64,000 bases of DNA, from sequence record NC_055721.1, one strand, 5' to 3'. The translations under genes and the position numbers were made by a program. Source of the stretch: Escherichia phage EcS1. Shown piece after piece: positions 1 to 64,000 of this stretch. How positions within the stretch are numbered: the first letter of the stretch is position 1; every line of letters starts with the position of its first letter. The notes under the pieces are model-generated. The model made no database searches. It had not been told where the DNA came from and saw only the letters and a list, made by a program, of their open reading frames with translations.

Positions 1-109
1 CCTTCCTTTAACATCGTATCAGTTACCATTATTTCGGTATCTGAAAATAAGCTAACTAATTTATAGCGCCTTATTTCAGGCGCACATAAAAGGTGTTGGT
101 TTTGAAGTA

Positions 110-1792
110 TCATTGCATTACCGTAAAGCGACCTACCTTCAACATTTGAAGATGTTGGCCATAAGCTTGTGGGTCATGGTCTCGATGACTTATTATAAAC
201 ACGTTTGTGTTCTGCAAACTATTCAAAATAGTCGATATTGATTTAACACCATCAACATCAGTAGCAGAATCGAATACTTCATCCAAAATCAGAGTGGATA
301 TATTAACACCAGAAACACGAGAAGCAATATCACGCCATGTAAACAAAAGAGCGATATCAATACGTGCCTTTTCACCTTGACTAAATGAAGCATAACTAAA
401 GTCTTCACGGCCACGAGATTTAATAGTTTCATTAAACTCTTCGTCCAATGTGAACGAGTAATCGGCTTCCATAATTTTCAAATACATATTAATCTGTTTA
501 TTAAACAGTGGAATGTACTTTTTAATAATGGCACCTTTAATTCCAGAATCTTTCAACATCTCGGTTATGATACCACGATGATATTTTTCCATTACTAAAG
601 ATGTTTTAGACTTAACTATTTTATCAAGTTCTGTTTGAAGCTTAGCAATCTCATCAGCATGGTCAATGAACTCGGCTGCTGTTTGGTCAATAAGAGCTTT
701 AACTTTCTTAGCTTTATCGACAGCAGTCAGAACAATACTCTTCTGACCTTGGATGTTGTTTTTAATATCAACTGCTTTACCACGTTGAAGATGATATTCG
801 TCTTGAATAGCTTTCAAGTCACGTCTTTGTTGTTGTATTGTATCAATATTTTTTTGAAGCTCTTTGTTCTTATCTTTAATCTGAGAAACAACATTACCAT
901 GAGCTTCAAGATGTTGCATACATGTAGGACAATCACCGCCAGCTTCGTACAAACCGATAACCTTAGTAAAGGTTCTGAGTTCATTTTGAAGTGTGTATGT
1001 TTTGCCATCCAGCTTATCTAGGGAGTCGCTAGGGTCATCACCAATGACTACCTCAAGTAAATCATCAGTTAACTTTTCTATGTTCGCCTTGGCAGTCCTG
1101 GCTTCACTTAATAGTTCATCATACATATTCTGAAGACGAGCAACATTATCACCAGACAATTTCTTCTGACGTTCGACGTTGTCTTGATAAATCTTAACTT
1201 GTTGAACAACTCCATCATGACGTGTGTCAAGAACGTTCACTTGACTATTCACTTCACGAATCATTGTTTTGTTCAGTTTGTCCATATCAGCCAGCATAGA
1301 CACTTCGAGCAAATCTTCAACGAGTTTGCGTCGAGCGGGTGTCGATAAGCCCATGAACGGAGTATATCCCGCCGTTCCAAGTACGACAATCTGCTTAAAT
1401 GATGAATATGACATTCCAATGAGCTTTTCGAATTGGTCTTGGAAGTCTCGTACACTTGCGGACTCGTCAAGTTTTGCACCATCACGCTCAATTTCAAAGA
1501 CATTAGGTTTTTGTCCACGTTTGATATAAAACTGATGTCCGTCAAATTCCATCCAAAGTTCGACTAACATATCTTTCTTATTAGAACTGTTTACTAATTG
1601 TCCTTTCTTAATATCACGGAAAGGTTTGCCAAATAAAGCAAATGTGATTGCTTCAAGCATTGTACTCTTACCACCACCGTTCTTGCCAGTGATAAGAGTC
1701 TTTTGGACTTTGTCAAGTTCAATCTCAATAGTCTGTTGACCTACCGACATAATATTCTTGTACTTGACTTTTTTGAGTTTAAAAGTCTTCAT
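110..1792 (-). CDS. 46: recombination endonuclease subunit gp46 (Rad50/SbcC-like ATPase)
   Basis: 560 aa; N-terminal P-loop GKNGGGKST, long central coiled coil, C-terminal ATPase motifs; same length as T4 gp46 and directly downstream of gp47. Confidence 0.9.
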   Translation of the reverse strand: MKTFKLKKVKYKNIMSVGQQTIEIELDKVQKTLITGKNGGGKSTMLEAITFALFGKPFRDIKKGQLVNSSNKKDMLVELWMEFDGHQFYIKRGQKPNVFEIERDGAKLDESASVRDFQDQFEKLIGMSYSSFKQIVVLGTAGYTPFMGLSTPARRKLVEDLLEVSMLADMDKLNKTMIREVNSQVNVLDTRHDGVVQQVKIYQDNVERQKKLSGDNVARLQNMYDELLSEARTAKANIEKLTDDLLEVVIGDDPSDSLDKLDGKTYTLQNELRTFTKVIGLYEAGGDCPTCMQHLEAHGNVVSQIKDKNKELQKNIDTIQQQRRDLKAIQDEYHLQRGKAVDIKNNIQGQKSIVLTAVDKAKKVKALIDQTAAEFIDHADEIAKLQTELDKIVKSKTSLVMEKYHRGIITEMLKDSGIKGAIIKKYIPLFNKQINMYLKIMEADYSFTLDEEFNETIKSRGREDFSYASFSQGEKARIDIALLFTWRDIASRVSGVNISTLILDEVFDSATDVDGVKSISTILNSLQNTNVFIISHRDHDPQAYGQHLQMLKVGRFTVMQ

Positions 1793-2004
1793 GTATTGTT
1801 CTCACGAATATATTGTTCAGACCATTTTATCATATCTTCAGTATGCCCAAAACCCGCATTAAGACTGTCCATCCATACAATGCCTGGAGCGTATTCAGAA
1901 GTTACGTATAATGTTCCATTGAACCAAGTTCCTTCTTCAGTCCATTCAATATTACCAATATAGCCATCACCTAATCTGAATTCATGATAATAAGTTTTCA
2001 TCAT
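1789..2004 (-). CDS. hypothetical small protein (46.1 position)
   Basis: 71-aa ORF with start/stop overlap between gp47 and gp46. Confidence 0.4.
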   Translation of the reverse strand: MMKTYYHEFRLGDGYIGNIEWTEEGTWFNGTLYVTSEYAPGIVWMDSLNAGFGHTEDMIKWSEQYIRENNT

Positions 2005-3026
2005 TGGTTCTGTACCTCAACATAAAGTTGCTTAGATAATGCTTTCAAAGATTTAATATCTTCTTTAGATGCATCAGGCAGAGCTTCAATATATTCTTCC
2101 ATTAGTTCAAACAAACTCTTGACTTCGATTTCTTCATCGTCATCTGATTCGACAGAGTTATCAACCTTTGAAACAACACGTAATGAATGAACTACTTTTT
2201 CAAGTTCTGATTCGAACTTAGTAAGCTCTTTATCGACTTTTTCAACGATAACACGAACTGCAAGATTTTTAAAGTCTTCGAAGTTTATTGTGTCGTTTGG
2301 ATAGAAGATTTTTCTGTGCCAAGTAGTTTCATTGGGAATGAAATCCATGGAGCCCTTGGTTGTATCTTGAACCCAGAAACCTCGAGGGTCGTTTTCGTCA
2401 CCTGCTGTAAGGGTCCAAGGAGTACCGATATATTTGACGTTAGAAGCTTCACTGATAGTGTGGAAATGACCGGACCACACTTGTTTGTATTTTTTGAGGA
2501 AGTCTGGTTCGAGCCCATGAGATTTCATTCCTTTATAGAAGTAAAAGCCATTCAGCTCCCAGTGACCAATACAATATTCAGCAGAAGATGTACGAATATG
2601 CTCTAAGATTTCGGTTGTGTTTTCATCGCACATCCATGGAATCAAGTCAATCAGCGTACCGTCGAATTCCATTGTCATTGGTTTTTCAACAACAGTGATG
2701 TTTTTATACTTACCAAGAACTTCTGTTGCAGCATTAGGCGTCAACGTGTTCTTATAATGCATGTCGTGGTTTCCGACAATAGTAATTAAATGAATATCTG
2801 CTTCATCTAATCTTTCAGCAATTTCACGAGCGAATTCCATACACTTATGAGTAATAGCTTTTCGGACATCAAATATATCACCATATTGGATAATAGTTTT
2901 AATGTTGTGTTTCTTTGCGTAATCGATATGGTCTTGAATACCTTTACGCTGAATTTCTTGGACCCATGGGTCATCTGCCTTTACACCTAAGTGCCAATCA
3001 CCAGAATGTATAATTTTCATGTTCAC
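2001..3026 (-). CDS. 47: recombination endonuclease subunit gp47 (Mre11/SbcD-like phosphoesterase)
   Basis: 341 aa; N-terminal IHSGDWHLG and GNHD metallophosphoesterase motifs; T4 gp47 size and position. Confidence 0.9.
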   Translation of the reverse strand: MNMKIIHSGDWHLGVKADDPWVQEIQRKGIQDHIDYAKKHNIKTIIQYGDIFDVRKAITHKCMEFAREIAERLDEADIHLITIVGNHDMHYKNTLTPNAATEVLGKYKNITVVEKPMTMEFDGTLIDLIPWMCDENTTEILEHIRTSSAEYCIGHWELNGFYFYKGMKSHGLEPDFLKKYKQVWSGHFHTISEASNVKYIGTPWTLTAGDENDPRGFWVQDTTKGSMDFIPNETTWHRKIFYPNDTINFEDFKNLAVRVIVEKVDKELTKFESELEKVVHSLRVVSKVDNSVESDDDEEIEVKSLFELMEEYIEALPDASKEDIKSLKALSKQLYVEVQNQ

Positions 3027-3062
3027 CTCTTAGTTGGTTCATTATATCTAACGCCCTAGATA

Positions 3063-3083
3063 GCAAAAAAGGGCCGAAGCCCT
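3063..3083 (-). terminator. rho-independent terminator-like hairpin
   Basis: minus-strand GGGC-TTCG-GCCC stem followed by T6 immediately downstream of the 3083..3376 ORF. Confidence 0.5.
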
Positions 3084-3376
3084 TAAATTGGTTTAGTCAA
3101 TACCCAGCCATTTGCTTCTGCTTCTTTACGAAGAGCTTCAAATTTTCTGAGCATATGTTCTTTAGACTTTCTAATTTGTTCGAAATCTGGTACTTTAGCC
3201 TTAGCAGCTGTTTCGCAGACATAGCATCTCATTGAAAGTTTAGGACCAGTATATTGAGTAGAGCAAGTCATACACTTACCCATATACCACCCATCAGGCC
3301 AATCATTCACACTACGCCATTCGTTAGAGATCAGGTCTTTCATCGAAAAAATCCACGTCTTCGGCTGATTTAACAA
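3083..3376 (-). CDS. hypothetical Cys-rich protein
   Basis: 97-aa ORF with CxxC...CxxC pairs; co-oriented early array. Confidence 0.45.
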   Translation of the reverse strand: MLNQPKTWIFSMKDLISNEWRSVNDWPDGWYMGKCMTCSTQYTGPKLSMRCYVCETAAKAKVPDFEQIRKSKEHMLRKFEALRKEAEANGWVLTKPI

Positions 3377-3493
3377 TGATTTCAGTAATCACACGTTTTC
3401 CTTTTTCTGTACGATGATAATTCTCGGCAGCCTTTTTCAAGGCCTCTTTAGAATAGACAATACCATCACGATTAATAAAATCTGATTTAGCAA

Positions 3494-3691
3494 TTACCAC
3501 TTGTACCATGGTTTCACCTGTACATCATCAACCCAAACAACTTCTTTAGGATTAGCTTTAATGATCGTACCTTCAGTGCCTAGAACGCGGTAGTGTGTCT
3601 CGGAGAGCTTCACTGCCATAACACCATTAGATACAGATAGAGTGAACCCTGCGTTCACCTGGAGTCGTTTAAACTTTGCTTGAATGAGCAT
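3494..3691 (-). CDS. hypothetical protein
   Basis: 65-aa co-oriented ORF; no motif recognised. Confidence 0.35.
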   Translation of the reverse strand: MLIQAKFKRLQVNAGFTLSVSNGVMAVKLSETHYRVLGTEGTIIKANPKEVVWVDDVQVKPWYKW

Positions 3692-4022
3692 TGATGATGT
3701 CCCAAATCTGTTTACGAGTTGTCTGCCAGCCTACAGTAATGATTTCATCATTAAATGGCTGACGTAAGATAGTACGAGATTTTTCAATAGCGTACTTATA
3801 TGCAGCAAAATTATTTTCCAGAACAGCAGCCTGAGCATGGAGGTTCAGACGGTCAAGTTCACGTTTGTTCTTACGATAAATCTTTTGAGCTTTAGCATTA
3901 GCTTCTACGCGAGCAGCTTCTTGCATACGAGCAATTTCTTCTTGATATTCATTTTCGCTATGTTCAAGTTCTTCACGAAATGCTTCACCTGGTGCTAGGT
4001 CATTCTGATATTCTGGAGTCAT
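3669..4022 (-). CDS. hypothetical protein
   Basis: 117-aa co-oriented ORF. Confidence 0.45.
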   Translation of the reverse strand: MTPEYQNDLAPGEAFREELEHSENEYQEEIARMQEAARVEANAKAQKIYRKNKRELDRLNLHAQAAVLENNFAAYKYAIEKSRTILRQPFNDEIITVGWQTTRKQIWDIINAHSSKV

Positions 4023-4024
4023 AA

Positions 4025-4252
4025 TTATTCCGGTTTATAATTTAATTCAACGAAGAAACCTTCGTCATTAACTTGGTACTCGTAAGAAAGGACTCCCGAT
4101 TCGGTCGTTATTTCTTCTATACCAGGATTCTTGGGGTCAATAATAATAGGTAACTTTTCGATATCCCTTAGATACATTTTAAGTAAATAAGGAATAACGT
4201 TTTGGTCACCTACTTCTTCTAGGAACCCATTGAGGTTAAGCTTGAGCCTCAT
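4025..4252 (-). CDS. hypothetical protein
   Basis: ORF-track 4025..4330 trimmed to an internal Met to reduce overlap with gp55 3' end. Confidence 0.35.
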
Positions 4253-4769
4253 ATAAAAAATCCAATGCATTATCATCTTCAAGATCAAGTGCTTTATCTG
4301 ACCCTGGCACTTTAACAAGAGATGATTCATACTGCGTCATTTTATCGTAGATGTCCTGAATAAAGGTTTCATCTGCTAACGCAACCATATCATCGTCACG
4401 TGCGTCATACACATTGTGAACGAAATAGCTGTATTTCTTCGCGACTTCACGACGTTCTTTTTTGATACGTTGAACAAAGGCGTTGAAACAAGCCTGGGTT
4501 ATATACGCATGTGGGTTGTTGTACTTAGTTTCGTCGAAGTTTTTAAGACCTTTAATTGCAGCCTCAATACCGTCTTCAATCATTTCTTGCTTCCAGGATT
4601 GGGTATATCCAGAGAAGTTAAAACGTTTTGAAAGACCTTCTGAAATAAGCATAATAGCTTCACCAATCTTATCTGTCATTCGAACTAACGAATCAGGTTC
4701 GAGAGCACATCGTCTTTTCCAATCACAGATTTCAAGATAAAGCTCTTTATTATTTACATAGTTTGCCAT
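4236..4769 (-). CDS. 55: late-transcription sigma factor gp55
   Basis: 177 aa; near-identical blocks to T4 gp55 as recalled ([60 protein letters not shown]). Confidence 0.9.
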
Positions 4770-4835
4770 TTGTTTCTTCCGTCACTCAATATTAATATCT
4801 ATTATATCATTCAAAGGCGGAAGCAGTTTAAAGCA

Positions 4836-5102
4836 TTAACCTTTAATAACGTAGTACAGTTGAAACACCTTTTCAAGAATCTTGCAGAATTCATCGAATG
4901 TGATTTCGAATTCAGCAGCTTCTTCATAAGCAGTTTCTTTAAAGTTTTCCCAAAGAGAAGGATATTGTTTAACGTTCAACATTGAGACATGAGTTTCCCA
5001 ATAAACACCATAGTCTTCTTCATCAAACCAAACACCCATATCACCATCAACTGTGAACTGGCCAAGGCCTAATACAACTAATGAAGCAGTATTAATTTTC
5101 AT
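4836..5102 (-). CDS. hypothetical protein
   Basis: 88-aa ORF in tight overlapping start/stop array. Confidence 0.45.
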   Translation of the reverse strand: MKINTASLVVLGLGQFTVDGDMGVWFDEEDYGVYWETHVSMLNVKQYPSLWENFKETAYEEAAEFEITFDEFCKILEKVFQLYYVIKG

Positions 5103-5356
5103 GCAATTACCTCATGCAGTCGAACGATTTTATCAACTAATTGAGAGAAGCCATAAGCATTCATATCATATTCGATGACATCATTCTCGATTTCAGAATT
5201 AAACTCAGCCAACAAATCAATAGCAGGAGTATCAAACAAATGAGAGACTGTGGTTTCCCAAGTTGCTCCTACTAATGTATCAACACTCACTTGGCCATCT
5301 TCGAAAATAGAAATCAGGATATCAAGTTCATCTTCATGGAAATCAATTTTATTCAT
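5099..5356 (-). CDS. hypothetical protein
   Basis: 85-aa ORF, ATGA overlap with neighbours. Confidence 0.45.
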   Translation of the reverse strand: MNKIDFHEDELDILISIFEDGQVSVDTLVGATWETTVSHLFDTPAIDLLAEFNSEIENDVIEYDMNAYGFSQLVDKIVRLHEVIA

Positions 5357-5583
5357 TGTAAGTTCTTAGCGCAATCGTATGCGTCGTCAAATCCACCAAA
5401 AGCATCAACTGAAATATAATTGCCAGTTGTCGTAGCTTCATATACCCAGAAGGCTTCAAAGTCTTCTTCAATTAGATAATCAAGGCCAGCAGGAGATGTC
5501 CCTTCAACTAACACTCGGTCGTCATCAAGTTCTTTAACAAATAGACCAGCTAGTTGCAAGTCCATGATTTCTTGCTTAGTCAT
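5353..5583 (-). CDS. hypothetical protein
   Basis: 76-aa ORF, overlapping start/stop. Confidence 0.45.
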   Translation of the reverse strand: MTKQEIMDLQLAGLFVKELDDDRVLVEGTSPAGLDYLIEEDFEAFWVYEATTTGNYISVDAFGGFDDAYDCAKNLQ

Positions 5584-5824
5584 TCAAATATTCCTCAAGT
5601 TCTTCAAGAGTTCGACCATTATCCCAAGCTTCTTCAGTTGTTACATGAGTATACTTGATTTTAGAATCAATTAAATAAATTCTAATTTCTGGCCAAAATC
5701 TTTGAACTTCTTTGATAACATTGTTTAAGAAAACAGATTGAGAAATCTTTTGAGAACGATCGATGCTTCCGTCTTCGCATTTAGCTGTTAAAATGGCTGA
5801 TACACCTTCAGGTAATTCAATCAT
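5576..5824 (-). CDS. hypothetical protein
   Basis: 82-aa ORF ending ...LEELEEYLND. Confidence 0.45.
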   Translation of the reverse strand: MIELPEGVSAILTAKCEDGSIDRSQKISQSVFLNNVIKEVQRFWPEIRIYLIDSKIKYTHVTTEEAWDNGRTLEELEEYLND

Positions 5825-5874
5825 TCAAATATTCCTCAAGTTCTGTTCTAGTTAACCCTTCAGTCCACATATAT
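5821..5874 (-). pseudogene. truncated duplicate of the C-terminus of the adjacent 82-aa gene
   Basis: short minus-strand ORF MWTEGLTRTELEEYLND repeats the last 8 residues of the neighbour; a 23-bp nucleotide repeat occurs at 5579-5601 and 5820-5842. Confidence 0.3.
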
Positions 5875-5908
5875 TCTAGTGAGTACTTAGCTACTTCATT
5901 AGTCCCTA

Positions 5909-5941
5909 CTGGGAAATATTTGAAGTGATCATTAAGGTCAC
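5909..5941. repeat. 12-bp inverted repeat (hairpin) in intergenic remnant region
   Basis: TATTTGAAGTGA ... TCACTTCAAATA arms with 9-nt spacer. Confidence 0.5.
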
Positions 5942-6062
5942 TTCAAATAATTATTGGATAGAACTCTTCTGGCTTGTGAAAGAGATTCTGCATCAGTGTA
6001 GGCTCTGCACGTCTTTATAGTCGAATGCCATCCACTTGATTTAGAATGCATAACAATGATAG

Positions 6063-6371
6063 TTATGCCGTTTTCATGTCGCATAGCCATTCCTCTTTAT
6101 AACCTGGAACTCGGATTAGCAAATCATAACCTTTGCCGGTATTTGCTTCAATATCCATTCGCACAGAACAATTAGAAAATATTTCAGCGAACTTTTTGAT
6201 ATCCATATCACAACGAATATCAGTTGGCAAAGAATAAAGAATACCTCTGCCACCTAGATTAATCATTTTTAAAGTAGGACCAAACTCGCGACAGAGTCGA
6301 TGTCCTACTTCATTATATCGTGTGTATGGAAGAAAGCCATTATCAGCTTTAAAGAACACATGAAATTTCAT
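6063..6371 (-). CDS. hypothetical protein
   Basis: 102-aa co-oriented ORF. Confidence 0.45.
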   Translation of the reverse strand: MKFHVFFKADNGFLPYTRYNEVGHRLCREFGPTLKMINLGGRGILYSLPTDIRCDMDIKKFAEIFSNCSVRMDIEANTGKGYDLLIRVPGYKEEWLCDMKTA

Positions 6372-6733
6372 CGTGCATTCTTCACAATTTTGAGATCACA
6401 GAAGCCTTTCTTGCGTTGGTTCTTCATGCGACGAATAGTCTTATCAGAAATAACGCCTTTCTCTGGATCGTAGACACCTACACCAAATGCGGGAGTACCA
6501 AATTCAGACAAAATATAGCCAACTACAAGTTCACGGATACGAGCTTTACCAATCTTTTGTCCATCTTCTTTCATGGTGCCATGAAGAGACTGTTCCCAGA
6601 CATCAAGATGTTCAGGCGTAACATATTTCTCTGCAGCCAAAAGAGATTCGACTTTAGCAAATGCAAAAGAGTTCAGAACGTTTTTAATAGCTTGAGACAT
6701 TATGTTTTCCTCAGTTTGTTTTGACATAGGCAT
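6368..6733 (-). CDS. hypothetical protein
   Basis: 121-aa ORF overlapping stop of upstream gene. Confidence 0.45.
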   Translation of the reverse strand: MPMSKQTEENIMSQAIKNVLNSFAFAKVESLLAAEKYVTPEHLDVWEQSLHGTMKEDGQKIGKARIRELVVGYILSEFGTPAFGVGVYDPEKGVISDKTIRRMKNQRKKGFCDLKIVKNAR

Positions 6734-6761
6734 CTTAATTCAAAATGCCTATAGCAAATCA

Positions 6762-6995
6762 TTATCTAGTTAAAAGGTACAACAAACGCACGGCTTCATT
6801 ATTACTTACATTAATGCCTAGTTTTTTAAGTCCTATAATAAATGGTGTTTTGTTTACCGTATTATCCAGCATAAAACTATCTAAAATATAACCAACTGTA
6901 ACAACATCAGAAAGAAGGTCATATGTCAAATAAACGATAGAACCATTATGTTCGACCTGCATGTTTTTTGTTGAACGTTTGATTTCAAAGGTCAT
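6762..6995 (-). CDS. hypothetical protein
   Basis: 77-aa ORF. Confidence 0.4.
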   Translation of the reverse strand: MTFEIKRSTKNMQVEHNGSIVYLTYDLLSDVVTVGYILDSFMLDNTVNKTPFIIGLKKLGINVSNNEAVRLLYLLTR

Positions 6996-7002
6996 AAAGT
7001 CC

Positions 7003-7263
7003 TCACATCAGATGCTTGTAGACTTCACGAACAAGAAGGTCTAATTCTGTAGGAAAAACATCGCTAATTAAAGCACAGCAAGCATTAGCAATACGTTGAG
7101 GGTTTTGATGAGCTTGTATAGTACAGACTTCAGTCATGCAAGAACGAGCACGCAAAACAACTTGAGTGTCATCAATTTCAACATACAAACGTTCTTGTCC
7201 ACGGGATTCAGAGCGAATCAAGATAGATAATTCAATTTTCTTGGATTTAGATATGATGACCAT
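7003..7263 (-). CDS. hypothetical protein
   Basis: ORF-track 7003..7299, start moved to internal Met. Confidence 0.4.
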   Translation of the reverse strand: MVIISKSKKIELSILIRSESRGQERLYVEIDDTQVVLRARSCMTEVCTIQAHQNPQRIANACCALISDVFPTELDLLVREVYKHLM

Positions 7264-7328
7264 GTTAACTCCTTTGTTTATGTAGGAACATCTTAACATG
7301 AAGAAGGGTGCTTGTAAACACCCTTTGA

Positions 7329-7640
7329 TTAGTCTTCTATGAGGTCTTGGTCGTAGCCAAGTTCGATGAGTTTGTCTTTGAAGTATTTGATGTTGTACAT
7401 CTTTTCATCATTAACAAATATGACAGGATAGCGTATAGAGAGCGTAGGGAACCCTGCTCTCTTGGCTAGTGTAACAATAAGAGGTCTATTATGAACTATC
7501 CCCTGCTCCGTCTGACCAACAACTGGATAGAAAGTAAAGGGGATCTCAAGTTCTTTTAGGAGCTTAGTAGCCGTAAGACAGCCTGGGCATCGCCAGACTG
7601 TTTCAGGAATACCATAGATTTCAACTTTCAATTTGTCCAA
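7329..7640 (-). CDS. nrdH: NrdH-like glutaredoxin
   Basis: 103 aa; N-terminal CPGC redox motif; sits between gp55 block and nrdG as in T4. Confidence 0.6.
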   Translation of the reverse strand: MDKLKVEIYGIPETVWRCPGCLTATKLLKELEIPFTFYPVVGQTEQGIVHNRPLIVTLAKRAGFPTLSIRYPVIFVNDEKMYNIKYFKDKLIELGYDQDLIED

Positions 7641-7956
7641 GGTTCACCAACCCTACATTGAAGTCCCATTGTTGTTCGCCAATATAAACAGCAACAACAA
7701 AACCTGTTTCAGCCCATTGGATAGCAACAATAATATCATTAGTATCTTCGGCTTCAAGAGCTTCTTCAAAGATGCCCATTTGAACATCGCTAAAGAACTC
7801 AGGATTCAAGGTGCAATTATAAAACTGCATGCCATCATCAAGTTCGTCCCAACCAACATTTTTAGTAATTACAAATTCTTCAATACGTTTCATATTAACC
7901 TTTGATTTTGATTTCAAACTTACCAGTTTTGTCAATAGACTTAGTAGCGTCTTCAA
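7621..7956 (-). CDS. hypothetical protein
   Basis: 111-aa ORF. Confidence 0.4.
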   Translation of the reverse strand: MKTLLSLLTKLVSLKSKSKVNMKRIEEFVITKNVGWDELDDGMQFYNCTLNPEFFSDVQMGIFEEALEAEDTNDIIVAIQWAETGFVVAVYIGEQQWDFNVGLVNLGQIES

Positions 7957-8137
7957 GTTTCTTAGTCAGAGCTTCAAGTTTCTCTTTAGTGAGGATTTTA
8001 TCAGCTGAAGGACTAATCAAACCAACAAGCATAATAAGCAGTCCAATTGGAATCAGACACAATACACCAGCTGTCATTGCGATAGCTAGAAGAATCATTG
8101 CAATAGCGATACGGATTTTATCGAAAAACTTTTTCAT
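7895..8137 (-). CDS. small membrane protein
   Basis: 80 aa with one long hydrophobic segment. Confidence 0.4.
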   Translation of the reverse strand: MKKFFDKIRIAIAMILLAIAMTAGVLCLIPIGLLIMLVGLISPSADKILTKEKLEALTKKLEDATKSIDKTGKFEIKIKG

Positions 8138-8262
8138 TATTTACCTTAGTAAGCTAGAAAGAAAAGGAAAGAATACATGCTTGGGAACTCTTCACCCGCA
8201 GCAATTACATAGTTGTACGTGATTTCAGCTACTGCTTCAACTACTTCATGAATAACACTCAT

Positions 8263-8736
8263 TTAAATTTCCTCAGACCATTTATTGTCGTGGTTTCGCC
8301 ACATTGTTTGATTGTCACTACCACGCCAAGGCTTCAGAGTAGGTAATGATTGTTCGTATTTACCATCAATAATAACATCAACATTTTGAAGCAACTCAAG
8401 ATGTTTTATTTCTTCAAACTTATACCCAGTCCAAATCCAGATGTCTTTGTGCGGATGAGAATTATACAAACATTTTAATAAAGCATCAATTGTTTCTCGG
8501 TTATCAGGATAAAGTGGGTCACCACCAGTGATAGTTAACCCTTGAATATACTCAGGCTCAAGAAGCTCTCTGATTTCATCAATTGTTTCGCCTGTGAACT
8601 TCTTTCCATTACGTGGGTTCCACGTGCTCTTGTTATAACAACCTTCACATTTATGCGAACAACCTGTGACAAAAAGAACGACCCTGCATCCAGGGCCATT
8701 TACGAAATCATAAGGATAGATTCTATCGTAGTTCAT
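8263..8736 (-). CDS. nrdG: anaerobic ribonucleotide reductase activating protein NrdG (radical SAM)
   Basis: 157 aa; CxxxCxxC radical-SAM cluster (CSHKCEGCYN); overlaps nrdD stop. Confidence 0.9.
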   Translation of the reverse strand: MNYDRIYPYDFVNGPGCRVVLFVTGCSHKCEGCYNKSTWNPRNGKKFTGETIDEIRELLEPEYIQGLTITGGDPLYPDNRETIDALLKCLYNSHPHKDIWIWTGYKFEEIKHLELLQNVDVIIDGKYEQSLPTLKPWRGSDNQTMWRNHDNKWSEEI

Positions 8737-10546
8737 GTTTTGTACGATTCACCATTTCTTTGTTCTTACCTACGTTGAAGCCTCGAACTGATGGATTGCC
8801 TAAGTAGCCACACGTACGACGAACGGTATTCATTTTGGTAGGGTCTTTCTCGCCACAATGACGACAAATAAAGCCTTCTTCGGTAGGTTTCATCTCGTCA
8901 TGACTACCACATGTAAAGCATTTATCAACAGGCATATTAACACCAAAATAATCAAGCTTCTCTACAGCGTAGTCCCAAACGGCTTCAAGACCCTTAAGAT
9001 TATCTTTCATGTTAGGCAGTTCAACATAACTGATATGACCACCTTTAGCAATAAAGTGGAATGGTGCTTCACGATCAATCTTCTCGAATGGAGAAATCTT
9101 TTCTTCTACTGAAACATGGAAACTATTAGTGTACCAGCCTTTATCAGTGACACCAGGAACGAGTCCATGAACTTCAGTGTCAATCTTACAGAACCGATAA
9201 CAAAGATTCTCAGCCGGTGTTGAGTAAAGGCTAAATGAGTATCCTGTTTCTTGTGTCCAAAGTGTAAGGTAGTCATTAATAGTTTTGAGAACTATTTCGC
9301 CAAAACCTTTATAAGTCAAGAGGTCTAATTCGTGAAGTCCAATATAACCTAATGAGATAGATGATCGACCATTTTTAAAGAGCTCAATAATCTTATCGTC
9401 AGGTTTCATTCGAACACCAAATGCACCTTCTTGATACAAAATAGGAGCAACAGAAGCAGTCGTATTTTCTAATGAAGTGATACGACTCATTAATGCTTTA
9501 CGACAGATATGAAGTGTATCGTCTAAACGATGCATGAACTCAGTGAGATCCATACCACCTGCTTTAATAACATCAAGAGCAATGCGTGGCAGGTTTAATG
9601 TCACTACGCCAAGGTTATTACGACCATCAAGAATTTCTTGGAACTTATCGTTTTCCCATACGCTCAAGAAGCTACGACAACCCATTGGTGATACTGGAAC
9701 AAATGAACCTGTAATCTTTCGGTTGTTCTTAGATGAAATGATATCAGGATACATACGCTTTGAAGCACATTCTAACGCAAGTTGTTTGATATCATAGTTC
9801 ATATCGCCAGGATTCAGGTTGATATATTTTTCAACAAACATCACAAGTTTAGGGAACACCGGAGTAATTCCGTCTCGACCTAGTCCACGGATACGGTTCT
9901 TCAGAATAGCTTTCTGAATCATTCGTTCAGTCCAAGAAGTCCCGGTTCCGAATGTAACAGTCACGAAAGGAGTTTGTCCATTAGAACTAAACAAAGTGTT
10001 CACTTCATATTCATACGCCTGGAAAGCATCAAATACATCTTTCTCTGTTTTAGATTGAGCGTAATTAATCGAGTCTTCAACTTTATATTCTAAAGAATCA
10101 GCTAGATGCTTCAAATAAGTTTTAGAGACATAAGGAGCAAGTACTTTATCTACATTAGCGAAAGTAGTTCCACCATATTGATGAGAAGCAACCTGTGCAG
10201 TGATTTGGGACATAATAGCACAAGCAACACCAATTGATTTAGGCGTTTCAATTTGTGCATTACCAAGTTTGAAGCCGTTCTTTAACATGCCTTCTAAATC
10301 GACAAGACAACAGTTAGTAAACGGAAGAGCAGGGCTATAATCCATGTCATGAAAATGAATTAGGCCCTGCTCGTGTGCGGATAGTACATCAGCTGGAAGA
10401 ATACTCTTAGCAATATGCTTTGAAGCAATCCCAGCCATTAAATCTCGTTGCGTCGGAAAGACATTTCCGTCTTTATTAGCATTTTCATTAAGAAGGTCTT
10501 TATTTGACTTATTAATGACCGAGAGAATATCTTGTTCGATTGTCAT
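8723..10546 (-). CDS. nrdD: anaerobic ribonucleoside-triphosphate reductase NrdD
   Basis: 607 aa; C-terminal Zn-ribbon CxxC...CxxC and glycyl-radical motif RTCGYLG; uninterrupted (no intron). Confidence 0.9.
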   Translation of the reverse strand: MTIEQDILSVINKSNKDLLNENANKDGNVFPTQRDLMAGIASKHIAKSILPADVLSAHEQGLIHFHDMDYSPALPFTNCCLVDLEGMLKNGFKLGNAQIETPKSIGVACAIMSQITAQVASHQYGGTTFANVDKVLAPYVSKTYLKHLADSLEYKVEDSINYAQSKTEKDVFDAFQAYEYEVNTLFSSNGQTPFVTVTFGTGTSWTERMIQKAILKNRIRGLGRDGITPVFPKLVMFVEKYINLNPGDMNYDIKQLALECASKRMYPDIISSKNNRKITGSFVPVSPMGCRSFLSVWENDKFQEILDGRNNLGVVTLNLPRIALDVIKAGGMDLTEFMHRLDDTLHICRKALMSRITSLENTTASVAPILYQEGAFGVRMKPDDKIIELFKNGRSSISLGYIGLHELDLLTYKGFGEIVLKTINDYLTLWTQETGYSFSLYSTPAENLCYRFCKIDTEVHGLVPGVTDKGWYTNSFHVSVEEKISPFEKIDREAPFHFIAKGGHISYVELPNMKDNLKGLEAVWDYAVEKLDYFGVNMPVDKCFTCGSHDEMKPTEEGFICRHCGEKDPTKMNTVRRTCGYLGNPSVRGFNVGKNKEMVNRTKHELR

Positions 10547-11022
10547 TTAATACTTTTCCTGAGTTGTTTCTTGTATTCTTTTACAAGAGCAGCCTTAGAA
10601 TCAGACTCTTTGAAGATGAAGCTTTGGGCTTTCATTTCAGCAATCATTTCATCTTTGCCTAATCTTGAGAACCATTTGGCTTTGTCAGTGACATAATTTG
10701 GATGGATATTGTTTTTAGAATAGTCAGTTTTCAGATAGACAAGCAAATTCTCAAGCCACTCGAGGTAGTCAACATCTTGACCTTTCAAACCAGAGCGGTT
10801 GAACTTATGCTTCATTTGTCCTTCTGCAGCGTTACATAGATTACACAACAAACCACGAACCTTACCGGCTTTTGGTCCAGTCAGTTCGTGGTCATGGTCA
10901 AGATGGTTAGCTTGGATGTCAGAAGAGAGCTCGCGTTTACAGAGCAAACACTTACCGTGTTGTGCATCATAAAAGTTTTGTTTTTGTTCTTTGTACAGTT
11001 TGCCAGTTAATAACATGTTCAC
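10543..11022 (-). CDS. 49: recombination endonuclease VII (gp49)
   Basis: 159 aa; blocks matching T4 endo VII as recalled (HLDHDHELTGPKAGKVRGLLCNLCNAAEGQ). Confidence 0.9.
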   Translation of the reverse strand: MNMLLTGKLYKEQKQNFYDAQHGKCLLCKRELSSDIQANHLDHDHELTGPKAGKVRGLLCNLCNAAEGQMKHKFNRSGLKGQDVDYLEWLENLLVYLKTDYSKNNIHPNYVTDKAKWFSRLGKDEMIAEMKAQSFIFKESDSKAALVKEYKKQLRKSIK

Positions 11023-11046
11023 CTCAATATAAGATGAACATATTTA

Positions 11047-11349
11047 TCAAATTAAAACAAAGACTTCATTTTCACATTTATCTGAACCTTTAATACTAGA
11101 TTCAGTGAACAAGGCCCAACGATCGTCTATATCTTTCACGCCAAGAGTTGTGTTTGATTTAGAAACTAAAATCTTATACACACCAAAATATTTTCCACCT
11201 ACGACATGTTCATAGTCACCTTCTAAGATGACGATTTCATCGCCAGGCTCTACTAACTTTGCAAGTTCAATATAAGCATCCTTCATTAGGTCATAAATCA
11301 AAGTTGCTTGGTTAAACATAGGCGATACTATCAATTTACGATTTAGCAT
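11047..11349 (-). CDS. hypothetical protein
   Basis: 100-aa ORF. Confidence 0.45.
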   Translation of the reverse strand: MLNRKLIVSPMFNQATLIYDLMKDAYIELAKLVEPGDEIVILEGDYEHVVGGKYFGVYKILVSKSNTTLGVKDIDDRWALFTESSIKGSDKCENEVFVLI

Positions 11350-11797
11350 TTAATAGACCTTCTAAATGAACAATATATTCAGCAGCTTTCTGCATAGTGT
11401 CATATTCTTCTGAATCACAATTTTCTTGTCCAGCGAATGCACGTAATGCCATACTGATAGGAACGATTTTACCACCAAAATGATTAAGCTTAATCTCATT
11501 CATACCAGCAACTGGATCCCCATGACCAATTTCTTGAAGCTCTGACAAAATATTATCGTTACACCAGAAACAGTAGAACCAAGAATCAGGGTTATCAATA
11601 ATACGAATGACTTTAGCTGTGTCTAAACAAATGACAGATGTAATAACTAAACGAGTTCCGCTATAGCCATCTTCAGCATCAGTTAAGACTTGGAAACGAA
11701 AGCCTTTAACAAGTTCAGGGAACTGTTTAATAAGTTCTTCGTCTTCTTTAATAACTTCGTATTGTTTACCAACTAAAGATTCCATTTTTATCCTCAT
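11336..11797 (-). CDS. hypothetical protein
   Basis: 153-aa ORF, overlapping start/stop. Confidence 0.45.
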   Translation of the reverse strand: MRIKMESLVGKQYEVIKEDEELIKQFPELVKGFRFQVLTDAEDGYSGTRLVITSVICLDTAKVIRIIDNPDSWFYCFWCNDNILSELQEIGHGDPVAGMNEIKLNHFGGKIVPISMALRAFAGQENCDSEEYDTMQKAAEYIVHLEGLLNAKS

Positions 11798-11905
11798 AAT
11801 CTAAGAGTTCATTTTCTGTAGGCTCATCATAACACACTTCAGAATCTTTGTAAACCTCTTCAGGCTCTGGCTCGACAGTTTCCCATCGAGCCGAATACCA
11901 TGGCT

Positions 11906-12208
11906 TTAAACCTGCACCCATGACGTTACTGTGTGAGTCACAACTTTTTCTTGTTTCTCTACGATATAGACATCAGGGTCGCTATAGTACCAGTCGCTAT
12001 GATAAGAACCAGAACGTGATTCACATACTTGGATATAAACATTATGCTTATGAGACCAGTAAATCATATTACGATATTGGTACTTATGATTTTGAGTCCA
12101 TTCATCGTCTTCAATTTCTTCTAAGTATTCAGTATCATCGAAATCGTAGTTTTCAGAATAACCATTATGGTCTTCAAGGATTTCTTTTAAAATTTCAGCA
12201 TTAGTCAT
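11906..12208 (-). CDS. hypothetical protein
   Basis: 100-aa ORF. Confidence 0.4.
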   Translation of the reverse strand: MTNAEILKEILEDHNGYSENYDFDDTEYLEEIEDDEWTQNHKYQYRNMIYWSHKHNVYIQVCESRSGSYHSDWYYSDPDVYIVEKQEKVVTHTVTSWVQV

Positions 12209-12395
12209 TTAGTTTCACCATACAATCGCCATATTTCCACTTACTCATAACCTTATGGCCATTAGTGTAAGTGACTTCGACAATTGCTTTATGATTTTTA
12301 ATTTTCATGATTACACCTGTTTCAAGTGCACCATACCCATAATAAATGGCGACTACATCGCCTACGTTCAAAAGAGAACCGCGATAGTCGTTCAT
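12201..12395 (-). CDS. hypothetical protein
   Basis: 64-aa ORF. Confidence 0.35.
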   Translation of the reverse strand: MNDYRGSLLNVGDVVAIYYGYGALETGVIMKIKNHKAIVEVTYTNGHKVMSKWKYGDCMVKLND

Positions 12396-12544
12396 TTAAC
12401 CTCGAAGCTTTTGGAGCTCTTCATCATCAATCCAGGATTCAAGACCACTTGGAAGAGCACATTCTACTTCCCATAGAAGAGATTCAATCTTTTGGAGACG
12501 TTCTAGTTCGTCAAGCTTAATGAGCACTTCTTTATCTGTAACAA

Positions 12545-12868
12545 TCATTTATTCGCCTCGTAGTTTTTATCAACACACCAACTACAATCAACTTGGAAAT
12601 CAGGTTCACCATATTCCCAGCGATGCCCTACAACATTACCTTCAACATCGTATTCTTCTTCAACACCAACGTAAGACCATTGGATTGTATGAAGTTCTTT
12701 ACCTTGAAGAACATTGGTTTCACCCCATTGATTATTAAAAGCAAACCAAGGATTTGCAATTGCATTAGCAATCATATGAGATTCAAAAGCAGATTCTAAA
12801 TCGGATTGGTCACCAGCAGGTAAAACTAATTCAATCAACATTTTTAAAATTCCAGAATGAAGCAACAA
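12545..12868 (-). CDS. hypothetical protein
   Basis: 107-aa ORF. Confidence 0.4.
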   Translation of the reverse strand: MLLHSGILKMLIELVLPAGDQSDLESAFESHMIANAIANPWFAFNNQWGETNVLQGKELHTIQWSYVGVEEEYDVEGNVVGHRWEYGEPDFQVDCSWCVDKNYEANK

Positions 12869-12997
12869 TGAGCCATACAGGCCATAAGATTAAAGCAATA
12901 ACATTCACACCAAATTCATTCTCTTTGATAAGAGATGCTAATGTCTTAGCATATCCTATACCCATAATGATATAAGCAACTAAACAAATACCTTCGA

Positions 12998-13276
12998 TCA
13001 TTTCAAATATTCTCTGAGTTCGGTGAATCCACCAATTGCTGCACCTTTAGGGTCAAAGATTTGAGGCATTGTCAAACCTGATTGAGAAGGACGATTCAGT
13101 CGTACCAACAGTTCAGAAATGACTTCAGGGTCAAACAGAAGACCGTCAGGACCTTTTCCACTAACAACTGAGATAAACTCATATGAAATTTTCTTTGCGT
13201 CCAGCAGACGTTTAGCGTTGATACATGGGATACATTTATGAATGCTTTCGTCGTAACCAAAAATCTTGTACATCAC
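12998..13276 (-). CDS. nrdC: thioredoxin/glutaredoxin NrdC
   Basis: 92 aa; active-site CIPC and blocks matching T4 NrdC as recalled (KIFGYD, HKC, NAKRLL, GLTMPQIF). Confidence 0.85.
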   Translation of the reverse strand: MMYKIFGYDESIHKCIPCINAKRLLDAKKISYEFISVVSGKGPDGLLFDPEVISELLVRLNRPSQSGLTMPQIFDPKGAAIGGFTELREYLK

Positions 13277-13541
13277 TTTCTATTTCCTTAATCGTATCTT
13301 TAAGCCCGGCATCAAAATCAGGATGATTTGCTACATGATAAAGATGACGATCTGATTGAATACGTTGATGAACATCACTATAAATCATGCTGATAGCTTT
13401 ATCTCGACCTATAGTGCAGGTTCGTTTTAATTGAGAGTCAGTGGGCATCACACCCATCTCTTTATAATAACTTACAATGAGTTCAAGCATCATTCGCTCA
13501 GCGACGTTCAGATATTCTTTACGCTTTTTCTGTTTCGTCAT
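13236..13541 (-). CDS. hypothetical protein
   Basis: ORF-track 13236..13595, start moved to internal Met. Confidence 0.4.
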   Translation of the reverse strand: MTKQKKRKEYLNVAERMMLELIVSYYKEMGVMPTDSQLKRTCTIGRDKAISMIYSDVHQRIQSDRHLYHVANHPDFDAGLKDTIKEIESDVQDFWLRRKHS

Positions 13542-13673
13542 TACCAATACTTCCTTTAACAGAGATAAGCATAGTTTTATCGCCAAGCATTTCAATCAAA
13601 TCTTTAATACAACTATCAGGCATTGGTTGAACCGATACTAACATTTTAGCCAATTCATTAGGGTCTAGAATTT

Positions 13674-13961
13674 TCATTGTGTAGCTCGTTTATATGCTTC
13701 GTGAGCAGCTACTGCAACTTTGTCGTCTTGACATAATTTCGTTTCTGGTTGTTTAGCCAGATAATGAAACGCTAGTGACTTAAGCTTGATTATTGAAAAT
13801 GCTACATTAGTCTGGGTAGTAGATAATAAATTAATGAAATCAGCATGTTCGCCATTATCTTCGGCTTCTTGCAAGAACATTTTGCAAACAACACTGTCTA
13901 ACTCTTTAAAAAGAGCATTCATTTCATCAGAGCGCTTGAGATTAGTATCAAATGGATTCAT
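13674..13961 (-). CDS. hypothetical protein
   Basis: 95-aa ORF. Confidence 0.4.
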   Translation of the reverse strand: MNPFDTNLKRSDEMNALFKELDSVVCKMFLQEAEDNGEHADFINLLSTTQTNVAFSIIKLKSLAFHYLAKQPETKLCQDDKVAVAAHEAYKRATQ

Positions 13962-14467
13962 TACTTCACCTCTGGAAATACTTGAGCGATACGAACCTTG
14001 ATAGCTTCATCAAGAATAGTTGTCCACGCATTATTGATGCGATTACGAATCAGTTCATCAATTTTATTTTCGTTTTGACTGATGACATGCAGAATATGAT
14101 GCTCAAGCTTTTTATTAGCTCGTTGGGCTTGGTCAACAAGATAATCTTGAATTGCATTAGATGCAATCTTTTCAGCTTCTTCGCGAATCTTAAAATTAGC
14201 AATATCAGAAGCTTGAATACCTTTCCAACCTTGGTCAGACAGTAGTTTATTCATTTGCTTATTGACTTCATCTTTAACAGAAGGAATATCAACAGGGTGT
14301 GCCTTAATTTCTTCTTTAATTAAGGTAGACACACGGTTATTTGTGTCTTTCAAAATCAAGTCTTTAGTGATGTTCTGAATAACAGAACGACGAAGGTTAA
14401 CTTGAGCTTCAGTTCCTTCAGGGAACAATTGGCGTACTGCATGTGTATCAAGAGACATACTAATCAT
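13961..14467 (-). CDS. hypothetical protein
   Basis: ORF-track 13961..14485 uses a non-ATG start; first ATG is at 14465-14467 (MISMSLDTH...), exactly at the end of the tandem duplication. Confidence 0.45.
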   Translation of the reverse strand: MISMSLDTHAVRQLFPEGTEAQVNLRRSVIQNITKDLILKDTNNRVSTLIKEEIKAHPVDIPSVKDEVNKQMNKLLSDQGWKGIQASDIANFKIREEAEKIASNAIQDYLVDQAQRANKKLEHHILHVISQNENKIDELIRNRINNAWTTILDEAIKVRIAQVFPEVK

Positions 14468-14716
14468 TTTAATCCTCGAAATCAATTTTAATATCAGGGC
14501 GACCCATTTTACTCATAATAAGTTTAAGCAAATCACCTTCGTTAAAAGATGAACTACTACAACACGAAGCATGAGGTGTGAGATCGTCATCATTTTAATC
14601 CTCGAAATCAATTTTAATATCAGGGCGACCCATTTTACTCATAATAAGTTTAAGCAAATCACCTTCGTTAAAAGATGAACTACTACAACACGAAGCATGA
14701 GGTGTGAGATCGTCAT
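14465..14716. repeat. perfect 126-bp direct tandem duplication (2 copies)
   Basis: 14465-14590 and 14591-14716 are identical base for base; covers last 41 codons plus stop of the 85-aa gene. Confidence 0.9.
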
Positions 14717-14852
14717 ATTCTACGCCATCAATTATAATGTTGTATCCTTCGGCATCGTTACTACAGCCTAATTCGCATTCACTATAATCATAAAGTTTCT
14801 GTACTTTAATATTCATCATTGTCCTCAAAAGCAGAAGGTTTAGCAATACCAA
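14595..14852 (-). CDS. hypothetical Cys-rich small protein
   Basis: 85 aa; 3' end lies in the duplicated block. Confidence 0.4.
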   Translation of the reverse strand: MVLLNLLLLRTMMNIKVQKLYDYSECELGCSNDAEGYNIIIDGVEYDDLTPHASCCSSSSFNEGDLLKLIMSKMGRPDIKIDFED

Positions 14853-15219
14853 TCAGACACACTATACCGCCTACAATAGATATAGACCATAATATAACAC
14901 CACCAAAGAACCAGATAAGATTCTCCATAGGAGTTTGCTTAATGTCCATAGGGCGTAAATCAAATACGACCTTTTCACCAACCTTCAATTGAGAATAAGT
15001 AGAAGGTTTTAGGCGCAAATCGAAATAAACATTATCTTCTGTTTTAAAAACACCAATAAATTCCGTACTCGCATATCGCCCTGTTCCTTGTCCTGAATAG
15101 AGTTGAGTTGTTTCTACAGTATATGACTTCTCGGACATGTAATCATTGTTATGACTAAATGTAAACATTACGCTGATAATGATACATAAAGCAATTAAGA
15201 ACTTAGAGCGAGTTGTCAT
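14806..15219 (-). CDS. membrane protein
   Basis: 137 aa; N- and C-terminal hydrophobic helices. Confidence 0.45.
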   Translation of the reverse strand: MTTRSKFLIALCIIISVMFTFSHNNDYMSEKSYTVETTQLYSGQGTGRYASTEFIGVFKTEDNVYFDLRLKPSTYSQLKVGEKVVFDLRPMDIKQTPMENLIWFFGGVILWSISIVGGIVCLIGIAKPSAFEDNDEY

Positions 15220-15452
15220 TTTAATTCCTTCACAAATTTATGGTGACATTCACGACATTTCATTTTAAGGACTGGAGTTGACCAGTCCACTAATTGTACT
15301 TGCATAGTACCACACTTTGGGCATGGTGTTACTTGCTTACAGGCTGCTTCACGCCTGTCTACCATTGCAATAGTAGCACCCCAGTCGATTTCAAATACTT
15401 CTTCATCGCCTAAAGCTTCTAACTTATCGATTAAATTCTGTGTCTTAGGCAA
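15216..15452 (-). CDS. zinc-ribbon protein
   Basis: 78 aa; CPKCG ... CRECH pairs. Confidence 0.45.
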   Translation of the reverse strand: MPKTQNLIDKLEALGDEEVFEIDWGATIAMVDRREAACKQVTPCPKCGTMQVQLVDWSTPVLKMKCRECHHKFVKELK

Positions 15453-16491
15453 TTAACACCTCGATAGCATTTTTCAGCACATCGCGTTGAACTAAAAGAT
15501 TTGCATCTTGATGCGCAAGTTTTTGCAAACGCTTTTCAATTTCAATACGTTCTTGGCCATTTTTCTCTAGCTTGTCATCAATAGTCTTAATTGATGCACG
15601 CATCAAATTAGCATGATGAATTTCAATTTTAACTTCTTGCGGGTCGAAAGTATTAAATGACGCTGGTGTAGCTAATGAGCTTGCAGTGTAAGTTCCTGAC
15701 ATTTCTTTTGACACGGTATCGCCTTTTGGTGAAAGAATAAAGTCTGCACTATGTATATTGCGTTTATCGTATTGTTCTATTGTGCAAATATCAAGTTGAG
15801 TGAAAGCATTATATAACTGAGCAGCAAAACGGTCGCGAATTCTGGTGTAATTGTAAGCACTTTGGTCTTTATAATTACGAGCCTGAATCCGACAACGAAT
15901 CTGAGTGCCTTCAACAGTAAAGATAACACTTGTCATGTATTTGTTAGAAGGAGACTCAGTTCTAGTGTATGGCAAAATTTGACGGTCTTCACCTTCGACC
16001 AGTCGAGAGCCTTGCTCAAGAAGCCATTTAAGATTCAAATGCAAATTACCACATACGGTTTCAATATGAGATGGAGCTTGAGTAGATGGAGAAACCATAA
16101 AACGATTAGTAAAACTAACACCCTTACCATATTTTAAATTAACAATAGGCTTCAATTTATAATCTTTCAACTTGCATTGTGCTTTAATAGCACCTGCAGC
16201 ACGTGAACGACATAATGCTTTATAGAAGCCTTCAGCAGTATTACCAATTGAATGAAACTCAATCTTAGGTTTGAACTTATGAATAATAGGAAAATCTTCA
16301 GCAACTTTATTGATGAATGTAGCGCCAATGAAAGCTTGAGAAGAACTATTAGCCAAAGGTTTGAACATAGTCTCCATATCTGCATCAAGAGGATATTCAA
16401 TTTTCAATTGATTCGCCATTGGCCCACGAAGAATAAAACGCAAAGTGTCTAGTACATATTGACGCATTTCTTTAGAAGTTTTAATAATCAT
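15445..16491 (-). CDS. hypothetical protein (348 aa)
   Basis: long co-oriented ORF; no motif recognised. Confidence 0.55.
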   Translation of the reverse strand: MIIKTSKEMRQYVLDTLRFILRGPMANQLKIEYPLDADMETMFKPLANSSSQAFIGATFINKVAEDFPIIHKFKPKIEFHSIGNTAEGFYKALCRSRAAGAIKAQCKLKDYKLKPIVNLKYGKGVSFTNRFMVSPSTQAPSHIETVCGNLHLNLKWLLEQGSRLVEGEDRQILPYTRTESPSNKYMTSVIFTVEGTQIRCRIQARNYKDQSAYNYTRIRDRFAAQLYNAFTQLDICTIEQYDKRNIHSADFILSPKGDTVSKEMSGTYTASSLATPASFNTFDPQEVKIEIHHANLMRASIKTIDDKLEKNGQERIEIEKRLQKLAHQDANLLVQRDVLKNAIEVLIA

Positions 16492-16593
16492 TTTCTCACC
16501 TTACTGGCGCAGCCAGTATCTATTATCGTCGGATTTAAATAGGCCTTAACTAAAAGACCTTGATTCATTATACCGTACTCTTTATTAAAGCAA

Positions 16594-17370
16594 TTAGGCC
16601 TCATTAAACACTACTGAAGAAGGACGTTTGAAGAAAGAATGAGTGTTATCATCTTTAGCATGTTCAAACGTTGCTTTGAATTCGATTTCACCACGATAAT
16701 CAGCTGGAACTGCCTTTGGCAGAGAACCATAAACCGTGGCACCATTTTCTAAACGAACTGTCATCTTAAAGACAGGACCGTAGATATCCATCCAATCTTT
16801 AACTGAGACAACAATTCCTTTCACCACTAATTTACCCACAGGAGCTTCGCCTTTGTTGGCTTTCAATGATTCATAATAGTTATTGAACCATTGTTCAGAG
16901 TGTGCCTGAATCGCTTTCAGGATGTTCTTGTGGGCTCTTACTTCAACCATACCCACACGAGTTTCACCTAAGTCCCATAGTTTGTATGGAGCTTTCATTT
17001 CAATAAAGTTGAATGCTTTAAGTTCTAAGTACATATTAAAAGTTAAGCGCAGCTTCCACCAACCATGATCGCCTGTGTACTCAGGTTTATCCATTGACTC
17101 AAGTTCAGTAACATATGGAAGATAACTACCAGCATGATATGCTTCAACTTCACCTAATTCATTTTCCCACAAGTAGCCATCAAATGGAGCATGTGGACGA
17201 TCATCTTTACCCCAAGTAGGGCTAACACAACGATCAAATGAATCACGGCCATATTTTGATTTAGTCCAACCTGCATTTAATTCATATGCACGTTGTTCAA
17301 CACGTTTTCGTTGAGCTCTGTAAGCTGCACGATTTTCTTCGATTAAATCAGAAACGATTTTAGTTAGCAT
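16594..17370 (-). CDS. hypothetical protein
   Basis: ORF-track 16594..17406 trimmed to Met at 17368-17370. Confidence 0.5.
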   Translation of the reverse strand: MLTKIVSDLIEENRAAYRAQRKRVEQRAYELNAGWTKSKYGRDSFDRCVSPTWGKDDRPHAPFDGYLWENELGEVEAYHAGSYLPYVTELESMDKPEYTGDHGWWKLRLTFNMYLELKAFNFIEMKAPYKLWDLGETRVGMVEVRAHKNILKAIQAHSEQWFNNYYESLKANKGEAPVGKLVVKGIVVSVKDWMDIYGPVFKMTVRLENGATVYGSLPKAVPADYRGEIEFKATFEHAKDDNTHSFFKRPSSVVFNEA

Positions 17371-17428
17371 TTTATTCTCCTTGTTGGTGTAGGAGCATAA
17401 TACCACGTTCCTACACCATTGTAAACAC

Positions 17429-17635
17429 TTAGTTCACTACTATGTAAATCATCCATCCAGGCCAGAAGAACATCATAGACAGAGTCAATAGGTTACGTTT
17501 AAGTTTTTGATGCCATTCACGACACATGTGATCAGGCATACCTAAAGCCCAAGCACTAAGACACATGAAGTAAAAACCTGTGCCTAGATACACACATACA
17601 CCAAGGAAAATCAAAGCCATAATAATTGGAGTCAT
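17429..17635 (-). CDS. small membrane protein
   Basis: 68 aa, two hydrophobic segments. Confidence 0.35.
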   Translation of the reverse strand: MTPIIMALIFLGVCVYLGTGFYFMCLSAWALGMPDHMCREWHQKLKRNLLTLSMMFFWPGWMIYIVVN

Positions 17636-18000
17636 TAGTAAAAAGTCCTGTTTAAAGGTTCACCGGTGAACCAAGCTGAAGTCATCAGCTCTTGACCTTT
17701 AAGAGCAGTATCGCGTGATGCTACGATAACAATCTTTCTTGCATCAAGAAACTCTGTAGCCTTGATTTGAGCTCGGTCCATTTCGATAAGGTCTAAAGTG
17801 TTGCACTTTAACTTGAATCGCTTATGCTTTGGTTGGAACGAATTGTTCTCAAGTTCTTCATCTACGATAACCGAAGTAATCCATTTCTCGTTTTCATATT
17901 TGTCAATAGCTTTTTGCATTTCAGCCCTGAAATCTTCACGAGCCTCATTCAAAAAGTGTTCACATTGTCTAATGATTGAATCTGCAAAGTTCATTACCAA
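17635..18000 (-). CDS. hypothetical protein
   Basis: 121-aa ORF. Confidence 0.45.
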   Translation of the reverse strand: MVMNFADSIIRQCEHFLNEAREDFRAEMQKAIDKYENEKWITSVIVDEELENNSFQPKHKRFKLKCNTLDLIEMDRAQIKATEFLDARKIVIVASRDTALKGQELMTSAWFTGEPLNRTFY

Positions 18001-18167
18001 GGGTCCTTTTGTGAAAGTGGAATGTCATCAGCCCAGATAGACGCTATAGCAATTTCTTCGCCTTCAAGCAAGAGTTCAATGCGTAAAGTTGAATCCTTAT
18101 AGCTTGGAGACATGACATTGAAGCTTAAATTTTCTTTTAGATATTCTTTTAATTCTTCTTTAGTCAT
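17994..18167 (-). CDS. hypothetical small protein (57 aa, below ORF-track cutoff)
   Basis: hand-translated minus-strand ORF MTKEELKEYLKENLSFNV... filling the gap between neighbours. Confidence 0.3.
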   Translation of the reverse strand: MTKEELKEYLKENLSFNVMSPSYKDSTLRIELLLEGEEIAIASIWADDIPLSQKDPW

Positions 18168-18642
18168 GAGAAACCTCTTTAGGGTGATACTTTAATTGTA
18201 AGGCATCATGGACCTTAATAGCTTCGACATAAATTGTTGAGACTGTGAAGTCATAAACCCATTGAACAATTTCTTTATCTTTAAGCATCCATGGCTTATA
18301 GAATGACCATACGTCTTGGTGCTGTTTAAAAACATGGTCCATCTCGCGACGTGCTTCACGAGCCCAATACAAGAACGTTCCGATAACTTGAGCCCAATAT
18401 TCAGGTCGAACACTAATATGAGCTGGGCCTAAGTGGTGCATCTTTTCAGTAACTAACAGTTCTCGCCAGGCGTTTCTGAGTTCACCCAGAACGTTTGGTT
18501 TTGTACCGTGATTAAACTTATACAGGTCTTCACAGATACGTACTGCAGCCTTCTCTGGCTTACCTTGTGGCTTCCCAGCGTAGATATGAGCTGGAGGATA
18601 GATGCTGGTGTTTTGGACCCAATTGTTCATTAAAATAGACAT
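18160..18642 (-). CDS. hypothetical protein
   Basis: 160-aa ORF. Confidence 0.5.
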   Translation of the reverse strand: MSILMNNWVQNTSIYPPAHIYAGKPQGKPEKAAVRICEDLYKFNHGTKPNVLGELRNAWRELLVTEKMHHLGPAHISVRPEYWAQVIGTFLYWAREARREMDHVFKQHQDVWSFYKPWMLKDKEIVQWVYDFTVSTIYVEAIKVHDALQLKYHPKEVSHD

Positions 18643-18733
18643 TAGTAACCACCATGAGGACTGTTATCATTGACGCCTTGACTCATTTTATAGAGCATGA
18701 AAGCAAAAGCTATTACTATAATCGATAATGAAG

Positions 18734-19225
18734 CTATAAGCATGTTTTCACCGTTTCGTTAGATTGGACACTGATATAATTATCAGAATACTTACGCTGC
18801 ATAATATAATCGTATGGGTCATCAATATCATAACGCATCCAGAATACGCCCATATTAACGTTATATGGGTCATTGCCAGAAGAACCAGTAGCACGTCCTA
18901 CATCACGACGAGAATAACGATGATGTCCATGTTGGTCATATGCTGTTTCGTAAGAAGTACCAGTGCCAGTGATACCTTCAATAGTGATTTCTTCACCGCC
19001 ATTAGTGATGAACTTAGCACCTTTAGCGAAATGATTTGGGTTACCATTTTCAGATGAGACCATCACGATAACATCTTCAATATTTGGGTCATCATTGTAT
19101 GTTCCAAGATGCCATACTGCTTGATATTGATTTTCTGCAGTAACCGTTGTGATTCGGAACTTCTCGTCCCATACGCCATTAACAAAACGTTTGAACTTAA
19201 TATCATATTTCACTAAAGCACTCAT
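18734..19225 (-). CDS. hypothetical protein
   Basis: 163-aa ORF. Confidence 0.5.
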   Translation of the reverse strand: MSALVKYDIKFKRFVNGVWDEKFRITTVTAENQYQAVWHLGTYNDDPNIEDVIVMVSSENGNPNHFAKGAKFITNGGEEITIEGITGTGTSYETAYDQHGHHRYSRRDVGRATGSSGNDPYNVNMGVFWMRYDIDDPYDYIMQRKYSDNYISVQSNETVKTCL

Positions 19226-19446
19226 GCTGGAACCTTTTTAGTTTTTAAACCATGAACTAAAACAATAATTGCTGCAATAGCACCACCCACCATAATCATT
19301 AACAATGGGTCAATAAAGAAACGTTCTAAAGCTTGATGCCATTCAAGCCATTCCATACGCATACGGAAGAAAGCCATGAATTGTTCACCTTCACGGTCAA
19401 TGAACAGATTCACTATCCACCAATAAGCAAATACAATTGTAGCCAT
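19222..19446 (-). CDS. small membrane protein
   Basis: ORF-track 19222..19527 trimmed to internal Met; hydrophobic. Confidence 0.35.
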   Translation of the reverse strand: MATIVFAYWWIVNLFIDREGEQFMAFFRMRMEWLEWHQALERFFIDPLLMIMVGGAIAAIIVLVHGLKTKKVPA

Positions 19447-19447
19447 T

Positions 19448-19654
19448 TTATTTTCCTCGCTTATACGAGTAGAAACGAGCCTGATAGTTATTATCGAAGA
19501 ACTGCCAACCTTGCCAGATTGCATCATCAGGCTGAAGATTCAGTTCAAAGCCACCTTCTACTTTAGAGATTTCAGTTACGACTGCTGACCATTCAGCAAC
19601 CACTCCAAACCAAATTACATCACCAACTTTAACTTCATTGATAGGCTTTAACAT
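19448..19654 (-). CDS. hypothetical protein
   Basis: 68-aa ORF. Confidence 0.35.
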   Translation of the reverse strand: MLKPINEVKVGDVIWFGVVAEWSAVVTEISKVEGGFELNLQPDDAIWQGWQFFDNNYQARFYSYKRGK

Positions 19655-19713
19655 TTTATTCTCCGGTTCGTTTCAGTACAGCCATCATACCATGTACAAT
19701 GGCTGTTGTAAAC

Positions 19714-20007
19714 TTATAAATTCACTAATCTTTCTCGATCACCACGCCAACTAAGATCAATAGGAATCTTGTGATAAGAAGCAATATCATTTCTATTAGC
19801 CAATAATTTAGAGACCTTAACTTGGGTGTCTTTAATCAATTCCTGAAGTCTTTCACTTGTGGCTGATGGGTTATATTCCTTTTCTATAAAAGAGTCCAGA
19901 ATCATCTTCTCAACTAACGATTTGAACTGTTCTTCAATAAGGTCCGATAAAGGACCTTTTTCGTATTGAGCTTTATTACCAAATACATCTTTACCAGTTT
20001 TAAGCAT
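19714..20007 (-). CDS. hypothetical protein
   Basis: 97-aa ORF. Confidence 0.4.
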   Translation of the reverse strand: MLKTGKDVFGNKAQYEKGPLSDLIEEQFKSLVEKMILDSFIEKEYNPSATSERLQELIKDTQVKVSKLLANRNDIASYHKIPIDLSWRGDRERLVNL

Positions 20008-20013
20008 AAATCC

Positions 20014-20991
20014 TCATTTCAACATTGTTACTTCAGCGATTTCCATCCAGTTATCATGGTCAGTAGCTACGAAGTCTGCTACATAAAGAGCCGTACGGAG
20101 TGAGACGTTACGAAGACGATTAACGTTAGACTTCATCCATTGTAAAGCTTCGATTGTTTCACTGTTTGATAAGCCACGTTTCTGCAACATATCTGTGTTC
20201 ATGATTACATCTTCAACGCGAACCATGATTTCTTCGTTTGAATGAACACCAAGGTCCAAATAAACAGAACGTGAAACCAGAGCTGCAAGATGTGGAGCAA
20301 GTTTAGAACCACGTTCTAATTCTTTGTCAACATCAACGTTAGTGATGAACACAACAGTTCCAGCAAATTCGAATTCTTTATCGATGTCTTTGTCATCAAG
20401 ATAAGACGAAGCAGTGCTCCAACAAACTTTACGAGTCTCACCAGTGTCTAAAGCAGCTTTCAGAAGGTTCAGGATATCCATGTCAGAGAAGATATCAACA
20501 TCATCAATCAGAAGCACATTACCTTCTTCTTTATTGTTCCAGAGTTGTTCGTAGAGACCGATACCTGAAATTTTGCCATTAATGCTTTTGAAAACAATAT
20601 CACCTTTTGCATCAGCACGTTTTAGAGCTTTCTCAAGGCTGTATGTCTTACCAATACCTGCAGCACCAGAGATGATTAAAGAACGAATGTTACCATTTAT
20701 GATACCAGTTGTCATCATGTTCATTACGTTAAAGCGCTTAGTGATACGAGCTTTCATTTCTTCAACTGATTCAACTTCCAGTGGAGAAGTTTCAACACCT
20801 TCCATTTCGATATCAGTTTTGAACACCCATACACCACGTTCTTTGCCATCGATTTGAACGAATACTTTGCCATCTCCCAAGTGTGCTTCATGAGCTGGAA
20901 CCATGTCCGGGAACCAAGTACGAGAAGCAATGTATTTACCAGAGATTTCGTTACCGCGGTAAGTACCTTTATTGATTTGAACGTTGAACAT
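20014..20991 (-). CDS. P-loop ATPase (AAA-like) with N-terminal extra domain
   Basis: Walker A GAAGIGKT, Walker B LLIDDVD, sensor-like TVVFITN; start set to ATG at 20989-20991, downstream of repeated promoter-like element. Confidence 0.6.
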   Translation of the reverse strand: MFNVQINKGTYRGNEISGKYIASRTWFPDMVPAHEAHLGDGKVFVQIDGKERGVWVFKTDIEMEGVETSPLEVESVEEMKARITKRFNVMNMMTTGIINGNIRSLIISGAAGIGKTYSLEKALKRADAKGDIVFKSINGKISGIGLYEQLWNNKEEGNVLLIDDVDIFSDMDILNLLKAALDTGETRKVCWSTASSYLDDKDIDKEFEFAGTVVFITNVDVDKELERGSKLAPHLAALVSRSVYLDLGVHSNEEIMVRVEDVIMNTDMLQKRGLSNSETIEALQWMKSNVNRLRNVSLRTALYVADFVATDHDNWMEIAEVTMLK

Positions 20992-21018
20992 TTTATTTCT
21001 CCAAGTAAGTCTGTTTTG

Positions 21019-21060
21019 TTTCGATGTAGCTATAATAACATGTTTGAAGCAGATGTACAC
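21019..21060 (-). promoter_or_regulatory. early-type sigma70 promoter-like element (repeat copy 1)
   Basis: minus strand: GTGTAC - 17 nt - TGtTATTATAGCT then conserved leader CATCGAAACAA; shared with three other copies. Confidence 0.5.
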
Positions 21061-21062
21061 AC

Positions 21063-21503
21063 TTATTTGCAAAGATTCCACTGAATCAAAGTATATTTTT
21101 CGTTGTAACCAGCTTTTTCCATTTGAGCAGCAAATTCTTCAAAGTTTTTAGAAGATTCAAAGAAATTCACAGCCAATTTAGTAGGCTTAGCAACACGTTT
21201 TTCAGATTTAACTTCAACTGCTTTAACAACTTCAACCACTGGAGCTGATTCAATGATATCACATGAACCATCTGAATAACGAGCCCATACTTCGTTACCA
21301 ACTTTAAACATTGCTGCTTTACGACCGTTAGGCATTTCTACCATTTTACCTTTCAACTTAGTTACTTCAGTAATAACTTTGTCACCATACTCTTCAAAAC
21401 GATCTTTAGCCATTACGCCATCAGTAGAAGCAATCATTGGGAAGTTGAAATGGTAATAAGCAAAATTACGAATTGCATAATAAGTTTTCATTTTTAACTC
21501 CAT
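21063..21503 (-). CDS. hypothetical protein
   Basis: 146-aa ORF directly downstream of promoter copy 2. Confidence 0.5.
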   Translation of the reverse strand: MELKMKTYYAIRNFAYYHFNFPMIASTDGVMAKDRFEEYGDKVITEVTKLKGKMVEMPNGRKAAMFKVGNEVWARYSDGSCDIIESAPVVEVVKAVEVKSEKRVAKPTKLAVNFFESSKNFEEFAAQMEKAGYNEKYTLIQWNLCK

Positions 21504-21516
21504 TTACTTGTTTTGT

Positions 21517-21560
21517 TTCGATGCAGCTATAATAACATGTTTGAAGCAGATGTGTACTTT
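21517..21560 (-). promoter_or_regulatory. early-type promoter-like element (repeat copy 2)
   Basis: same conserved core as copy 1. Confidence 0.5.
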
Positions 21561-21590
21561 TATTTTTGCAAATCTAAAAATAAATGCCCG

Positions 21591-21612
21591 AAAGGGACCA
21601 CAAAGGTCCCTT
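21591..21612 (-). terminator. terminator-like hairpin
   Basis: AAAGGGACC-loop-GGTCCCTTT stem downstream of 21615..21896 ORF, T-rich tract after a short gap on minus strand. Confidence 0.45.
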
Positions 21613-21614
21613 TA

Positions 21615-21896
21615 TTAAGAGTGTTTATTAATCTGATTATGAGCTAGTTTTTTAGGTAAGAACCAAATAGCTTTAAACAAAGATACAATACCAATACAGA
21701 TAGCAATCCATAACCATAACGTCAAGAAGAACCAGAAATCAGTAGCTGTATCAACTACACCACGTTTAATCAGTTGACGAGTAATAATGTAGCCTACTAT
21801 AAAGTAGACAATAAGGATGAACCCAAATAATACCATAAGTGTTATACTCATATTTCGTCCCAATATAACTTGAACTCTATTTGATGACGAGCCCAT
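21615..21896 (-). CDS. membrane protein
   Basis: 93 aa with two to three hydrophobic helices. Confidence 0.4.
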   Translation of the reverse strand: MGSSSNRVQVILGRNMSITLMVLFGFILIVYFIVGYIITRQLIKRGVVDTATDFWFFLTLWLWIAICIGIVSLFKAIWFLPKKLAHNQINKHS

Positions 21897-22042
21897 CTTT
21901 TAAATTTACGAACTTGATTCTTAGTAGGTTTACAAGCAAACTTACTATTCACTCTGAAACCAGTTTCTCTGCAAACAGCTTCAAGATACCAACGTCTGCC
22001 TGTTCGAGGATGAGCTCTCCCGTAAGAGAGCCAGGTTTTCAT
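21848..22042 (-). CDS. hypothetical small basic protein
   Basis: ORF-track 21848..22093 trimmed to internal Met to remove overlap. Confidence 0.3.
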   Translation of the reverse strand: MKTWLSYGRAHPRTGRRWYLEAVCRETGFRVNSKFACKPTKNQVRKFKRWARHQIEFKLYWDEI

Positions 22043-22046
22043 TATA

Positions 22047-23060
22047 CTATCTGTTGTAATAAGCATCATGGTTTTCAAGATAAACCTCTTCAACGAATTT
22101 GTCCCAAAAGCTCATATCGACTTTAGAAGGCATACCGTTCTTGTGAGCCTGAACAGATAAACGCTCTACATCATCTACACAGATTTCTAACCATTCTTGA
22201 ACTTGTTTAAACGGAACAGTACCAGTTTTAACTTTAGTCAAGAATTCAGCATCTTTCAAAGGATATTTCAAGTCGCCAGTTGAATAGATTTCTTGAAGTT
22301 GAATACCACCACGTAATGCATGACTCAAAGCTTTCCAATCGATACCTTGGTTAGCTTCGGCCTTACGAGCACGTTCGCCATATTCGTCCCATAGTTTCAT
22401 GAGAGAATGTTTCATTTCTTTAATTGTGATAGTTGTCTGGAACTTACGGCCCAACACTTCATAGAAATGTTGTTGACCTGATTTATGGTCTGTAAACGTT
22501 GTCCATTCCAGGAATTCACCTAATGGAAGTTGAGAAGCAAAGTCAGACACACGCCAACGATCATTGATACCTTTCTGTTCTGGACGGTCAGAGTATTTCC
22601 ATTCAGGGATAGGTTCGATGACTTCGATTACTTTACGTAGGTCGGCCAGTCTTGAACCCTTTACACCATATTTCGCAGCTTGCTTACGGACATAACCAAG
22701 ATAGGCTTTCATGTCTGTCGTATAGAACTTGCTACGGTTGTCTTGGATAAACTTCCAGATATCAGGCAGGTCAGACTTAACTACAAGATTGCTAGGAGTA
22801 TGAAGCATGTCAAGAGCAACAGTTTCTCCTTCAGCAGCGAGTTTGAAGAAATACTTGAGAGAAAAGAGTTCATGGTCAACGTCATCTTTAGAGTTCTTAG
22901 AAGAACTGTTGTTAGTGTTCAAGTTAGTGTGATTCATTGCCTGGCACATCAAGATATCACGTGGATGTGGCACAAAGATTTCTTTATAGTCGACATCACT
23001 TTCTGGAGTAGATGTGCCATAAAGATGTGAGCCAAAATAACCTTTCATTACTGTTTTCAT
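22047..23060 (-). CDS. Pol-beta-superfamily nucleotidyltransferase (predicted)
   Basis: 337 aa; N-terminal GSHLYGTSTPESDVDY fits the GS-x(9-13)-DxD nucleotidyltransferase signature. Confidence 0.6.
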   Translation of the reverse strand: MKTVMKGYFGSHLYGTSTPESDVDYKEIFVPHPRDILMCQAMNHTNLNTNNSSSKNSKDDVDHELFSLKYFFKLAAEGETVALDMLHTPSNLVVKSDLPDIWKFIQDNRSKFYTTDMKAYLGYVRKQAAKYGVKGSRLADLRKVIEVIEPIPEWKYSDRPEQKGINDRWRVSDFASQLPLGEFLEWTTFTDHKSGQQHFYEVLGRKFQTTITIKEMKHSLMKLWDEYGERARKAEANQGIDWKALSHALRGGIQLQEIYSTGDLKYPLKDAEFLTKVKTGTVPFKQVQEWLEICVDDVERLSVQAHKNGMPSKVDMSFWDKFVEEVYLENHDAYYNR

Positions 23061-23500
23061 AAGTAGATATGTTCCCGTTTAGCGAATTTAACCAGCTCAT
23101 TAGCTTGTTTAATCTTGCCTTCAATTTCAGCTTTATCTGTACTTTTTTTAGAAGTTACTTGAATATTTCCAATTTGCTTATACGTATAGAAATATTCTAC
23201 TTCATGCTGGTGATACATTTCGCCGTCAGGATGTTGTTCACGATTCACTACAGAACGCATCTTAGTTTCAATAATAGGCCAAACCGCCCAATCAGATGGA
23301 GTCTTAATGATTGCAACAGAGATTTTATATTTCTCATACTTGTAGTCATTAATATAACCTAAAATACGTGCAGCAGGATCCATCATCGCAAAACGAATAT
23401 CAGCATGACTTGCACGAGGCATTTGATTCACGATGCTCATTGTGAGCTTCTTTTTAGTCGTTACGATTTCAATATCCACGGATGAATTCCCATTGACCAT
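23057..23500 (-). CDS. hypothetical protein
   Basis: 147-aa ORF, stop overlaps nucleotidyltransferase start. Confidence 0.45.
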   Translation of the reverse strand: MVNGNSSVDIEIVTTKKKLTMSIVNQMPRASHADIRFAMMDPAARILGYINDYKYEKYKISVAIIKTPSDWAVWPIIETKMRSVVNREQHPDGEMYHQHEVEYFYTYKQIGNIQVTSKKSTDKAEIEGKIKQANELVKFAKREHIYL

Positions 23501-23708
23501 TATGATAACGAATCATTGACTCAGGGTCTAATCGACCTTCAGTCACAGAAGTATTGCCTGTAATAATATTATGCTTAACTTTAATTACTTCACCGTTTTC
23601 AAAAGTGAAAATAGCAATAGGGTAAAGAGATATTAAACCTCTTTCGACTGAAGCATTAAACACGGCCTTACGGTCGTTTACTACACAATTACTATATTCT
23701 TTAAGCAT
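23469..23708 (-). CDS. hypothetical protein
   Basis: trimmed ORF. Confidence 0.35.
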   Translation of the reverse strand: MLKEYSNCVVNDRKAVFNASVERGLISLYPIAIFTFENGEVIKVKHNIITGNTSVTEGRLDPESMIRYHNGQWEFIRGY

Positions 23709-24255
23709 TTTGAAGTCCAAAGGCTGCAATAGCTGTGTTATCACGAGGGTTAACCATAGAAGCTTTGCCACGAGGGTCTGTCAAGAACAGAGTACCGTCT
23801 GGAGCTACAGCAACAACTGTATAACACTTACTATCTTTAAACAAAATATCAGAGGCCACTACAGGAGTGAATTCAGGTTCAGACACGCGTTTCATTTTAC
23901 AAGGCATCATAGCTTCGTTGAATGTAACTTTCTCATTGCCAATAGAGTCAACAGACATTTCGCCTAAGTTACTAGCATTCATTGAAGTACTATTAACCAT
24001 AGTGTATGTCTTACCCATAAGGTCAATAATAATCAAATGATTATCGTTAGATGAAAGATGTTGAGCATACATCACAGTTTTACTTGGTGTTTTATGAATC
24101 AAGCGGATAATATACTTAGTCCAATCAGAAATAGAATATCGTCCTCGATCAAGATAGATATTATCACCAACAGCGAACTCTACTAATTTAGTTTTTGATA
24201 CGTTTTTAGAATGACCAATCATTTTGTGTTCCTCAATGAGGGCCTTGCGGCCCAT
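23701..24255 (-). CDS. hypothetical protein
   Basis: 184-aa ORF. Confidence 0.45.
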   Translation of the reverse strand: MGRKALIEEHKMIGHSKNVSKTKLVEFAVGDNIYLDRGRYSISDWTKYIIRLIHKTPSKTVMYAQHLSSNDNHLIIIDLMGKTYTMVNSTSMNASNLGEMSVDSIGNEKVTFNEAMMPCKMKRVSEPEFTPVVASDILFKDSKCYTVVAVAPDGTLFLTDPRGKASMVNPRDNTAIAAFGLQNA

Positions 24256-24260
24256 TTTAA

Positions 24261-24749
24261 TTATTTAGATTTTTCTACATCAATGAATTCAAGGCTCGGG
24301 CAGTATTTAGACTTTTTAGCCTTAATAAAACTTACCAGCAAAGATGGTTCTTTTTCAGGCACGCCTGATTCAATACGTTCACGTCGTTTACGATAGCGAC
24401 GTTCTTCAAAATAATCTTTAATATATTCATAGACCCAATGGGTACCAAATGCAATACCTAAACCCACTGCGATTGTAGTAGCTAACATGATAGCGCCGAC
24501 AATAACACCTGGAACAATAGCACCAATTGTACCTAAATGAATGCCAATATAACTTGCCAGCCAAATAGCTATTTCATGACCTAAGAACCAAGCAAAGAAT
24601 CCAATAATCAAAGCTTTAAATGATGCAAAGCAAGTAAAGAACAAAGTTTTCCAGAAATAAGGACATAATGAAGTAGGAATACGCCATTCACTGTTATTAC
24701 AATAGAACATATTCAGTTTGTAGTGCCAAGAATTACGTTTAATTTGCAT
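24261..24749 (-). CDS. integral membrane protein
   Basis: 162 aa; several hydrophobic helices, basic C-terminal tail. Confidence 0.45.
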   Translation of the reverse strand: MQIKRNSWHYKLNMFYCNNSEWRIPTSLCPYFWKTLFFTCFASFKALIIGFFAWFLGHEIAIWLASYIGIHLGTIGAIVPGVIVGAIMLATTIAVGLGIAFGTHWVYEYIKDYFEERRYRKRRERIESGVPEKEPSLLVSFIKAKKSKYCPSLEFIDVEKSK

Positions 24750-24966
24750 TTAATGCCTCTTTCATTGAAGGAATAACTGAAGTCAGATAACGAACCATTG
24801 CTTCTGCTTCTTGTTTAGTAAATGTAATCGTATCTCGGTCTTGACCAATTATAACGATATCAACGTTTTTAAATTTAGAACGGCTCAAATGAGTCGTTTC
24901 ATTTTTGAAAGGTCCTACATCCGATTTGATTACGGCTTTAGTTCCAATTCCAGTCCATAACAACAT
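24739..24966 (-). CDS. hypothetical protein
   Basis: 75-aa ORF. Confidence 0.35.
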   Translation of the reverse strand: MLLWTGIGTKAVIKSDVGPFKNETTHLSRSKFKNVDIVIIGQDRDTITFTKQEAEAMVRYLTSVIPSMKEALNAN

Positions 24967-24974
24967 AATACACC

Positions 24975-25238
24975 TTAGAGCAAGTTATATTCGGGATCAT
25001 TAGCTTTGATAGCTTCGAGAATGTTATTATAACCTTCAGAATCTTTACGCACAATAGTCATACAATATGGTAATGATTCAGTTTGTTTCACGAAACGTTC
25101 GAGATAATGAACATTAGGTTGGTTCATACCATACATCAATGAACCAGTAGCGCCTTCATATTGGCAAACTTCAACTAGCATTTTATTGTTATATTGGCGA
25201 GATAAAATAAAGTCGCCTACATGAATTTTAGTTGTCAT
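24975..25238 (-). CDS. hypothetical protein
   Basis: 87-aa ORF. Confidence 0.4.
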   Translation of the reverse strand: MTTKIHVGDFILSRQYNNKMLVEVCQYEGATGSLMYGMNQPNVHYLERFVKQTESLPYCMTIVRKDSEGYNNILEAIKANDPEYNLL

Positions 25239-25410
25239 TGAAAACCTCTTTAAGCATCAAATAGAGCTCTTTAGTTTGCTGCTCATCTAGAACAACAAGG
25301 TCTTTAACTTGTTCTAAGGTAATTTTAGGACCACGGTCCATTATGTTGTATTGGCTAACAGAACAAGTAAAATTAGCATCATATGATTTATTGAATATAA
25401 CTTTTTTCAT
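25228..25410 (-). CDS. hypothetical protein
   Basis: 60-aa ORF. Confidence 0.3.
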   Translation of the reverse strand: MKKVIFNKSYDANFTCSVSQYNIMDRGPKITLEQVKDLVVLDEQQTKELYLMLKEVFNDN

Positions 25411-25411
25411 A

Positions 25412-25705
25412 TTACCTCAATTGTGAGTCTTTTGACCCACGGCGGTTGTAGTAGCTTTTAACCATGTTATCAGCCTTGCTTTGACATTCAACACAAAGTA
25501 GACAACCACGAACAGCCTGACGACGAGCCAAAGGAATAGGTTCATCACAATCCTCACAGAATTCATTACTTTCACGTTTTGAAGCAATTTCTAATTCAAG
25601 GCGAGCCCAAGAAACTGCATCATCGATAACGGCTTCACGAGTAGCAAAACCTTCATCACTTGGACCCCATCCGTTCATTATAAGTTCTCCTGATTGAGAG
25701 GACAT
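25412..25705 (-). CDS. DksA/TraR-type C4 zinc-finger protein
   Basis: 97 aa; CEDCDEPIP...RRQAVRGCLLCVECQ with CxxC-x17-CxxC spacing. Confidence 0.55.
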   Translation of the reverse strand: MSSQSGELIMNGWGPSDEGFATREAVIDDAVSWARLELEIASKRESNEFCEDCDEPIPLARRQAVRGCLLCVECQSKADNMVKSYYNRRGSKDSQLR

Positions 25706-25732
25706 CTTATAATGACCTCTCTGTGTTGTAAA

Positions 25733-26278
25733 CTAGTCTTCGTACCAAAAATCAGACCAATCGTTCATTTCTTGTTGCTCAAAATGGTCTTGAGCAGTTA
25801 TACGTTCAGCATAAGCAGCATCATCAGGGTCACTGAACTTGTCATCACGAAGTTCCTGAAGGAACATCATAGCATCTTCTTTAGAAGGCATGACTCGGTT
25901 CAAGTTATGAGCAGAACGATGTTGATGAGCACCATCAAATACACCACAATCAGCAATTGATGTTTCGGTTTCATAAGAACGTTCTTCACCATCTGACATA
26001 TAAACACAGATAATCTTAACAAACATAGCAGTATATGGTGTTGAACTATGAGTACCTAAAGCAACTGGATAAGGCTTACTCAAGATAATGTATTTGCTGA
26101 TTTCAGATTCATCAACTTTAGTGTTAGTACGATTAACTCCGTACACATGATACATGATACGACCTGGGTAGAACTCGGAAACAGATTTGATACGTTTCAT
26201 TTTAATTTCCTCAGTTTGTTTCAGTAGGTCTATAGTATCACGTCCCTCGAGGATGTAAACATCTAAACAAAAAGGCAC
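25733..26278 (-). CDS. hypothetical protein
   Basis: 181-aa ORF. Confidence 0.45.
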   Translation of the reverse strand: MPFCLDVYILEGRDTIDLLKQTEEIKMKRIKSVSEFYPGRIMYHVYGVNRTNTKVDESEISKYIILSKPYPVALGTHSSTPYTAMFVKIICVYMSDGEERSYETETSIADCGVFDGAHQHRSAHNLNRVMPSKEDAMMFLQELRDDKFSDPDDAAYAERITAQDHFEQQEMNDWSDFWYED

Positions 26279-26297
26279 TCCTCTTTTGAGAAGTGCC
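26269..26297 (-). terminator. rho-independent terminator-like hairpin
   Basis: minus strand GGCACT...AGTGCC stem followed by T5, just downstream of 26303..26683. Confidence 0.45.
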
Positions 26298-26302
26298 GAT
26301 AA

Positions 26303-26683
26303 TTATTCCAACGAAAGCAAATATTTCGTTTGGTAACATACGCCTACGATCTCATCGACCGTGTTCTGGATAGCGGATGGTAACGTTTTGTGAATAGTGT
26401 TGGATTCATTTACTATCATGTCCAACATCTTGATTGTGTCAGTCGGGAATGCAGGTTGAGGTGCAGGCACGAATTTTTTGCCACTGAATCCTAACCATTG
26501 TTCGCCAAACTTGTCGGTTAACTCTGGGATTTCACTAAAGAACTTATCATAAGCTTTATGTCTTGAATAGTTCTTAGTTTCGAAATGTGCTGAATGGAAG
26601 TATGATGCTGAAGCAAGCAAAAGACTAATATATGAATCAGCTGGTTCTACTTTCCCATCCTTTATGAACTCATTAAATTTCAT
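26303..26683 (-). CDS. hypothetical protein
   Basis: 126 aa; N-terminus MKFNEFIKDG weakly resembles a capsid targeting sequence. Confidence 0.45.
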   Translation of the reverse strand: MKFNEFIKDGKVEPADSYISLLLASASYFHSAHFETKNYSRHKAYDKFFSEIPELTDKFGEQWLGFSGKKFVPAPQPAFPTDTIKMLDMIVNESNTIHKTLPSAIQNTVDEIVGVCYQTKYLLSLE

Positions 26684-26963
26684 TTTCTAAAGGAACCTTC
26701 ATACGATTAGCGTATTCTTGACCTGCACTTTTCCCATCAATAGAACAGTTGTTATAGCACTCACCTTCTTGTTCTTGCCATTTAGCACTAATAAAAGCAA
26801 AGAACTTTTCGGACTGTTGTTTACTCGGTTCTTTGAACTTAGAATAAACTGTTAATGCTCCTTCAACGTATTGATTGAAACTAGCATCTTGTGCCGATGA
26901 AACTGATGGAGCCAAACAGGCTCCAATTAATATTGTTGTTGATAAAACACGAATAAGGCCCAT
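26673..26963 (-). CDS. secreted or periplasmic small protein
   Basis: 96 aa with signal-peptide-like N-terminus (hydrophobic core, ...SSAQDA). Confidence 0.4.
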   Translation of the reverse strand: MGLIRVLSTTILIGACLAPSVSSAQDASFNQYVEGALTVYSKFKEPSKQQSEKFFAFISAKWQEQEGECYNNCSIDGKSAGQEYANRMKVPLENEI

Positions 26964-26972
26964 AAGGACTCC

Positions 26973-27185
26973 TTATTTTTGCCCTGTATTTTTCTTATGC
27001 TGCAGAACAGCCTTAACCGTAACGAGGTATTTTTCTAGCAATCGACAGTGAATGTAATCAGCTTCGAATCCGTTATCTTTGAAATCTTGTTTAGAAGCAG
27101 CGATAGCCGTTCCTAGCTCACGACGGATTTCATCGAGAGATTCAGTGCGTAGATTACGAAGTTTCTTTTCGCTCAAATATTGCAT
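26973..27185 (-). CDS. hypothetical protein
   Basis: 70-aa ORF. Confidence 0.35.
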   Translation of the reverse strand: MQYLSEKKLRNLRTESLDEIRRELGTAIAASKQDFKDNGFEADYIHCRLLEKYLVTVKAVLQHKKNTGQK

Positions 27186-27231
27186 GTAGACCTCTTAGGT
27201 TAGTTACACAAGTATTTATATTCTTTTACAG

Positions 27232-27576
27232 TTAGTCCCACATCATCTGGGCGACGCCTTTTTCGTACTTACGAGCAGCAATTTCGTCCCAGTTGTAGTC
27301 GGTACCATTTTTCAACGAACTTTTTATTTCCATTTTATGCATATTACGAGGAATAGGCATTGAATATTGAGACCAACGAAGAGTTTTCCAAAAGGAATCA
27401 CGATGGCGTTCTTTCTGAAGCTTCTCAGCTTGAGCAGGCATTTCTAAATTATCTTCAATGTAACGTTTAATGCAATAAGAATCTTTACGTACATGATAGA
27501 AGATATTTGTGTTCTGGTCATTCCACTTTGAAGATGTAGTGCAATGCCAGCCTTTACGACGGATAGTTCTTGACAT
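27232..27576 (-). CDS. hypothetical protein
   Basis: 114-aa ORF. Confidence 0.45.
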   Translation of the reverse strand: MSRTIRRKGWHCTTSSKWNDQNTNIFYHVRKDSYCIKRYIEDNLEMPAQAEKLQKERHRDSFWKTLRWSQYSMPIPRNMHKMEIKSSLKNGTDYNWDEIAARKYEKGVAQMMWD

Positions 27577-27912
27577 ATTAACCTCTGAGTTTACATTAAA
27601 GTAGCTCAGTGGTAATAGAATCCTGATTTAAACATTAGCTGTTCCTTACGATTTCTACAACTATCATAATCATTGCTAGAAAACCCATAGCAGCATAATC
27701 ACTTGTACCAAGTGCAATAAGCGATAGGATAAGCATAGCAATGGAATAGATAATCATATTAACCTCTGTCAATTATTTCATAGATTTCATTTAGCGAATC
27801 ATTACCGTCTCGAGCTATAATAAGTTCTTCAAGACTGATTTCTTTTTCACCACAACCTAACTGTACAAAATGTTCTTTTAAGAGAGAACGTAAAGCTTCT
27901 AGAGCTTCTTGT

Positions 27913-28506
27913 TTAGTTTGTACTGTCATACATACCTACTTTATCACACCAATGTTTTCTGCACAATGAAACATACTTATCATTACCACCCATTACTACT
28001 TGGGCTCCATCAATAACAGCATTACCTTCTTCATCGAGACGAGCTACCATTGTTGCTTTACGTCCGCAATGACAGACACCTTTAAGTTCTACTAACTTAT
28101 CGGCTACGGCTAACAATGCTTTAGAACCTTCGAACAGATCGCCACGGAAGTCAGTTCTGAGCCCGTAAGCCATCACAGGGACATCATATAAATCAACAAT
28201 ACGACACAGTTGGAACACCTGTTCAGCCATTAAGAACTGTGCTTCATCAATCAGAACACAATGAATATCTCGTTGAGCTTGAGCCCATTTAAAGAATTCA
28301 AGGATGTCCATATCACGTGTGATAATGTTAGCTTCTTGACGAAGACCAATGCGAGAAACAACTTCAGAGGCCGAATCACGATCATCTAAAGCAGGTTTCA
28401 TTACTAGCGTACCCATACCACGTTCTTTGTAGTTATGAGCTACCGAAAGAAGCGCAGTACTTTTACCAGCGTTCATTGATGCAAAATTAAAATAAAGTTG
28501 AGCCAT
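27913..28506 (-). CDS. tk: thymidine kinase
   Basis: 197 aa; P-loop NAGKST, C-terminal Zn-binding cysteines; T4 tk position. Confidence 0.9.
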   Translation of the reverse strand: MAQLYFNFASMNAGKSTALLSVAHNYKERGMGTLVMKPALDDRDSASEVVSRIGLRQEANIITRDMDILEFFKWAQAQRDIHCVLIDEAQFLMAEQVFQLCRIVDLYDVPVMAYGLRTDFRGDLFEGSKALLAVADKLVELKGVCHCGRKATMVARLDEEGNAVIDGAQVVMGGNDKYVSLCRKHWCDKVGMYDSTN

Positions 28507-28718
28507 TATTTAGGTTCCTTTGATTCAATCCATTCAGGGGTAGTTTGAAAGAACCCTTCACCAGCATGGTTTTTGCAGGTCTTATTGGAACAATACAACC
28601 ACCAGTCCCATTCGCTATAAGGTAGTTGATTAAACATACCGTCATTACATAAAGTGAATACAATAGGCCAATGACAATCTTTACAACGACATTTATCTTT
28701 TGTATGAGCTTGTGGCAT
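28506..28718 (-). CDS. Cys-rich small protein
   Basis: 70 aa with CxCxxC and further cysteines; ATGA overlap with tk. Confidence 0.4.
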   Translation of the reverse strand: MPQAHTKDKCRCKDCHWPIVFTLCNDGMFNQLPYSEWDWWLYCSNKTCKNHAGEGFFQTTPEWIESKEPK

Positions 28719-28918
28719 TATAGTTTACCTACTTCACATCCAGCTGGAGGAGTCCAAAAATTCTCTTGGACAAAGTCAATTAAAGCCTGACGTTGAAAAT
28801 CAGCTTCAGTTTCGCGAGTTCGCCATTCCATATCTGAAATTTCTGAATCGCAATTAGCTTCTTCTGCTGCACGAGCTGCATCTTCGAAACGCTTTAATAC
28901 TGCAAAGAATTCTTTCAT
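28718..28918 (-). CDS. hypothetical protein
   Basis: 66-aa ORF. Confidence 0.35.
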   Translation of the reverse strand: MKEFFAVLKRFEDAARAAEEANCDSEISDMEWRTRETEADFQRQALIDFVQENFWTPPAGCEVGKL

Positions 28919-29093
28919 TCTGATATACTCTCAAGAAATTGGTTTAATGCGAATTGAGCATTATTTTTGTATTCAAGGGCTTTATCATACCCATCCATAT
29001 CACCTTGTGAAGACTCATAACAAAGGTCTCCTTCGGCTTCTACAACATCAGCGACTAAATCAAGAATAACTCGAACATGTTCTTTAGTAATCA

Positions 29094-29291
29094 TTATACA
29101 CCTATTACGTCAAGAAGCTCTTTATACACAGAAGCTAATTCATCAGCGGATTCTTTAACTAATTGACTAGGCCCTTCCATTGATTGATACTGATGGTCTT
29201 TAGCTGCATCAATTAGTCGATCAATAACTTCACAAATCATAGCATGTTCTTCATCAGATCGTGTGCTCATATCCATTGGACCCTTAAACAA
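29094..29291 (-). CDS. hypothetical protein
   Basis: 65-aa ORF. Confidence 0.3.
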   Translation of the reverse strand: MFKGPMDMSTRSDEEHAMICEVIDRLIDAAKDHQYQSMEGPSQLVKESADELASVYKELLDVIGV

Positions 29292-29447
29292 AATTCTTCA
29301 ATATGTTGTGTTCGTTTCTTTTTATCAATATAATTATATTCGATAAAAGTGCCAAGATATTCTTTTTCTTGAACTTTAGAAATAATAGGACAACGAGTTT
29401 TGCGGACTTCTTGCCATTGTCTAATTATTGTTGCTTTATTTTTTGGA

Positions 29448-29939
29448 TCAAATGGGTGTGGATAGTGTATTTTCATTAGGAGCCCAATCAACAATAACCA
29501 CGTCAATATTAGGTGTGAACATATTGATTAATGCTTCAACTTTAGTCCAATCACCACCTGCAATACCACATCCAATACGAGGCATATAGATTTGAGGAAT
29601 ACAAATCTGATTCTCGGCCCATTTGTTCAATTCTATCAAAGAATCTACTAATGCACCATAGCGTAAATCAGGCCCAGCATAATATTGAGTATAAAGATTA
29701 AAGCAAATATTTTCTTGCTTATTGAAGCGAGTGCTTAATACGGCTTTAGTAAAGGTACCAAGTTTTCGGATATCAGCAAAATCTGTATCTTTGTCAATAG
29801 CTTCAATAGGATAATAAGCTTTAGCTAATTGACCCGCTATGCCACCACCCATTGTATGGAAACAGTTACAGCCATGAGCGATATTTTTACCTGAAAGAAA
29901 CAAGGCGACGATGTCGCCTTTAATATATTTTGTAATCAT
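29448..29939 (-). CDS. macro-domain protein (ADP-ribose binding/processing)
   Basis: 163 aa; glycine-rich macro-type motifs HGCNCFHTMGGGIAGQL and RIGCGIAGGDW. Confidence 0.6.
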   Translation of the reverse strand: MITKYIKGDIVALFLSGKNIAHGCNCFHTMGGGIAGQLAKAYYPIEAIDKDTDFADIRKLGTFTKAVLSTRFNKQENICFNLYTQYYAGPDLRYGALVDSLIELNKWAENQICIPQIYMPRIGCGIAGGDWTKVEALINMFTPNIDVVIVDWAPNENTLSTPI

Positions 29940-30289
29940 CTTTTACTCAATCCACGGTTATAAGAATCAACTAATCTATCTACCATTGAAGCACACATAT
30001 CTTTATAATGTGCTTGTGCTGGTATACATTCTAGCGTCATCAATCGACCTTCATATCGACGAATTAGCGTATCGTTTTTAAAACGAGACTTACTATCCCT
30101 TTCGCCATCTTTATATGAAGACATCATTTGTAAAGAAAAACCATTGATGCAGTCGATATTAGTAGGAGAACAGTAATCCTTCGCTGTTCGCGTAACATAT
30201 TCTAATACCTCAGTCGGTTCAGTCGACTGTTCTGCATGGACTCCCAGACCCACGGTTAACCCAAGGATTAGAACTGTTTGTTTTAGCAT
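29936..30289 (-). CDS. secreted or periplasmic protein
   Basis: 117 aa; signal-peptide-like N-terminus MLKQTVLILGLTVGLGVHA. Confidence 0.4.
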   Translation of the reverse strand: MLKQTVLILGLTVGLGVHAEQSTEPTEVLEYVTRTAKDYCSPTNIDCINGFSLQMMSSYKDGERDSKSRFKNDTLIRRYEGRLMTLECIPAQAHYKDMCASMVDRLVDSYNRGLSKR

Positions 30290-30837
30290 TATTCCACCGT
30301 TTGATGTAACATCTTATTTGATTTAAGATAGTTCGCTTTAGATAGAACATCAGAAGCATATTTGTTTCCGGCCTTTACTGCCCAACCTGCATTATAACTA
30401 GACAGAGCCTTACGCATATCACCTTTATGAATTTCAAGCCAATAGCTTAATTCAATATATGCCCATGCTGCAGAATTTTCTCTACTCTTGACCATTCGAA
30501 TAATTTCACGGTCAGACATGTTGTAGCCTAATTGCTTAGTACGACTACGTAACGTTGGAAGATAATTCTGAAACATTCCATACGCATGATGTTCTTTCGA
30601 CTTTTTTGTAAGAACTCCAGCAGAAGATTCTTGCCAAGCCAAACCGGCCATAATATACCCAAGGCCATTATTATTGTATCGAGCGTTGTGCTCTTTGAAC
30701 TTACCCGACTTCTGATATTGTTCACCAAAAGCATACGCGAATTGTAAATTATCGAGTTGTTCATTACTGAAGTTAGGCGTAGACCCATGGGCCATAGAAC
30801 TAATAGCCAATAGAACTACTGCTATTGCTTTTTTCAT
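30289..30837 (-). CDS. lytic transglycosylase (SLT domain) with signal peptide
   Basis: start set to internal ATG at 30835-30837 (MKKAIAVVLLAISSMAHG); SLT motifs WQESS, YGMFQ, SYNAG. Confidence 0.7.
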   Translation of the reverse strand: MKKAIAVVLLAISSMAHGSTPNFSNEQLDNLQFAYAFGEQYQKSGKFKEHNARYNNNGLGYIMAGLAWQESSAGVLTKKSKEHHAYGMFQNYLPTLRSRTKQLGYNMSDREIIRMVKSRENSAAWAYIELSYWLEIHKGDMRKALSSYNAGWAVKAGNKYASDVLSKANYLKSNKMLHQTVE

Positions 30838-30847
30838 GATTTCTCTC

Positions 30848-31306
30848 TTATAGGTCAATAACTTTTGTGCTAATTTTTCCTTCAAGACGTTTGTTGTTGA
30901 TGAATGCCATACGACATGTGAGCCCATAAGAGCTAGCCGTTTGACCTTTGTCTACTGTCATACCAAGCCACAAGTTGCGGTCAGTAATTTCGAGACGGAG
31001 TGGACGATATTCTACACCAGGAAGAATATGATCTTCAATATCAGGCAATGGTTTCAGACGTAGATATTCTACGACATCAACCACTTTTCTGTGAAGTTTA
31101 TGGAACAAGTTGAACACATAAGTTTCGTCGATTTCACGTTGGATAGCACGGTCCAATAGATGAGGTGAATACTTAAGGTGAAAAACTTCTTTTATACCAT
31201 ATTCTTTACAGGCCTTTTTAAGTTCAGCATTGATTGAGTTAAACTCCGTTTCAAAGATACGACGGAGTTTGTTACGACGGATATAAACACTAGAATCAAT
31301 AGACAT
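30848..31306 (-). CDS. regB: endoribonuclease RegB
   Basis: 152 aa; blocks matching T4 RegB as recalled (FIRRNKLRR, HLKYS.HLLDRAIQREIDETYVF, GVEYRP.RLEITD.NLWLG). Confidence 0.85.
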   Translation of the reverse strand: MSIDSSVYIRRNKLRRIFETEFNSINAELKKACKEYGIKEVFHLKYSPHLLDRAIQREIDETYVFNLFHKLHRKVVDVVEYLRLKPLPDIEDHILPGVEYRPLRLEITDRNLWLGMTVDKGQTASSYGLTCRMAFINNKRLEGKISTKVIDL

Positions 31307-31361
31307 TTTCTTCTCCTTTGTTTGTGTAAGGTCATCTTAACACATCCTTAGGAGAAGTAAA

Positions 31362-31634
31362 CTAGTAAGATTCTACTGGTTGGAATACTGCACGACAGGC
31401 CCACATGCTTGCTTCTTTCAGACGTTCTTTAGCAGTAGAAACTTGGTGCACACGGTCCATAAGATCATCTAAGACCTTAACATCTTCATTATATGCTTTA
31501 GAGTATTGATCAGAGAGTTCAGTTTCAATTTCAGTAAACAATGCACCTAACTCAACTTCAAGAGATTTGATACGATTTACAGTTTCGATCTTTTTATTGG
31601 TATGAGGCTTATAGCCTTTGATGTCTTCAATCAT
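31362..31634 (-). CDS. hypothetical protein
   Basis: trimmed ORF. Confidence 0.35.
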   Translation of the reverse strand: MIEDIKGYKPHTNKKIETVNRIKSLEVELGALFTEIETELSDQYSKAYNEDVKVLDDLMDRVHQVSTAKERLKEASMWACRAVFQPVESY

Positions 31635-31878
31635 AATGAATTTCCTCATTAGTTTCTTTATCATATTCAACAAGTTCAATAGGTTCTAAGTGACCATAAC
31701 CTCTGGTACCGAGATAACTATTGCTATCTTCATATGTCATGGTTTTAGGATTCCAGCCTGAATCAGCCCAAGCTTCCATTAAACCTTGTTCACCTGAATT
31801 ACTGAACCAGCTACAGAATTCAGCTATTGCTTTTTCACTACCCTTTATAATAACTTGCGCCATGTAGGCTCCATACAA
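31627..31878 (-). CDS. hypothetical protein
   Basis: 83-aa ORF. Confidence 0.35.
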   Translation of the reverse strand: MYGAYMAQVIIKGSEKAIAEFCSWFSNSGEQGLMEAWADSGWNPKTMTYEDSNSYLGTRGYGHLEPIELVEYDKETNEEIHYD

Positions 31879-32183
31879 ATGATTCGTTGGTCATAAGTGA
31901 TAAGACTTGATGTTCTAAGTCCGTCGAGTTTGCCGCCTAAAAATACGACAGAAAAATGTGGATGCTTATTCATCAAACTCACATCAGGAGATGTACATAA
32001 AAATCGTTGACCTTTAAAAGGTCCTGACATGAATCGATACATTTTATAATCTAATACATCAATTGAATGAAGTATCTTAAAGAAGACTTTTTGATCGGTC
32101 TGCTTTGAAGCCGTCATAAAATCAATGTATTCGGAAATGGTCATGCCTAGAGCATTCATAGCTTTTAAAAACGAAGTTTTCAT
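31845..32183 (-). CDS. hypothetical protein
   Basis: 112-aa ORF. Confidence 0.4.
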   Translation of the reverse strand: MKTSFLKAMNALGMTISEYIDFMTASKQTDQKVFFKILHSIDVLDYKMYRFMSGPFKGQRFLCTSPDVSLMNKHPHFSVVFLGGKLDGLRTSSLITYDQRIICMEPTWRKLL

Positions 32184-32701
32184 TGTATTCCCATCACGAA
32201 GAAAAGAGGTAGAGGAACTTCACCTTGAGAAGTATAATTCACCCGCATAGATTCCCATGCTTCATAGAACTTATACATCTCAGGGATACGAATTGGTTCT
32301 TCAATTATAATCAATGTTCTCTGAAGCGAAAGGCCTCGATAACGATCTTTATTATCACTCAAGAAGTTTCTGATTGTATCATCAACTAATACACCTTTGA
32401 CTTTATCGATATTTTCTAAAGCCATCCATCGACGCATAATACGGTCTCTGGTTTTTCGAGCATAAGGAGATTTGTTGGCTAGAACAATTACTGATTTACC
32501 GTCAGCGAGCCATTCAGCAGCGAATCTAGAGACAGCTTCAGTTTTACCAGATTGACGACCACCGTCAATACGAAGTGTGCAATATTCTTGCAGCAATGAG
32601 ATAGGGTGTAACCCTTTATTATTCTTGTCTTCTAAACAATCATCAGCACGGTTATTAAAAGCATGCATCAAGGTTAGATAGATTGGAGTTAAGTATTTCA
32701 T
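32180..32701 (-). CDS. P-loop NTPase-like protein
   Basis: 173 aa; GGRQSGKT Walker-A-like and hydrophobic-EE Walker-B-like (TLIIIEEP). Confidence 0.45.
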   Translation of the reverse strand: MKYLTPIYLTLMHAFNNRADDCLEDKNNKGLHPISLLQEYCTLRIDGGRQSGKTEAVSRFAAEWLADGKSVIVLANKSPYARKTRDRIMRRWMALENIDKVKGVLVDDTIRNFLSDNKDRYRGLSLQRTLIIIEEPIRIPEMYKFYEAWESMRVNYTSQGEVPLPLFFVMGIQ

Positions 32702-32951
32702 GTTGCCTCAGTTAGGGTATGCTTAAGAGGGGACATCCATGTCAATAAATCCATCAGCCGAATGTAACCTTTAGAGACGCGGTCTCACCTTAATTAAGAT
32801 TAAGGTAGGAAGGCCCATTATTAAGAGGGTCGGGGTCCTTTTTTCTCGATTGTAACTGGCTTTACCGCACTTGGGCTAGACCTTTTCACAGGTACCAGAA
32901 GCCACTTCACTAGAGGAACGAATGTTCATAGGAGAGGTTCGAGTTAGCTTT

Positions 32952-33401
32952 TTACATATCTACCAATTTGCCGTTTTTAACTCGCATAACTTTAGCGGCT
33001 AATTTATTAGTTGGATTTTTCTGACGGACAATAGATGCTAAGCTATTAGCTGCTGTTTTAGCTGCGGCATAATCGTCATACCAATCACGACCAGTTTTAA
33101 TACGCTTAGTTCCTTTGTCTACTGTAACAATCCATTGAGATTGATCATTAGGGTCCATTTCTATGCGAATATCACCACCTGATACTAAACCAGATTGGAC
33201 CTTAGTAGGTTTGTTAGGGACAGTACCACCTAATGCTTTCGCCGCCTTTACAGCATCTTCATAACTCAGCCCAGCTTCAATAGTTTCAGCCTTGCGTCCT
33301 TTGCCACGATTAACATTAAAGGTTGTACCCCATCCAGGAACAATTTCAATATCCATTTCATGTTTTGCCGCTTCAGCTATAAATTCTTGATAAGTTTTCA
33401 T
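32952..33401 (-). CDS. internal (capsid-packaged) protein, IPII/IPIII-like
   Basis: 149 aa; N-terminus MKTYQEFIAEA is the T4 capsid targeting sequence with gp21 cleavage context; adjacent to denV as in T4. Confidence 0.6.
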   Translation of the reverse strand: MKTYQEFIAEAAKHEMDIEIVPGWGTTFNVNRGKGRKAETIEAGLSYEDAVKAAKALGGTVPNKPTKVQSGLVSGGDIRIEMDPNDQSQWIVTVDKGTKRIKTGRDWYDDYAAAKTAANSLASIVRQKNPTNKLAAKVMRVKNGKLVDM

Positions 33402-33415
33402 AATATCCTTTGTAG

Positions 33416-33829
33416 TTAGTTAATAGCCTTACCATAATGTTTATACCACAAAGGCTTTTGAGTAATCTTTTCGTCAAGACGTTCCTGAGATAAACGAAGA
33501 GCACGTTGATTAGGAATATAATCATTACACCACTCGACAGGAATATCTGTTATGGGCTTAACAGTAGTATCAGTAATTTTGAAACCACGTTTTAAGCATT
33601 CATTGATGAGCTTAAACTGACGATTATGTAAGAACTTTAACTTGTTATAGAAGAATGTAACATGACCAGTCCCAAGCAAAAAGGTATCAGAGATTTTGAA
33701 ATCAGAAACCTTTTTACCAGCAGCAATATGCTTACGAACAGCACCAAACACACGAGGGAGCTCGCGATACTCCGCCATTAGATGTTGATCAGTTAATTCA
33801 GAAACAGGTGTTAAGTTAATACGTGTCAT
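33416..33829 (-). CDS. denV: endonuclease V, pyrimidine-dimer DNA glycosylase
   Basis: start at MTRINLT; long blocks matching T4 DenV as recalled ([45 protein letters not shown]). Confidence 0.9.
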
Positions 33830-33884
33830 GATGTCCTCCATTAGTTTAGGAAGACATCATACCACAGTACTATCTTGTTGTAAA

Positions 33885-34172
33885 CTACTTCTTAGAGTAA
33901 TCACTCATTAGTTTAACTATGTCACCAAGTTTCTTGTTGAACAGATAATCTACTTCTTTACCTGCTTTGTTAACAATCTGCCATTGGCCATCGCCTTTGT
34001 TACCGAAAGTGTAGTCGCCAACTTTAAATGAGTAGCCGCCTACTTTTTTAACAGGAGTTACTTCAAAGCCAAGTTTTTTAGCTTGGAAAGTTACACGACG
34101 CAGAGTGTCGTCCATTTCGCTTTCAGTTAGTGGTTGGGTATAAGTTTCAAGGTAAGATTCTAGTAAAGTCAT
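33885..34172 (-). CDS. hypothetical protein
   Basis: trimmed ORF between e and denV. Confidence 0.4.
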
Positions 34173-34657
34173 TCGTATGCACCCCAAGTGCCAGTTTTAA
34201 AAGTAGAGATAACACGCTTAGCGCGATTAGGTGTCTGATTATACCATCGGGATTTAGATAAATTAACTGCTGCTTCATCCCAACGTTTTTCTTTAAGCAT
34301 ACGCATAGAATTCGTAAATCCTGCGACGCCTGCAACACCCATTTGGAAGACCATATTAATCAGTGCAGCACGACGAACACCATCCAGAACATCATATACA
34401 GGCTTCAGAACTGAGTTGCCTAAGATGCCTCGAGTTGCCTTTTCAACATCTTTATTAAAGATGCTTTCAGCTTCGGCTTGACTGAGCTGACCGTTACAGT
34501 CGCGTCCAACAAGTTTATTAAGTTCAGTTTTAGCAATATCAAGAGATGGTTCTTTGGTCAAAAGATGACCGATACCAATTGTGTAATACCCTTCGGTATC
34601 TTTATAAATTTTAGAATCGTATCCTTCATCGATACGAAGCATTCCGAAAATATCCAT
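34169..34657 (-). CDS. e: lysozyme (endolysin e)
   Basis: 162 aa; near-identity blocks to T4 lysozyme as recalled ([46 protein letters not shown]). Confidence 0.9.
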
Positions 34658-34695
34658 AGAAACTCCTATACATTAATATAGGAGTATTTATTTAG

Positions 34696-35208
34696 TTACT
34701 TCCAGTTAGCTTCATGGATTTCCTTTCCGTAAAGCTTCTGCATTACATTGTAAAGAGATGGGCCCATTACGTAGTTCCACATACGAGGTTGGATAAAAGC
34801 AAATGCATCTAGTTCCGGGAAACTGACGCCGTCTTCACCAGTGTGTTGAGCTGTACAAACACAACCCTTGAAGTCCTCGACTTCGACAGCAAATGGATAG
34901 ACAAACAAATGAATATCTTTATTGGGCGCGTAGTCGTGTCGTCCTAGGTCCACTAGGGCTCCAGGATTGTACTTCTCGAAACTGGTTTCTTCTGTACATT
35001 CACGGACTGCAGCTTGAAGAACAGTTTCGCCTTCTTCAACATGTCCTTTAGGAATGTCCCAACGATGACCCTTGCCTGCTAGTCCCGAACCCGTAACGCG
35101 TCCCATGAATAAATGGTGTTCTTTTGTGAAGAACAAAATACCTGCTGATAATTCTTTTACTTTAGTCATTAAAGTCGTCCCCGAGCCATGATAGGCTATA
35201 GATTTCAC
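34696..35208 (-). CDS. nudE: Nudix hydrolase
   Basis: 170 aa; Nudix box GHVEEGETVLQAAVRECTEETS; T4 nudE position upstream of e. Confidence 0.75.
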   Translation of the reverse strand: MKSIAYHGSGTTLMTKVKELSAGILFFTKEHHLFMGRVTGSGLAGKGHRWDIPKGHVEEGETVLQAAVRECTEETSFEKYNPGALVDLGRHDYAPNKDIHLFVYPFAVEVEDFKGCVCTAQHTGEDGVSFPELDAFAFIQPRMWNYVMGPSLYNVMQKLYGKEIHEANWK

Positions 35209-35401
35209 GAATCGTTTCTTCTACATCAGATTCTTCATATTCTGAATTTTCACTAACCGCTATAGTCCAATCAGCTATTGGTGAAAAATAGTCTAAATTT
35301 TCAGATAATTTAGAATGGATGGAATCTAATGATTGTGAATCTTCAAAAGAATACAGGTAAGAATCACCAGATTCAGATTTAATATAAACTGCTACAGCCA
35401 T
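35162..35401 (-). CDS. hypothetical acidic protein
   Basis: 79-aa ORF. Confidence 0.35.
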   Translation of the reverse strand: MAVAVYIKSESGDSYLYSFEDSQSLDSIHSKLSENLDYFSPIADWTIAVSENSEYEESDVEETIREIYSLSWLGDDFND

Positions 35402-35706
35402 TAAAAGGCCTCCACAAAGTTATAGAGATTAAAATCTTTTGCATCATACTTACCATAATGAATGGCTTTCATAGTATCGTACATATCATAATACTTTTCA
35501 CGAGCCAGCGTACCAAAGAGATGAATCTTGAGAATGTCCCAATCTTTGCCTAATTCACCACTACTGAAAGAATAAACCTTTTCTACTATTTTAATAATAC
35601 GAAGAGCAACTTCTTGGTCAGTAGGTGAGACCCAACCCCAGTTATGATAAACTGTTCCAGTCACTACACCATCTTTAAAACTTGCTAATCCGGTTGGACA
35701 ACTCAT
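35401..35706 (-). CDS. hypothetical protein
   Basis: 101-aa ORF. Confidence 0.4.
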   Translation of the reverse strand: MSCPTGLASFKDGVVTGTVYHNWGWVSPTDQEVALRIIKIVEKVYSFSSGELGKDWDILKIHLFGTLAREKYYDMYDTMKAIHYGKYDAKDFNLYNFVEAF

Positions 35707-36056
35707 GAGCGAATACCTTTTATGAAATCAAGTGCTTCATCTTTTTTAGATGGTTTAGTTTCTTTAACTATTTTAGGTTTCACAACATCAAAAGTTCCTC
35801 TTTGGACTTGACCTACAAAGAACACCCAACGAGCTGTGATACTTGAAAATGTAATTATTGCTGCAGCTATAGCTAAAAATAACAGTGGACTTCCAAAGAT
35901 AGGACTAAAGAAGAATAAAGTATAATAAGTCCCGAAGCCAGCTATTGCGGTTGAACCAAAAAGAACCAGAATGAAGAAGAATACCCAGCCTTCTTCATTG
36001 TAAGAAGACTTTCGGTACCCACGATAAATGGTCTTAATCATTTTGAACCTCTGCAT
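35703..36056 (-). CDS. membrane protein
   Basis: 117 aa; two hydrophobic helices. Confidence 0.4.
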   Translation of the reverse strand: MQRFKMIKTIYRGYRKSSYNEEGWVFFFILVLFGSTAIAGFGTYYTLFFFSPIFGSPLLFLAIAAAIITFSSITARWVFFVGQVQRGTFDVVKPKIVKETKPSKKDEALDFIKGIRS

Positions 36057-36583
36057 CCTTGAATAAAGTCAGCAATTGATTTCTGTGCTTCATATTTCTT
36101 CTCTTTACGAATAGCAAAAGGAAGTTTAACTAATGACCAAATGAGTCCATCAATCCAAGTTGTTAGAACAGAAAATAAAATCAATGTAATGTTAAGAAGA
36201 ATCCCTACAAAGATTAATTCAATTGTAGAATGAGACTGAGTTATAAAAGTAAAATTAGCTAAAACAATCATTGCAATAGTGATAGGGCCTAAGACACGGT
36301 TGATTCCAGTATCCTTAGGTTTCTTAATTTGAGGCTGATAACCTCTTGCTACGTAAGCCATAGTATTTTCCTCATAATGAAGACCAAGTTCTTCGGCTAC
36401 TTCTATTTCGGCTGATTTACGAATTTGGCGATCATAGTCACCATATTTTTCTTCAAAATTACGTACTCTTCTACAGAGTTTACAATCACAGTCGTCACTA
36501 TACCCTTCGCTAGTAGGCCAAAGGTCATGATGTTGAACAACCATTTTTAATCTCCAAAATTGAGTGACCAGTATATCACTCAA
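36038..36583 (-). CDS. membrane protein
   Basis: 181 aa; Cys-containing N-terminal region plus C-terminal transmembrane helices. Confidence 0.45.
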   Translation of the reverse strand: MSDILVTQFWRLKMVVQHHDLWPTSEGYSDDCDCKLCRRVRNFEEKYGDYDRQIRKSAEIEVAEELGLHYEENTMAYVARGYQPQIKKPKDTGINRVLGPITIAMIVLANFTFITQSHSTIELIFVGILLNITLILFSVLTTWIDGLIWSLVKLPFAIRKEKKYEAQKSIADFIQGCRGSK

Positions 36584-36650
36584 TCTATTTGTTGTACACT
36601 ACTTTTTAACGTAGGTGATGAACTCAAGAGCATCAGAGATTTCAGCGCGT

Positions 36651-36989
36651 CTAGCTTCGGCTTTTTTTTTGTTTCTTAGCTTCTTTTGTTTCTTTGAATT
36701 GTTTACCGATCCATCCGTCTTGAGAATGAACTTGACAGCTGCTGTCCATTTTAACCCACCAACACCAACGGTAAATCCAATGAGCCCAAACATAGAATCC
36801 TGATACTATAAAGGACCAAACCAAGATACCTGAGTCTTCAACTTTAAAAATGGTTTCTAATCCAGTATAAACTGTGATTGCTGTCAACGTGCTGAAAATA
36901 ATTGAACATAAAAGGAACAAGAAGAATTTCTCAGTCTTCCAGATTTCACGAGAGTTACGATAATACATGTACAGAGTTTCAATAATCAT
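36651..36989 (-). CDS. membrane protein
   Basis: hydrophobic helices; basic tail. Confidence 0.4.
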   Translation of the reverse strand: MIIETLYMYYRNSREIWKTEKFFLFLLCSIIFSTLTAITVYTGLETIFKVEDSGILVWSFIVSGFYVWAHWIYRWCWWVKMDSSCQVHSQDGWIGKQFKETKEAKKQKKSRS

Positions 36990-37363
36990 TATTTCACCTT
37001 ACATTCTTTGATGAACATCTCTATTTTAAGACTAGTTTTATTAGCTTCGGCTGCAGCTTCTTCTATTTGATTTTGTAGTTTGAGCTTTTGATTCCGAAGA
37101 CGAGCTGGGATAAAATAAATCCATCCTAATGGTTTATACCCAAATAATGCTAAAAATTCTACAATTACAAGAGAATAACCACCAATTGCGAAAAACAGTT
37201 TACCAAACTCTTGTCCAGAAACACCTATAATTCCTAAAGTCATAATTAATATTAATAAAACAAGACACCAAACTAATAATCCAATAAGAGCAGAAGATAT
37301 TTTATCAGGTTTATCAAATGAAGTGCGTTCAAAAGAATTATAACGAAAATAATGAGCCATCAT
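36989..37363 (-). CDS. membrane protein
   Basis: 124 aa; two to three transmembrane helices. Confidence 0.4.
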   Translation of the reverse strand: MMAHYFRYNSFERTSFDKPDKISSALIGLLVWCLVLLILIMTLGIIGVSGQEFGKLFFAIGGYSLVIVEFLALFGYKPLGWIYFIPARLRNQKLKLQNQIEEAAAEANKTSLKIEMFIKECKVK

Positions 37364-38172
37364 TTCACCTCAACATGCTTAGTACGACACATCTTAACAA
37401 ACTCTTCTACAGCAAGAAGATTTACGCCTTTATCATGATCAACAAATGATTTCATTTGTTCTGGTAAATCTTCTAAGAACCATTGGCGATTTTTATCACT
37501 ATAACTTCCACGAGAAGATTCAAAATTATACACACTCATGCATAAAGCAAATCGGAATGTTTTACCTTCAATACGAGCTTCAAACCAGGCACCATATAAA
37601 GATTCAGTAGAATATTTACTTGAATCAGGTTTAATAAAATGATTAGCAGCATCATTATAATGCATCAAAGAATATTCATAAGCTCTGAGACCTAAGAACT
37701 TAATACCTTCAGACATACAAGAAACATCTTTTATAACTTTCAAAAATGTTTTTGAATCTTTAACATATACTGGAGCTGGGATTTTATTACCAATAGCATA
37801 TTGATGCATACGGATTTTATCAGTGCTCTGACGTTCGATATGCTTTACAATGTAATGTAAAAATGTATTAGGTGCTCCAGTATCAATTAGCTGTTGCATC
37901 ATAAGTACTCCGCCTGCGCTTGTTACATTCGACGGAATTTTAAATTTTTCTGGCTCTGCAGTCCAGACACCATCGCCTTCATAAAACATATTATTTCTCT
38001 CACTTAAAGGTAATGAATTTAATGCAATGAGTGCTTTCACTACGTATGAATCAAGTTTGCTCAATTCATAATTATCATGTAACAATGGTGTAATAAAACC
38101 TACACTCAGAGCATGTTCTTGACCTTGTTTGTTCGCATAGAAAACACGAAAGTCGTTAGTGAAAATAAACAT
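37360..38172 (-). CDS. hypothetical protein (270 aa)
   Basis: long co-oriented ORF; no motif recognised. Confidence 0.5.
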   Translation of the reverse strand: MFIFTNDFRVFYANKQGQEHALSVGFITPLLHDNYELSKLDSYVVKALIALNSLPLSERNNMFYEGDGVWTAEPEKFKIPSNVTSAGGVLMMQQLIDTGAPNTFLHYIVKHIERQSTDKIRMHQYAIGNKIPAPVYVKDSKTFLKVIKDVSCMSEGIKFLGLRAYEYSLMHYNDAANHFIKPDSSKYSTESLYGAWFEARIEGKTFRFALCMSVYNFESSRGSYSDKNRQWFLEDLPEQMKSFVDHDKGVNLLAVEEFVKMCRTKHVEVK

Positions 38173-38211
38173 TGTTCCTCCAAAGAGGACCGAAGTCCTC
38201 TTTATTACGAT

Positions 38212-38817
38212 TTATGCTTTCAGAGATTCGAGGTATTCAGCCAAGTCAGCGCTGGTAGACTCGACACCTGTTGCATTGCTGCCGTTGAATGTATCGATAC
38301 GAGAGATAATGGTATCAACATCAACTTTAGCGAGTTCAGCTGTTTCAATGATATCGTCTGCGGTAGAGAGACCCATTGAGTTGGCTGCATTACTTTCACG
38401 GATGAACTCAAGCTTAACAGCCAGGTCAGCACGTTGGTCATCAAGAGCAACTGTAGTACGTTCAATTTCTTCTTGCATTGCTACAAGTTCAGAAGCTTTA
38501 GTACGAAGAGCTGCTGCGGTACGACGATACAGAAGACCCAGTTTAGCGTGAGTGGTCACATCAACTGTAGGCTGAGTTTGCATCAGATGACGGATTTCAC
38601 GTTCTTTAGAAGCTGCATTTTGGTCTTTTTCATCAGCCAGAGCTTTCAAACGTGAGATTTCTTTCTTAGAAGTCGCATAACGTTTACGCAACTGATTGAT
38701 TTTATCGATGATTTTGTTCGCTGCTTCAGCATACTGTTGTTCGATTGTAGTGTGCTTAGTCATGAAGAAAGACAGCTGAGAACGAATGAATTCAACGATT
38801 TTTTTCAGAATAGACAT
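38212..38817 (-). CDS. coiled-coil protein, possibly PspA/IM30-like
   Basis: 201 aa predominantly heptad-like helical sequence; weak resemblance to PspA. Confidence 0.5.
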   Translation of the reverse strand: MSILKKIVEFIRSQLSFFMTKHTTIEQQYAEAANKIIDKINQLRKRYATSKKEISRLKALADEKDQNAASKEREIRHLMQTQPTVDVTTHAKLGLLYRRTAAALRTKASELVAMQEEIERTTVALDDQRADLAVKLEFIRESNAANSMGLSTADDIIETAELAKVDVDTIISRIDTFNGSNATGVESTSADLAEYLESLKA

Positions 38818-38874
38818 AATATTTCCTTTCAGTTTAAAGTAGATGTATTTTAATACTCAATAATATAAGCAAAC

Positions 38875-39075
38875 TTAGATTGTAGAACCAATCACAACTT
38901 TAGCGAAAGACCAATTTTTGTTAACATGCTTAACAATATCAGCCATTTTAACAGCTTCAAACAAATCAGTAACATGATACTCATGAGTTTCGGTATTCAG
39001 TATTGCACGGAAGTTTTCAAAACAGCCAAAGTCATCAGTGATTTCATCGATTGTTACTGTATTGAAAGTAGTCAT
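38875..39075 (-). CDS. hypothetical protein
   Basis: trimmed ORF downstream of promoter copy 3. Confidence 0.35.
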   Translation of the reverse strand: MTTFNTVTIDEITDDFGCFENFRAILNTETHEYHVTDLFEAVKMADIVKHVNKNWSFAKVVIGSTI

Positions 39076-39100
39076 TTTATTTCTCCAGGTTTCCATCATT

Positions 39101-39146
39101 TGTTTCGATGGAGCTATAATAACATGCCCTCAGGAGAAGTAAACAG
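39101..39146 (-). promoter_or_regulatory. early-type sigma70 promoter-like element (repeat copy 3)
   Basis: minus strand GTTTAC - 17 nt - TGtTATTATAGCT then CATCGAAACAA leader. Confidence 0.55.
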
Positions 39147-39162
39147 CTTTGTTTAAAGACCC

Positions 39163-39190
39163 GAAAGGGACCGCTAGGGTCCCTTCTTTT
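39163..39190. terminator. GC-rich hairpin, terminator-like
   Basis: AAGGGACC-GCTA-GGTCCCTT stem with T-run on the plus side; lies just downstream of the minus-strand IP-like gene. Confidence 0.4.
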
Positions 39191-39794
39191 ATTTACGTGA
39201 TTTTTCGTAACGAGCAGCGTCAGCAGCCAGAGTACCAGCGTTGCGAAGCTTATTGCTGATTTCTTTATGCAGAGGCTGAGTATAACGCAAACTTTCAATT
39301 GTTAGATACAGATTGTAAAGGTCTGGAGTTTCAAGGTTGTTCATGTGTTGATTATTACGCAGCTTAGCATATTCACGAACCAGAACGTTAGTTTCACTTT
39401 CAATCTCATTAATCAGTGAAGATAATTGCTTATACTTTTTAACTAATGAAGAAGTATCAAAGTTAAACTTAGGTCCTGCAACTGGTTTAGGAGCTGGCTT
39501 TGCGGCCGCAGGCTTAGGAGCCACAACTGGTTTAGCAACAGGAGCAGACTTAGGTGCTGGAGTTGCTTTTGGAGTTGCTTTAGCAGTACCGCCACCAGCT
39601 ACGATATCTTTAAACGCTTTAGATGCTTTATAATAGTCTTTTTGACTATCAGTACTAAAGCCATACATGTCTTTCACTGCTTTAAAGAACTCTGTAGTGG
39701 TTTTAGTTCCTTTAATCGAATCATAAGCAGCTTGCCACTTGTCTTTAGTCATACGCTCAGTAGCTTCTGAGATGAATTCTTTGAATTTTAACAT
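39189..39794 (-). CDS. internal-protein-like with capsid targeting sequence and Pro/Ala-rich linker
   Basis: 201 aa; N-terminus MLKFKEFISEA (CTS-like); central PA/K-rich low-complexity region. Confidence 0.55.
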   Translation of the reverse strand: MLKFKEFISEATERMTKDKWQAAYDSIKGTKTTTEFFKAVKDMYGFSTDSQKDYYKASKAFKDIVAGGGTAKATPKATPAPKSAPVAKPVVAPKPAAAKPAPKPVAGPKFNFDTSSLVKKYKQLSSLINEIESETNVLVREYAKLRNNQHMNNLETPDLYNLYLTIESLRYTQPLHKEISNKLRNAGTLAADAARYEKSRK

Positions 39795-40119
39795 TTTTGG
39801 TTCCTTTGAATATGAATTAGGTTTATTTTATATTTATCATATTCGTCCAGTGCGCACCGCTTGCTCAGATAGCCCGAAAGGGTCCCACCGAAGTAGAACC
39901 CTTTCAGAAGAATTGACAGCACTACCCACTTGCGGATAGCCTGCAAATGTTCATTTTATTATGCTCGTAGAGGCAAGTCTCACATAATAAAACATAGCGT
40001 CAGGAGGTGTCACTTTGCAGGTGATTAACAACTATGCTCATCCTCGGATAGAACATAGCAACGTAAACGTTCTCTTCTAGACTGACGTCTTATCGTAGGG
40101 TTGCAGCCCTAAACGAAAT

Positions 40120-40195
40120 TGGTGCTGAATGCAGGAATCGAACCCGCGACCTTCTCATTACAAGTGAGCTGCTCTACCTACTGAGCTAATTCAGC
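40120..40195 (-). tRNA. tRNA-Thr (anticodon UGU)
   Basis: 76 nt; perfect 7-bp acceptor stem, canonical D and T arms (TTCGATT), anticodon loop CTTGTAA, encoded CCA. Confidence 0.8.
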
Positions 40196-40199
40196 AATT

Positions 40200-40284
40200 T
40201 GGTGCATCGAGAGGGATTCGAACCCTCAATCCTCGCGGCGTGGCATTTTAAGTGCCATGTGTATACCAGTTCCACCATCGATGC
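40200..40284 (-). tRNA. tRNA-Leu (anticodon UAA)
   Basis: 85 nt class-II tRNA; anticodon arm TGGCA-CTTAAAA-TGCCA, T loop TTCGAAT, CCA encoded. Confidence 0.8.
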
Positions 40285-40288
40285 GAAT

Positions 40289-40364
40289 TGGTCGAGACAG
40301 TAGGGATCGAACCTACGACCTAGGACTTAGAAGGTCCTTGCTCTTCCGTCTGAGCTATGCCCCG
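40289..40364 (-). tRNA. tRNA-Arg (anticodon UCU)
   Basis: 76 nt; anticodon arm AGGAC-CTTCTAA-GTCCT, T loop TTCGATC, CCA encoded. Confidence 0.75.
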
Positions 40365-40537
40365 TCTTTGTATAAACGTTCTAAGTAAACATGCTCCATC
40401 GGTTTAACGATTTCGCCTTGTTTCAATAATTGTGTTTGAATAGGATTCAAATTATAAAATTTGATCACATCTCTGAGATCTTGTTCGCTATAATTAAAAG
40501 TTCCTACTTCTACTCCGATTTGCATAAGTATCCTTTT

Positions 40538-40624
40538 TGGAGCTAGGAGTGAGATTCGAACTCACGAAAGCATAACGCTACTGGATTTGCAATCCAGCGC
40601 CTTTGACCACTCGGCAATCCTAGC
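40538..40624 (-). tRNA. class-II tRNA with anticodon GCA (Ser/Tyr-type architecture, Cys anticodon)
   Basis: 87 nt; perfect acceptor stem GCTAGGA/TCCTAGC, D arm GCC-GAGTGGTCAAA-GGC, anticodon arm CTGGA-TTGCAAA-TCCAG, long variable arm, T loop TTCGAAT, CCA. Confidence 0.65.
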
Positions 40625-40755
40625 AAATGTTCAGGTGGGAGTCGAACCCACACGATTGAAGCCTCTCATCGGGTTACCTCTTACTCAGCTGGGTGCTTAA
40701 ACCAGCGTTTCAAACAGAGTCCGCCAACATGTCTACCGATTCCATCACTGAACAA
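40625..40755 (-). ncRNA. tRNA-like structured RNA, about 130 nt (possible stable-RNA analogue)
   Basis: canonical T arm GTGGG-TTCGACT-CCCAC and 7-bp acceptor pairing, but the ends are about 130 nt apart and no standard anticodon arm was found. Confidence 0.3.
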
Positions 40756-40758
40756 TTT

Positions 40759-40983
40759 TTACATATCTACTTGACAAAACCAGTTCATTTCAAAATATTC
40801 ATCAAAATGTAATGCAGGTTCTACTTGACAATTTTCTTCTAATAAGACCAAATTTCTTCTAACAATAGGGTCTAATGACGTGATGGTCAAAGCACTATCA
40901 TGATAGTAAATCAGAACACGAAGCGAATCTGTATCAACTAAATACCGAACATTCATATCAGGATGTTTGTAGAGGTTAATCAT
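40759..40983 (-). CDS. hypothetical protein
   Basis: 74-aa ORF. Confidence 0.35.
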   Translation of the reverse strand: MINLYKHPDMNVRYLVDTDSLRVLIYYHDSALTITSLDPIVRRNLVLLEENCQVEPALHFDEYFEMNWFCQVDM

Positions 40984-40989
40984 AACATT

Positions 40990-41436
40990 TTATCCTTGAA
41001 GCATTTCACGAACACGATAAAGATTAGAACAGAATTCTTGTTCAGTTAGAACAGTTTCATTCTTTTTATTCTTACCCATGCTATGAGTTAATGTTGAGTT
41101 ACGCGTAGCTAGGAGTGCTCTCTTGAATCCTTCATTCAAAGCCAGAGAATCATATGCTCGCTGAATTAAAGACGTATAGGCTATACTTTGACGTAAAATA
41201 GGGACACCTTTCCAGTACAACGTTTGGGTGCGCCACCAGTTCTTTTTCTTACCTTTGAACTTAGCTTTCTTACCAACTAATGTACAGACATGCTCTTGCA
41301 TTTCTACTGAAGAAAACTTCAATGATTGCAAGAAACCTTCCATTGATGCACACTGTACTCCATCAATTTCGAAAGCATGAGGAGCAAAGTTACTTAATGC
41401 ACAACTTGGGTACATTGAACCTGAACCAATATCCAT
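40990..41436 (-). CDS. NADAR (YbiA-like) domain protein
   Basis: 148 aa; SNFAPHAFEIDG...SMEGFLQSLKF, KRALLATRN, NLYRVREML align with remembered YbiA/NADAR blocks. Confidence 0.7.
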   Translation of the reverse strand: MDIGSGSMYPSCALSNFAPHAFEIDGVQCASMEGFLQSLKFSSVEMQEHVCTLVGKKAKFKGKKKNWWRTQTLYWKGVPILRQSIAYTSLIQRAYDSLALNEGFKRALLATRNSTLTHSMGKNKKNETVLTEQEFCSNLYRVREMLQG

Positions 41437-41527
41437 TATCCATTATTCCTTTGATGATAATAACAGCGTTTACATCGATACCAACCGAAATAATCTTTGT
41501 AGATTATTCTATTGCAGTTGGGACATT

Positions 41528-41782
41528 TCATGCTGGTTCTACCTCAGTCATTGTTGTCCGTTTCAGAACCACACAACCTTCTATTTCAGGGTCTTTCTTA
41601 ACCAGAACTCGTCCAGTAGGCGAAATAAGGCCAGTAATATGATTCAGAGCTTTAGCAGCATCATTGAAGCCATCAGCTTGCATAATCGTTCCGAATGAGA
41701 ACCCTTGATAGTGATTACTAAACTCGTAATAAGCGTATTCTTCACGAATAGGGCAATAAATCACATAATCAACATTCAGCAT
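41528..41782 (-). CDS. hypothetical protein
   Basis: 84-aa ORF. Confidence 0.35.
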   Translation of the reverse strand: MLNVDYVIYCPIREEYAYYEFSNHYQGFSFGTIMQADGFNDAAKALNHITGLISPTGRVLVKKDPEIEGCVVLKRTTMTEVEPA

Positions 41783-42114
41783 AAGTCACCTACACATTGG
41801 AGAGCACGATGGTGTGACCATATTTCTAAAGTCTTTTCGTTGGCTTTATTAATTCGACGAAGGTCATTTAAATTACCTTTAACATATAACCCAAGTTCAC
41901 TTAACAAATGATCGATAGTGAAATAAGAAATATCTCGCAGTGGAGCATAACGGAACTTAATGAAGTGCCATTCATCAAACTCGTTTTTGGTAAACGCATA
42001 ATCAGCATGCATCATGAGTTCGCGAATCGTTTCACGCATCAAAAAGACATTACCGTGATAAGAATCATTTATAGCAACAATATGTGGACCTACACCTAGA
42101 TAGATACGAGACAT
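41776..42114 (-). CDS. hypothetical protein
   Basis: 112-aa ORF. Confidence 0.45.
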   Translation of the reverse strand: MSRIYLGVGPHIVAINDSYHGNVFLMRETIRELMMHADYAFTKNEFDEWHFIKFRYAPLRDISYFTIDHLLSELGLYVKGNLNDLRRINKANEKTLEIWSHHRALQCVGDLC

Positions 42115-42324
42115 AATATTTTCCTCAGTCAGTTTATTCTACATCATATTCAACTACAAGCACTTCTTCATAATCTTCAGGATTAAGAGTTTTAATGTAG
42201 TCTTCTGCTTTTTCTTTACTCGATAGAATCTTTAATGGCTTTGAATATTCATCATATCCATATTCACAGTTAAACTCTGACATAACAACTGCGTATACTA
42301 TCATAATATTTTCCTCATTTGAAT

Positions 42325-42401
42325 TGGTGGCCCTTGTCGGAGTCTAACCGACCTTACACCAGTTATGAGCTGGGCACTTTCACACGAAAGTATAAAGGGC
42401 C
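42325..42401 (-). tRNA. tRNA-like element with CAU anticodon (Met or Ile2), atypical T loop
   Basis: 77 nt; perfect acceptor GGCCCTT/AAGGGCC, anticodon loop CTCATAA, T arm GTCGG-TTAGACT-CCGAC, CCA encoded; 5' end overlaps a terminator hairpin. Confidence 0.5.
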
Positions 42402-42434
42402 ATTATTAAAATATTTTTACTTTAATAATGGCCC
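42397..42434 (-). terminator. rho-independent terminator (14-bp perfect inverted repeat)
   Basis: GGGCCATTATTAAA ... TTTAATAATGGCCC with 10-nt loop; on minus strand followed by TTTATAC; downstream of 42459..42743. Confidence 0.55.
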
Positions 42435-42458
42435 TCTCCGAAGAGAGGACAGAGGGTA

Positions 42459-42743
42459 TTACTTACACATGAACTTAGCAACTTCATCGAAGCTGTTCAA
42501 GATGTAATAAGACTTAGGCGCACTGTATTCAGTAGGTTTAATAGTAATACGTACACGACCATGCAAGTCTTCAACTAATCCAACAACAGCACTTGAACGA
42601 ACAACAGCACGAGCAGTTGTAGGAATCTGACCGGTAGTCAGAGCTTGAAGTTCGGTGTCAATAAGGATTACAATACGTTCAGACATTTTAATTTCCATTT
42701 GTTGTTTCGATGTAGTAATAATAACATGATTATTTTGAAGCAT
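42459..42743 (-). CDS. hypothetical protein
   Basis: 94-aa ORF downstream of promoter copy 4. Confidence 0.4.
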   Translation of the reverse strand: MLQNNHVIITTSKQQMEIKMSERIVILIDTELQALTTGQIPTTARAVVRSSAVVGLVEDLHGRVRITIKPTEYSAPKSYYILNSFDEVAKFMCK

Positions 42744-42750
42744 AACCGTT
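42703..42750 (-). promoter_or_regulatory. early-type promoter-like element (repeat copy 4)
   Basis: minus strand ATGCTTCA...TGtTATTATTACT...CATCGAAACAA. Confidence 0.45.
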
Positions 42751-42801
42751 CAGAGACTAAAAAGCCCAGTACAAGATTTCTCTTGCCCGGGCGTCATTAT
42801 T

Positions 42802-42876
42802 TGGAGCAGCATATCGGACTCGAACCGATGTCGACTGGGTGGAAGCCAGTAATATTAACCACTATACGAATGCTGC
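42802..42876 (-). tRNA. tRNA-Gly (anticodon UCC)
   Basis: 75 nt; anticodon arm ACTGG-CTTCCAC-CCAGT, T arm ATCGG-TTCGAGT-CCGAT, CCA. Confidence 0.75.
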
Positions 42877-42877
42877 A

Positions 42878-42951
42878 TGGCAGGCCCTGTAGGAATCGAA
42901 CCCACGTCGCTGAGGTTGGAGCTCAGAATGATACCACTATACCAAGGACCC
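42878..42951 (-). tRNA. tRNA-Trp (anticodon CCA)
   Basis: 74 nt; anticodon arm CTGAG-CTCCAAC-CTCAG, T loop TTCGATT; D stem weak. Confidence 0.6.
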
Positions 42952-43262
42952 GTTGATTGTACGGAACGCCTGGATTCGAACCAGGTTACAAAGCAGTTGA
43001 CGCTCCTTTGTATTTTGTAAGGCCATCATCTCGACCATATCCGAACGTTTCGTCAAAAACGCTACTCGGCTTATGGCAAAGACAAATCCTCGAACCGATA
43101 ATTGGTGGGAGCTGTTGGTAACGATCCAACCTCTCGAGCTCTTCAGGCAAGCGCTAATCCGTCTCAGCTAAACTCCCAGATCCACAAGAACTTTACAAGC
43201 ATTGCGCTTAACCTTTTCAGGAAGTTAGGGTACTATTTCTAGTCTGTGGTTATCCCTATTTT
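42952..43262 (-). ncRNA. structured non-coding region inside tRNA cluster (tRNA-like fragments)
   Basis: contains a canonical T arm CCTGG-TTCGAAT-CCAGG at about 42967-42985 and several hairpins but no complete cloverleaf was found by eye. Confidence 0.25.
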
Positions 43263-43338
43263 TGGTGGGAATAGCTGGATTTGAACCAGCGACCTATCGC
43301 TTATCGGGCGAGTGCTCTACCAACTGAGCTATATTCCC
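43263..43338 (-). tRNA. tRNA-Ile (anticodon GAU)
   Basis: 76 nt; GGGAATA acceptor, GCTCAGTTGGTAGAGC D arm, anticodon loop CCGATAA, T loop TTCAAAT, CCA. Confidence 0.8.
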
Positions 43339-43344
43339 ATAATT

Positions 43345-43421
43345 TGGTCTCCATATAAGGATTTGAACCTTAGACCTCCTGGCCCCAAACCAGGCGCTCT
43401 ACCAAACTGAGCTACACGGAG
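43345..43421 (-). tRNA. tRNA-Pro (anticodon UGG)
   Basis: 77 nt; anticodon arm CCTGG-TTTGGGG-CCAGG, T loop TTCAAAT, CCA. Confidence 0.75.
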
Positions 43422-43422
43422 A

Positions 43423-43668
43423 TTAATTTATATCAAATATGGTGCCATCTTTCCACATCATTGCGAAAAGAGGTGAAACTTTTGTTAAACGGTGTGCAAC
43501 TTTAACTTGACGGCTAAAACCTTCAATTTGAGCACCATAACCATTTATATCTAATACAAGACCAATATGAACTTTGCCAATATCAGACATACCATTTGAA
43601 GGTAATCCAATCATGACATAATCGTTAACTTCGATTTGTTTACCATATTTGTCAAATAATATCTTCAT
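43423..43668 (-). CDS. hypothetical protein embedded in tRNA cluster
   Basis: 81-aa ORF between tRNA-Pro and tRNA-Ser. Confidence 0.35.
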   Translation of the reverse strand: MKILFDKYGKQIEVNDYVMIGLPSNGMSDIGKVHIGLVLDINGYGAQIEGFSRQVKVAHRLTKVSPLFAMMWKDGTIFDIN

Positions 43669-43693
43669 AATTATTTATTCACCATATTTTAAT

Positions 43694-43787
43694 TGGAGGA
43701 AGCTGTGAGATTTGAACTCACGGAACCTGTCCCCAGGACCTCTAGTTTTCAAGACTAGTGCAATAAACCAGACTCTGCCAAGCTTCC
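43694..43787 (-). tRNA. tRNA-Ser (anticodon UGA)
   Basis: 94 nt class-II; anticodon arm CTAGT-CTTGAAA-ACTAG, long variable arm, T loop TTCAAAT, CCA. Confidence 0.75.
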
Positions 43788-43791
43788 GAAT

Positions 43792-43867
43792 TGGGGTGAC
43801 CTGTGGAATTCGAATCCACGACTACGAGAATCACAATCTCGAGTTCTACCAACTGAACTAAGGCCAC
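43792..43867 (-). tRNA. tRNA-His (anticodon GUG)
   Basis: 76 nt; anticodon arm CGAGA-TTGTGAT-TCTCG, T loop TTCGAAT, discriminator C, CCA. Confidence 0.7.
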
Positions 43868-43967
43868 ATCAATATTCACTCAGCCACTTCGTGCGGACCT
43901 GTCTCGATATTACGTGTAGTGGATTAGCTAGTTCACACCACTATATCGTCTAGAATGAATATTAATT

Positions 43968-44043
43968 TGGCTAGAGCGCTTGGATTCGAACCAAGGAATA
44001 CCAGAATCAAAATCTGGTGTCGTAACCGCTTGACTACGCTCTA
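43968..44043 (-). tRNA. tRNA-Gln (anticodon UUG)
   Basis: 76 nt; anticodon arm CCAGA-TTTTGAT-TCTGG, T loop TTCGAAT, CCA. Confidence 0.75.
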
Positions 44044-44045
44044 AT

Positions 44046-44121
44046 TGGAGGCGAGTGATGGAATCGAACCATCGCGTAAAGGGATATGAACCCTTTATTC
44101 TACCACTGAAGTTAACTCGCT
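44046..44121 (-). tRNA. tRNA-Met (anticodon CAU), initiator-like
   Basis: 76 nt; anticodon stem ends in three consecutive G-C pairs (AAGGG/CCCTT), loop TTCATAT, position 1-72 unpaired (A-C), CCA. Confidence 0.65.
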
Positions 44122-44248
44122 ATTGTCCGGGTTCTCGAAGTAAAAACAAGTAGCTTGATGTAGAACACATAAAGTGGGAACAACTCACTTCATCTCCTAG
44201 CATTATTGTATGGAGACTCAAACTCATCTTCAAGAACTGCTTCGTATT

Positions 44249-44325
44249 TGGCGGACGTGCTTGGACTCGAACCAAGGACCTATCGCTTAACAGGCGACCG
44301 CTCTAACCAACTGAGCTACACATCC
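44249..44325 (-). tRNA. tRNA-Asn (anticodon GUU)
   Basis: 77 nt; anticodon loop CTGTTAA, T loop TTCGAGT, CCA. Confidence 0.75.
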
Positions 44326-44329
44326 AAAA

Positions 44330-44461
44330 TTTACTTTCAGGGTTACTCGAAGCTCTCAAACCTTCCGGAAAGTCGAATAAGCATCTCATCCTCTCAGAAT
44401 CCCGTGCACAGGAAAAATCTTTATTAGGAGGAGACTAAATCAATATAACCCTGAAAGTAAA
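44330..44461. repeat. 16-bp perfect inverted repeat flanking a 100-nt spacer
   Basis: TTTACTTTCAGGGTTA at 44330-44345 and TAACCCTGAAAGTAAA at 44446-44461. Confidence 0.8.
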
Positions 44462-44475
44462 CTTACTTTCGAATT

Positions 44476-44552
44476 TGGTGGGACATCATGGACTCGAACC
44501 ATGGACACCCGGATTAAAAGTCCGGTGCTCTAACCAACTGAGCTAATATCCC
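44476..44552 (-). tRNA. tRNA-Lys (anticodon UUU)
   Basis: 77 nt; anticodon arm CCGGA-CTTTTAA-TCCGG, T loop TTCGAGT, CCA. Confidence 0.8.
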
Positions 44553-45015
44553 ATAGATATTTATCTATAAATCTCTTAGCTTGAGTATGACTTATATTTA
44601 AACTTTTACTAAACTTGGTTAATGCACCTCGTTTAGTAAAATCTATTAAATTATAAGCTTCAATTCTAGAAGCAATTTCTTCTTCAGACAAAACCAAAGC
44701 ATGGTTTTCTGAAATCTTTTTACGAGATTCTGTTGTATGTGACATACCAGTAAAACCAAGAGTAGGTTTTAGTCTACCATTAGCTTTAGCGTCTTGTGCA
44801 TTTTGTTTATTTGTCGCACAATAAATGTTTTCTAATGAATAAGGACCTATATCGCCTTTACGACACATGCAATAATCCAAACTTGCTTTACCACGTAAAT
44901 GATATTTACCTGTTGATTTCCACCAAGTAAACCACTCATCAAAAGTTAGATTAAATTCAATACCACGAGCTTTGGCATGAACTTTTTGCATACGGTACTT
45001 TTCATAATCTTCCAT
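44530..45015 (-). CDS. homing-endonuclease-like protein (NUMOD3-like motif, C-terminal DNA-binding region)
   Basis: start set to ATG at 45013-45015 (MEDYEKY...); GFTGMSHTTESRKKISENH resembles NUMOD3; 3' end reads through the 5' part of tRNA-Lys. Confidence 0.4.
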   Translation of the reverse strand: MEDYEKYRMQKVHAKARGIEFNLTFDEWFTWWKSTGKYHLRGKASLDYCMCRKGDIGPYSLENIYCATNKQNAQDAKANGRLKPTLGFTGMSHTTESRKKISENHALVLSEEEIASRIEAYNLIDFTKRGALTKFSKSLNISHTQAKRFIDKYLWDISSVG

Positions 45016-45030
45016 ACAACTCTCACAAAT

Positions 45031-45106
45031 TGGCAGTGCCGACGGGATTCGAACCCGCATGGTCTCCCGTGACAGGGGAGTATATTACCAAGTCTACCAC
45101 GGCACT
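45031..45106 (-). tRNA. tRNA-Asp (anticodon GUC)
   Basis: 76 nt; anticodon arm CTCCC-CTGTCAC-GGGAG, T loop TTCGAAT, CCA. Confidence 0.75.
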
Positions 45107-45112
45107 ATTGTT

Positions 45113-45187
45113 TGGTACTCTGTAGGAGAATTGAACTCCTCTTCCCAGGTTGAAAACCTGGTGTCCTAACCGATAGACGAACAGAGC
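45113..45187 (-). tRNA. tRNA-Glu (anticodon UUC)
   Basis: 75 nt; D arm TCGTCTATCGGTTAGGACACC, anticodon arm CCAGG-TTTTCAA-CCTGG, CCA. Confidence 0.75.
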
Positions 45188-45195
45188 TAAGAATT

Positions 45196-45284
45196 TGGTG
45201 CACCGAGAAGGACTCGAACCTACGAAGCTCATTACAAGCAGGAGATTTACAGTCTCCACCCTTTGCCACTCGGGTCATCGATGC
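45196..45284 (-). tRNA. tRNA-Tyr (anticodon GUA)
   Basis: about 89 nt class-II; anticodon arm GGAGA-CTGTAAA-TCTCC, long variable arm, T loop TTCGAGT, CCA. Confidence 0.7.
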
Positions 45285-45394
45285 ATTGAAGACGTTATAT
45301 TTTATTTATATCATCGAAATGATATCGTCTTCGGCATGACTTGCTTCATTAGCAAGTCCATGTATTAATAATAACACTTAAAACTTAAAGCATA

Positions 45395-45586
45395 TTACAA
45401 ATCGCCACTTCCAACAACAGTGAATGAAGAATCAACAATTTGGTATTCACCACCACAACTGTAGCCTGATTCATTCTGTTTGGCTTCTACGGTCTTCATA
45501 GCTTCTTCAAGAGAATCGTATTCACCTTCAAGGTCGTTCAGCCCACCACGTGGGTAATAATTGTCCCACAAAAATAATTTATACAT
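45395..45586 (-). CDS. hypothetical protein
   Basis: trimmed ORF. Confidence 0.3.
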   Translation of the reverse strand: MYKLFLWDNYYPRGGLNDLEGEYDSLEEAMKTVEAKQNESGYSCGGEYQIVDSSFTVVGSGDL

Positions 45587-45788
45587 CTTCACGTTTCCAA
45601 GACATATGAATAACAAACAGACCAACAAGTAAAGCTAACATAAAACTACCAATATTTACTAAAGTAGCACCAGCAGCCATACCCATCATAGCGTAGTCCC
45701 ACTTGCCAAGTTCATCTTTAACTTCGTAGTTCTTTTTGAACCAAGTTTTAGCTTTCAAGAACAGTTCATTAACTTTTTGCATTTGCAT
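45579..45788 (-). CDS. small membrane protein
   Basis: trimmed ORF; hydrophobic helix. Confidence 0.35.
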   Translation of the reverse strand: MQMQKVNELFLKAKTWFKKNYEVKDELGKWDYAMMGMAAGATLVNIGSFMLALLVGLFVIHMSWKREDV

Positions 45789-45960
45789 TTGCAATTTTAT
45801 CCATAATGAATGATACAATACCAGATGCAAATGATGCACCTAGCACAATGATTGTTTCTTTAGTATCGATAACTCCAAGACTTCCAGCGAAGATTGCAGT
45901 ACCGACAGCTCCTAATGTTACTACACTTGCAATGTTACGAATCAGTTCACAACGTTTCAT
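45769..45960 (-). CDS. small membrane protein
   Basis: trimmed ORF; glycine-rich hydrophobic helices. Confidence 0.35.
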   Translation of the reverse strand: MKRCELIRNIASVVTLGAVGTAIFAGSLGVIDTKETIIVLGASFASGIVSFIMDKIANANAKS

Positions 45961-46021
45961 TTTACATCTCCATTTAGTTTGTAGGAGTACTATACCATGT
46001 TCAAATGGAGATGTAAACACC

Positions 46022-46933
<912 letters not shown>

Positions 46934-46934
<1 letters not shown>

Positions 46935-47623
46935 TATATTACCTTTTTAATTTGTTCAAATAGTTGTTCTAAAGTACCAGTGTTCATTATAACACTGTCA
47001 CCAGGAGAAATTGGAAGACCTGCTTCAGTTATGTGCTGGTCTGTATTTTGATCGGTTTCAGGACGAACTACATGAATAATCGTAGCACCCATCGCCCTGA
47101 GCGAATCAATTTCGTGCACTTGACGGACATCAGGAATAACATAATAGTTATAACCTGAATAGAAGTTATCAAGATAGTTTTCTGTAAATAATTTAACCCA
47201 ATACATACGGTCGAGTTTATTAACAATCACATCAGTCCCAAGGGTCTGCATGAGACGACGGATTGTCCATTCCTCTACATTATTATTTAATACAGAAGAA
47301 ATCGCATCTTGGACTTTACTATCATATCGAGTGTATCTGAAATTGAAAACTTCATGAAGGACTTCAATACATTCATGCAGAAGAACACACACATCTTCAT
47401 TGTTTATAGGAAGGACCATTTCACGATCTATGCCAGTTCCTTCCCAATCACAATATAGTAACTGATGTAGTTCATTGATACCAGAGCGTTCCCAGGCACA
47501 CCTAAGAGCATACTTAATAGGCATAGCAAGTTGCCATTTCAAAGAACTAAAATTTTCAGTTATGTAATCAGCCGTAGTATCTTTACCACTACGTTTTTTA
47601 CCCACAATCACTAAGAGTTTCAT
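46934..47623 (-). CDS. 1: deoxynucleoside monophosphate kinase (gp1)
   Basis: 229 aa; N-terminal P-loop VGKKRSGKDTTADYI as recalled for T4 gp1. Confidence 0.8.
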
Positions 47624-47624
47624 A

Positions 47625-48212
47625 TTACCTCATTGATGGATGCATAGCCATTCTGGCCTCTATATTACTTTGCGCCGCAGAATCAATCTGAGGACGACCT
47701 TGTACTATTTTACCATCAATTTCAACTTCAAAATATTTGTATTGGAATGTTGCTGTAGAAACAATTGCCGGGTCGCCATCTTCAGCATAGTTAAATTCAA
47801 CTTCGGTTAAATCTGATGGCCAAGCACCATAATAATGAATGGACATCACGATACTAGTTTTCTTATTGTCAAGGATATGTAGAGTTACCGCTTCAGGCTG
47901 TCCCTTTGGATGCCAGGCGGTGCTCTCGTGTGTAGAATAGTTATTGAGTGTTAACATCCATTTATAGATGTCGAGCCAACTGACGAGTTCCCTGTCCACT
48001 AGGAAGCGCACGACCAAAGGGTCAAATTCTATAGTTGAACCTGGTAGATTAGCACGGGCTATACCTTGAGTACCTGAAGGCACGTTTGATGGCGGAATAT
48101 GAATCCCAGGAATCAAAGCCATTTGTACATTCATTTTGAATGTTTCAGTTAATCCTGAATCAGCTACTTCAAGAATAAAGTTAGTTGTATTTGTTTGGTT
48201 AGATAATGACAT
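47625..48212 (-). CDS. 3: tail completion / sheath stabiliser gp3
   Basis: 195 aa; synteny 1-3-2-4. Confidence 0.6.
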   Translation of the reverse strand: MSLSNQTNTTNFILEVADSGLTETFKMNVQMALIPGIHIPPSNVPSGTQGIARANLPGSTIEFDPLVVRFLVDRELVSWLDIYKWMLTLNNYSTHESTAWHPKGQPEAVTLHILDNKKTSIVMSIHYYGAWPSDLTEVEFNYAEDGDPAIVSTATFQYKYFEVEIDGKIVQGRPQIDSAAQSNIEARMAMHPSMR

Positions 48213-48306
48213 AGTTCCTCCAGGGCCGAAGCCCTGTTTGCTAAATTATAATGACGGTATAATGGTTTTAGGTCTTTAAAACAGGGTGATTCAGTTGGTG
48301 ATAGAA

Positions 48307-49149
48307 TTAAGAAGACCAGACTTTGGTTGCTGAATAACGCTTACCTTGAGACATAAATTGCTGAGTTGGTAACATAACGACATTAGCCCAATCAGAAGGT
48401 TTTATTTCAATCAACTTTCCTTTTATATTGCCTGGAATATAGGCTTTAATCATCTTATCTGCACCAGCAAATCCTTTCACAGAAGACCAATCAATTTTTA
48501 ATTTAGTATTATTAGTTATCGTAGGTGTGCTTGCATATTGCTTCAGCAATTCTTCTAAGAACTGTTGACGAGCCTTAGGTGGAATATAGTGCAAGTTCAA
48601 ACCATACATTAAATGACCAGTAGTACCTGAACCACGTCCTAGATAAATGATAAGTGGATACTTATCCCAGAATGGAAGAGTATCTTTATGCTTTGCATCG
48701 TAGATGTAAGCATATAACTTACCAGCCATTGGTTTGGTTACTTGGTGACCACGCACGTTCTTTTTAATAGTTTCAGCAAACCATTTAGCTGATTTATTAT
48801 TGACTGCAGCACCTTCGTTAGCGAGTTTATCTCGAATCGAAGTACGAAAACTATTAATCATTAAAACTTGACGTTCTTGCTTAGTCATTTTATTAGGAGA
48901 TTTCTTTCCTAAATCATCAACTTGTAAAGCAACCTTGATTCGCGAAGCGTATCGAGACATCGATTTAGTAAATGTAGCATAATTGATACCACGTTCGTCT
49001 GCGAATGCTTTAGCTGTTACACCTTTACGCTTTTCTTTTTGATACTCTACACCAATCTTAACCCATTGTTGTTCTGATTTCGTAGCTGGTCTTAATGGTT
49101 TAGCAACTGATTCGTTTATTAATTGAAAAATAGCCATTATCCTCTCCAA
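48307..49149 (-). CDS. 2: DNA end protector gp2
   Basis: 280 aa basic protein; synteny and size. Confidence 0.6.
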
Positions 49150-49586
49150 CCTATTTTCTTCAATCCATCCTCAGTTAGAACTCTAAAGATGATACCCATT
49201 TTATCTGCTGTAGCTTGAGCAGCTTTCCATTTATCTTGATTCACACTCCATGTATAAACTTCATTGATATATCGTTTTTTAGCTGCTGTAGTAAGCTTAA
49301 CAGGCGTAGGTGGAGCAGTTGTTTCTTTCTTAGGCTTCACCTCAATGAAGAATTGTTTACCGTCTTGTGTTTTGAACCAAAAGTCCATAAAATAACGGCG
49401 CTTCTTTCCTTCAGCATTACAGAAATAAGGAATCACAACCTCTTCAGAGTTCCATTGAATTACTTCATTGTTATTATCTAACCATTTCATGAAGTAATGC
49501 TCCCAAGAAGAACGGTATGTAATCTTTCTGAAATCGCCTTTATATTTTTCTAATTTAGTTGGCAGAAACTTCCCGCTATAGGCCAT
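49137..49586 (-). CDS. 4: head completion protein gp4
   Basis: 149 aa; synteny, divergent from gp53. Confidence 0.65.
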
Positions 49587-49596
49587 AATGCCTCCT

Positions 49597-49604
49597 TATA
49601 AATA
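49597..49604 (+). promoter_or_regulatory. T4-type late promoter TATAAATA (for gp53-gp8 operon)
   Basis: exact TATAAATA about 30 nt upstream of the gp53 ATG. Confidence 0.65.
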
Positions 49605-49614
49605 TTCATATACT

Positions 49615-49622
49615 TATTTATA
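49615..49622 (-). promoter_or_regulatory. T4-type late promoter TATAAATA (for gp4)
   Basis: exact TATAAATA on minus strand about 29 nt upstream of the gp4 ATG; divergent pair with the plus-strand promoter. Confidence 0.6.
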
Positions 49623-49634
49623 AATGGAGACTCT

Positions 49635-50210
49635 ATGATCTTTTCATTTTTTGACCCAGTCTCATACCAGGCAAAAACTGTCGATGTGAATGCACCAGTT
49701 GTTAAGCTAACGGATATTTATCGAGACTACCAAACATACTTCAATCGTGTGATCGCTAAATTCAAATTAAAAACATATTACATTAGTGGTGCTCCACGCC
49801 CTGAAGAACTAGCTAACATTCTTTATGGTAATACTCAATTATATTGGGTCCTACTGATGTGTAATGCTAATTTCGATCCGTTCCATGGTTGGATTACATC
49901 TCAAGAAGCAGCATATCAATCAGCAATCCAAAGATATCAAGATGTTGGCGGCGAACAAGTTTTATACCATATTGATGCCCTAGGCGAACTCTGGTATAAC
50001 TTAGTTGAAGACCCAGCGAACCCAGGTAATTGGTATGATAAAGGCGATAAGCTTATGCGATATAGACAATATCAAGGGCCTTTAGCGGCTGTAGATACTT
50101 ATGAAGATGCTATTCGTAAGAATGAACACGCTCGCGAAATTAAAATAATTGACCCTAATGATATTGAGTCGTTCCTTTCCGGATTAATTAGAGAAATGGA
50201 AAAAGCATAA
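49635..50210 (+). CDS. 53: baseplate wedge protein gp53
   Basis: 191 aa; synteny and size. Confidence 0.7.
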   Translation: MIFSFFDPVSYQAKTVDVNAPVVKLTDIYRDYQTYFNRVIAKFKLKTYYISGAPRPEELANILYGNTQLYWVLLMCNANFDPFHGWITSQEAAYQSAIQRYQDVGGEQVLYHIDALGELWYNLVEDPANPGNWYDKGDKLMRYRQYQGPLAAVDTYEDAIRKNEHAREIKIIDPNDIESFLSGLIREMEKA

Positions 50211-51937
50211 TGTTGAATATGAATACACACGTTGAGTGGTTCGTTGGCGTAGTTGAAGATCGAATGGACCCTCTAGAACAAGGCCGTGTACGCACCCGTG
50301 TATACGGTCTACACCCTTACCAGAAAACTCAAGGTAATATCTCTGGTGTCCCTACAGCAGAATTACCATGGATGTCTATCCTTCAAGGAACAAATTCAGC
50401 AGCTATTTCAGGCGTACAATCTGCAATTACCGGTATGGTTGAAGGGACCCATGTCTTTGGTCTTTGGTTAGATGAATATAAATTGAACGGTTTAATTATT
50501 GGAACATATTCATCTAATTCAAAAACAAAACCGAACTTTAATGAAGGCTTCTCTGACCCAACAGGTCAGTATCCTCGTTATTTAGGTAATGACACAAACC
50601 CATTAAACCGTGGTGGAGAATCGGGTTTTACATCAACACCAAACGTTATTCAAGATGCGAATTTAGACACAGGCATTAATCCAGATGATACAGATTTATC
50701 TGATATTCCTGAAGATGATAACCCAGACTATACAATCCAAGCAATGCTTCGCCGTGATGAAGGACTCAGATTAAAAGTGTATTGGGATAGTGAAGGATAT
50801 CCTACTATTGGTATTGGTCATTTAATAATGACAACCAAAACACGTAATATGGATGAAATCAATAAAGCATTAAGTAATCAAATAAAACGTGAAGTTAGAG
50901 GTAATCCTGGCTCAATCTCTATGGATGAAGCAGTTTCTTTATTCCAACAAGATTTAAAAAAGATGCAGGACGATATCACTAAAAATTCCACTGTTGGTCC
51001 TGTTTATGCTAAAATGAACAAATCCCGTAAAATGGCTCTTGAAAATATGTCATTCCAAATGGGCGTAGGTGGGTTAGCTAAATTTACTAATATGTTAGCT
51101 GCTATGTTTATCGGTGATTGGACTACAGCTTATAATGAAGCAAGAGATTCAACATGGTATAACCAAACTAAAGGCCGTGCATCAAGAGTATCAATGATTA
51201 TTCTTGTAGGCAACATGGAATCATATGGCATTCCTGTTTCAACTTCAACACCTAAATCATTATCGGCAGCAGCGACTGTAAGAACTAGTTCTGACCCTAG
51301 TGACCCATGGACTCCTACTGATTCTCGTATTCTGTTTAAAGAACCTATAAGTTCATATAAAGGACAATATCCTTATGTCCAAAGTATGGAAACTGAAGGT
51401 GGTCATATTCAAGAGTTTGATAATACTCCAGGACAAGAACGTTATCGCTTAAGTCATCCTACAGGAAGTTATGAAGAAGTTGCTCCTGACGGACGCAGAA
51501 CAATTAAAACTGTGGCTGACGGTTATTACATCACTAATGGTGACGGGAATACTTTAATTTCAGGTGACAATAAAGTCAACGTTGGCGGTGATGAAGTTTA
51601 TTACAACATGTCCAGCAGACGTCAACAAATTGACGGAAACCAAGAAATCTTTATAAGAGGAAATGATACTTGTACTGTTGAAGGCGATGGGACTTTAATT
51701 GTAAAGGGTAACATCAAAATTGTCGTAGAAGGTGATGCTGATATAGAAGTTCAAGGTAATGCCAAGTCTCATGTTGTTGGCAATCATGAATATACTGTAG
51801 ATGGGAATCTTGTTTGGAAAGTTGCTGGAACAGTTGATATGCAGGCTGGTGGCGCATGGACACAAACAATGGCTTCGATGTCTTCTAAAGCAGCTGGACA
51901 ATACACAATCGACGGTTCACGTATCGATATAGGCTAA
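50210..51937 (+). CDS. 5: baseplate hub / tail lysozyme gp5
   Basis: 575 aa; internal lysozyme domain YWDSEGYPTIGIGHL, C-terminal beta-helix repeats (VxGxxxxxV). Confidence 0.9.
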   Translation: MLNMNTHVEWFVGVVEDRMDPLEQGRVRTRVYGLHPYQKTQGNISGVPTAELPWMSILQGTNSAAISGVQSAITGMVEGTHVFGLWLDEYKLNGLIIGTYSSNSKTKPNFNEGFSDPTGQYPRYLGNDTNPLNRGGESGFTSTPNVIQDANLDTGINPDDTDLSDIPEDDNPDYTIQAMLRRDEGLRLKVYWDSEGYPTIGIGHLIMTTKTRNMDEINKALSNQIKREVRGNPGSISMDEAVSLFQQDLKKMQDDITKNSTVGPVYAKMNKSRKMALENMSFQMGVGGLAKFTNMLAAMFIGDWTTAYNEARDSTWYNQTKGRASRVSMIILVGNMESYGIPVSTSTPKSLSAAATVRTSSDPSDPWTPTDSRILFKEPISSYKGQYPYVQSMETEGGHIQEFDNTPGQERYRLSHPTGSYEEVAPDGRRTIKTVADGYYITNGDGNTLISGDNKVNVGGDEVYYNMSSRRQQIDGNQEIFIRGNDTCTVEGDGTLIVKGNIKIVVEGDADIEVQGNAKSHVVGNHEYTVDGNLVWKVAGTVDMQAGGAWTQTMASMSSKAAGQYTIDGSRIDIG

Positions 51938-52452
51938 TGGCTCAAATACTCCCAGTAAATACTACCCTAGATGAAGATATCGAGGGTAGTTCAATAGACA
52001 TAATGTTTACTCCTGTATTTGATACAGGAGAAAGTCTTGTCTCAATAAATATAACTGACTATCAACCTACTCCTGGTATAAATGTTGATGGAGCTCATTT
52101 ATATGGAACTTATTCAAGCGTATTTTCATTTAGTGGAGATGCATTAAGTTATAGAATAGGTGATGAATTAAAAAGTGCTTCAGCATGGGAGGACCTTCCT
52201 CCTAAAGAAGATGCTGATTTATACTTATGGAGAGCCCCCTCTAAGCTCGAGAGGACATTCACTTATACGGTTGAGTTAATCTATATGTACCAGGCTCCTG
52301 ATGTCCCTGGCGCTACAGGAAGTGACGGATCGGCTGGTACTCCAACTACGCCTCCTCCAGTTCAAAAGACCTTAACTCAAGTTTATTCAAAACGAATAGT
52401 CGGTAATTGGTCTAAATGGGCAATTCAACTTCGTAACTATGTGGTGAGATAA
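51937..52452 (+). CDS. baseplate-associated protein (5.1 position)
   Basis: 171-aa ORF with ATGA overlap between gp5 and gp5.4. Confidence 0.5.
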
Positions 52453-52745
52453 TGGCAGGTCTTTCATTCAATCAATGCGTAACTGCTGGACATGATGCTT
52501 ATCCTCCTACAGCAGTTAATGCAACGCAATCTAAAGTATTCACTGGTGGAATCCCAGTATTAGTAGATGGTGATAAAATTACACCTCATACTAAAACAGT
52601 TAAGCCTTATGACACACATGATGGCACTGTTCAACCTCGTACGTCTAAAGTGTATGTGACAGGGAAAAAGGCAGTCCAAATGGCCGATCCTATTTCTTGT
52701 GGTGACACTGTGGCTCAATCCTCAAATAAAGTGTTTATAAAATAA
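52452..52745 (+). CDS. 5.4: PAAR-repeat spike tip protein gp5.4
   Basis: 97 aa; PAAR-like pattern; same size as T4 gp5.4. Confidence 0.7.
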
Positions 52746-54700
52746 TGGCAACTACTCAACCAGTAAATTACCAACTGACACGTACAGTTAATGCAATCCC
52801 AGAAGCATTCGTGGGTGGAACGTTCGATGAAATTAAAAAGAACTTAACTGACTGGCTACGTGGTCAAAAAGAATTCTTGGATTATGATTTCACCGGTTCA
52901 AGAATTAACGTCCTTTTAGACCTTTTAGCATATAACACTCTTTATATGCAGCAGTTCGCGAACACGGCAATCTATGAAAGTTTTATCGGAACTGCTAACC
53001 AACGTTCTTCAGTTGTTCAGGCTGCTCAAGACGAAGGATATCTGCCTTCATCTAAATCGGCTGCACAAACAAGTATCCTTTTAACATGTACTCATGCATT
53101 GAATCAGCCTAATATTAAAATTCCACGTGGAACAAGATTCTTGGCTTATGCTCGAGATACAAGCGCCGATCCATATGCATTCGTCGTATTAGAAGACGTA
53201 ATTGCAATTAAAGACAACAAGAGCCAATACAAGCCTATTGTTAATTTAGCTCAAGGTCGTATTATTCGTACTGAATTACTTTATGACCCAACACAACCTA
53301 TTTTGATTCGCGACGAAAAGATTGACCGTAAACAAGTCAACTTATCAGTGAATGGCGTTTCATGGACTGACTGGACCAATAAATCAATGGTTCATGCTGG
53401 CTCTACCTCTACTATTTTCTATATGCGTGAAACCATTGATGGTCATACTGAATTCTTCTTTGGTGAAGGTGTTCAGTCTAAAGCTGTTGCAGGTGGCGTG
53501 TTAGAATCAAATTATATTGGTGGGTTGAAGCCAACTGCCAATTCAAGTATTGTAATCGAATACTTACGTACTGATGGTGAATCAGCTAATGGTGCAACAG
53601 ACTTTAGTTATGCCGATTCATTGCAATATATCACTGTAGAAAAAATCACTGAAAACTACGATGAGAATCCTGATTATGTAGGTGCTGATGGTGGTGGTGA
53701 ACCTGAAAATATTGAACGTATTCGCGAACTAGCCGTAGTGAAACGTGAATCACAGATGCGTTGTGTAACAGCAAGTGACTATGATACATTTGTTTCCGAA
53801 CGTTTTGGTTCTATTGTTCAAGCTGTTCAAACGTTTACTGACTCTGAAAAACCTGGTTATGCATTCATTGCGATTAAACCTAATTCTGGTTTATACTTGA
53901 CTGCAGTACAACGTGAAGATATTCAAGCTTATTTGAATGACTACAACTTGGCTCCAATTACTCCTTCAGTTATTTCACCAAACTATCTTTTCTTGAAGCA
54001 TAATATCAAGGTGTCATATGCCTTAAATAAACTCCAAGAATCAGAACAATGGTTGAGAAGTCAGGTAATTGATCAAATTGATGCTTATTACACTAAAGAA
54101 GTTGAAATCTTTAATGCTGGATTTGCTAAATCTAAGATGTTGACTTATGTCGATAATGCAGACCATAGTATCTTGGGTTCAACTGCAGTAATAACAATGG
54201 TTCGTGAAATATTGAACTTTGCTGCGACTCCTTCAGCTGGTATTAAATACTATAATCAATATACGCCGCGTTCTGTAGTTTCAAGTCCATTTGAATTTAC
54301 CCCAGTAGCTCCACTCGTTCCGTATATGGTTCGAATTGCTTCAACTGATAAAGGCGAAGATGGAATGGGTAAAATGGTAATCGGTCCATTCAGGGATGGA
54401 GATGTTAAAGAAAATGCTAACATCGTTCCTTACACAGGAACTGATTTCAATAAAATGACTGCTCCTGCAGACCAAACAAAATATTACGTCATTGGTGAAT
54501 TAAGCTATTATTCTGATTACATTTATTGGGATATTGCTAAAATTGATTTAACTTCTGCTCAATTTGAAGTCCAATCAATTGAATTATCTGCTGACCCAAT
54601 AGAAGATAATATCTTTACTAAAGACGGTTCACTTATCGTATTTGAAGACGATCTTCGTCCTCAATACACAGTTATCACAATGGAGCCAATTACTCAATGA
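52745..54700 (+). CDS. 6: baseplate wedge protein gp6
   Basis: 651 aa; synteny and size. Confidence 0.8.
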   Translation: MATTQPVNYQLTRTVNAIPEAFVGGTFDEIKKNLTDWLRGQKEFLDYDFTGSRINVLLDLLAYNTLYMQQFANTAIYESFIGTANQRSSVVQAAQDEGYLPSSKSAAQTSILLTCTHALNQPNIKIPRGTRFLAYARDTSADPYAFVVLEDVIAIKDNKSQYKPIVNLAQGRIIRTELLYDPTQPILIRDEKIDRKQVNLSVNGVSWTDWTNKSMVHAGSTSTIFYMRETIDGHTEFFFGEGVQSKAVAGGVLESNYIGGLKPTANSSIVIEYLRTDGESANGATDFSYADSLQYITVEKITENYDENPDYVGADGGGEPENIERIRELAVVKRESQMRCVTASDYDTFVSERFGSIVQAVQTFTDSEKPGYAFIAIKPNSGLYLTAVQREDIQAYLNDYNLAPITPSVISPNYLFLKHNIKVSYALNKLQESEQWLRSQVIDQIDAYYTKEVEIFNAGFAKSKMLTYVDNADHSILGSTAVITMVREILNFAATPSAGIKYYNQYTPRSVVSSPFEFTPVAPLVPYMVRIASTDKGEDGMGKMVIGPFRDGDVKENANIVPYTGTDFNKMTAPADQTKYYVIGELSYYSDYIYWDIAKIDLTSAQFEVQSIELSADPIEDNIFTKDGSLIVFEDDLRPQYTVITMEPITQ

Positions 54701-57700
54701 CTGTAAAAGCACCTATCGTTACCAGTTTACGAATTGATAAACTGTCTGCGAACCAGGTTCACATTCGTTGGGATGACGTTGGTGCTAATTTCTACTATTT
54801 TGTAGAACTTACTAATACACGAGATGGTCTTGGGGTCGTAATTGACCCCTCTCGTTATCAGTGGAGAGCACTAGGTTATACCGCGGACAATGACTGGTTT
54901 GAAGAAGCATACATCTATCCACTCTCATATTATAAAATGCGCGTAGGCGTAGCTGCTGCAGGCTTCGAACAATCTGAATGGGTTACAACTGAAGAATTCC
55001 AAACATTTGAGACAAATGCGTATACATTTGAGACTATGCGTGAATTAACTTTAGTTAATAAGTTTATTCAAGAAAAATTTACAAAAAACAATCAAGATTA
55101 TATTAATTTCAACAGAGATTCTATTGAAGCTTCTTTAATGAATGAGAGCTTCCAATTTAGTCCTTCTTTTGACGACTTATCTTCAGTTAAAAACTTTATT
55201 TTAAATGAAGATCAATATCATGAGGTCCAAGGTCCAATAGTCCATGTTTGTAATCCGGACACAGACCGAGTAATGTTAGCTGAGATGGATGATGTTCTTT
55301 ATTTGTTTGAGCGCTTCCAACCTATGGTTAAAGTGTCAAATGATAAAGGACAGAACTGGCAATATATCCAATTGTTTAATGACCGTGTAGGCAATCCTGT
55401 TTCACGTATTTGTCATTATCAATCTAAATCGACTACGTATGTTCTTGGATATGACCGTATATTTTATGGACGTCGTTCTAATGATATCAGATGGTCAGCT
55501 GATGATGTTAAATTCAGTTCACAAGATATAACCTTCGCTAAAATCGGTGACCAATTAAAACTTGGATTTGATGTTGAAATCTTTGGGACTTATTCTAGAC
55601 TCCCAGGTGAAGTCTCTCGTATCGCAGAGGCAATCGTATGTAATGATGACTATGTCTATGTGGTTGCTCGTGATAAAGTCCGCTATGCTAAGCTGAAGAA
55701 TGCTCCTATAGATGTTGACCCAGCTTCTCCTACCTTTGGTGAGAAATTATTTGAAACTGAAGTTTTGAATATCACAGGCAATCCTAAAGCTGTATGCTTT
55801 AAAATGGATTCAATTGGCGGTCGTATATTTGCTTTAATCACAGGTGAAGTTAAAGTAGAAAAACAAGACCCAACGAATCCTGAAAATGTCATTGATTCAG
55901 CATCTAAAGGCGTTTATGTTCTTGAAGGTTCTACATGGCGCAGAGTATTCGGTAACACTGATGAAGAACGACGTCGGATTGAGCATCAATATACTTCAAT
56001 GTCTACTGATGGTATCGAATTATTCTTTAGCTCAAGTAACTTCAAATATCTTGAAACTGTTAAAGACACTGCACTGCTTCTTGAATACCCAGAATTATCA
56101 GATGCAATAAAATACGTCCCAGTCGAAGAGTTCTTGCATGATAAGCATTATCATATGATGAGCTTCCGTTCAGGCGAAGATTCTAATTGGGAAACATTTA
56201 AACCAGGACGTATGAAGTATTATGCTGAGCCATTCTTTGCTTGGATGAAACGTTCTGGGAATCGCAATTGGATTACAACTGATGACCACTGTATGGTTGT
56301 TTATGCAGACCGTTTGTATACAACTGTAATTGATGAATATGGTTCAGGTTCTCCAGACCGTATTATGCATGAAACTTGGAACAAAGGTGAATGTATTGTC
56401 AATTCGCCTAACATTGAGTTCAGAGGTTTTAAAAAATATGCCGGTGGTGTTTTGATTCATAAAAACACCGGTGAGCTTATTGGATATTTTGAATTTGACT
56501 ATCGAGTTCGTGATGAAGCTCGTATCATTTGGAAACCAAAAGAAGTAATGCTTAAAGCATATCTTCAGAACCAGGTTCGTGAAGTTCCTTGGACTCCAGA
56601 AGTAAACGATGCAGAACGTGATCCTGATTTACGACCACTAATTAATAAAATGATGCCTGACACTTACTTACTTCAAGATACTAATTTTGAAAAGTTTAGT
56701 GAATACTATTTGCAATATATTTCAGATGGATATGGCACTCATTATAATAAATTGTTGAATCTTATCAAAGAGAAATATCCTAGAGAAGAACATGCTTGGG
56801 AATACCTTTGGTCTGAAGTGTATAAACGCAATATCTATTTGGATAAAGAAAAACGTGATACAGTAACTCGATTCTTTGAGGCTCGTAAAGCTGACTTCTT
56901 TAAAACAAAAGGTATTGAAGAATCATATAAGTTCTTATTCAAAGTTCTTTATAATGAAGATGTTGAAATTGATATTGAATCTAAGAACACAACTGAATAT
57001 GGTGTTATTGTCGAATCTGATAATATCAGTGAAGATTTAGCAGGAAGAACAGTTTATACGCCAACAGGTCGTTGTAATGTGACTTATATCGAACGAGTTT
57101 ATTCTGAAGGTAAGCTGCAATGGCGATTAACTATTCATAACCTTTTAGGACGTTTCTTAGTTGGTCAAACTATTAAATCTGAAAAGACTAATTTCACTGG
57201 GACTATTGTTCAAGGTGTAAGAGGTAAAGAACTTCTTTCTAACAATATCGATTATATTAATCGTAATCGTTCTTATTACGTTATGAAGATTAAGTCTAAC
57301 CTGCCTACATCACGTTATCGTAATGACGTGTTAAGATTCGTTCATCCAGTTGGCTTTGGCTTTATTGGTATAACTCTTTTAACCATGTTCATTAACGTTG
57401 GTCTTACATTAAAGCATTCGGAAACAATCATCAATATGCTCAAAACATATCGTTGGGATGCTGGTTTACCTAATGTCTGGCCTGATAGAATTGCCGTCCT
57501 TGATTCAAATGGTAATATTGAATTTGACTCAGTTACAGGTGAAGCTAAATATGATAACCACCCTAATTCAGGACAACCGTTCCCATTGCCTACAGATTAT
57601 AATTCTGAAAATGACGATAGTATATTTGGTGGACAAACTCCGGATGAACGCCGTAAAGAATTAAGTCCAACTATGGACCAATCTGCAGTGACGTTCTCTA

Positions 57701-57786
57701 AATTCCGTAATTTGGTTGATAAGAGACTTAAAGATAATATTGGACATCCTCGTGACCCAATTAATCCAACACAGGCTAAAGTATAA
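54697..57786 (+). CDS. 7: baseplate wedge initiator gp7
   Basis: 1029 aa; synteny and size. Confidence 0.8.
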   Translation: MTVKAPIVTSLRIDKLSANQVHIRWDDVGANFYYFVELTNTRDGLGVVIDPSRYQWRALGYTADNDWFEEAYIYPLSYYKMRVGVAAAGFEQSEWVTTEEFQTFETNAYTFETMRELTLVNKFIQEKFTKNNQDYINFNRDSIEASLMNESFQFSPSFDDLSSVKNFILNEDQYHEVQGPIVHVCNPDTDRVMLAEMDDVLYLFERFQPMVKVSNDKGQNWQYIQLFNDRVGNPVSRICHYQSKSTTYVLGYDRIFYGRRSNDIRWSADDVKFSSQDITFAKIGDQLKLGFDVEIFGTYSRLPGEVSRIAEAIVCNDDYVYVVARDKVRYAKLKNAPIDVDPASPTFGEKLFETEVLNITGNPKAVCFKMDSIGGRIFALITGEVKVEKQDPTNPENVIDSASKGVYVLEGSTWRRVFGNTDEERRRIEHQYTSMSTDGIELFFSSSNFKYLETVKDTALLLEYPELSDAIKYVPVEEFLHDKHYHMMSFRSGEDSNWETFKPGRMKYYAEPFFAWMKRSGNRNWITTDDHCMVVYADRLYTTVIDEYGSGSPDRIMHETWNKGECIVNSPNIEFRGFKKYAGGVLIHKNTGELIGYFEFDYRVRDEARIIWKPKEVMLKAYLQNQVREVPWTPEVNDAERDPDLRPLINKMMPDTYLLQDTNFEKFSEYYLQYISDGYGTHYNKLLNLIKEKYPREEHAWEYLWSEVYKRNIYLDKEKRDTVTRFFEARKADFFKTKGIEESYKFLFKVLYNEDVEIDIESKNTTEYGVIVESDNISEDLAGRTVYTPTGRCNVTYIERVYSEGKLQWRLTIHNLLGRFLVGQTIKSEKTNFTGTIVQGVRGKELLSNNIDYINRNRSYYVMKIKSNLPTSRYRNDVLRFVHPVGFGFIGITLLTMFINVGLTLKHSETIINMLKTYRWDAGLPNVWPDRIAVLDSNGNIEFDSVTGEAKYDNHPNSGQPFPLPTDYNSENDDSIFGGQTPDERRKELSPTMDQSAVTFSKFRNLVDKRLKDNIGHPRDPINPTQAKV

Positions 57787-58790
57787 TGTTAAATTCAAGC
57801 GTAATTTATCGTGCAATTGTTACTTCAAAGTTTCGTACTGAGAAATTGCACACGTTTTACCAAAACGTAGGTGATGGTAAAACACAAAATACCTTGTTTA
57901 TTACATTTGGTCGTTCTGAGCCTTGGGCTGCAAACGAAACGGAGGCGGGCTTCGCCCCGCCTTATCCAAATGATAGTGAAGAAGGCGTAGTAGATATGTG
58001 GACTCATATGATGGGTTCAGTTAAAGTAATGCCATCAATGTTAGATGCTGTTACTCCGCGTAAAGACTGGGGTGATATTCGTTTTCCAAACCCAAGAAAC
58101 TTCCAAATTGGTGAAATAATTGTATCTAATACTGCTCCATATAACAAAACAGATGTAGGCGCAGGTTGGATGGTTTATCGTTGTGTCGATATTCCTGAAG
58201 ACGGAACTTGTTCTGTTGCTTCCATTACCAATAAGTCTGAATGTATTAAATTAGGCGGAACTTGGACTGCTAACCATGAATCAGCATTCCCACCTCGTGG
58301 TCGTGGCGATACAGAGGGAATGGTAGATTTAGGTGATGGATATCTATGGGAATATCTTTATGAGATCCCTGCCGACGTCTCTATTAACCGTTGCACTAAC
58401 GAATACATTGTTGTGCCATGGCCAGACGAAGTAGCTGCTGATCCTGAACGTTGGGGCTACAATAACAACTTGACTTGGCAACATAATGATTATGGAATCA
58501 TTTATCGAGTTAAGGCTAATACTATTCGATTCAAAGCTTATTTGGATTCGGTGTATTTCCCAGAAGCTTCTTTACCAGGTAATAAAGGTTTCCGTCAGAT
58601 TTCTTTAATCATAAATCCATTAGAGAAAAAAGTTCATCCAAGTGACCCTAATGTTAAAGCAGTTAAAGACTATTATAATGTAGTCGATATGGAACGTCAT
58701 TCAGGTGAAATGGTGTATATGGAAAACCGTCCTCCAATTGTTCGTTCAATGGACCAAACAGAAGAAATCAATTTGATCTTCGAATTCTAA
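57786..58790 (+). CDS. 8: baseplate wedge protein gp8
   Basis: 334 aa; N-terminal blocks match T4 gp8 as recalled (SSVIYRAIVTSKFRTEK, FITFGRSEPW, GFAPPYP, DMWTHMMG). Confidence 0.85.
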   Translation: MLNSSVIYRAIVTSKFRTEKLHTFYQNVGDGKTQNTLFITFGRSEPWAANETEAGFAPPYPNDSEEGVVDMWTHMMGSVKVMPSMLDAVTPRKDWGDIRFPNPRNFQIGEIIVSNTAPYNKTDVGAGWMVYRCVDIPEDGTCSVASITNKSECIKLGGTWTANHESAFPPRGRGDTEGMVDLGDGYLWEYLYEIPADVSINRCTNEYIVVPWPDEVAADPERWGYNNNLTWQHNDYGIIYRVKANTIRFKAYLDSVYFPEASLPGNKGFRQISLIINPLEKKVHPSDPNVKAVKDYYNVVDMERHSGEMVYMENRPPIVRSMDQTEEINLIFEF

Positions 58791-58794
58791 TAAA

Positions 58795-58816
58795 GGGCCG
58801 AAAGGCCCTTTCGGGG
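58795..58816 (+). terminator. hairpin after gp8
   Basis: AAAGGGCC-GAAA-GGCCCTTT stem immediately after gp8 stop; no clear T-run. Confidence 0.4.
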
Positions 58817-58817
58817 C

Positions 58818-58825
58818 TATAAATA
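58818..58825 (+). promoter_or_regulatory. T4-type late promoter TATAAATA (for gp9)
   Basis: exact TATAAATA 28 nt upstream of the gp9 ATG. Confidence 0.65.
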
Positions 58826-58852
58826 TAACTATAACTTATATGAGGCTAAATT

Positions 58853-59722
58853 ATGGTCGTTCAAACTCCAAAACAAATAGTAGACACCGGTGAAATCGGT
58901 AACGCCTCGACTGGCGACATTTTATTTGACGGTGGTAAAAAACTAAACGATAACTTCAATGCTGTGTATAACACCTTTGGAGACCAACGTCTTTTTGCTG
59001 GTAATGAAGGCGAAGCAACACAAGTTCTTCATGCTACTGGCTATTATCAAAAAGCTGTGAGTCCTAGTGAATTCGCAGTAGAATTACCACTTGGCTCTCA
59101 ACACGATATTGATAGCACAACTGGTCCTATAGTTGTTCGACTTAAAAAGGGTAAACTTGGCGAAGGCTATGTATTCATTAACTCTAACGGAACACTTAGT
59201 CAAGATAATCCATTAATCATTCAACCTAATGGTTCATTCGTTAATTTAGGTGGTGATGGTAATCTTCGAGTAACGTCTCCTCATTCTCGAGTACTAGTTT
59301 GGTGTATATCTGATGTAGGTGGCGTATCGCGCTGGGATTATTCTATTGAATCAATGTTTGGCCAGAAATATATTCCACTCGACAGAACTTACTCATTAAA
59401 TAATACTATTAAAGAGATTCGTATTTCATATCGTGACGAATTCCACACAATGAAACTTCTTTTGACTGCTGCAACAACGGATGACTCTAAAGTTAAAACT
59501 TCTGAAGTTATGGTTTCAGCTGATTGGAAGAACAAAAAAGTATATTCTACAGAGTATGCTGTTGTTCGTCGTGGCAATCTTAATGAAGAAGATGAAATAT
59601 ATGATCTTGACTTCAAATATGATAGTGATGGGTATTTGATTGCGGCTGCGCGCTCAGATAATAACAACTTACGCTTTGCTATTAAAGTAATTGCGACTCA
59701 GAAGATTGGGGTATCAGTATAA
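58853..59722 (+). CDS. 9: baseplate protein gp9 (long tail fibre socket)
   Basis: 289 aa; synteny and size. Confidence 0.75.
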   Translation: MVVQTPKQIVDTGEIGNASTGDILFDGGKKLNDNFNAVYNTFGDQRLFAGNEGEATQVLHATGYYQKAVSPSEFAVELPLGSQHDIDSTTGPIVVRLKKGKLGEGYVFINSNGTLSQDNPLIIQPNGSFVNLGGDGNLRVTSPHSRVLVWCISDVGGVSRWDYSIESMFGQKYIPLDRTYSLNNTIKEIRISYRDEFHTMKLLLTAATTDDSKVKTSEVMVSADWKNKKVYSTEYAVVRRGNLNEEDEIYDLDFKYDSDGYLIAAARSDNNNLRFAIKVIATQKIGVSV

Positions 59723-61548
59723 TGAAACAAAATTTAAAAATAGGTAATGTCGTTGATGATGGTACTGGCGACTATCTTCGTGCTGGTGGTTTAAAATTAA
59801 ATTCCAACTTTGACGAACTTTACTATCAATTAGGCGATGGCGATGTACCACATGCTGCTGGTGCCTGGAAAACTCATAAAACCTCAGATGGTGCTGATGT
59901 TGCTGCAGATTTTGGTAAATCCTACACATTAGATACAACTGCCGGTCGTATTAACTTTAAATTGCCTAAAGGCTCAATTACCGATTATAATAAAGTAATT
60001 CGTGTACGTGATGTATTCAATACTTGGCAACGTCAACCGGTTTCTTTGATTCCAGCTACAGGTGATACCATTAAAGGTGCTGCTACACCTAAAGAAATTG
60101 CTCGTAATTTAGCTGACCTTGAATTAGTTTATTGCGCACCAGGCCGTTGGGAATATATCGACAATAAACAAGTCGACAAAATTTCTAATAACGATTTAGC
60201 TACTGTTGTTCGTGAAGACTTTGTTGCTACTGAAGGTCAAACTGACTTCTTAGATGTCTTCTCTGGGTATGATTATAATATCGCAAGTCTTCAAGTTTAT
60301 CATCGTGGTAACTTGCTGTTTTATGCTGAAAAAGGCAAAGACTTCGATAAATCAATTGCTGAATTTGGTTCTCCTGATACTAACCCAGCTGATATCAAAG
60401 CCTTAGATGGAAGAAATATCCGTATTAAAATGGCTTGTAAAGCAGGTGATACTGTTACAGTTGTGTCATTTATGGATGGTATTAGCCAATGGCGTTCATC
60501 TTATAATCGTCGTGAAGTTCGTATTTTAGATAAAAACTTTACTCAAAAAACTACTATTAATGGTTCAATTGTTGTTGCTGATTTAGCTACTAAAACAAGT
60601 ATCACTGTTGCCGAATTAGGTATTGATACTTCATCACCAATAAATCCAAGATCGCTTCAAGTTTATTTGAATAGTACTTTGTTATATGAAGCTGGCACTG
60701 CTGGTTTACCTACATTTATTTGTGAAGGCTATGATCATATAACTGATAGTGCATCGTGTGCAACAGTAAATGGTAATTGGAAAGAATCTTATACTGATTA
60801 TTTGTTTACCACAGATGATGCTACAGGTATTATTGAAGAATTTAAATTCGATAGAAAATTCGAAGATAATGACGTTCTTTCAATTGTTTGGTATAATAAT
60901 GATATTGGAACTACATTAGATATTGATGATATCACTGATGTGACAAATGAAATGTATGTTGCAATTGGTAGCACACTTAGTATCACCGGTGCTGTTAATA
61001 TTACAGATTTTGATCACCCAGGTTGGCCTAACGTAGAACCAGCAGCGGCATCCGAAACAAAACCTTCTTCTGTTGGCTCTATTTTTGAATTAGTTTATCC
61101 AATTGGAACAATTTACGAAAATGCAGTGAACCCAAACAACCCTGCTACATATATGGGATTTGGTCAATGGAAACGTTGGGGTGAAGGTAAGTTTTTAGCT
61201 GGTTGGTCATCTGATTCAAGCAATGCAGCATTTGGCTTAAATAACAATGACATTAATGCTTCTGGTGACCCTTCTCATACAGCAGGTGGTACCCACGGTG
61301 TTGAAAGCATTTATATTAAAGATGTTAACGTTCCTAAGCTTAAAACTGACGACAAAGTTTTAGTATCTGACGCTAATGGAAACATTGTTATTGGTGGGTG
61401 TCAATTTGACCCAGATGACAACGGTCCTGCTTATACTAAATATCGTGAAGATAATGCGACAATTAATAAGCAATTTGACCCAGATGCTCAAGCCGTTGCC
61501 ACTATGCCGCCATATATCACCGTTTATCGCTGGTTAAGGATTTCATAA
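59722..61548 (+). CDS. 10: baseplate wedge protein gp10
   Basis: 608 aa; synteny and size. Confidence 0.75.
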   Translation: MKQNLKIGNVVDDGTGDYLRAGGLKLNSNFDELYYQLGDGDVPHAAGAWKTHKTSDGADVAADFGKSYTLDTTAGRINFKLPKGSITDYNKVIRVRDVFNTWQRQPVSLIPATGDTIKGAATPKEIARNLADLELVYCAPGRWEYIDNKQVDKISNNDLATVVREDFVATEGQTDFLDVFSGYDYNIASLQVYHRGNLLFYAEKGKDFDKSIAEFGSPDTNPADIKALDGRNIRIKMACKAGDTVTVVSFMDGISQWRSSYNRREVRILDKNFTQKTTINGSIVVADLATKTSITVAELGIDTSSPINPRSLQVYLNSTLLYEAGTAGLPTFICEGYDHITDSASCATVNGNWKESYTDYLFTTDDATGIIEEFKFDRKFEDNDVLSIVWYNNDIGTTLDIDDITDVTNEMYVAIGSTLSITGAVNITDFDHPGWPNVEPAAASETKPSSVGSIFELVYPIGTIYENAVNPNNPATYMGFGQWKRWGEGKFLAGWSSDSSNAAFGLNNNDINASGDPSHTAGGTHGVESIYIKDVNVPKLKTDDKVLVSDANGNIVIGGCQFDPDDNGPAYTKYREDNATINKQFDPDAQAVATMPPYITVYRWLRIS

Positions 61549-62231
61549 TGATTAAAAGTAAAATTATTACCAAAGCGGGAGTTTACTCTCGTGATGCAGA
61601 CCATATTGAATTTAGACAAGACTTAACAAAACCTGCCGTAGTGGCAGGTAACAACAAATTTGGCGATGTGACTGTATCCCAATTGAGTTCTGGATTTGAC
61701 TTCCCAACAGTTCAAAGCGCGATTAATGACCTTCAATATCGTTGTGAAGTCCCAGTTAATGGTGTTGTAATGAATACAAGTGGTGTTATTCCAACATTCT
61801 TACAACAAAATGACCAATGGAAAATTACAGGTGAAATCAAACCAACTGCATCTTCATCTACAACTGGCGATGCTGTAATGATTTATTTCCTTGGGTTCCC
61901 AGTGATGGTATCTGTTGGTGACCAACCTGTAAAAATAGCATCAGAAATTCAAAAAGTATTGAATGAAGCTTCTATTAATTTAAAGGCTATTTCAACTGCT
62001 GCTATTGATGCTACAGATACGACTATCATTAATGTTAAATACTTAGATTACCAACATCATGTATTTGAGCCATTAGAATTACAAGGTGCGTTGGCTACCC
62101 AAACCACAGTCGTTTTACCACAAGCTGGATATGGCACATGGGAACAAATGGGTACTCAATCAGTAACTTTAGCAGGTGGTTCAGCTAATGGTACTCCATT
62201 CACTATGTATTATTTTAAGAGAACAGCATAA
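61548..62231 (+). CDS. 11: baseplate protein gp11 (short tail fibre attachment)
   Basis: 227 aa; synteny and size. Confidence 0.7.
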   Translation: MIKSKIITKAGVYSRDADHIEFRQDLTKPAVVAGNNKFGDVTVSQLSSGFDFPTVQSAINDLQYRCEVPVNGVVMNTSGVIPTFLQQNDQWKITGEIKPTASSSTTGDAVMIYFLGFPVMVSVGDQPVKIASEIQKVLNEASINLKAISTAAIDATDTTIINVKYLDYQHHVFEPLELQGALATQTTVVLPQAGYGTWEQMGTQSVTLAGGSANGTPFTMYYFKRTA

Positions 62232-63775
62232 TGGCTACTAATACTATTGCTCACATCAGTGATGATTCAAGATATAAAACATTTGACCCAGCGGGAACTA
62301 GTTTCCCTGGAAATATCACTAATGTTCAGGCAGCTTTGGCTGCCTTAAAACCTATTGCAGTTGATGGCATTCCTGATGCAACAACAACTGTAAAGGGTAT
62401 TATTCGTATTTCGACTCAACAAGAAGTAACAGATGGCGTTGATACAACATCAGCTGTTACTCCTGCTACTTTAGCTGTTCGACTTCAACACCCACAAGCA
62501 ACTGAAACTGTTTTAGGGATAACTCGTTATTCTACTTTAGCTGAAACAAAAGCCGGAACTATTTCTAATGCTGCTGTTGTTCCTTCAACATTAAAAGGAA
62601 CATTAGATGAAGCTTTCACTGTAAGAACTTCTTCTGAAACTGTTTTAGGTGTTATTAAGCTTTCAACCACTCCGGCTGCTTTAGCTGGTGTTGATGATAC
62701 TACCGCTATGACCCCTCTAAAGACCACTCAGGCTATTAATGCAGCTACTGCTAAGATACCATCACCTGCAGTAGGTAATGAAACAGTGACTGGCTTGCTA
62801 CGTTTAGCGACGGCAGCAGAAACTCGTGCAGGAACATTCCGTGATGGCGTGGCTGTTTCACCATTTGGATTAATGTCCTTACGCTCATCTGCTACAGAAT
62901 TTGGTATTGTTAAAGGAACATCTCAAGCTGAAGTTGCTGCAGGTGCAATTACTAACCAATACGTTTCGCCACAGTCTTTGTTAGGATTAACAGGTAATAC
63001 TGGACGTCTTGGGTTAGTTAAATTAACAACTACCGCTGGTGCCGGTGATGCAAATACCGCTTTAGCCTTTAATGCTGATGTTGTTCATTTACGTGGTGGA
63101 CAAACAATTAACGGTTCATTGGTTGTTGGTGGTAATTTTAATACAAACCGTATTGATATGACTTCAGGTTTTATTAATGGTCAACAAATCATGACTACCA
63201 ATATGATTACGGATGACGTTCCAGTTGGTTGTATTATGATGTGGCCTACAGATAATTTGCCTAATGGTAAGTGGCGCTTCTGTCATGGTGGAACATTGCC
63301 AAGTGCTAGTTTCCCTACTTATTATAATACTGTAGGAACTACGTATGGTGGTGATGGCGGAAATGCTGGTATACCTGATATGCGAGGACTTTTTGTTCGT
63401 GGTACAGGTCGAAGTGCTATGATGGCTGCATTTGACGGTAATGATTCTAAAGGTAAACAAGGTTTAGGTTATGGATGTTCAGGTGCAGGTATTGGACAAG
63501 TCCAGGCACAACAAAACCGTGTTCATAAACATGAATCTGGATGGGGTGAACATTATCAACGTGGTGAAGCTCGTAATGGGTGTTCGGTTTATAGCGGTCA
63601 ATTAGGTTCCAACAAAACTGACTGGGACAACTACAAATATTTTACCAATGATGGACAAGAAGTAGAAGCTGCTAATGTTCGAGACTCATGGGGTACGATG
63701 AATACTGAAAATCTTATGGGTTGGGAAAACCGTCCTTGGAATATATCAATGAACTATATTATCAAAGTAGCATAA
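62231..63775 (+). CDS. 12: short tail fibre protein gp12
   Basis: 514 aa; repetitive N-terminal segments (VxGxIRxST...), Gly-rich C-terminal domain. Confidence 0.75.
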   Translation: MATNTIAHISDDSRYKTFDPAGTSFPGNITNVQAALAALKPIAVDGIPDATTTVKGIIRISTQQEVTDGVDTTSAVTPATLAVRLQHPQATETVLGITRYSTLAETKAGTISNAAVVPSTLKGTLDEAFTVRTSSETVLGVIKLSTTPAALAGVDDTTAMTPLKTTQAINAATAKIPSPAVGNETVTGLLRLATAAETRAGTFRDGVAVSPFGLMSLRSSATEFGIVKGTSQAEVAAGAITNQYVSPQSLLGLTGNTGRLGLVKLTTTAGAGDANTALAFNADVVHLRGGQTINGSLVVGGNFNTNRIDMTSGFINGQQIMTTNMITDDVPVGCIMMWPTDNLPNGKWRFCHGGTLPSASFPTYYNTVGTTYGGDGGNAGIPDMRGLFVRGTGRSAMMAAFDGNDSKGKQGLGYGCSGAGIGQVQAQQNRVHKHESGWGEHYQRGEARNGCSVYSGQLGSNKTDWDNYKYFTNDGQEVEAANVRDSWGTMNTENLMGWENRPWNISMNYIIKVA

Positions 63776-63784
63776 GGAAAATAA

Positions 63785-64000
63785 ATGATTAACGATCTGG
63801 TACTAAAAGACATTCCTTTTGTTGATGGGCTCCCAGATGATGGTCAGCAGCGTATCCGTTGGATACGCACTGGCGATTGTTTAAGTGCCGCTGAAACAAA
63901 AAATGGCAATGAAGGTTTTCTTAATACAGCAGGAGTAGAGATTCAAAAGAACGTAGTTCTTCTGGATGAGAATGCTGAAACTACTAAAGCCACTGTTAAT
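63785..64000 (+). CDS. wac: fibritin (wac), N-terminal fragment truncated by window end
   Basis: ATG at 63785; MINDLVLKDIPFVDGLPDDGQQRIRWI parallels the remembered T4 Wac N-terminus. Confidence 0.7.
   Translation, partial: MINDLVLKDIPFVDGLPDDGQQRIRWIRTGDCLSAAETKNGNEGFLNTAGVEIQKNVVLLDENAETTKATVN

Follow-up and report, generated by a model that had tools for sequence, protein, structure and literature searches.

In T4, the a-gt (alpha-glucosyltransferase) gene lies between genes 47 and 55, as an earlier note on this DNA correctly stated; the full order is 47, 47.1, a-gt, mobB, a-gt.2 to a-gt.5, 55 (NC_000866). The note found no such gene at the corresponding place in Escherichia phage EcS1 and suggested that the phage may not glucosylate its DNA or may carry the gene elsewhere. 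The locus thus raises two questions: what occupies the interval, and what its content says about the cytosines of EcS1. Here we refer to the whole 64,000-nucleotide (64-kb) stretch that was analyzed as the window. The reading we consider quite probable is that EcS1 (Kagamiyamavirus) makes no glucosyl-hydroxymethylcytosine (glucosyl-hmC) and would instead carry an arabinosyl-5-hydroxycytosine module of the RB69/LC53 type between uvsX and gene 43.

Both the open reading frame listing and the sequence itself confirm that a-gt is absent between gp47 and gp55. The interval is 1,215 nt long (3021-4235) and holds five tightly packed minus-strand ORFs of 86, 61, 65, 117, and 75 aa, in agreement with the five small ORFs (61-117 aa) noted previously and with the five CDSs of the public EcS1 annotation (BBC78102-BBC78106). 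Coding sequence accounts for 94.7% of the interval, and the 62 non-coding nt that remain contain an intrinsic terminator and a TATAAT box. Since T4 a-gt comprises 400 aa (1,203 nt), a gene of that size is excluded from this space. This is a plain fact of gene content, so chance is not at issue. The features of the interval and its boundaries are as follows.

2001..3020, minus strand: gene 47, SbcD-like recombination nuclease subunit, left boundary (72% identity to T4 gp47 over 337 aa).
3041..3084, minus strand: predicted intrinsic terminator and TATAAT unit (terminator scan and sequence).
3083..3343, minus strand: ORF1, 86 aa, tentative distant relative of a-gt.2 (DUF5486) (phrog_10481, E = 5e-30, full length).
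3324..3509, minus strand: ORF2, 61 aa, lineage-specific small protein (93% identity to CHI14 gp058).
3494..3691, minus strand: ORF3, 65 aa, a-gt.3 homologue (phrog_1648, E = 7e-29).
3669..4022, minus strand: ORF4, 117 aa, a-gt.4 homologue (DUF2654) (PF10849, E = 3e-27, above threshold).
4025..4252, minus strand: ORF5, 75 aa, a-gt.5 homologue (DUF5491) (PF17595, E = 7e-16).
4236..4769, minus strand: gene 55, late sigma factor, right boundary (76% identity to T4 gp55).

Judged by their sequence families, the five small ORFs mostly correspond to a-gt.2 to a-gt.5, the conserved genes beside a-gt in T4. Neither this identity nor the long-known a-gt-less layout of RB69 was mentioned in the earlier note. 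For the a-gt.3, a-gt.4, and a-gt.5 families, a model match coincides with the expected syntenic position, upstream of 47 and downstream of 55. The T4 proteins also find their counterparts directly, with a-gt.3 matching ORF3 over its full length (tblastn, E = 1e-15, 48% identity), a-gt.4 matching ORF4 at E = 1e-29, and a-gt.5 matching ORF5 at E = 6e-17. The ORF4 product is identical to EcS1 BBC78105.1, and a-gt.4 has been listed among the conserved ORFs of unassigned function that divergent T4-like genomes share (PMC1524935). ORF5 shares 96% identity with CHI14 gp061, would be 101 aa long if started at an upstream ATG inside gp55, and has 17 nt in common with the end of gene 55, an overlap that is also present in T4. 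Both boundary genes agree with the EcS1 annotation, with the gene 55 product identical to BBC78107.1 and the 339-aa gene 47 product identical to BBC78101.1, the latter starting at the ATG at 3020, which is preceded by AGAGG, rather than at the GTG at 3026.

The two remaining ORFs are less typical of the set. ORF1, which exactly matches BBC78102.1 and would be 97 aa long if started at an upstream TTG, is assigned to a-gt.2 only tentatively because its DUF5486 score of 19 bits lies below the Pfam cut-off of 27; the orthologues in LC53 and Metamorpho score equally weakly. It is 57% identical to an 87-aa protein of LC53, is matched by RB69 a-gt.2 at E = 2e-4 (tblastn), and bears a zinc-ribbon-like N-terminal segment (CxxC-x14-CxxC). 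ORF2, an exact match to BBC78103.1, was seen in this analysis only in CHI14, Kc304, and Virsaitis27 besides EcS1; it weakly matches phrog_17354, lacks any Pfam match, and has no homologue in T4, RB69, LC53, or Metamorpho. The interval is a version, lacking a-gt, of an early/middle gene block that is conserved among T4-like phages. It comprises four genes of the a-gt.2 to a-gt.5 families, with ORF1 as the tentative member, one lineage-specific gene, and a terminator and promoter before gene 47.

The terminator runs from 3084 to 3069 as AAGGGCTTCGGCCCTT followed by a T-run, with the TATAAT box then at 3046-3041, and we predict that the transcription unit of the small ORFs ends here and that transcription restarts before gene 47. 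The same hairpin and TATAAT unit precedes 47 or 47.1 in T4, CHI14, and Metamorpho, and in T4 and Metamorpho a-gt stands directly upstream of it. In Metamorpho, a-gt sits between two near-identical UUCG hairpins, and we considered whether a-gt might have been lost through recombination between duplicated terminators. The repeat is no sign of a specific deletion, because the UUCG hairpin is a common T4-type terminator found at many sites.

If a-gt is absent from its usual place, it might lie elsewhere. Searching the 64-kb window by tblastn with T4 a-gt, T4 b-gt, T4 gp42, and the a-gt of Klebsiella phage Metamorpho yielded no match at E < 0.5, the best values being 0.5-0.7 for the two a-gt queries; this direct search of EcS1 sequence covered the window, and the rest of the 175,437-bp genome amounts to ~111 kb. 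No glycosyltransferase Pfam domain was detected among the 20 window ORFs of at least 150 aa. The only unknown ORF of glycosyltransferase size in the window (15445-16491, 348 aa) has no sequence match in the PDB and no Pfam glycosyltransferase domain, and its AlphaFold2 model, built from three sequences, reaches a pLDDT of 45. Together with eight other proteins of the window, this ORF is identical to EcS1 proteins under consecutive accessions, which establishes the phage as EcS1. For a whole-genome view we turned to CHI14, a close relative with which the window is collinear (largest unmatched gap at most 956 bp); its complete genome contains no homologue of a-gt, b-gt, or gp42. Because these genes are missing from both the window and the CHI14 genome, glucosylation by EcS1 is unlikely, and the suggestion that its DNA is not glucosylated is probably right.

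The absence of a-gt is normal for this lineage. The closest sequenced relatives belong to Winklervirus (Serratia phages CHI14, CBH8, X20, and LC53; Erwinia phages Gravdalen and Vettismorki), with 80-91% amino acid identity in gp46, gp47, and gp55 and DNA identity of ~79-82%, although EcS1 stands in a genus distinct from Winklervirus, at an intergenomic similarity of ~66% (PMC10132071). The interval content is the same, ORF1 to ORF5 being common to CHI14 and EcS1, and differences are confined to a 47.2 membrane ORF that CHI14 has and EcS1 does not, and to LC53, where gene 47 is followed by a homing endonuclease and ORF2 is missing. Winklervirus has been reported to lack both a-gt and b-gt and to have hypermodified DNA (PMC11780129). 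RB69 (Mosigvirus) also has an interval without a-gt (47, a-gt.2, a-gt.3, a-gt.4, a-gt.5, 55), from which EcS1 differs by the additional 61-aa ORF and by a longer, zinc-ribbon-bearing a-gt.2 relative. T4 (Tequatrovirus) and Jiaodavirus phages such as Metamorpho share with EcS1 the flanking genes, a-gt.3, a-gt.4, a-gt.5, and the UUCG-hairpin terminator with its TATAAT unit, and Metamorpho shares the ORF1-type gene as well (55%). They differ in having an a-gt of 397-400 aa directly upstream of the terminator, with mobB and 47.1 in addition in T4, and in pairing a-gt with a T4-type dCMP hydroxymethylase (71-100% identity to gp42) instead of the RB69-type enzyme.

A sugar transferase gene is nevertheless found elsewhere in EcS1. 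Outside the window, between uvsX and the DNA polymerase gene, an interval known to be variable, EcS1 encodes gp036, a GT-B glycosyltransferase of the DNA-modification type, with a predicted structure at pLDDT 95 and, in a comparison of 72 homologues, 26 invariant columns. Its family is that of RB69 gp46:47 and LC53, the GT-B transferase family that the arabinosyl pathway requires; the protein shares 54-62% identity with RB69 gp46:47 and falls into one 90% cluster with Winklervirus transferases, including those of CHI14 and LC53. A blastp comparison aligned gp036 with neither T4 a-gt nor T4 b-gt, and on this basis it is not an a-gt orthologue. The idea that the gene lies elsewhere thus holds for a non-orthologous sugar transferase and fails for an a-gt orthologue. 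The earlier note would have given up its claim for a glucosyltransferase found elsewhere in the genome; what was found is a glycosyltransferase that is probably not a glucosyltransferase, because published work ties its family to the arabosylation of 5-hydroxycytosine (PMC13326640). The donor sugar cannot be read from the fold or sequence of gp036, and homology points to arabinose.

The genes around gp036 can be placed with varying confidence. EcS1 gp039 is a protein of the RB69 gp50 family, shared with RB69 like the transferase itself, while gp045 and gp051 are the DNA polymerase and gp46, respectively. The numbering leaves two slots between gp036 and gp039 and five (gp040-gp044) before the polymerase, counts that fit the CHI14 gene order minus the homing endonuclease segB, which is present in the CHI14 cluster and for which EcS1 has no slot. 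In CHI14, LC53, and a Logan contig (L026), the uvsX-43 interval encodes a kinase, a glycosyltransferase, a ThyA homologue, a HAD protein, a nucleotidyltransferase-kinase, and an SIS isomerase, and the ThyA homologue of these three shares 78-81% identity with RB69 gp48, against 25% with T4 gp42. The 90% clusters that contain the CHI14 isomerase, nucleotidyltransferase, and phosphatase include no EcS1 orthologues; synteny, the numbering of the genes, and a single table in the literature suggest that EcS1 carries these genes and the ThyA homologue. For the ThyA homologue, the free slot gp037 beside gp036 and the three nearest relatives point the same way, as does the listing of Kagamiyamavirus with dCTPase, an "hmC" gene, denB, denA, and alc (PMC12115623), a table that merges T4-type and RB69-type "hmC" genes.

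Comparison across loci supports a tie between the absence of a-gt and the arabinose genes. Counting only loci with a readable uvsX-43 side, those with a-gt (T4, L014, and L016-L018) have a T4-type gp42 (71-100% identical) and no isomerase, while those without a-gt (RB69, CHI14, LC53, L013, and L020) have arabinose genes; the SIS isomerase and UDP-arabinose genes are present in CHI14, LC53, L013, L020, and L026. The absence of a-gt is not by itself diagnostic of the modification type, as one a-gt-less locus from a metagenome (L015) has no modification genes between 43 and uvsX either (43-imm-uvsX).

We propose that EcS1 lacks a-gt because its lineage makes no glucosyl-hydroxymethylcytosine. Estimated from CHI14, the cytosine-modification module would lie ~12-13 kb past the left edge of the window, and homology with RB69, LC53, and HY126 suggests a pathway of four steps. 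A thymidylate-synthase homologue would produce 5-hydroxy-dCMP, which after phosphorylation would be built into DNA instead of dC. UDP-arabinose would come from the joint action of an arabinose-5-phosphate isomerase, a bifunctional kinase/nucleotidyltransferase, and a HAD phosphatase. The GT-B enzyme gp036 would then move arabinose onto 5-hydroxycytosine in DNA, and the resulting arabinosyl-5-hydroxycytosine would shield the DNA against restriction and CRISPR nucleases. In RB69, gp48 has been reported to form 5-hydroxy-dCMP and the DNA to contain arabinosyl-5-hydroxycytosine, and arabinosylated 5-hydroxycytosine has been reported in the virion DNA of both RB69 and DLP3 (PMC13326640). LC53 DNA has been reported to contain 5-arabinose-hydroxy-cytosine, both sources citing Mahler 2025 (PMC13326640; bioRxiv 10.64898/2025.12.19.695335).

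Alternatively, the same scaffold might yield another product, such as cytosines that bear two or three arabinoses (the case in Bas46, RB69, and DLP3), another pentose, or a decorated sugar. Related phages do differ in the number of arabinoses, which is set by extra transferases (PMC13326640; bioRxiv 10.64898/2025.12.19.695335), EcS1 retains the gene resembling RB69 gp50, and a second transferase could exist outside the 64-kb window. In RB69, where cytosine is di-arabosylated, a second transferase (gp3) is encoded near rIIA; no gp3 homologue was found in the EcS1 window or in the complete genome of CHI14, whose transferase is 90% identical. LC53, in the same 90% cluster, is reported as mono-arabinosylated, and the window holds no glycosyltransferase domain. 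We therefore regard a different product as improbable; for EcS1 in particular, the only member of its genus, a departure in sugar number or a decoration by way of the gp50-like gene or a transferase outside the window is a minor prospect.

Somewhat less probable still is that EcS1 glucosylates after all, through a relocated or non-orthologous glucosyltransferase outside the window or through use of UDP-glucose by gp036. Besides the absence of a-gt, b-gt, and gp42 described above, this would run against the pairing across the readable loci, where a T4-type a-gt always occurs with a T4-type gp42 and never with arabinose genes. In all of the nearest relatives, this transferase gene has one for an arabinose-5-phosphate isomerase beside it, and the 90%-identical LC53 enzyme comes from a phage described as having arabose on 5-hydroxycytosine (PMC13326640). 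A simple loss of glycosylation, leaving plain cytosine or bare 5-hydroxy- or 5-hydroxymethyl-cytosine, has precedents in L015 and in Krischvirus and Pseudotevenvirus, which have neither the hmC gene nor alc nor denB (PMC12115623, Table 4), but is very doubtful for EcS1, where gp036 is intact and highly conserved, the gp50-like gene is also encoded, and the genes listed for Kagamiyamavirus are hallmarks of cytosine replacement.

The type of cytosine modification decides which defenses a phage evades, such as restriction enzymes and Cas nucleases, and which it attracts, such as type IV enzymes and DNA glycosylases, as well as how its DNA behaves in native sequencing and laboratory cutting. Descriptions of an interval without a-gt, of the alternative cluster, and of the chemistry behind it already exist for close relatives, and the locus adds no new biology in this respect. 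With arabinosyl-5-hydroxycytosine as the probable modification, EcS1, a broad-host-range coliphage, would be expected to behave like RB69 and LC53 rather than like T4 with its glucosyl-hmC. The a-gt.2 to a-gt.5 block is kept whatever modification is used, and it could therefore have a role that is independent of modification.

The earlier note had reported that EcS1 lacks an alpha-glucosyltransferase gene (a-gt) between genes 47 and 55, where T4 carries it. Both the observation and its premise are borne out: the T4 record gives the order 47, 47.1, a-gt (400 aa), mobB, a-gt.2, a-gt.3, a-gt.4, a-gt.5, 55, while the 1,215-nt gap between gp47 and gp55 of EcS1 is filled to 94.7% by five overlapping or abutting ORFs of 61-117 aa, numbered here from the gene 47 side. 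Additionally, tblastn with the T4 DNA glucosyltransferases (a-gt and b-gt), the T4 dCMP hydroxymethylase gp42 and the a-gt of Klebsiella phage Metamorpho gave no match anywhere in the window (best E 0.5). The genes here, from gp46 through the 46.1 homologue and gp47 to gp55, all lie on the minus strand.

110-1792, minus: gp46 (BBC78099, exact protein match)
1789-2004, minus: 46.1 homologue between genes 46 and 47 (DUF5487; T4 46.1, E 8e-15)
2001-3020, minus: gp47, 339 aa (exact match to BBC78101)
3083-3343, minus: ORF1, 86 aa (BBC78102, exact match)
3324-3509, minus: ORF2, 61 aa (BBC78103, exact match)
3494-3691, minus: ORF3, 65 aa
3669-4022, minus: ORF4, 117 aa (BBC78105, exact match)
4025-4252, minus: ORF5, 75 aa
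4236-4769, minus: gp55 (BBC78107, exact protein match)

Of ten window proteins looked up, eight were identical to EcS1 entries. One of these, BBC78100, has an accession between those of gp46 (BBC78099) and gp47 (BBC78101). The start of gp47 is the ATG at 3020, preceded by AGAGG-N5; the ORF listing had reached a GTG at 3026.

The five small ORFs are not stand-ins for a-gt; they are mostly its usual neighbours, kept with or without it. ORF3, ORF4 and ORF5 are homologues of T4 a-gt.3 (E 1e-15), a-gt.4 (E 1e-29; Pfam DUF2654, 3e-27) and a-gt.5 (E 6e-17; Pfam DUF5491, 7e-16), and the 17-nt overlap of ORF5 with the end of gene 55 is the same in T4. Already in 2006, a-gt.4 was a conserved ORF of unknown function among very different T4-like genomes (PMC1524935). 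ORF1 is covered at full length by phrog_10481 (5e-30), and its N-terminal half contains a CxxC-x14-CxxC segment. The last 32 residues show a sub-threshold resemblance (19 bits) to DUF5486, checked to be the T4 a-gt.2 family (T4 a-gt.2 scores 9.5e-43); the orthologues in Serratia phage LC53 and Metamorpho reach 20-21 bits, and RB69 a-gt.2 matches ORF1 at E 2e-4. Tentatively, we place ORF1 as an extended protein distantly related to a-gt.2. ORF2 belongs to no family and has orthologues only in CHI14, Kc304 and Virsaitis27; it is missing in LC53.

Two annotations in this region deserve comment. The public EcS1 record misnames ORF1 (BBC78102.1) as '46.1 gene product'; 46.1 proper is at 1789-2004, and it and the a-gt.2-like ORF1 (3083-3343) flank gene 47 on opposite sides. 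At 36157-36411 of Serratia phage CHI14 (minus; 4225-4479 of the locus compared, L001) is an intact ORF1 orthologue of about 85 aa, 89% identical to the 87-aa LC53 protein. RefSeq has only a 22-aa CDS there, FDI23_gp057, which looks like an annotation error.

The junction between ORF1 and gene 47 carries a terminator directly after the ORF1 stop codon and a promoter element between this hairpin and the gene 47 ribosome-binding site.

3084-3069, minus: UUCG-loop hairpin and T-run, AAGGGCTTCGGCCCTT-TTTTGC (terminator scan)
3046-3041, minus: TATAAT box (sequence)

Like EcS1, T4, CHI14 and Metamorpho have a UUCG-hairpin terminator and TATAAT ahead of 47 or 47.1. Just upstream of this unit is the end of a-gt in T4 and Metamorpho, and that of ORF1 in EcS1. 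Metamorpho has a second near-identical hairpin after its ORF1-type gene, placing a-gt between two hairpins; the EcS1 junction has a single hairpin with nothing separating it from ORF1. Jiaodavirus-type a-gt is bracketed by near-identical UUCG-loop hairpins, GGGCTTCGGCCC and GGGCCTTCGGGCCC (Metamorpho, L002, 5070-5087 and 6338-6353; T4-like loci L016-L018, at 7647 and 8917), and a-gt-less genomes have one copy at that junction. The paired hairpins could mark a cassette boundary. As the UUCG hairpin is a common T4-type terminator, present at many other sites, we draw no route of a-gt gain or loss from it. An exact second copy of the GGGCTTCGGCCC hairpin occurs in the window at 48234 (minus), between the homologues of genes 3 and 2, and the motif thus serves repeatedly as a terminator in this genome. 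Endonuclease genes are found just upstream of gene 47 in LC53 (L021 35729-36361; HNH or other), T4 (mobB, L003 23886-24680) and Klebsiella phage EI (one), and this junction looks like a hot spot for the insertion of homing endonucleases.

No glycosyltransferase domain was detected by Pfam in 20 window ORFs of at least 150 aa, obvious T4 core genes left out; the scan returned a dNMP kinase (BBC78213, exact match), an nrdC.11-type nucleotidyltransferase and a macro-domain protein, among others. The window is collinear with CHI14 (81% aligned by blastn at ~79% identity). Unmatched gaps are at most 956 bp long, and relative to CHI14 an inserted GT-B gene would find no space. There is a single transferase-sized unknown.

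15445-16491, minus: 348-aa ORF, 100% identical to EcS1 KNT65_gp091 (phrog_33957)

Its nearest relatives are 47-50% identical, adjoining genes being 80-90% conserved, and it has three homologues among 5.8 billion protein clusters. No PDB sequence match was found for it, and its AlphaFold2 model (pLDDT 45) is unusable. It is a fast-evolving gene. Separately from the a-gt question, the nrdC-tk region (minus) encodes an nrdC.10-type protein whose Pfam matches to AAA and STAND-type NTPase domains are weak and below threshold (20014-21081), an nrdC.11-type RlaP-like nucleotidyltransferase (22047-23060) and a macro-domain protein (29448-29939).

EcS1 is the sole species of the genus Kagamiyamavirus, with a genome of 175,437 bp. 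By megablast against the phage collection, the closest relatives of the window are ~82-84% identical and all belong to or are close to Winklervirus (Serratia CHI14, CBH8, X20 and LC53; Erwinia Gravdalen, Vettismorki and Virsaitis27; Kosakonia Kc304). This fits the published placement of EcS1 as the closest relative outside that genus, with 66% intergenomic similarity (PMC10132071).

In T4, the interval from uvsX to gene 43 contains b-gt and gene 42; it falls past the left edge of the window. In CHI14 and LC53 it encodes a kinase, a 303-aa protein, a thymidylate-synthase homologue, a small ORF, a "peptidase", a homing endonuclease, a HAD-type protein, a 564-aa nucleotidyltransferase, a SIS arabinose-5-phosphate isomerase and a lipoprotein. 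These proteins are 58-83% identical to RB69 gp45-gp55; for the synthase homologue, identity is 81% to RB69 gp48 against only 25% to T4 gp42. The top match to the CHI14 303-aa protein is EcS1 gp036 (BBC78084.1; 90% identity, full length), whose 90% cluster also takes in LC53, CHI14, X20 and Virsaitis27 proteins. EcS1 gp039 (BBC78087.1) falls in one cluster with the CHI14 "peptidase" (RB69 gp50 family), the DNA polymerase is gp045 (BBC78093.1), gp46 is gp051, and by gene number the free slots gp037-038 and gp040-044 fit the CHI14 gene order minus the homing endonuclease. Because gp036 is 15 genes from gp46, we place it, by analogy with CHI14, within the uvsX-43 interval. A Logan contig carries its closest metagenomic relative (80% identical) in the order 43, 150-aa ORF, SIS, nucleotidyltransferase, HAD, ThyA-homologue (80% identical to RB69 gp48), transferase, kinase, uvsX.

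The AlphaFold2 model of gp036 (72-sequence alignment; pLDDT 95, pTM 0.90) matches MshA 3c4q in Foldseek (TM 0.64-0.67), as well as UDP-GlcNAc 2-epimerases of the same fold. The best structural matches of RB69 gp46:47 (arabinosyltransferase 1) are also 6kih and 3c4q (PMC13326640). By its modelled fold, gp036 is a glycosyltransferase.

The state of the gene 47 junction varies together with the uvsX-43 interval across the T4-like loci compared; for Metamorpho the comparison covers the 47-55 side only.

Presence of a-gt after gene 47 and content of the uvsX-43 interval
T4, L014, L016-L018: a-gt present; T4-type gp42 (71-100% identical), isomerase absent
RB69, CHI14, LC53, L013, L020: a-gt absent; arabinose-pathway genes
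L015: a-gt absent; gene 43, imm and uvsX only, no modification genes

In metagenome contig OBRI01000039.1 (L015), gene 43, imm and uvsX are nearly adjacent (15668-20869), with no gp42, b-gt or arabinose cluster at that interval and no a-gt after gene 47. This is a third state, with cytosine-modification genes at neither locus. In tblastn of the phage collection, the RB69-type synthase occurs in 341 records (10 at >=95% identity to the CHI14 protein), compared with 657 for T4-type a-gt, mainly Tequatrovirus and Klebsiella Jiaodavirus; a-gt absence is therefore common.

The earlier note had offered two readings, that the phage does not glucosylate its DNA or that the gene lies elsewhere. The first probably stands: a-gt, b-gt and gp42 are absent from the window, and T4 a-gt, T4 b-gt, Metamorpho a-gt and RB69 gp3 had no match in the complete 171,175-bp CHI14 genome at E up to 1. 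By extension from CHI14, we infer that a-gt and b-gt are also absent from the other ~111 kb of EcS1. The second holds in that a glycosyltransferase, gp036, is encoded outside the window, but it is non-orthologous, with no blastp similarity to T4 a-gt, T4 b-gt or RB69 gp3. Homologues of a-gt and b-gt are likewise missing from the Erwinia Winklervirus phages, whose native DNA is refractory to nanopore sequencing (PMC11780129).

In RB69 and Acinetobacter phage DLP3, cytosine is replaced by arabinosylated 5-hydroxycytosine; RB69 gp48 makes 5-hydroxy-dCMP, and UDP-arabinose synthesis is assigned to the isomerase, kinase/nucleotidyltransferase and HAD phosphatase (PMC13326640). LC53 is described as containing 5-arabinose-hydroxy-cytosine in passages of two sources that both cite Mahler et al. 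2025 (PMC13326640; bioRxiv 10.64898/2025.12.19.695335). Kagamiyamavirus has a dCTPase, an 'hmC' gene, denA, denB, ndd and alc (PMC12115623, Table 4), the usual companions of cytosine replacement. Judging from close relatives, gene numbering and the literature, the EcS1 ThyA-homologue would produce 5-hydroxy-dCMP and its UDP-arabinose genes UDP-arabinose, so that arabinose would be the sugar and 5-hydroxycytosine the base of EcS1 DNA. The absence of a-gt alone does not tell a phage's modification state; in EcS1 it is the presence of gp036 that settles it. We consider it quite likely that EcS1 uses an arabinosyl-5-hydroxycytosine system of the RB69/LC53 type, which has already been described.

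Follow-up and report, generated by a model that had tools for sequence, protein, structure and literature searches.

Does the reference genome of Escherichia phage EcS1 hold a real tandem duplication at the junction of two of its genes, or has one segment been entered twice during assembly, and would a second copy, if real, have any role? EcS1 is a T4-like phage (Straboviridae, Tevenvirinae) with a genome of 175,437 bp and is alone in the genus Kagamiyamavirus; the window analysed here is a stretch of 64,000 nucleotides of that genome (NC_055721.1). The Winklervirus phages are its nearest relatives, with an intergenomic similarity of about 66% (PMC10132071). The main relevance of the repeat is one of data quality, as a flag on the EcS1 reference sequence.

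The repeated unit and the two genes at its junction

Positions 14465-14590 of the window match positions 14591-14716 at 126 of 126 nucleotides, by direct string comparison, by reading of the region and by Tandem Repeats Finder (TRF), which reports a period of 126, 2.0 copies, 100% matches, no indels and a score of 508. Identity at this period extends over 254 bp, from 14463 to 14716, which leaves 2 nt ('AT') of uncertainty in where the junction falls. The tandem pair is the only long perfect repeat of the 64-kb window, in which no further copy of the unit exists; the junction motif TTCGAGGATTAAAATGAT has two sites there, both within the repeat, for a chance expectation of 0.02. Where the copies meet, a novel junction joins GGATTAAAATG to ATGACGATCTC. 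The original prediction of a perfect, in-frame tandem duplication across the end of one gene and the start of the next is thus borne out, with a correction of strand, both genes lying on the minus strand. The features of the locus are as follows.

14595..14816, minus strand: gp088, a 73-aa Cys-rich protein (MNIKVQ...DFED) of phrog_8901, intact, 100% identical to BBC78136.1 / YP_010090783.1
13961..14467, minus strand: gp087, a 168-aa protein (MISMSLDTH...) of phrog_3806, intact, an exact match to BBC78135.1
14591..14716, minus strand: copy 1, upstream in transcription, with the true 3' end of gp088 (39 codons and TAA), then A and the duplicated, decoy ATG; identical to 14465-14590
14465..14590, minus strand: copy 2, downstream, with the gp088 tail repeated but lacking a start, another TAA at 14471-14469 and the true gp087 ATG at 14467-14465; from string comparison
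14463..14464, minus strand: 2-nt 'AT' extension of the periodicity, the sole 'microhomology' of the junction; from the periodic extent 14463-14716
14513..14593, minus strand: 26-aa by-product ORF MMTISHLMLRVVVVHLLTKVICLNLL, in a different frame from gp088, which the duplicated ribosome-binding site and ATG create
14469..14594, minus strand: in-frame stretch past the gp088 stop, 41 sense codons (N-D and 39 repeated residues) and a second TAA; from reading of the sequence

Read on the minus strand, the unit begins with 2 nt from a Tyr codon and continues with the final 39 codons of gp088, its TAA, an A and the ATG of gp087, where 41 codons plus a stop had originally been counted, and it also contains the GAGGA ribosome-binding site of gp087. 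It holds no complete gene, just these 39 codons and the start codon of gp087. The gp088 gene itself runs from an ATG at 14816 to a TAA at 14597-14595 and encodes 73 aa, the earlier figure of 85 aa being obtained by counting from an upstream TTG. A start codon is present in each copy, as had been noted, at 14593-14591 and at 14467-14465.

Both genes are intact because copy 1 completes gp088 while copy 2 supplies the true start of gp087, which retains its own GAGGA ribosome-binding site at 14477-14473 and an unchanged upstream context of 126 nt. The true gp087 start now lies 126 nt past the gp088 stop, and the place beside the stop is occupied by a decoy start, that of the 26-aa ORF, with its GAGGA at 14603-14599 and its ATG at 14593-14591. 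All that the extra copy contributes is a promoter-less gp088 tail and the decoy start of this 26-codon ORF. The numbers gp087 and gp088 being consecutive, the deposited annotation has nothing between the two genes. Each of the two EcS1 proteins stands alone in its own 90% cluster. In Pfam, gp087 matches HSDR_N, a family for the N-terminal part of the R protein of type I restriction enzymes, at E = 0.002; with a score of 18.5 bits for a cutoff of 25.1, this weak match is below threshold and probably noise.

Copy number and junction in related phages

As had been proposed as a check, the copy number was compared with that of related genomes, and one copy was found in all of these relatives. Ten Winklervirus records, which include Serratia phages X20, CHI14, CBH8 and LC53, Erwinia phages Gravdalen, Vettismorki and Virsaitis27 and Kosakonia phage Kc304, align across the locus at about 77-79% identity, each with a single copy; the locus spans about 390 bp in these records versus about 514 bp in the EcS1 window. 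In a three-way alignment with X20 and Kc304, the difference appears as a clean gap of 126 columns. A single junction of the form stop-A(A)-ATG is kept in the relatives, reading GAGGATTAAAAATG in X20 and Kc304 versus GAGGATTAAAATG in EcS1, and the annotated X20 and Kc304 genes, of 74 aa and 171 aa, lie 2 nt apart.

More distant phages give the same picture. In tblastn searches, the small protein matches at a single place in 34 of 34 matching phage records, Yersinia and Salmonella T4-like groups included, and 24 of these records are more distant than the ten Winklervirus genomes. The phrog_8901 profile has 75 positions, which is the one-copy length, and gp088 covers positions 1-74. One copy in the relatives, together with the one-copy length of the profile, indicates that the ancestral state is a single copy with a tight stop-start junction. 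This ancestral gp088/gp087 junction was probably translationally coupled; it resembles the coupled TAA-N-ATG junctions known from T4-type phages, where the upstream gene contains the ribosome-binding site. The EcS1 record differs from these in that the real gp087 start lies 126 nt past the gp088 stop.

Searches with megablast and blastn of 50,697 phage records, a collection that excludes the EcS1 record itself, returned no closer sister sequence above about 79% identity at the locus. The exact boundary and junction patterns have 0 matches in IMG/VR and in GTDB genomes, and look-ups of the exact proteins in the assembly index returned no contig. A conserved motif from within the unit was found in one CHI14-like IMG/VR contig, in single copy, while two metagenome contigs with this motif were set aside as unrelated, having merely 27 bp in common. 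The motif occurs once per match in IMG/VR and in metagenomes, where the duplication was not found in any independent sequence.

The locus belongs to the plastic nrdC region; downstream of the repeat, at about 1.2 kb, is the thioredoxin gene, and upstream lies an nrdC.2-like gene. Between gp088 and this nrdC.2-like gene, which encodes 78 aa, EcS1 has a 137-aa gene (phrog_2547; 14806-15219, minus strand), whose product looks from its sequence like a membrane protein. The gp088 and nrdC.2-like homologues are directly adjacent in Serratia X20 and Kosakonia Kc304, with no 137-aa gene between them, and this gene is thus an insertion or deletion difference within the plastic region. At 13000-13527, which holds the nrdC thioredoxin gene and the gene beside it, the sequence has 90.5% identity to Serratia X20 and 91% to Erwinia Gravdalen, versus about 76% in the flanking DNA; the same segment is 80-81% identical to Kc304 and to the CHI14-like contig. 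The segment is thus a mosaic patch, which suggests an exchange of fairly recent date.

Assembly overlap or recent duplication

The original prediction took the zero divergence of the copies to mean that the event is very recent or the assembly at fault, a reading that is upheld here. On balance, and with modest confidence, we regard the second copy as an artefact at the level of assembly, namely an untrimmed overlap. A circularly permuted genome of the T4 type would have yielded, on assembly, a contig with the same 126 bp at both ends, and closure followed by re-orientation to the T4 gene order would have left this overlap untrimmed, producing two identical adjacent copies. The phage itself would then have the ancestral layout, i.e., the gp088 TAA, one A and the gp087 ATG, translationally coupled as in the relatives, with neither an additional ORF nor a readthrough extension, and nothing biological to explain. 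While we infer this assembly history, an artefact is favoured by several properties of the repeat: its copies are 100% identical, exactly 2.0 in number and the only such repeat in 64 kb; the ten Winklervirus records, the 24 more distant ones and the 75-position phrog_8901 profile all have one copy; and the match at the junction, of 2 nt, is at the level of chance. Among 200,000 simulated 126-bp duplications in the window, 19.5% match by at least 2 nt (P = 0.195). The weights that we attach to an artefact, to a neutral duplication and to a functional one are soft, and are partly our own base-rate estimates.

Artefacts of this kind are well documented. Perfect end overlaps with the length of the largest k-mer, n or n-1, are a known by-product of assemblers (PMC7111523), SPAdes contigs of phages routinely have artificial overlaps of 127 bp (PMC5923482), and both the circular assembly of permuted genomes and redundancies that come to lie internally are described among the common artefacts (PMC8785237). 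The EcS1 repeat resembles the untrimmed overlaps (k or k-1) of de Bruijn assemblers in having exactly two perfect, adjacent copies, with a length in the range of maximal k-mers, no junction homology beyond chance and no counterpart in the relatives; its genome, in addition, belongs to a type that comes out of assembly circular and is then, as a rule, re-oriented manually. It differs from the SPAdes artefact in two ways, the period being 126 instead of 127 and the repeat being internal instead of at the ends of the record. An internal place would call for a re-orientation step, the step at which an untrimmed overlap turns internal; the gene numbers 087 and 088 and a position co-linear with that in X20 (about 45 kb) suggest that the record was indeed re-oriented to the T4 order. 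As for the period, 126 equals 127-1, and a SPAdes overlap at k = 127 is rejected as the exact explanation, since it would leave a period of 127. An artefact therefore requires an assembler of the k-1 kind or a manual join.

The read types that may have been used bear on the same question. The laboratory that presumably deposited EcS1, to judge from the genus name, relied in 2017-18 on 454/Newbler or PacBio for other phages, according to two papers that serve as a proxy. Neither approach creates k-mer overlaps and both could resolve a 252-bp repeat, which counts against an artefact if they were used for EcS1. The position of the repeat also argues against one: it spans a gene junction and both genes survive, as selection would leave a real event, and by our own estimate only about 20% of random positions would leave both genes intact.

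These same points speak for a genuine tandem duplication in the EcS1 stock, very recent and nearly neutral under selection. This is a serious alternative, although we consider it rather less than probable. It would have arisen by replication slippage or by illegitimate (homology-independent) recombination during the recombination-dependent replication of a T4-type phage. As side effects, the 126-nt spacer would break the tight stop-start coupling of gp088 and gp087, and the decoy ribosome-binding site and ATG would direct synthesis of a 26-aa out-of-frame peptide; homologous recombination between the copies would remove the repeat again. Two intact ORFs are what purifying selection tolerates, zero divergence and absence from the relatives suit a very recent event, the period is not the 127 of the commonest assembler artefact, and the read types of the presumed source laboratory could resolve the repeat. 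Moreover, tandem duplications and amplifications arise readily in T4 (PMC9391042).

Like the T4 duplications and amplifications described for rII, Hp17 and dmd-tifA (PMC9391042), the EcS1 repeat is direct, head-to-tail and located in a T4-type genome, and one would expect it to be of recent origin and open to reversal through homologous recombination. The known cases range from 0.7 kb to several kb, comprise whole genes and were selected for dosage, while the EcS1 unit, at 126 bp and without a complete gene, would bring no such dosage benefit. Its 2-nt junction match also contrasts with the microhomologies of 6-10 bp at T4 amplification junctions (PMC9391042). A shared ATGA near the junction would, as read from the sequence, yield a period of 123 and not 126. 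The step from a single-copy segment to two perfect tandem copies recalls microhomology-mediated tandem duplications (MTDs), which are described as rapidly reversible, but flanking microhomology defines that class and the junction match in EcS1 is at chance level; an origin of this kind is accordingly rejected.

A further argument against a real duplication comes from the expected stability of the repeat. A perfect direct repeat of 126 bp is not expected to be stable in so recombinogenic a phage and should be lost quickly through T4 recombination, so that an unselected real case should be rare in a stock. Nor does any independent sequence in IMG/VR, GTDB genomes or metagenomes carry the duplication. 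Both the assembly artefact and the recent neutral duplication belong to well-known classes, and the finding is in this sense an ordinary one. If the repeat is an artefact, the EcS1 reference, the exemplar genome of Kagamiyamavirus, exceeds the true length by 126 bp and a correction is due. If it is real, EcS1 provides a small example of a T4-type duplication at a gene junction that is harmless to both genes and expected to revert. In either case, the current understanding of phage biology is unchanged.

Scope for a function, and other repeats in the window

That a real duplication was kept for a function, be it readthrough of gp088, regulatory uncoupling of, or a decoy for, gp087 translation or production of a useful 26-aa hydrophobic peptide, is very improbable. 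All of these are formal possibilities: copy 2 is in frame past the TAA, the decoy ribosome-binding site and ATG are identical to a working site, and the predicted 26-aa product is hydrophobic. However, no evolved role is to be expected, since copies with zero divergence have had no time in which a function could evolve or be tested by selection.

The first functional candidate, a formal possibility, is programmed readthrough of the gp088 TAA, which would give a 115-aa protein with a repeated C-terminal module. The stretch at 14469..14594 would be translated solely under such readthrough. It does lie in frame after the TAA, as was originally described, but would not append an exact repeat of 41 residues, being made of N-D followed by 39 repeated residues. 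Readthrough as such thus stands as formally possible while lacking support: the stop context is TAA followed by A, the extension is itself closed by a second TAA, and none of the 17 tRNA genes in the window has a suppressor anticodon. Neither is the extension conserved, as no in-frame gp088 extension exists in the relatives, the next gene of X20 and Kc304 beginning 2 nt past the stop, and the phrog_8901 profile ends at the first stop. On these grounds, programmed readthrough was rejected.

The 17 tRNA genes form a cluster at 40120-45284 on the minus strand, with specificities for Thr, Leu, Arg, Cys, Gly, Trp, Ile, Pro, Ser, His, Gln, Met, Asn, Lys, Asp, Glu and Tyr. T4 has 8 tRNA genes, and the EcS1 cluster thus holds about twice that number.

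The other candidates fare no better. The ORF in the +1 frame is absent from the relatives, X20 and Kc304 having no ATG for it and X20 showing TAC at the internal ATG of EcS1, and its 26-aa product has no match in the protein collection or in Pfam. Predicted local mRNA folds are equivalent at the decoy start (-8.5 kcal/mol) and at the true gp087 start (-8.4 kcal/mol). The unit contains neither a sigma-70-like promoter on the coding strand nor a terminator; with no such signals in it, and with no further occurrence in the window, a promoter, a terminator or a mobile cassette was rejected as its content. Least probable of all, to the point of being hardly credible, is that the duplication is both real and maintained, with the decoy start and the 126-nt spacer retuning gp087 translation, or with the peptide or an extended gp088 being advantageous; if true, it would be a snapshot of the de novo birth of a regulatory element or an ORF by junction duplication in a T4-like phage.

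Repeats of other kinds occur elsewhere in the window. A dispersed repeat of about 87 nt is present at 20989-21075, 21486-21572 and 39073-39159, with 70-74% identity between copies. The third copy, on the minus strand, resembles a promoter of the T4 early type (GTTTAC, 17 nt, TATTAT), and in copies 1 and 3 a conserved leader follows, GGAGAAATAAAATG, made of a ribosome-binding site and an ATG. This dispersed repeat may be a mobile promoter cassette like those of the PeSL type. Finally, TRF reports a short tandem repeat with a 21-bp period at 55003-55041, with 1.9 copies and 89% matches.

Follow-up and report, generated by a model that had tools for sequence, protein, structure and literature searches.

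A T4 NrdC.11 ortholog of Escherichia phage EcS1 as a predicted RlaP-family nucleotidyltransferase with a likely role in RNA 3′-end repair

Introduction

The locus described here raises the question of what a nucleotidyltransferase of the Pol-beta type, encoded within the accessory gene block of a T4-like phage, might act upon. The Pnkp and Rnl1 enzymes of phage T4 are the textbook case of a virus mending tRNA cleaved by its host, and nucleases such as RloC, which excise a nucleotide as well, have been regarded as able to defeat this form of repair. An earlier note, made from the sequence alone, described the gene of interest as encoding an enzyme of unknown substrate, with either a tRNA-related role or interference with host nucleotide signaling being suggested. 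In what follows, the window refers to the whole 64,000 nucleotide stretch of Escherichia phage EcS1 DNA (NC_055721.1) that was analyzed.

The gene and its locus

The gene lies at positions 22047..23060 on the minus strand, possessing an ATG start and coding for 337 amino acids followed by a stop codon. It was confirmed to be a real gene, with its product having 100% identity to the protein deposited for Escherichia phage EcS1 as a 'nucleotidyltransferase', a match which identifies the window as belonging to a T4-like phage. Its start codon and the stop codon of the preceding ORF share nucleotides (ATGA), just 4 nt separate its own stop codon from the start of the next ORF, and it is thus part of a string of closely spaced genes running leftward. 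A promoter and terminator scan of the region from 19.5 to 27.5 kb found 19 promoter-like sites against 26 expected from shuffling, and no transcription unit could be defined there. The window also has 17 tRNA genes (ARAGORN; positions 40120-45284), which corrects the figure of about 18 given previously.

On the basis of its sequence, the gene is an ortholog of T4 nrdC.11, as the two proteins share 67% identity over a gap-free alignment of 335 amino acids. T4 NrdC.11 (NP_049709.1, T4 coordinates 55435..56445) has the same length as the EcS1 protein and both belong to phrog_388, annotated 'nucleotidyltransferase' (E-value 1.6e-128 for the EcS1 protein). In both phages the gene is positioned just upstream of nrdC.10 in the leftward string running from nrdC to rI, and an nrdC.11-like gene is similarly located just upstream of nrdC.10 in Serratia phage X20. 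EcS1 differs from T4 in its upstream neighbor and in three additional small ORFs that separate nrdC.11 from nrdC.10. In T4, nrdC.11 is adjoined by the homing endonuclease gene mobD (PMC2988022).

The protein is matched by the Pfam family RlaP (PF10127, 'RNA repair pathway DNA polymerase beta family') with 43.6 bits against a gathering threshold of 23 (E-value 3.7e-11), this match covering residues 8-135 only and model positions 25-143 of 249, and so being confined to the model's N-terminal half. Its close homologs all have PF10127 among their precomputed annotations. A NCBIfam scan of the EcS1 protein returned a single irrelevant match below threshold. The description of the substrate as unknown is not upheld by what is on record for this gene family. 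Orthologs of nrdC.11 were recognized as nucleotidyltransferases (COG3541) in 2006 (PMC1524935), and in a preprint of December 2025 T4 NrdC.11 appears in SSN cluster 5 as a member of the RlaP RNA-repair family whose function is given as unknown (PMC12776372). The family assignment is therefore already known, and what the present analysis offers on this point is confirmation. It should be mentioned that many database records give proteins of the NrdC.11 type the erroneous label 'thioredoxin'.

The two small ORFs flanking the gene, namely the upstream ORF 23057..23500 (phrog_7981) and the downstream ORF 21848..22042 (DUF7279), had been put forward as genes that may co-occur with it, and were rejected as partners because they are confined to close relatives. 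The upstream ORF is present at five of 13 loci where NrdC.11 identity is at least 75% and at two of 25 loci where it is 65-75%, with seven of 13 and seven of 25 being the corresponding figures for the downstream ORF (single-sequence phmmer). Below 65% NrdC.11 identity neither was detected, a soft negative given the insensitivity of single-sequence phmmer at low identity. The AAA ATPase gene nrdC.10 was also considered as an obligatory partner. It is found no more than 1.5 kb away, in the same orientation, at all 13 loci of at least 75% identity and at 16 of the 25 loci of 65-75% identity; this linkage holds throughout the Tevenvirinae and is gone in more distant homologs, and so was not taken to indicate functional coupling.

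Catalytic core and predicted structure

The N-terminal nucleotidyltransferase core of the Pol-beta type is formed by approximately residues 1-112 (22725..23060, minus strand). Within it, the translation and its conservation place the catalytic motif G10-S11-x10-D22-x-D24 (GSHLYGTSTPESDVD) at residues 10-24 (22989..23033, minus strand). This sequence, a G-S pair followed after ten residues by D-x-D, fits the signature reported in the earlier note. Two alignments served to assess conservation, the first with 51 homologs from T4-like and marine phages (24-80% identity) and the second with 147 representatives spanning 29-54% identity. In the latter, G10, D22, and D24 are present in all 147 homologs and S11 in 144. 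The translation, conservation and structural model also indicate an acidic strand, D60-V-D62-H-E64, in a segment extending through D84 (22809..22883, minus strand), in which position 62 is acidic in all 147 homologs (138 D, 9 E), while D60 and D84 are aspartate in 139 and 142 of them, respectively. This strand, corresponding to residues 61-67 in the AlphaFold model, is probably the supplier of the third catalytic carboxylate, and with it of a further metal-binding residue.

The remainder of the protein, previously described as some 280 amino acids with no recognizable motif, has, in addition to this acidic strand, conserved residues in its C-terminal half. A long helix (residues 118-148, containing Y123, Q127, K130, Y131, K134, and R137) and a beta-rich insert (approximately residues 150-210) are encoded by 22431..22709, and these are followed by a C-terminal helical domain (residues 213-334; 22059..22424), all on the minus strand. 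This domain contains the invariant basic motif D241-W-K-A-L-S-H247-A-L-R250 (22311..22340, minus strand). Y131, K134, R137, R230, D241-W-K243-x-x-S-H247-x-x-R250, P267, and K278 are invariant or nearly so, with S21, Y131, H247, R250, and P267 being unchanged among the 147 homologs and R230, K243, and K278 being kept in at least 95% of them. As judged from sequence, the conserved basic residues of this half would suit the binding of a triphosphate or of RNA.

The AlphaFold2 model of the EcS1 protein (pLDDT 88.8, pTM 0.72) shows an N-terminal alpha/beta nucleotidyltransferase core, the helix 118-148, the beta-rich insert and a C-terminal domain of five helices resembling HEPN-like bundles. Its best matches among solved structures are all nucleotidyltransferases, these being HalB (score 9.4), 3c18 (8.2), kanamycin nucleotidyltransferase (6.7), DrrA (6.5), and GlnE (6.4). 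Searches of the PDB by sequence with the EcS1 protein and with profiles of its NrdC.11-like homologs and of canonical RlaP returned no relatives. When compared with other phage nucleotidyltransferases, including that of phage PaBG which is also matched by canonical RlaP, the model aligns over approximately 340 columns with TM-scores of 0.46-0.55. With its catalytic aspartates conserved throughout and a confident model whose best matches are nucleotidyltransferases, the EcS1 protein belongs to the Pol-beta superfamily, as had been suggested from its sequence, and is proposed to be active. Neither of the outcomes named in the earlier note as counting against this, motif aspartates that vary among homologs or a predicted structure lacking a Pol-beta fold, was observed.

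The fold matches bring other members of this superfamily into consideration. By analogy with DrrA, GlnE and the MNT antitoxin, which are associated with AMPylation, or with the aminoglycoside and lincosamide nucleotidyltransferases, the protein could nucleotidylylate a protein or small molecule of host or phage origin. This is improbable, as the likeness in fold is generic (a nucleotidyltransferase domain with a helical domain) and accompanied by just 10-14% identity, while RlaP is the sole Pfam match. Furthermore, the genes neighboring its homologs encode RNA ligases, kinases and the CCA-adding enzyme and not toxin-antitoxin or resistance functions, and canonical RlaP does not label E. coli proteins (PMC12776372).

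With HalB as the highest-scoring match, the synthesis of an oligonucleotide or nucleotide signal in the manner of HalB or the CD-NTases also has to be weighed, an example being a decoy oligo(dA) that keeps a Hailong-type channel closed. HalB of the Hailong system (PDB 9dbh, 9dbj) is a tyrosine-primed poly-dA synthase of 217 residues, in contrast to the 337 of the EcS1 protein, and is paired with the channel protein HalA. No such partner was seen at the EcS1 locus, where no defence-system family was found in the neighboring ORFs with Pfam, PHROG and PADLOC. Identity to HalB is 13%, with no relation at the sequence level in a profile search, and Y14 of the EcS1 protein aligns with tryptophan in canonical RlaP, making it unlikely to serve as a priming residue. 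PADLOC, in a 2023 release that may predate Hailong, gave no match for the EcS1 protein or its two flanking ORFs, and the protein showed neither a CD-NTase/cGAS-like profile match nor a fold resembling cGAS or DncV. As the contexts of the homologs are also those of RNA repair and not of defence or signaling, this is the least probable of the functions considered, and the nucleotide signaling role once suggested is not upheld.

Relationship to canonical RlaP

The reference for canonical RlaP is provided by PfRlaP and PaRlaP, encoded in rtcB-rlaP-rtcA operons of Pseudomonas. PfRlaP consists of a nucleotidyltransferase domain, a helical domain and a C-terminal helix which packs back onto the nucleotidyltransferase domain. 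The EcS1 model, with a nucleotidyltransferase core at its N-terminus and a helical domain at its C-terminus, appears to resemble this arrangement in outline, and there is an extended motif common to both groups, with the NrdC.11-like proteins having hGSxxYG…SDxDxK/RxIY/F and canonical RlaP having ESGSRxWG…DSDFDVRFIY. As with canonical RlaP, genes for RNA ligases and end-healing enzymes accompany NrdC.11-like homologs in some lineages, although none was found in the EcS1 window. However, the NrdC.11-like proteins are approximately 70 amino acids longer, with the beta-rich insert at residues 150-210 being a feature of theirs. An hhalign comparison of 51 NrdC.11-like proteins with nine canonical RlaPs aligned 39 columns only (probability 51%, E-value 1.5e-4), the catalytic motif being the sole stretch aligned, and homology over the full length, including the C-terminal helical domain, was not found. 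The NrdC.11-like proteins are accordingly regarded as a divergent sister subfamily within PF10127. An exhaustive search of representative sequences recovered 3176 clusters (50% identity) at an E-value of 1e-3 or lower, 828 of which are full length with an E-value of 1e-30 or lower.

A scan of bacterial genomes yielded 49 NrdC.11-like loci. At 16 of these the NrdC.11-like sequence forms the N-terminal half of a protein of 620-860 amino acids, with a full-length canonical RlaP making up the C-terminal half; fusions of this kind are seen in Desulfovibrio and Synergistaceae. At no fewer than three further loci a separate canonical RlaP gene directly follows the NrdC.11-like gene. Pfam scans of two of the adjacent genes and a single fusion gave the canonical module 232-287 bits, with model positions 1-249 being covered. 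The occurrence of both types together in bacteria, even as fusions, speaks against their having identical activities. The two are thus paralogous partners and not orthologs, and one does not replace the other.

Distribution in phages

The EcS1 protein was matched by tblastn in 1518 phage records, in 1443 of them at near full length. These are mostly from Straboviridae infecting Escherichia, Klebsiella, Shigella, Aeromonas, Acinetobacter, and Vibrio, and the gene is annotated as nrdC.11 in genomes of the T4 type. Canonical RlaP was found in 80 phage records, all of which are jumbo phages, and in the sequenced phage collection none was found in T4-like phages. The ranges of the two in phages are thus disjoint, which leaves NrdC.11 as the only RlaP-type enzyme of the T4-like phages. 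When records are counted by host genus, NrdC.11, Rnl1 and Pnkp occur in near-equal numbers, these being 607, 635, and 634 for Escherichia, 286, 287, and 286 for Klebsiella and 83 of each for Shigella. Such numbers fit a shared pathway, and may also stem from common ancestry alone.

Gene context of the NrdC.11-like homologs

No gene for Rnl1 ligase, Pnkp, RtcB, a CCA-adding enzyme or canonical RlaP was found in the EcS1 window. In T-even-type phages generally, there is no RNA-repair gene within 10 kb of nrdC.11, with pseT and rnlA of T4 being located approximately 80 kb away. The contexts in KVP40-like phages and Emmerichvirinae lack RNA-repair neighbors also and are uninformative.

In more distant homologs, whose partner genes were checked with Pfam, the picture is different. 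In the uncultivated phages L127-L135, a gene for an HD-phosphoesterase/P-loop kinase is followed by one for an Rnl1-type ligase and then by the NrdC.11-like gene, these being adjacent or overlapping, while at L117 and L122 an Rnl1 gene lies within 8 kb. Four marine phages (R16F, 1.084.O, Barba19A and a 142-kb contig) encode a class II CCA-adding enzyme directly upstream of the NrdC.11-like gene, and in Aeromonas-65-like phages the CCA enzyme and Pnkp genes are found approximately 5 and 9 kb away, respectively. In bacteria, the order CCA enzyme, NrdC.11-like protein, RtcB is seen at two Campylobacterota loci, and in Synergistaceae the gene for the CCA enzyme precedes that of an NrdC.11-like/canonical RlaP fusion. 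Overall, dereplication at 70% identity leaves 51 NrdC.11-like clusters, and in 22 of them at least one RNA-repair partner is present (Rnl1 with HD-kinase, CCA enzyme, RtcB or canonical RlaP). Fusion or direct adjacency to RNA-repair genes across unrelated lineages is far beyond what chance would give.

These neighbors bear on which RNA end would be the target. The class II CCA-adding enzyme (PF01743 PolyA_pol with an HD domain), itself a template-independent nucleotidyltransferase of the Pol-beta superfamily acting on tRNA 3′ ends, is the commonest neighbor encoded as a separate gene, being adjacent at eight loci (seven clusters at 70% identity) and within 6 kb at three more, across marine phages, Campylobacterota and Synergistaceae. 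The EcS1 protein has neither a PF01743 match in Pfam nor a fold match to this enzyme, and the presence of both as separate genes side by side indicates that they are not redundant. The same chemistry might therefore operate at the acceptor end of tRNA, restoring, for example, a discriminator base or stem nucleotides lost to toxins that attack the 3′ end and so preparing that end for CCA addition, with no refilling of anticodon-loop gaps ahead of Rnl1. As the sole role this appears unlikely. Other homologs adjoin Rnl1 with HD-kinase or RtcB, which seal internal breaks, no CCA-adding enzyme was found in the window itself, and, of the pieces of a tRNA cut in its anticodon loop, canonical RlaP favors the 5′ half (PMC12776372). 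Action at one site would not exclude action at the other.

Proposed function in RNA-end repair

RlaP was predicted by Aravind's group to refill broken RNA ends prior to ligation, for example where RloC has excised the wobble base (PMC7824862). Two Pseudomonas RlaPs were since reported to add one or two NMPs to the 3′-OH ends of RNA with a preference for Mn2+ (PMC12776372). Their preferred tRNA substrate is the 5′ half left by cleavage at the anticodon, and neither DNA nor protein is accepted (PMC12776372). When RlaP acts before ligation, a tRNA that is one nucleotide short partly regains aminoacylation (PMC12776372).

With this in mind, the EcS1 NrdC.11 is likely, with a probability of roughly 65%, to be a metal-dependent, template-independent RNA 3′-terminal nucleotidyltransferase that helps restore tRNA ends, either with Pnkp and Rnl1 or ahead of CCA addition. 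This reading draws on the biochemistry of canonical RlaP and on guilt by association, and it is from these that we infer the substrate, product length, metal and trigger. D22 and D24, together with one of the acidic residues in the D60/D62/E64 strand, would coordinate two metal ions, probably Mn2+. These ions would activate the 3′-OH on an RNA that has been broken or trimmed, with a tRNA fragment as the likeliest substrate, so that one or a few NMPs could be moved from NTPs to the RNA 3′ end. In the infected cell, Pnkp would first heal the tRNA ends, NrdC.11 would then refill the nucleotides taken by RloC-type anticodon nucleases of the host or by toxins that trim 3′ ends, and Rnl1 would seal the break. 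Damage at the acceptor end would be handled differently, with the CCA-adding enzyme completing that end.

The interpretation given in the earlier note is thus partly supported, its suggestion of tRNA end repair being favored by the gene context of distant homologs. If NrdC.11 does refill gaps, T4-like phages would have a three-enzyme pathway of healing, refilling and sealing, and a function would be provided for a gene common to approximately 1500 genomes. Refilling has already been proposed for the RlaP family, of which T4 NrdC.11 is a named member; what is added here is the recognition of a distinct subfamily, its cassettes with Rnl1 and HD-kinase in phages, its pairing with the CCA enzyme and its fusions to canonical RlaP in bacteria. 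Relative to the papers cited here, the new elements would be the distinct NrdC.11-like subfamily and its pairing with canonical RlaP. A more tentative suggestion, which we consider possible yet doubtful, is that the NrdC.11 type is a functionally distinct second RNA-repair nucleotidyltransferase, serving T4-like phages as a third enzyme beside Pnkp and Rnl1. It would then have a substrate or nucleotide specificity of its own, for example for the wobble nucleotide that RloC removes or for acceptor-end nucleotides prior to CCA addition, and could allow the phage to overcome nucleases that take nucleotides away and that ligation alone cannot counter.

In T4, the segment from nrdC.11 to mobD.3 has been lost from viable genome-reduced mutants (PMC9825161), and such dispensability fits an accessory role in counter-defence.

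Association of NrdC.11-like proteins with RNA-repair and possible counter-defence genes

A number of bacteria possess an NrdC.11-like nucleotidyltransferase (NTase) together with a canonical RlaP, these occurring as fusions or adjacent pairs in loci L029-L050 (examples being L032:7929-9803 and L040:4502-6376), L013, L017 and L027. Fusion proteins of about 624-860 aa, with the NrdC.11-like NTase joined to the N-terminal side of a full-length canonical RlaP, occur in Desulfovibrio, Synergistaceae, Adiutrix and Desulfobulbus. In the Alphaproteobacteria the two are encoded by separate genes which are adjacent and overlapping. The presence of both arrangements suggests that the two proteins, fused or adjacent, constitute a two-NTase RNA-repair module.

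Compact phage RNA-repair cassettes were identified on two IMG/VR contigs of uncultivated phages (L128:6841-9506, L129:4524-7141), with genes in the order of an HD phosphoesterase-P-loop polynucleotide kinase fusion, an Rnl1-type ligase and an NrdC.11-like NTase. The kinase of these cassettes, being of the HD phosphoesterase and P-loop type, differs from the HAD-type Pnkp of T4. An uncultivated 142-kb marine phage has a CCA-enzyme/NrdC.11-like pair, and a gene of the Gad2 family (PF26128, anti-Gabija-like; L008:116-1594) lies about 4.4 kb upstream of it, which suggests that the pair sits within a counter-defence region.

Genes surrounding nrdC.11 in EcS1

Downstream of nrdC.11, 4 nt separate its stop codon from the start of a lineage-specific DUF7279 ORF (21848..22042, minus strand; 52.9 bits to DUF7279, also matching phrog_8921), whose product is small and basic (64 aa counted from the ATG start). 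There is also a 93-aa ORF (21615..21896, minus strand; phrog_6166), its product seemingly hydrophobic when the sequence is viewed by eye. It is present in 13 of the 13 closest relatives (NrdC.11 identity of at least 75%) and is patchy further out. The nrdC.10 ortholog (20014..21081, minus strand; phrog_1250) is an AAA/STAND-like P-loop ATPase for which all Pfam matches are sub-threshold. It adjoins nrdC.11 across the Tevenvirinae, with this pairing being absent in more distant phages.

Upstream of nrdC.11, a 97-aa ORF (25412..25705, minus strand) possesses a CxxC…CxxC pattern (CEDCDEPIP…CLLCVECQ); its counterpart, by position alone, is a Serratia phage X20 gene annotated as 'DksA-like zinc-finger protein'. 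A strong intrinsic-terminator-like hairpin (GGCACTTCTC-AAAA-GAGGAGTGCC, followed by TTTTTG) lies at 26274..26297 (minus strand), the sole convincing terminator upstream of the nrdC.11 gene string within the scanned region (19.5-27.5 kb).

Annotation of NrdC.11 orthologs

The sole Pfam match of EcS1 NrdC.11 (22047..23060) is RlaP, a thioredoxin domain being absent. NrdC.11 orthologs appear as 'thioredoxin' in many GenBank and UniRef records, which looks like a transfer from the gene name nrdC, and one ortholog record carries the label 'HNH homing endonuclease'.

What the first reader, a model, noticed from the sequence alone, without database searches (positions are those of the whole stretch)
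29448..29939. Macro-domain protein near tk, giving a second ADP-ribose-processing enzyme in the same genome
Glycine-rich macro signatures (HGCNCFHTMGGGIAGQL, RIGCGIAGGDW) in a roughly 160-aa protein. Macro domains hydrolyse ADP-ribose adducts and the DarG antitoxin uses one to reverse thymidine ADP-ribosylation. Together with the NADAR protein this phage may carry two independent reversal activities (guanine-linked and thymine/protein-linked), or may use them to tune T4-type Alt/Mod ADP-ribosyltransferases.
Basis: partly seen in the sequence, partly recalled or inferred. Interest (0 to 1): 0.6.

Follow-up and report, generated by a model that had tools for sequence, protein, structure and literature searches.

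The report
T4 tk.4 (AdfM) macrodomain ortholog

Summary
The ORF at 29448..29939 (minus strand, 163 aa) is real and both quoted motifs are present. It is a macrodomain: it just passes the Pfam Macro threshold, matches PHROG 335 at 5.6e-61, and gives an AlphaFold model (pLDDT 92.5) that matches TARG1, Poa1p, BT1257, SCO6735 and DarG.

It is the ortholog of T4 Tk.4: 52% identity over the full length, with the same rI.-1–tk–tk.3–tk.4–vs–vs.1–regB–denV gene order. A 2025 preprint showed that T4 tk.4 is needed for resistance to DarTG2 and named it AdfM.

It belongs to the T4 gp30.3/AdfN family, an anti-DarTG1 guanine-ADP-ribose hydrolase, and is intact with its catalytic Glu.

One nuance: the Tk.4 family has an invariant Gln (119/119) where DarG and TARG1 have their catalytic Lys. 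That resembles SCO6735, a proven thymidine-ADP-ribose DNA hydrolase. It differs from PhiKZ "AdfM", which is DarG-like with Lys. No Tk.4-type protein has been assayed biochemically.

The result is ordinary and of low interest.

The parts
29448..29939 (-). tk.4 / adfM ortholog: a 163-aa single-domain macrodomain protein
   Evidence: ORF. Pfam Macro. PHROG 335 at 5.6e-61. 52% identity to T4 Tk.4, E=3e-62, full length. AF2 pLDDT 92.5. Fold matches TARG1, Poa1p, BT1257, SCO6735 and DarG.
29826..29876 (-). Residues 22-38, HGCNCFHTMGGGIAGQL. This is the first ADP-ribose-binding loop. H22 and N25 are equivalent to SCO6735 H24 and N27.
   Evidence: H22, G23, N25, C26 and G33 are invariant in 117-119 of 119 homologs. 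HHalign aligns IAHGCNC with SCO6735 IAHVCND. N27S nearly abolishes SCO6735 activity (PMC9411070).
29685..29699 (-). Residues 81-85, NLYTQ. Q85 occupies the position of the catalytic Lys of DarG (K80) and TARG1 (K84), and of Gln85 of SCO6735.
   Evidence: MAFFT and HHalign agree on this register. Q85 is found in 119/119 homologs, N81 in 119/119 and Y83 in 119/119. SCO6735 Q85A is inactive.
29547..29579 (-). Residues 121-131, RIGCGIAGGDW. This is the glycine-rich diphosphate-binding (PB) loop. A127 sits where TARG1 has D125.
   Evidence: Sequence read directly. G123, G125 and W131 are invariant or nearly so. It aligns to PRIGCGLAGG(T/K)W of SCO6735 and BT1257.
29936..30289 (-). vs (valyl-tRNA synthetase modifier) ortholog immediately upstream. 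Its stop codon overlaps the tk.4 start codon (ATGA), so the two are probably translationally coupled.
   Evidence: 52% identity to T4 Vs. Coordinates.
29267..29476 (-). tk.3 ortholog (DUF7202) immediately downstream. Its likely ATG at 29476 overlaps the tk.4 3' end by 29 nt.
   Evidence: 61% identity to T4 Tk.3 over 29476..29270. Pfam DUF7202 at 2.2e-35.
27913..28506 (-). tk (thymidine kinase), used as a synteny anchor
   Evidence: 71% identity to T4 Tk.
40990..41436 (-). adfN (gp30.3 family NADAR) ortholog, the partner guanine-ADP-ribose hydrolase. It lies inside the tRNA cluster.
   Evidence: Pfam Phage_30_3 at 1.5e-57. 41% identity to T4 gp30.3, with the catalytic Glu (T4 E36 = window E33) and the full C-terminus conserved. 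tRNAs flank it.

Best explanation
The ORF encodes the ortholog of phage T4 Tk.4 (AdfM), a stand-alone macrodomain of the ALC1/TARG1-like class. It is probably translated from the same polycistronic message as vs and tk.3. Its most likely role is as an orphan-antitoxin-like enzyme. Host DarT2 toxins of DarTG2 defence systems attach ADP-ribose to thymidine in single-stranded phage DNA, and this enzyme would bind and hydrolyse that adduct so replication can continue. It would complement the phage's NADAR protein AdfN at 40990..41436, which removes guanine-linked ADP-ribose placed by DarT1. Catalysis probably does not use the DarG/TARG1 lysine. Instead an invariant Gln85, held by Asn25, would position the distal ribose for water-mediated cleavage, as proposed for SCO6735. 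Shown here: the fold, the class, orthology, synteny and the active-site residues. Taken from the literature: the T4 knock-out phenotype and the SCO6735 biochemistry. Inferred: that this protein itself has the activity.
For: Orthology: 52% identity to T4 Tk.4 over the full length, E=3e-62. Gene order matches T4 across rI.-1, rI.1, tk, tk.3, tk.4, vs, vs.1, regB, vs.4, vs.7, vs.8 and denV. PHROG 335 scores 5.6e-61.

Function of the ortholog: T4 tk.4 was the single significant hit in a transposon screen on DarTG2, and a clean knock-out is sensitised.

Fold and class: AF2 pLDDT 92.5. Foldseek top hits are TARG1, Poa1p, BT1257, SCO6735 and DarG. Profile against PDB gives BT1257 9e-21, TARG1 and SCO6735 6.6e-17, DarG 3.7e-12.

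Active site: H22, N25 and Q85 are invariant in 117-119 of 119 homologs. They align to SCO6735 H24, N27 and Q85. SCO6735 cleaves thymidine-ADP-ribose DNA and rescues cells from DarT, Q85A is dead and N27S nearly dead (PMC9411070).

Partner: an intact AdfN ortholog is present. AdfN acts on DarTG1 but not DarTG2.
Against: No Tk.4-type protein has been assayed biochemically. The T4 evidence is genetic, comes from a preprint, and its authors write only that enzymatic removal 'seems likely'. Identity to T4 Tk.4 is only 52%, and T4 differs in the diphosphate loop (GAGIGKGNW against GCGIAGGDW). The DarG catalytic Lys is absent. The DNA-binding lysines of SCO6735 (K34, K89) and its longer mobile loop are not conserved. 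The host of this phage is unknown, as is whether that host carries DarTG2.
Confidence: 0.75

Rival explanations
1. The protein is a broad-range or different-substrate ADP-ribose eraser. Its main substrates would be ADP-ribosylated RNA (uracil-linked), Glu/Asp-linked proteins, or small metabolites such as ADP-ribose-1''-phosphate or O-acetyl-ADP-ribose. Protection from DarT2 would then be only one of its activities, or a side activity.
For: Public annotation calls it 'phosphatase' with an A1pp motif, and some sources call it O-acetyl-ADP-ribose deacetylase. Poa1p, an ADP-ribose-1''-phosphatase, is among the best sequence and fold matches. SCO6735, which has the same Gln-type site, also de-modifies Glu/Asp-ADP-ribosylated PARP1 and uracil-ADP-ribosylated RNA (PMC13036486). 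Comparative genomics proposed that phage Macro domains mostly target soluble ADP-ribose derivatives (PMC9503650).
Against: The only phenotype known for the T4 ortholog is specific to DarTG2. The 'phosphatase' label is an inherited annotation and has not been tested. T4-like phages have no known source of ADP-ribose-1''-phosphate (general knowledge).
Confidence: 0.13
2. The protein neutralises DarT2 mainly without catalysis. It would bind and inhibit the toxin, or sequester ADP-ribosylated DNA, rather than hydrolyse the adduct.
For: Catalytically dead SCO6735 Q85A, DarG K80A and TARG1 K84A all inhibit DarT in vitro, with SCO6735 the strongest. The other phage anti-DarT factors, AdfA and AdfB, act by binding the toxin. 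The catalytic Lys is absent here.
Against: All ADP-ribose-binding and SCO6735-type catalytic positions are invariant across 119 diverse homologs. That pattern fits an enzyme better than a binder of rapidly evolving toxins. There is no DarT-binding C-terminal domain like that of DarG (163 aa, single domain).
Confidence: 0.06
3. The protein reverses or tunes the phage's own ADP-ribosyltransferases (Alt, ModA, ModB).
For: T4-like phages encode these transferases, and a review notes co-expression of early ARTs with NADAR and Macro genes.
Against: alt and mod are not in this window, which starts at about gene 46 by ORF sizes. In T4, alt lies about 60 kb away from tk.4. Alt and Mod make arginine-linked ADP-ribose, which TARG1-class macrodomains are not known to cleave (general knowledge). 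The T4 tk.4 mutant is non-essential on plain E. coli K-12 and shows a defect only with DarTG2.
Confidence: 0.03

Closest known systems
Phage T4 Tk.4 = AdfM (anti-DarT factor Macrodomain; bioRxiv 10.1101/2025.11.20.689424)
   Same: It is an ortholog. Identity is 52% over the full length, it sits in the same slot between tk.3 and vs, it falls in the same PHROG 335, and it has the same H22/N25/Q85 active-site residues.
   Different: It carries an 8-residue longer, disordered C-terminal tail. Its diphosphate loop has the family consensus GCGIAGGDW, whereas T4 has GAGIGKGNW. Function has been tested only for T4, and only genetically.
Streptomyces coelicolor SCO6735 (PDB 5E3B) and Bacteroides BT1257 (2FG1/2AFC)
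   Same: It belongs to the same ALC1/TARG1-like class. It has Gln at the catalytic-Lys position, the His-x-x-Asn motif and the PRIGCG(I/L)AGGxW loop. SCO6735 hydrolyses thymidine-ADP-ribose DNA and protects against DarT.
   Different: The mobile loop is 5 residues shorter and lacks K89 and K94. K34 is replaced by Gly or Ala. V25 is replaced by an invariant Gly23. Identity is only about 24-28%. This is a phage gene rather than a cellular one.
DarG antitoxin macrodomain (T. aquaticus 5M31/5M3E, M. tuberculosis 5M3I)
   Same: It has the same fold and class, and from the T4 genetics it is inferred to act on the same substrate.
   Different: It has Gln85 instead of catalytic Lys80. It has no C-terminal DarT-binding domain and no adjacent darT. 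It scores 22 bits against the NCBIfam DarG cut-off of 250.
PhiKZ gp104, also named AdfM (Cell Rep 2026, PMC13309987)
   Same: It is a stand-alone phage macrodomain that counters DarTG2. PhiKZ AdfM was shown biochemically to remove DarT2-made ADP-ribose from DNA.
   Different: It belongs to a different subfamily. PhiKZ gp104 is DarG-type, with the FPTK lysine, and matches DarG at E=9e-25. It shares only a 37-residue local match (22 bits) with the window protein. One name currently covers two lineages.
Human TARG1/OARD1 (4J5S) and yeast Poa1p (6LFR)
   Same: These are the best Foldseek matches, with TM up to 0.8. TARG1 also cleaves thymine- and uracil-linked ADP-ribose.
   Different: The TARG1 K84/D125 dyad corresponds to Q85/A127 here.

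Membership tests
Macro domain (Pfam PF01661) | Profile match at or above the gathering score | tested here: met
   23 bits against a cut-off of 22, E=7.9e-05, covering 116 of 118 profile positions. The margin is small. The family profile reaches 9e-21 against PDB macrodomains.
Macro domain (Pfam PF01661) | Three-layer alpha/beta/alpha macro fold | tested here: met
   AF2 pLDDT 92.5 and pTM 0.88. Foldseek probability 1.00 to more than 100 solved macrodomains.
Macro domain (Pfam PF01661) | Glycine-rich ADP-ribose and diphosphate-binding loops | tested here: met
   MGGG at residues 30-33 and GCGIAGG at 123-129. G33, G123 and G125 are invariant or nearly so.
T4 Tk.4 / AdfM (PHROG 335) | Full-length sequence similarity to T4 Tk.4 | tested here: met
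   52% identity, E=3e-62, residues 1-154 against 1-153. PHROG 335 at E=5.6e-61.
T4 Tk.4 / AdfM (PHROG 335) | Conserved genomic position between tk.3 and vs | tested here: met
   T4 annotation. tblastn of T4 neighbours onto the window gives the same order and strand.
T4 Tk.4 / AdfM (PHROG 335) | Required for phage growth on DarTG2 hosts | not testable with these tools
   Shown only for T4.
DarG antitoxin (DarTG2) | NCBIfam NF048014 equivalog score | tested here: not met
   22 bits against a cut-off of 250.
DarG antitoxin (DarTG2) | Catalytic lysine (Taq DarG K80) | tested here: not met
   Gln85 aligns to K80. Gln is present in 119/119 homologs.
DarG antitoxin (DarTG2) | C-terminal DarT-binding domain and an adjacent darT gene | tested here: not met
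   The protein is a 163-aa single domain. Its neighbours are vs and tk.3.
SCO6735/BT1257-type (Gln-type ALC1-like macrodomain) | Gln at the TARG1-K84/DarG-K80 position, with equivalents of Asn27 and His24 | tested here: met
   HHalign aligns NLYTQ to NMIGQ and IAHGCN to IAHVCN. These residues are invariant in the family.
SCO6735/BT1257-type (Gln-type ALC1-like macrodomain) | Elongated mobile loop with K89/K94, and K34, for DNA binding | tested here: not met
   There is a 5-residue gap exactly at the mobile loop. 92 of 119 homologs have the short 8-residue loop. Position 32 is Ala, Gly or Ser.
SCO6735/BT1257-type (Gln-type ALC1-like macrodomain) | Hydrolysis of thymidine-linked ADP-ribose on ssDNA | not testable with these tools
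   Shown for SCO6735 itself.
TARG1 | Lys84/Asp125 catalytic dyad | tested here: not met
   Q85 and A127 occupy these positions. The TARG1 sequence used was verified against PDB 2LGR.
Poa1p-type ADP-ribose-1''-phosphatase (source of the 'phosphatase' annotation) | Sequence and fold similarity | tested here: met
   6LFU at E=9e-8 over residues 4-90. Profile 1e-14. Foldseek 8.6e-9.
Poa1p-type ADP-ribose-1''-phosphatase (source of the 'phosphatase' annotation) | Phosphatase activity and Poa1p catalytic residues | not tested
AdfN / gp30.3 NADAR (partner gene 40990..41436) | Pfam PF08010 match, catalytic Glu (T4 E36) and a complete C-terminus (the RB69 truncation is inactive) | tested here: met
   E=1.5e-57. 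EGFLQ is conserved and the alignment runs to T4 residue 152 of 152. The criteria come from PMC11825919.

The most novel reading that the evidence does not exclude
Tk.4-type AdfM would be a distinct third active-site solution within the TARG1-like macrodomains: an invariant Gln as in SCO6735, but the short loop of DarG and TARG1 and none of SCO6735's DNA-binding lysines. It would have arisen independently of the DarG-type AdfM of PhiKZ. Like SCO6735, it could be a general eraser acting on thymine-ADPr DNA, uracil-ADPr RNA and Glu/Asp-ADPr proteins. That would protect T4-like phages against several host ADP-ribosyltransferase defences, not only DarT2.
Probability: 0.3. Interest if true: 0.45.

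Novelty: already known. Interest (0 to 1): 0.2.

Why it matters
The result confirms that this Winklervirus-like T4-type phage carries the published pair of orphan-antitoxin-like counter-defences: AdfM against DarTG2 and AdfN against DarTG1. It adds no new kind of system.

There are two modest added points. First, public records annotate this gene as 'phosphatase' or 'hypothetical protein', which is outdated. Second, the name AdfM now covers two separate macrodomain lineages. The Tk.4 type has an invariant Gln. The PhiKZ type has the DarG lysine. Mechanistic conclusions should therefore not be carried from one to the other without biochemistry.

Tried and rejected
(1) The sigma-70 promoter and terminator scan of 27500..32000 found 19 promoter-like sites against 16.1 expected. 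It is uninformative and was not used.

(2) The only terminator-like hit in the gene is an 8-bp hairpin at 29902..29920, inside the coding 5' end. Its folding z-score is only -1.87. It is recorded as a side note, not as a regulatory element.

(3) The pairwise HMMER alignment to SCO6735 placed SCO6735 Q85 opposite window F80. I rejected that register after HHalign put a 5-residue gap exactly at SCO6735's longer mobile loop. MAFFT against DarG and TARG1 and HHalign against DarG agree on Q85.

(4) Filing the protein as DarG was rejected. It scores 22 bits against the 250-bit cut-off on the NCBIfam equivalog, has no catalytic Lys, no DarT-binding domain and no adjacent darT.

It was rerun without that row.

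(6) One literature query failed on a term that was too short and was repeated.

(7) A role in Alt/Mod tuning was considered and rejected: those genes are not in the window and their linkage chemistry does not fit.

(8) A Thoeris connection was not tested. No evidence was found for or against it.

Full report
**Observation.** The window has one ORF at 29448..29939 on the minus strand, with an ATG start and 163 aa. Thymidine kinase lies about 0.9 kb downstream on the same strand, at 27913..28506, and is 71% identical to T4 Tk.

**Is it a macrodomain?** Yes.
- Pfam Macro (PF01661) is only just passed: 23 bits against a gathering score of 22, E=7.9e-05, though nearly the whole model is covered.
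- PHROG 335 ('phosphatase') matches at 5.6e-61.
- Solved structures found by sequence are all macrodomains: BT1257 (2AFC/2FG1, about 1e-8), SCO6735 (5E3B, 7e-8), yeast Poa1p (6LFU, 9e-8), M. tuberculosis DarG (5M3I, 1.4e-3) and human TARG1 (2.6e-3).
- A profile of 58 family members raises these scores to BT1257 9e-21, TARG1 and SCO6735 6.6e-17, Poa1p 1e-14 and DarG 3.7e-12. Coronavirus Mac1 is far behind at 7e-4.
- An AlphaFold2 model built on 57 sequences has pLDDT 92.5 and pTM 0.88. Only the last five residues are disordered.
- Foldseek against the PDB ranks TARG1, Poa1p, BT1257, SCO6735 and DarG at the top, with probability 1.00 and TM up to 0.8.

The protein therefore belongs to the ALC1/TARG1-like class of macrodomains.

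**Which gene is it?**
- tblastn against 50,697 phage records finds matches in 2,692. The best is Erwinia phage Vettismorki (93.6%), followed by other Winklervirus members (Serratia CHI14 and X20, Kosakonia Kc304; 86-87%).
- In JS10, Bp7 and IME08 the matching gene is annotated tk.4.
- At the DNA level the window is only about 80% identical to its nearest relatives. No protein in the 5.8-billion-sequence collection is more than 95% identical. So this is a new strain or species of a known genus.
- T4's own tk.4 is annotated 'phosphatase; contains A1pp phosphatase motif'. It is 52% identical over the full length, E=3e-62.
- T4 neighbours map onto the window in the same order and on the same strand: rI.-1, rI.1, tk, tk.3, tk.4, vs, vs.1, regB, vs.4, vs.7, vs.8, denV.
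- The vs stop codon overlaps the tk.4 start codon (ATGA at 29936..29939). The tk.4 3' end overlaps the likely tk.3 start. This is typical of a tightly packed T4 early or middle operon.

**What is known about the ortholog?**
- A preprint of November 2025 (bioRxiv 10.1101/2025.11.20.689424) used transposon sequencing of T4. tk.4 was the single significant gene needed on a host expressing DarTG2. A clean knock-out confirmed this, and the gene was named adfM, for anti-DarT factor Macrodomain. The authors judge enzymatic removal of ADP-ribose from DNA 'likely' but did not test it.
- Earlier, T4 gp30.3 was shown to be a NADAR enzyme, AdfN. It removes ADP-ribose from DNA and is necessary and sufficient against DarTG1 but not DarTG2. 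The authors predicted a further anti-DarTG2 factor (PMC11825919).

**The NADAR partner.**
- The window encodes a gp30.3-family protein at 40990..41436 (-). It matches Pfam Phage_30_3 at 1.5e-57 and is 41% identical to T4 AdfN.
- The catalytic Glu (T4 E36) is conserved as E33 in 'EGFLQ'. The C-terminus whose loss inactivates the RB69 allele is complete.

**Mechanistic detail.**
- DarG and TARG1 use a catalytic lysine (Taq DarG K80, TARG1 K84). TARG1 also uses D125.
- MAFFT and HHalign place the window's Gln85 (NLYTQ) opposite that lysine, and A127 opposite TARG1 D125.
- Among 119 retrieved homologs, Q85 is present in 119, N81 in 119 and Y83 in 119. H22 and N25 are present in all 117 homologs that have a residue at those positions. 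None has Lys at position 85.
- This is the configuration of SCO6735. There Gln85 replaces the lysine, Q85A abolishes activity and N27S nearly abolishes it. The enzyme efficiently cleaves thymidine-linked ADP-ribose from DNA and protects cells from DarT. A water-mediated, backbone-assisted mechanism was proposed for it (PMC9411070).
- HHalign aligns window H22, N25 and Q85 with SCO6735 H24, N27 and Q85. It places a 5-residue gap exactly where SCO6735 has its longer 'mobile loop'.
- The Tk.4 family thus combines the SCO6735-type Gln site with the short loop of DarG and TARG1. It lacks SCO6735's DNA-binding K34 and K89.

**A name clash.**
- A 2026 Cell Reports paper also named PhiKZ gp104 'AdfM' and showed biochemically that it removes DarT2-made ADP-ribose from DNA (PMC13309987).
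- Translating the sequence given in that paper shows a DarG-type protein with the FPTK lysine. It matches DarG at 9e-25 and shares only a 22-bit local match with the window protein.
- Two macrodomain lineages therefore carry the same name. The PhiKZ biochemistry cannot simply be transferred to Tk.4-type proteins.

**Rival explanations.**
- SCO6735 also acts on Glu/Asp-ADP-ribosylated protein and on uracil-ADP-ribosylated RNA. Poa1p, an ADP-ribose-1''-phosphatase, is a close structural relative. A broader or different substrate range therefore remains possible. The 'phosphatase' annotation is inherited and untested.
- Non-catalytic inhibition of DarT is possible, because dead SCO6735, DarG and TARG1 all inhibit DarT in vitro. 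The strict invariance of the active site across the family argues for an enzyme.
- Tuning of Alt/Mod has no support. Those genes lie outside this window, and from general knowledge they make arginine-linked ADP-ribose.

**Verdict.** It is the ortholog of a gene whose counter-defence role has been published, so it is already known and of low interest. What remains open is the biochemistry of the Gln-type Tk.4 active site and its substrate range.

Noticed in passing
window 29902..29920 (minus-strand RNA), inside the 5' end of tk.4: A perfect 8-bp hairpin, AAGGCGAC-ATC-GTCGCCTT, lies 17 nt downstream of the tk.4 start codon. It is identical in phage Vettismorki. T4 keeps an 8-bp stem through synonymous changes (AAA to AAG, TTG to CTT). 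The folding z-score is only -1.87, and the palindrome may simply reflect the complementary Gly-Asp and Val-Ala codons.
   Followed up: partly
window 40120..45284, with the NADAR gene at 40990..41436: There are seventeen tRNA genes on the minus strand. The adfN/gp30.3 NADAR gene sits inside this cluster, between tRNA-Cys and tRNA-Gly. In T4, 30.3 lies next to DNA ligase gene 30, so the gene has a different genomic location in this lineage.
   Followed up: partly
window 34696..35208 (-): This is a Nudix hydrolase (Pfam NUDIX, 1.3e-13) next to lysozyme e at 34169..34657, in the position of T4 e.1. From memory, not checked here, the T4 enzyme hydrolyses ADP-ribose among other substrates. If so, this is a third ADP-ribose-processing enzyme in the window rather than only two.
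   Followed up: no
window 46231..46686 (-): This is an anti-CBASS protein Acb1 (T4 57B) ortholog: Pfam Acb1 at 3.5e-58. It sits next to dNMP kinase at 46934..47623. It is another counter-defence gene in the same window.
   Followed up: no
literature; PhiKZ gp104 compared with window 29448..29939: The name 'AdfM' is used for two different macrodomain lineages. T4 Tk.4 is Gln-type. PhiKZ gp104 is DarG-type with the catalytic Lys. They share only a 22-bit local match.
   Followed up: yes
window 29936..29939 and 29448..29476: The vs stop codon overlaps the tk.4 start codon (ATGA). The tk.4 3' end overlaps the likely tk.3 ATG at 29476 by 29 nt. That overlap arises from an 8-residue C-terminal extension of tk.4 relative to T4, and the extension is disordered in the model.
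   Followed up: partly
window 30289..30927 (-), vs.1 ortholog: The ORF as listed is 212 aa and overlaps the regB ORF (30848..31306) by 80 nt. T4 Vs.1 is 181 aa and aligns only from 30837, so the real start is probably an internal ATG. There is a weak, sub-threshold Pfam SLT (lytic transglycosylase) match at E=0.0056.
   Followed up: no
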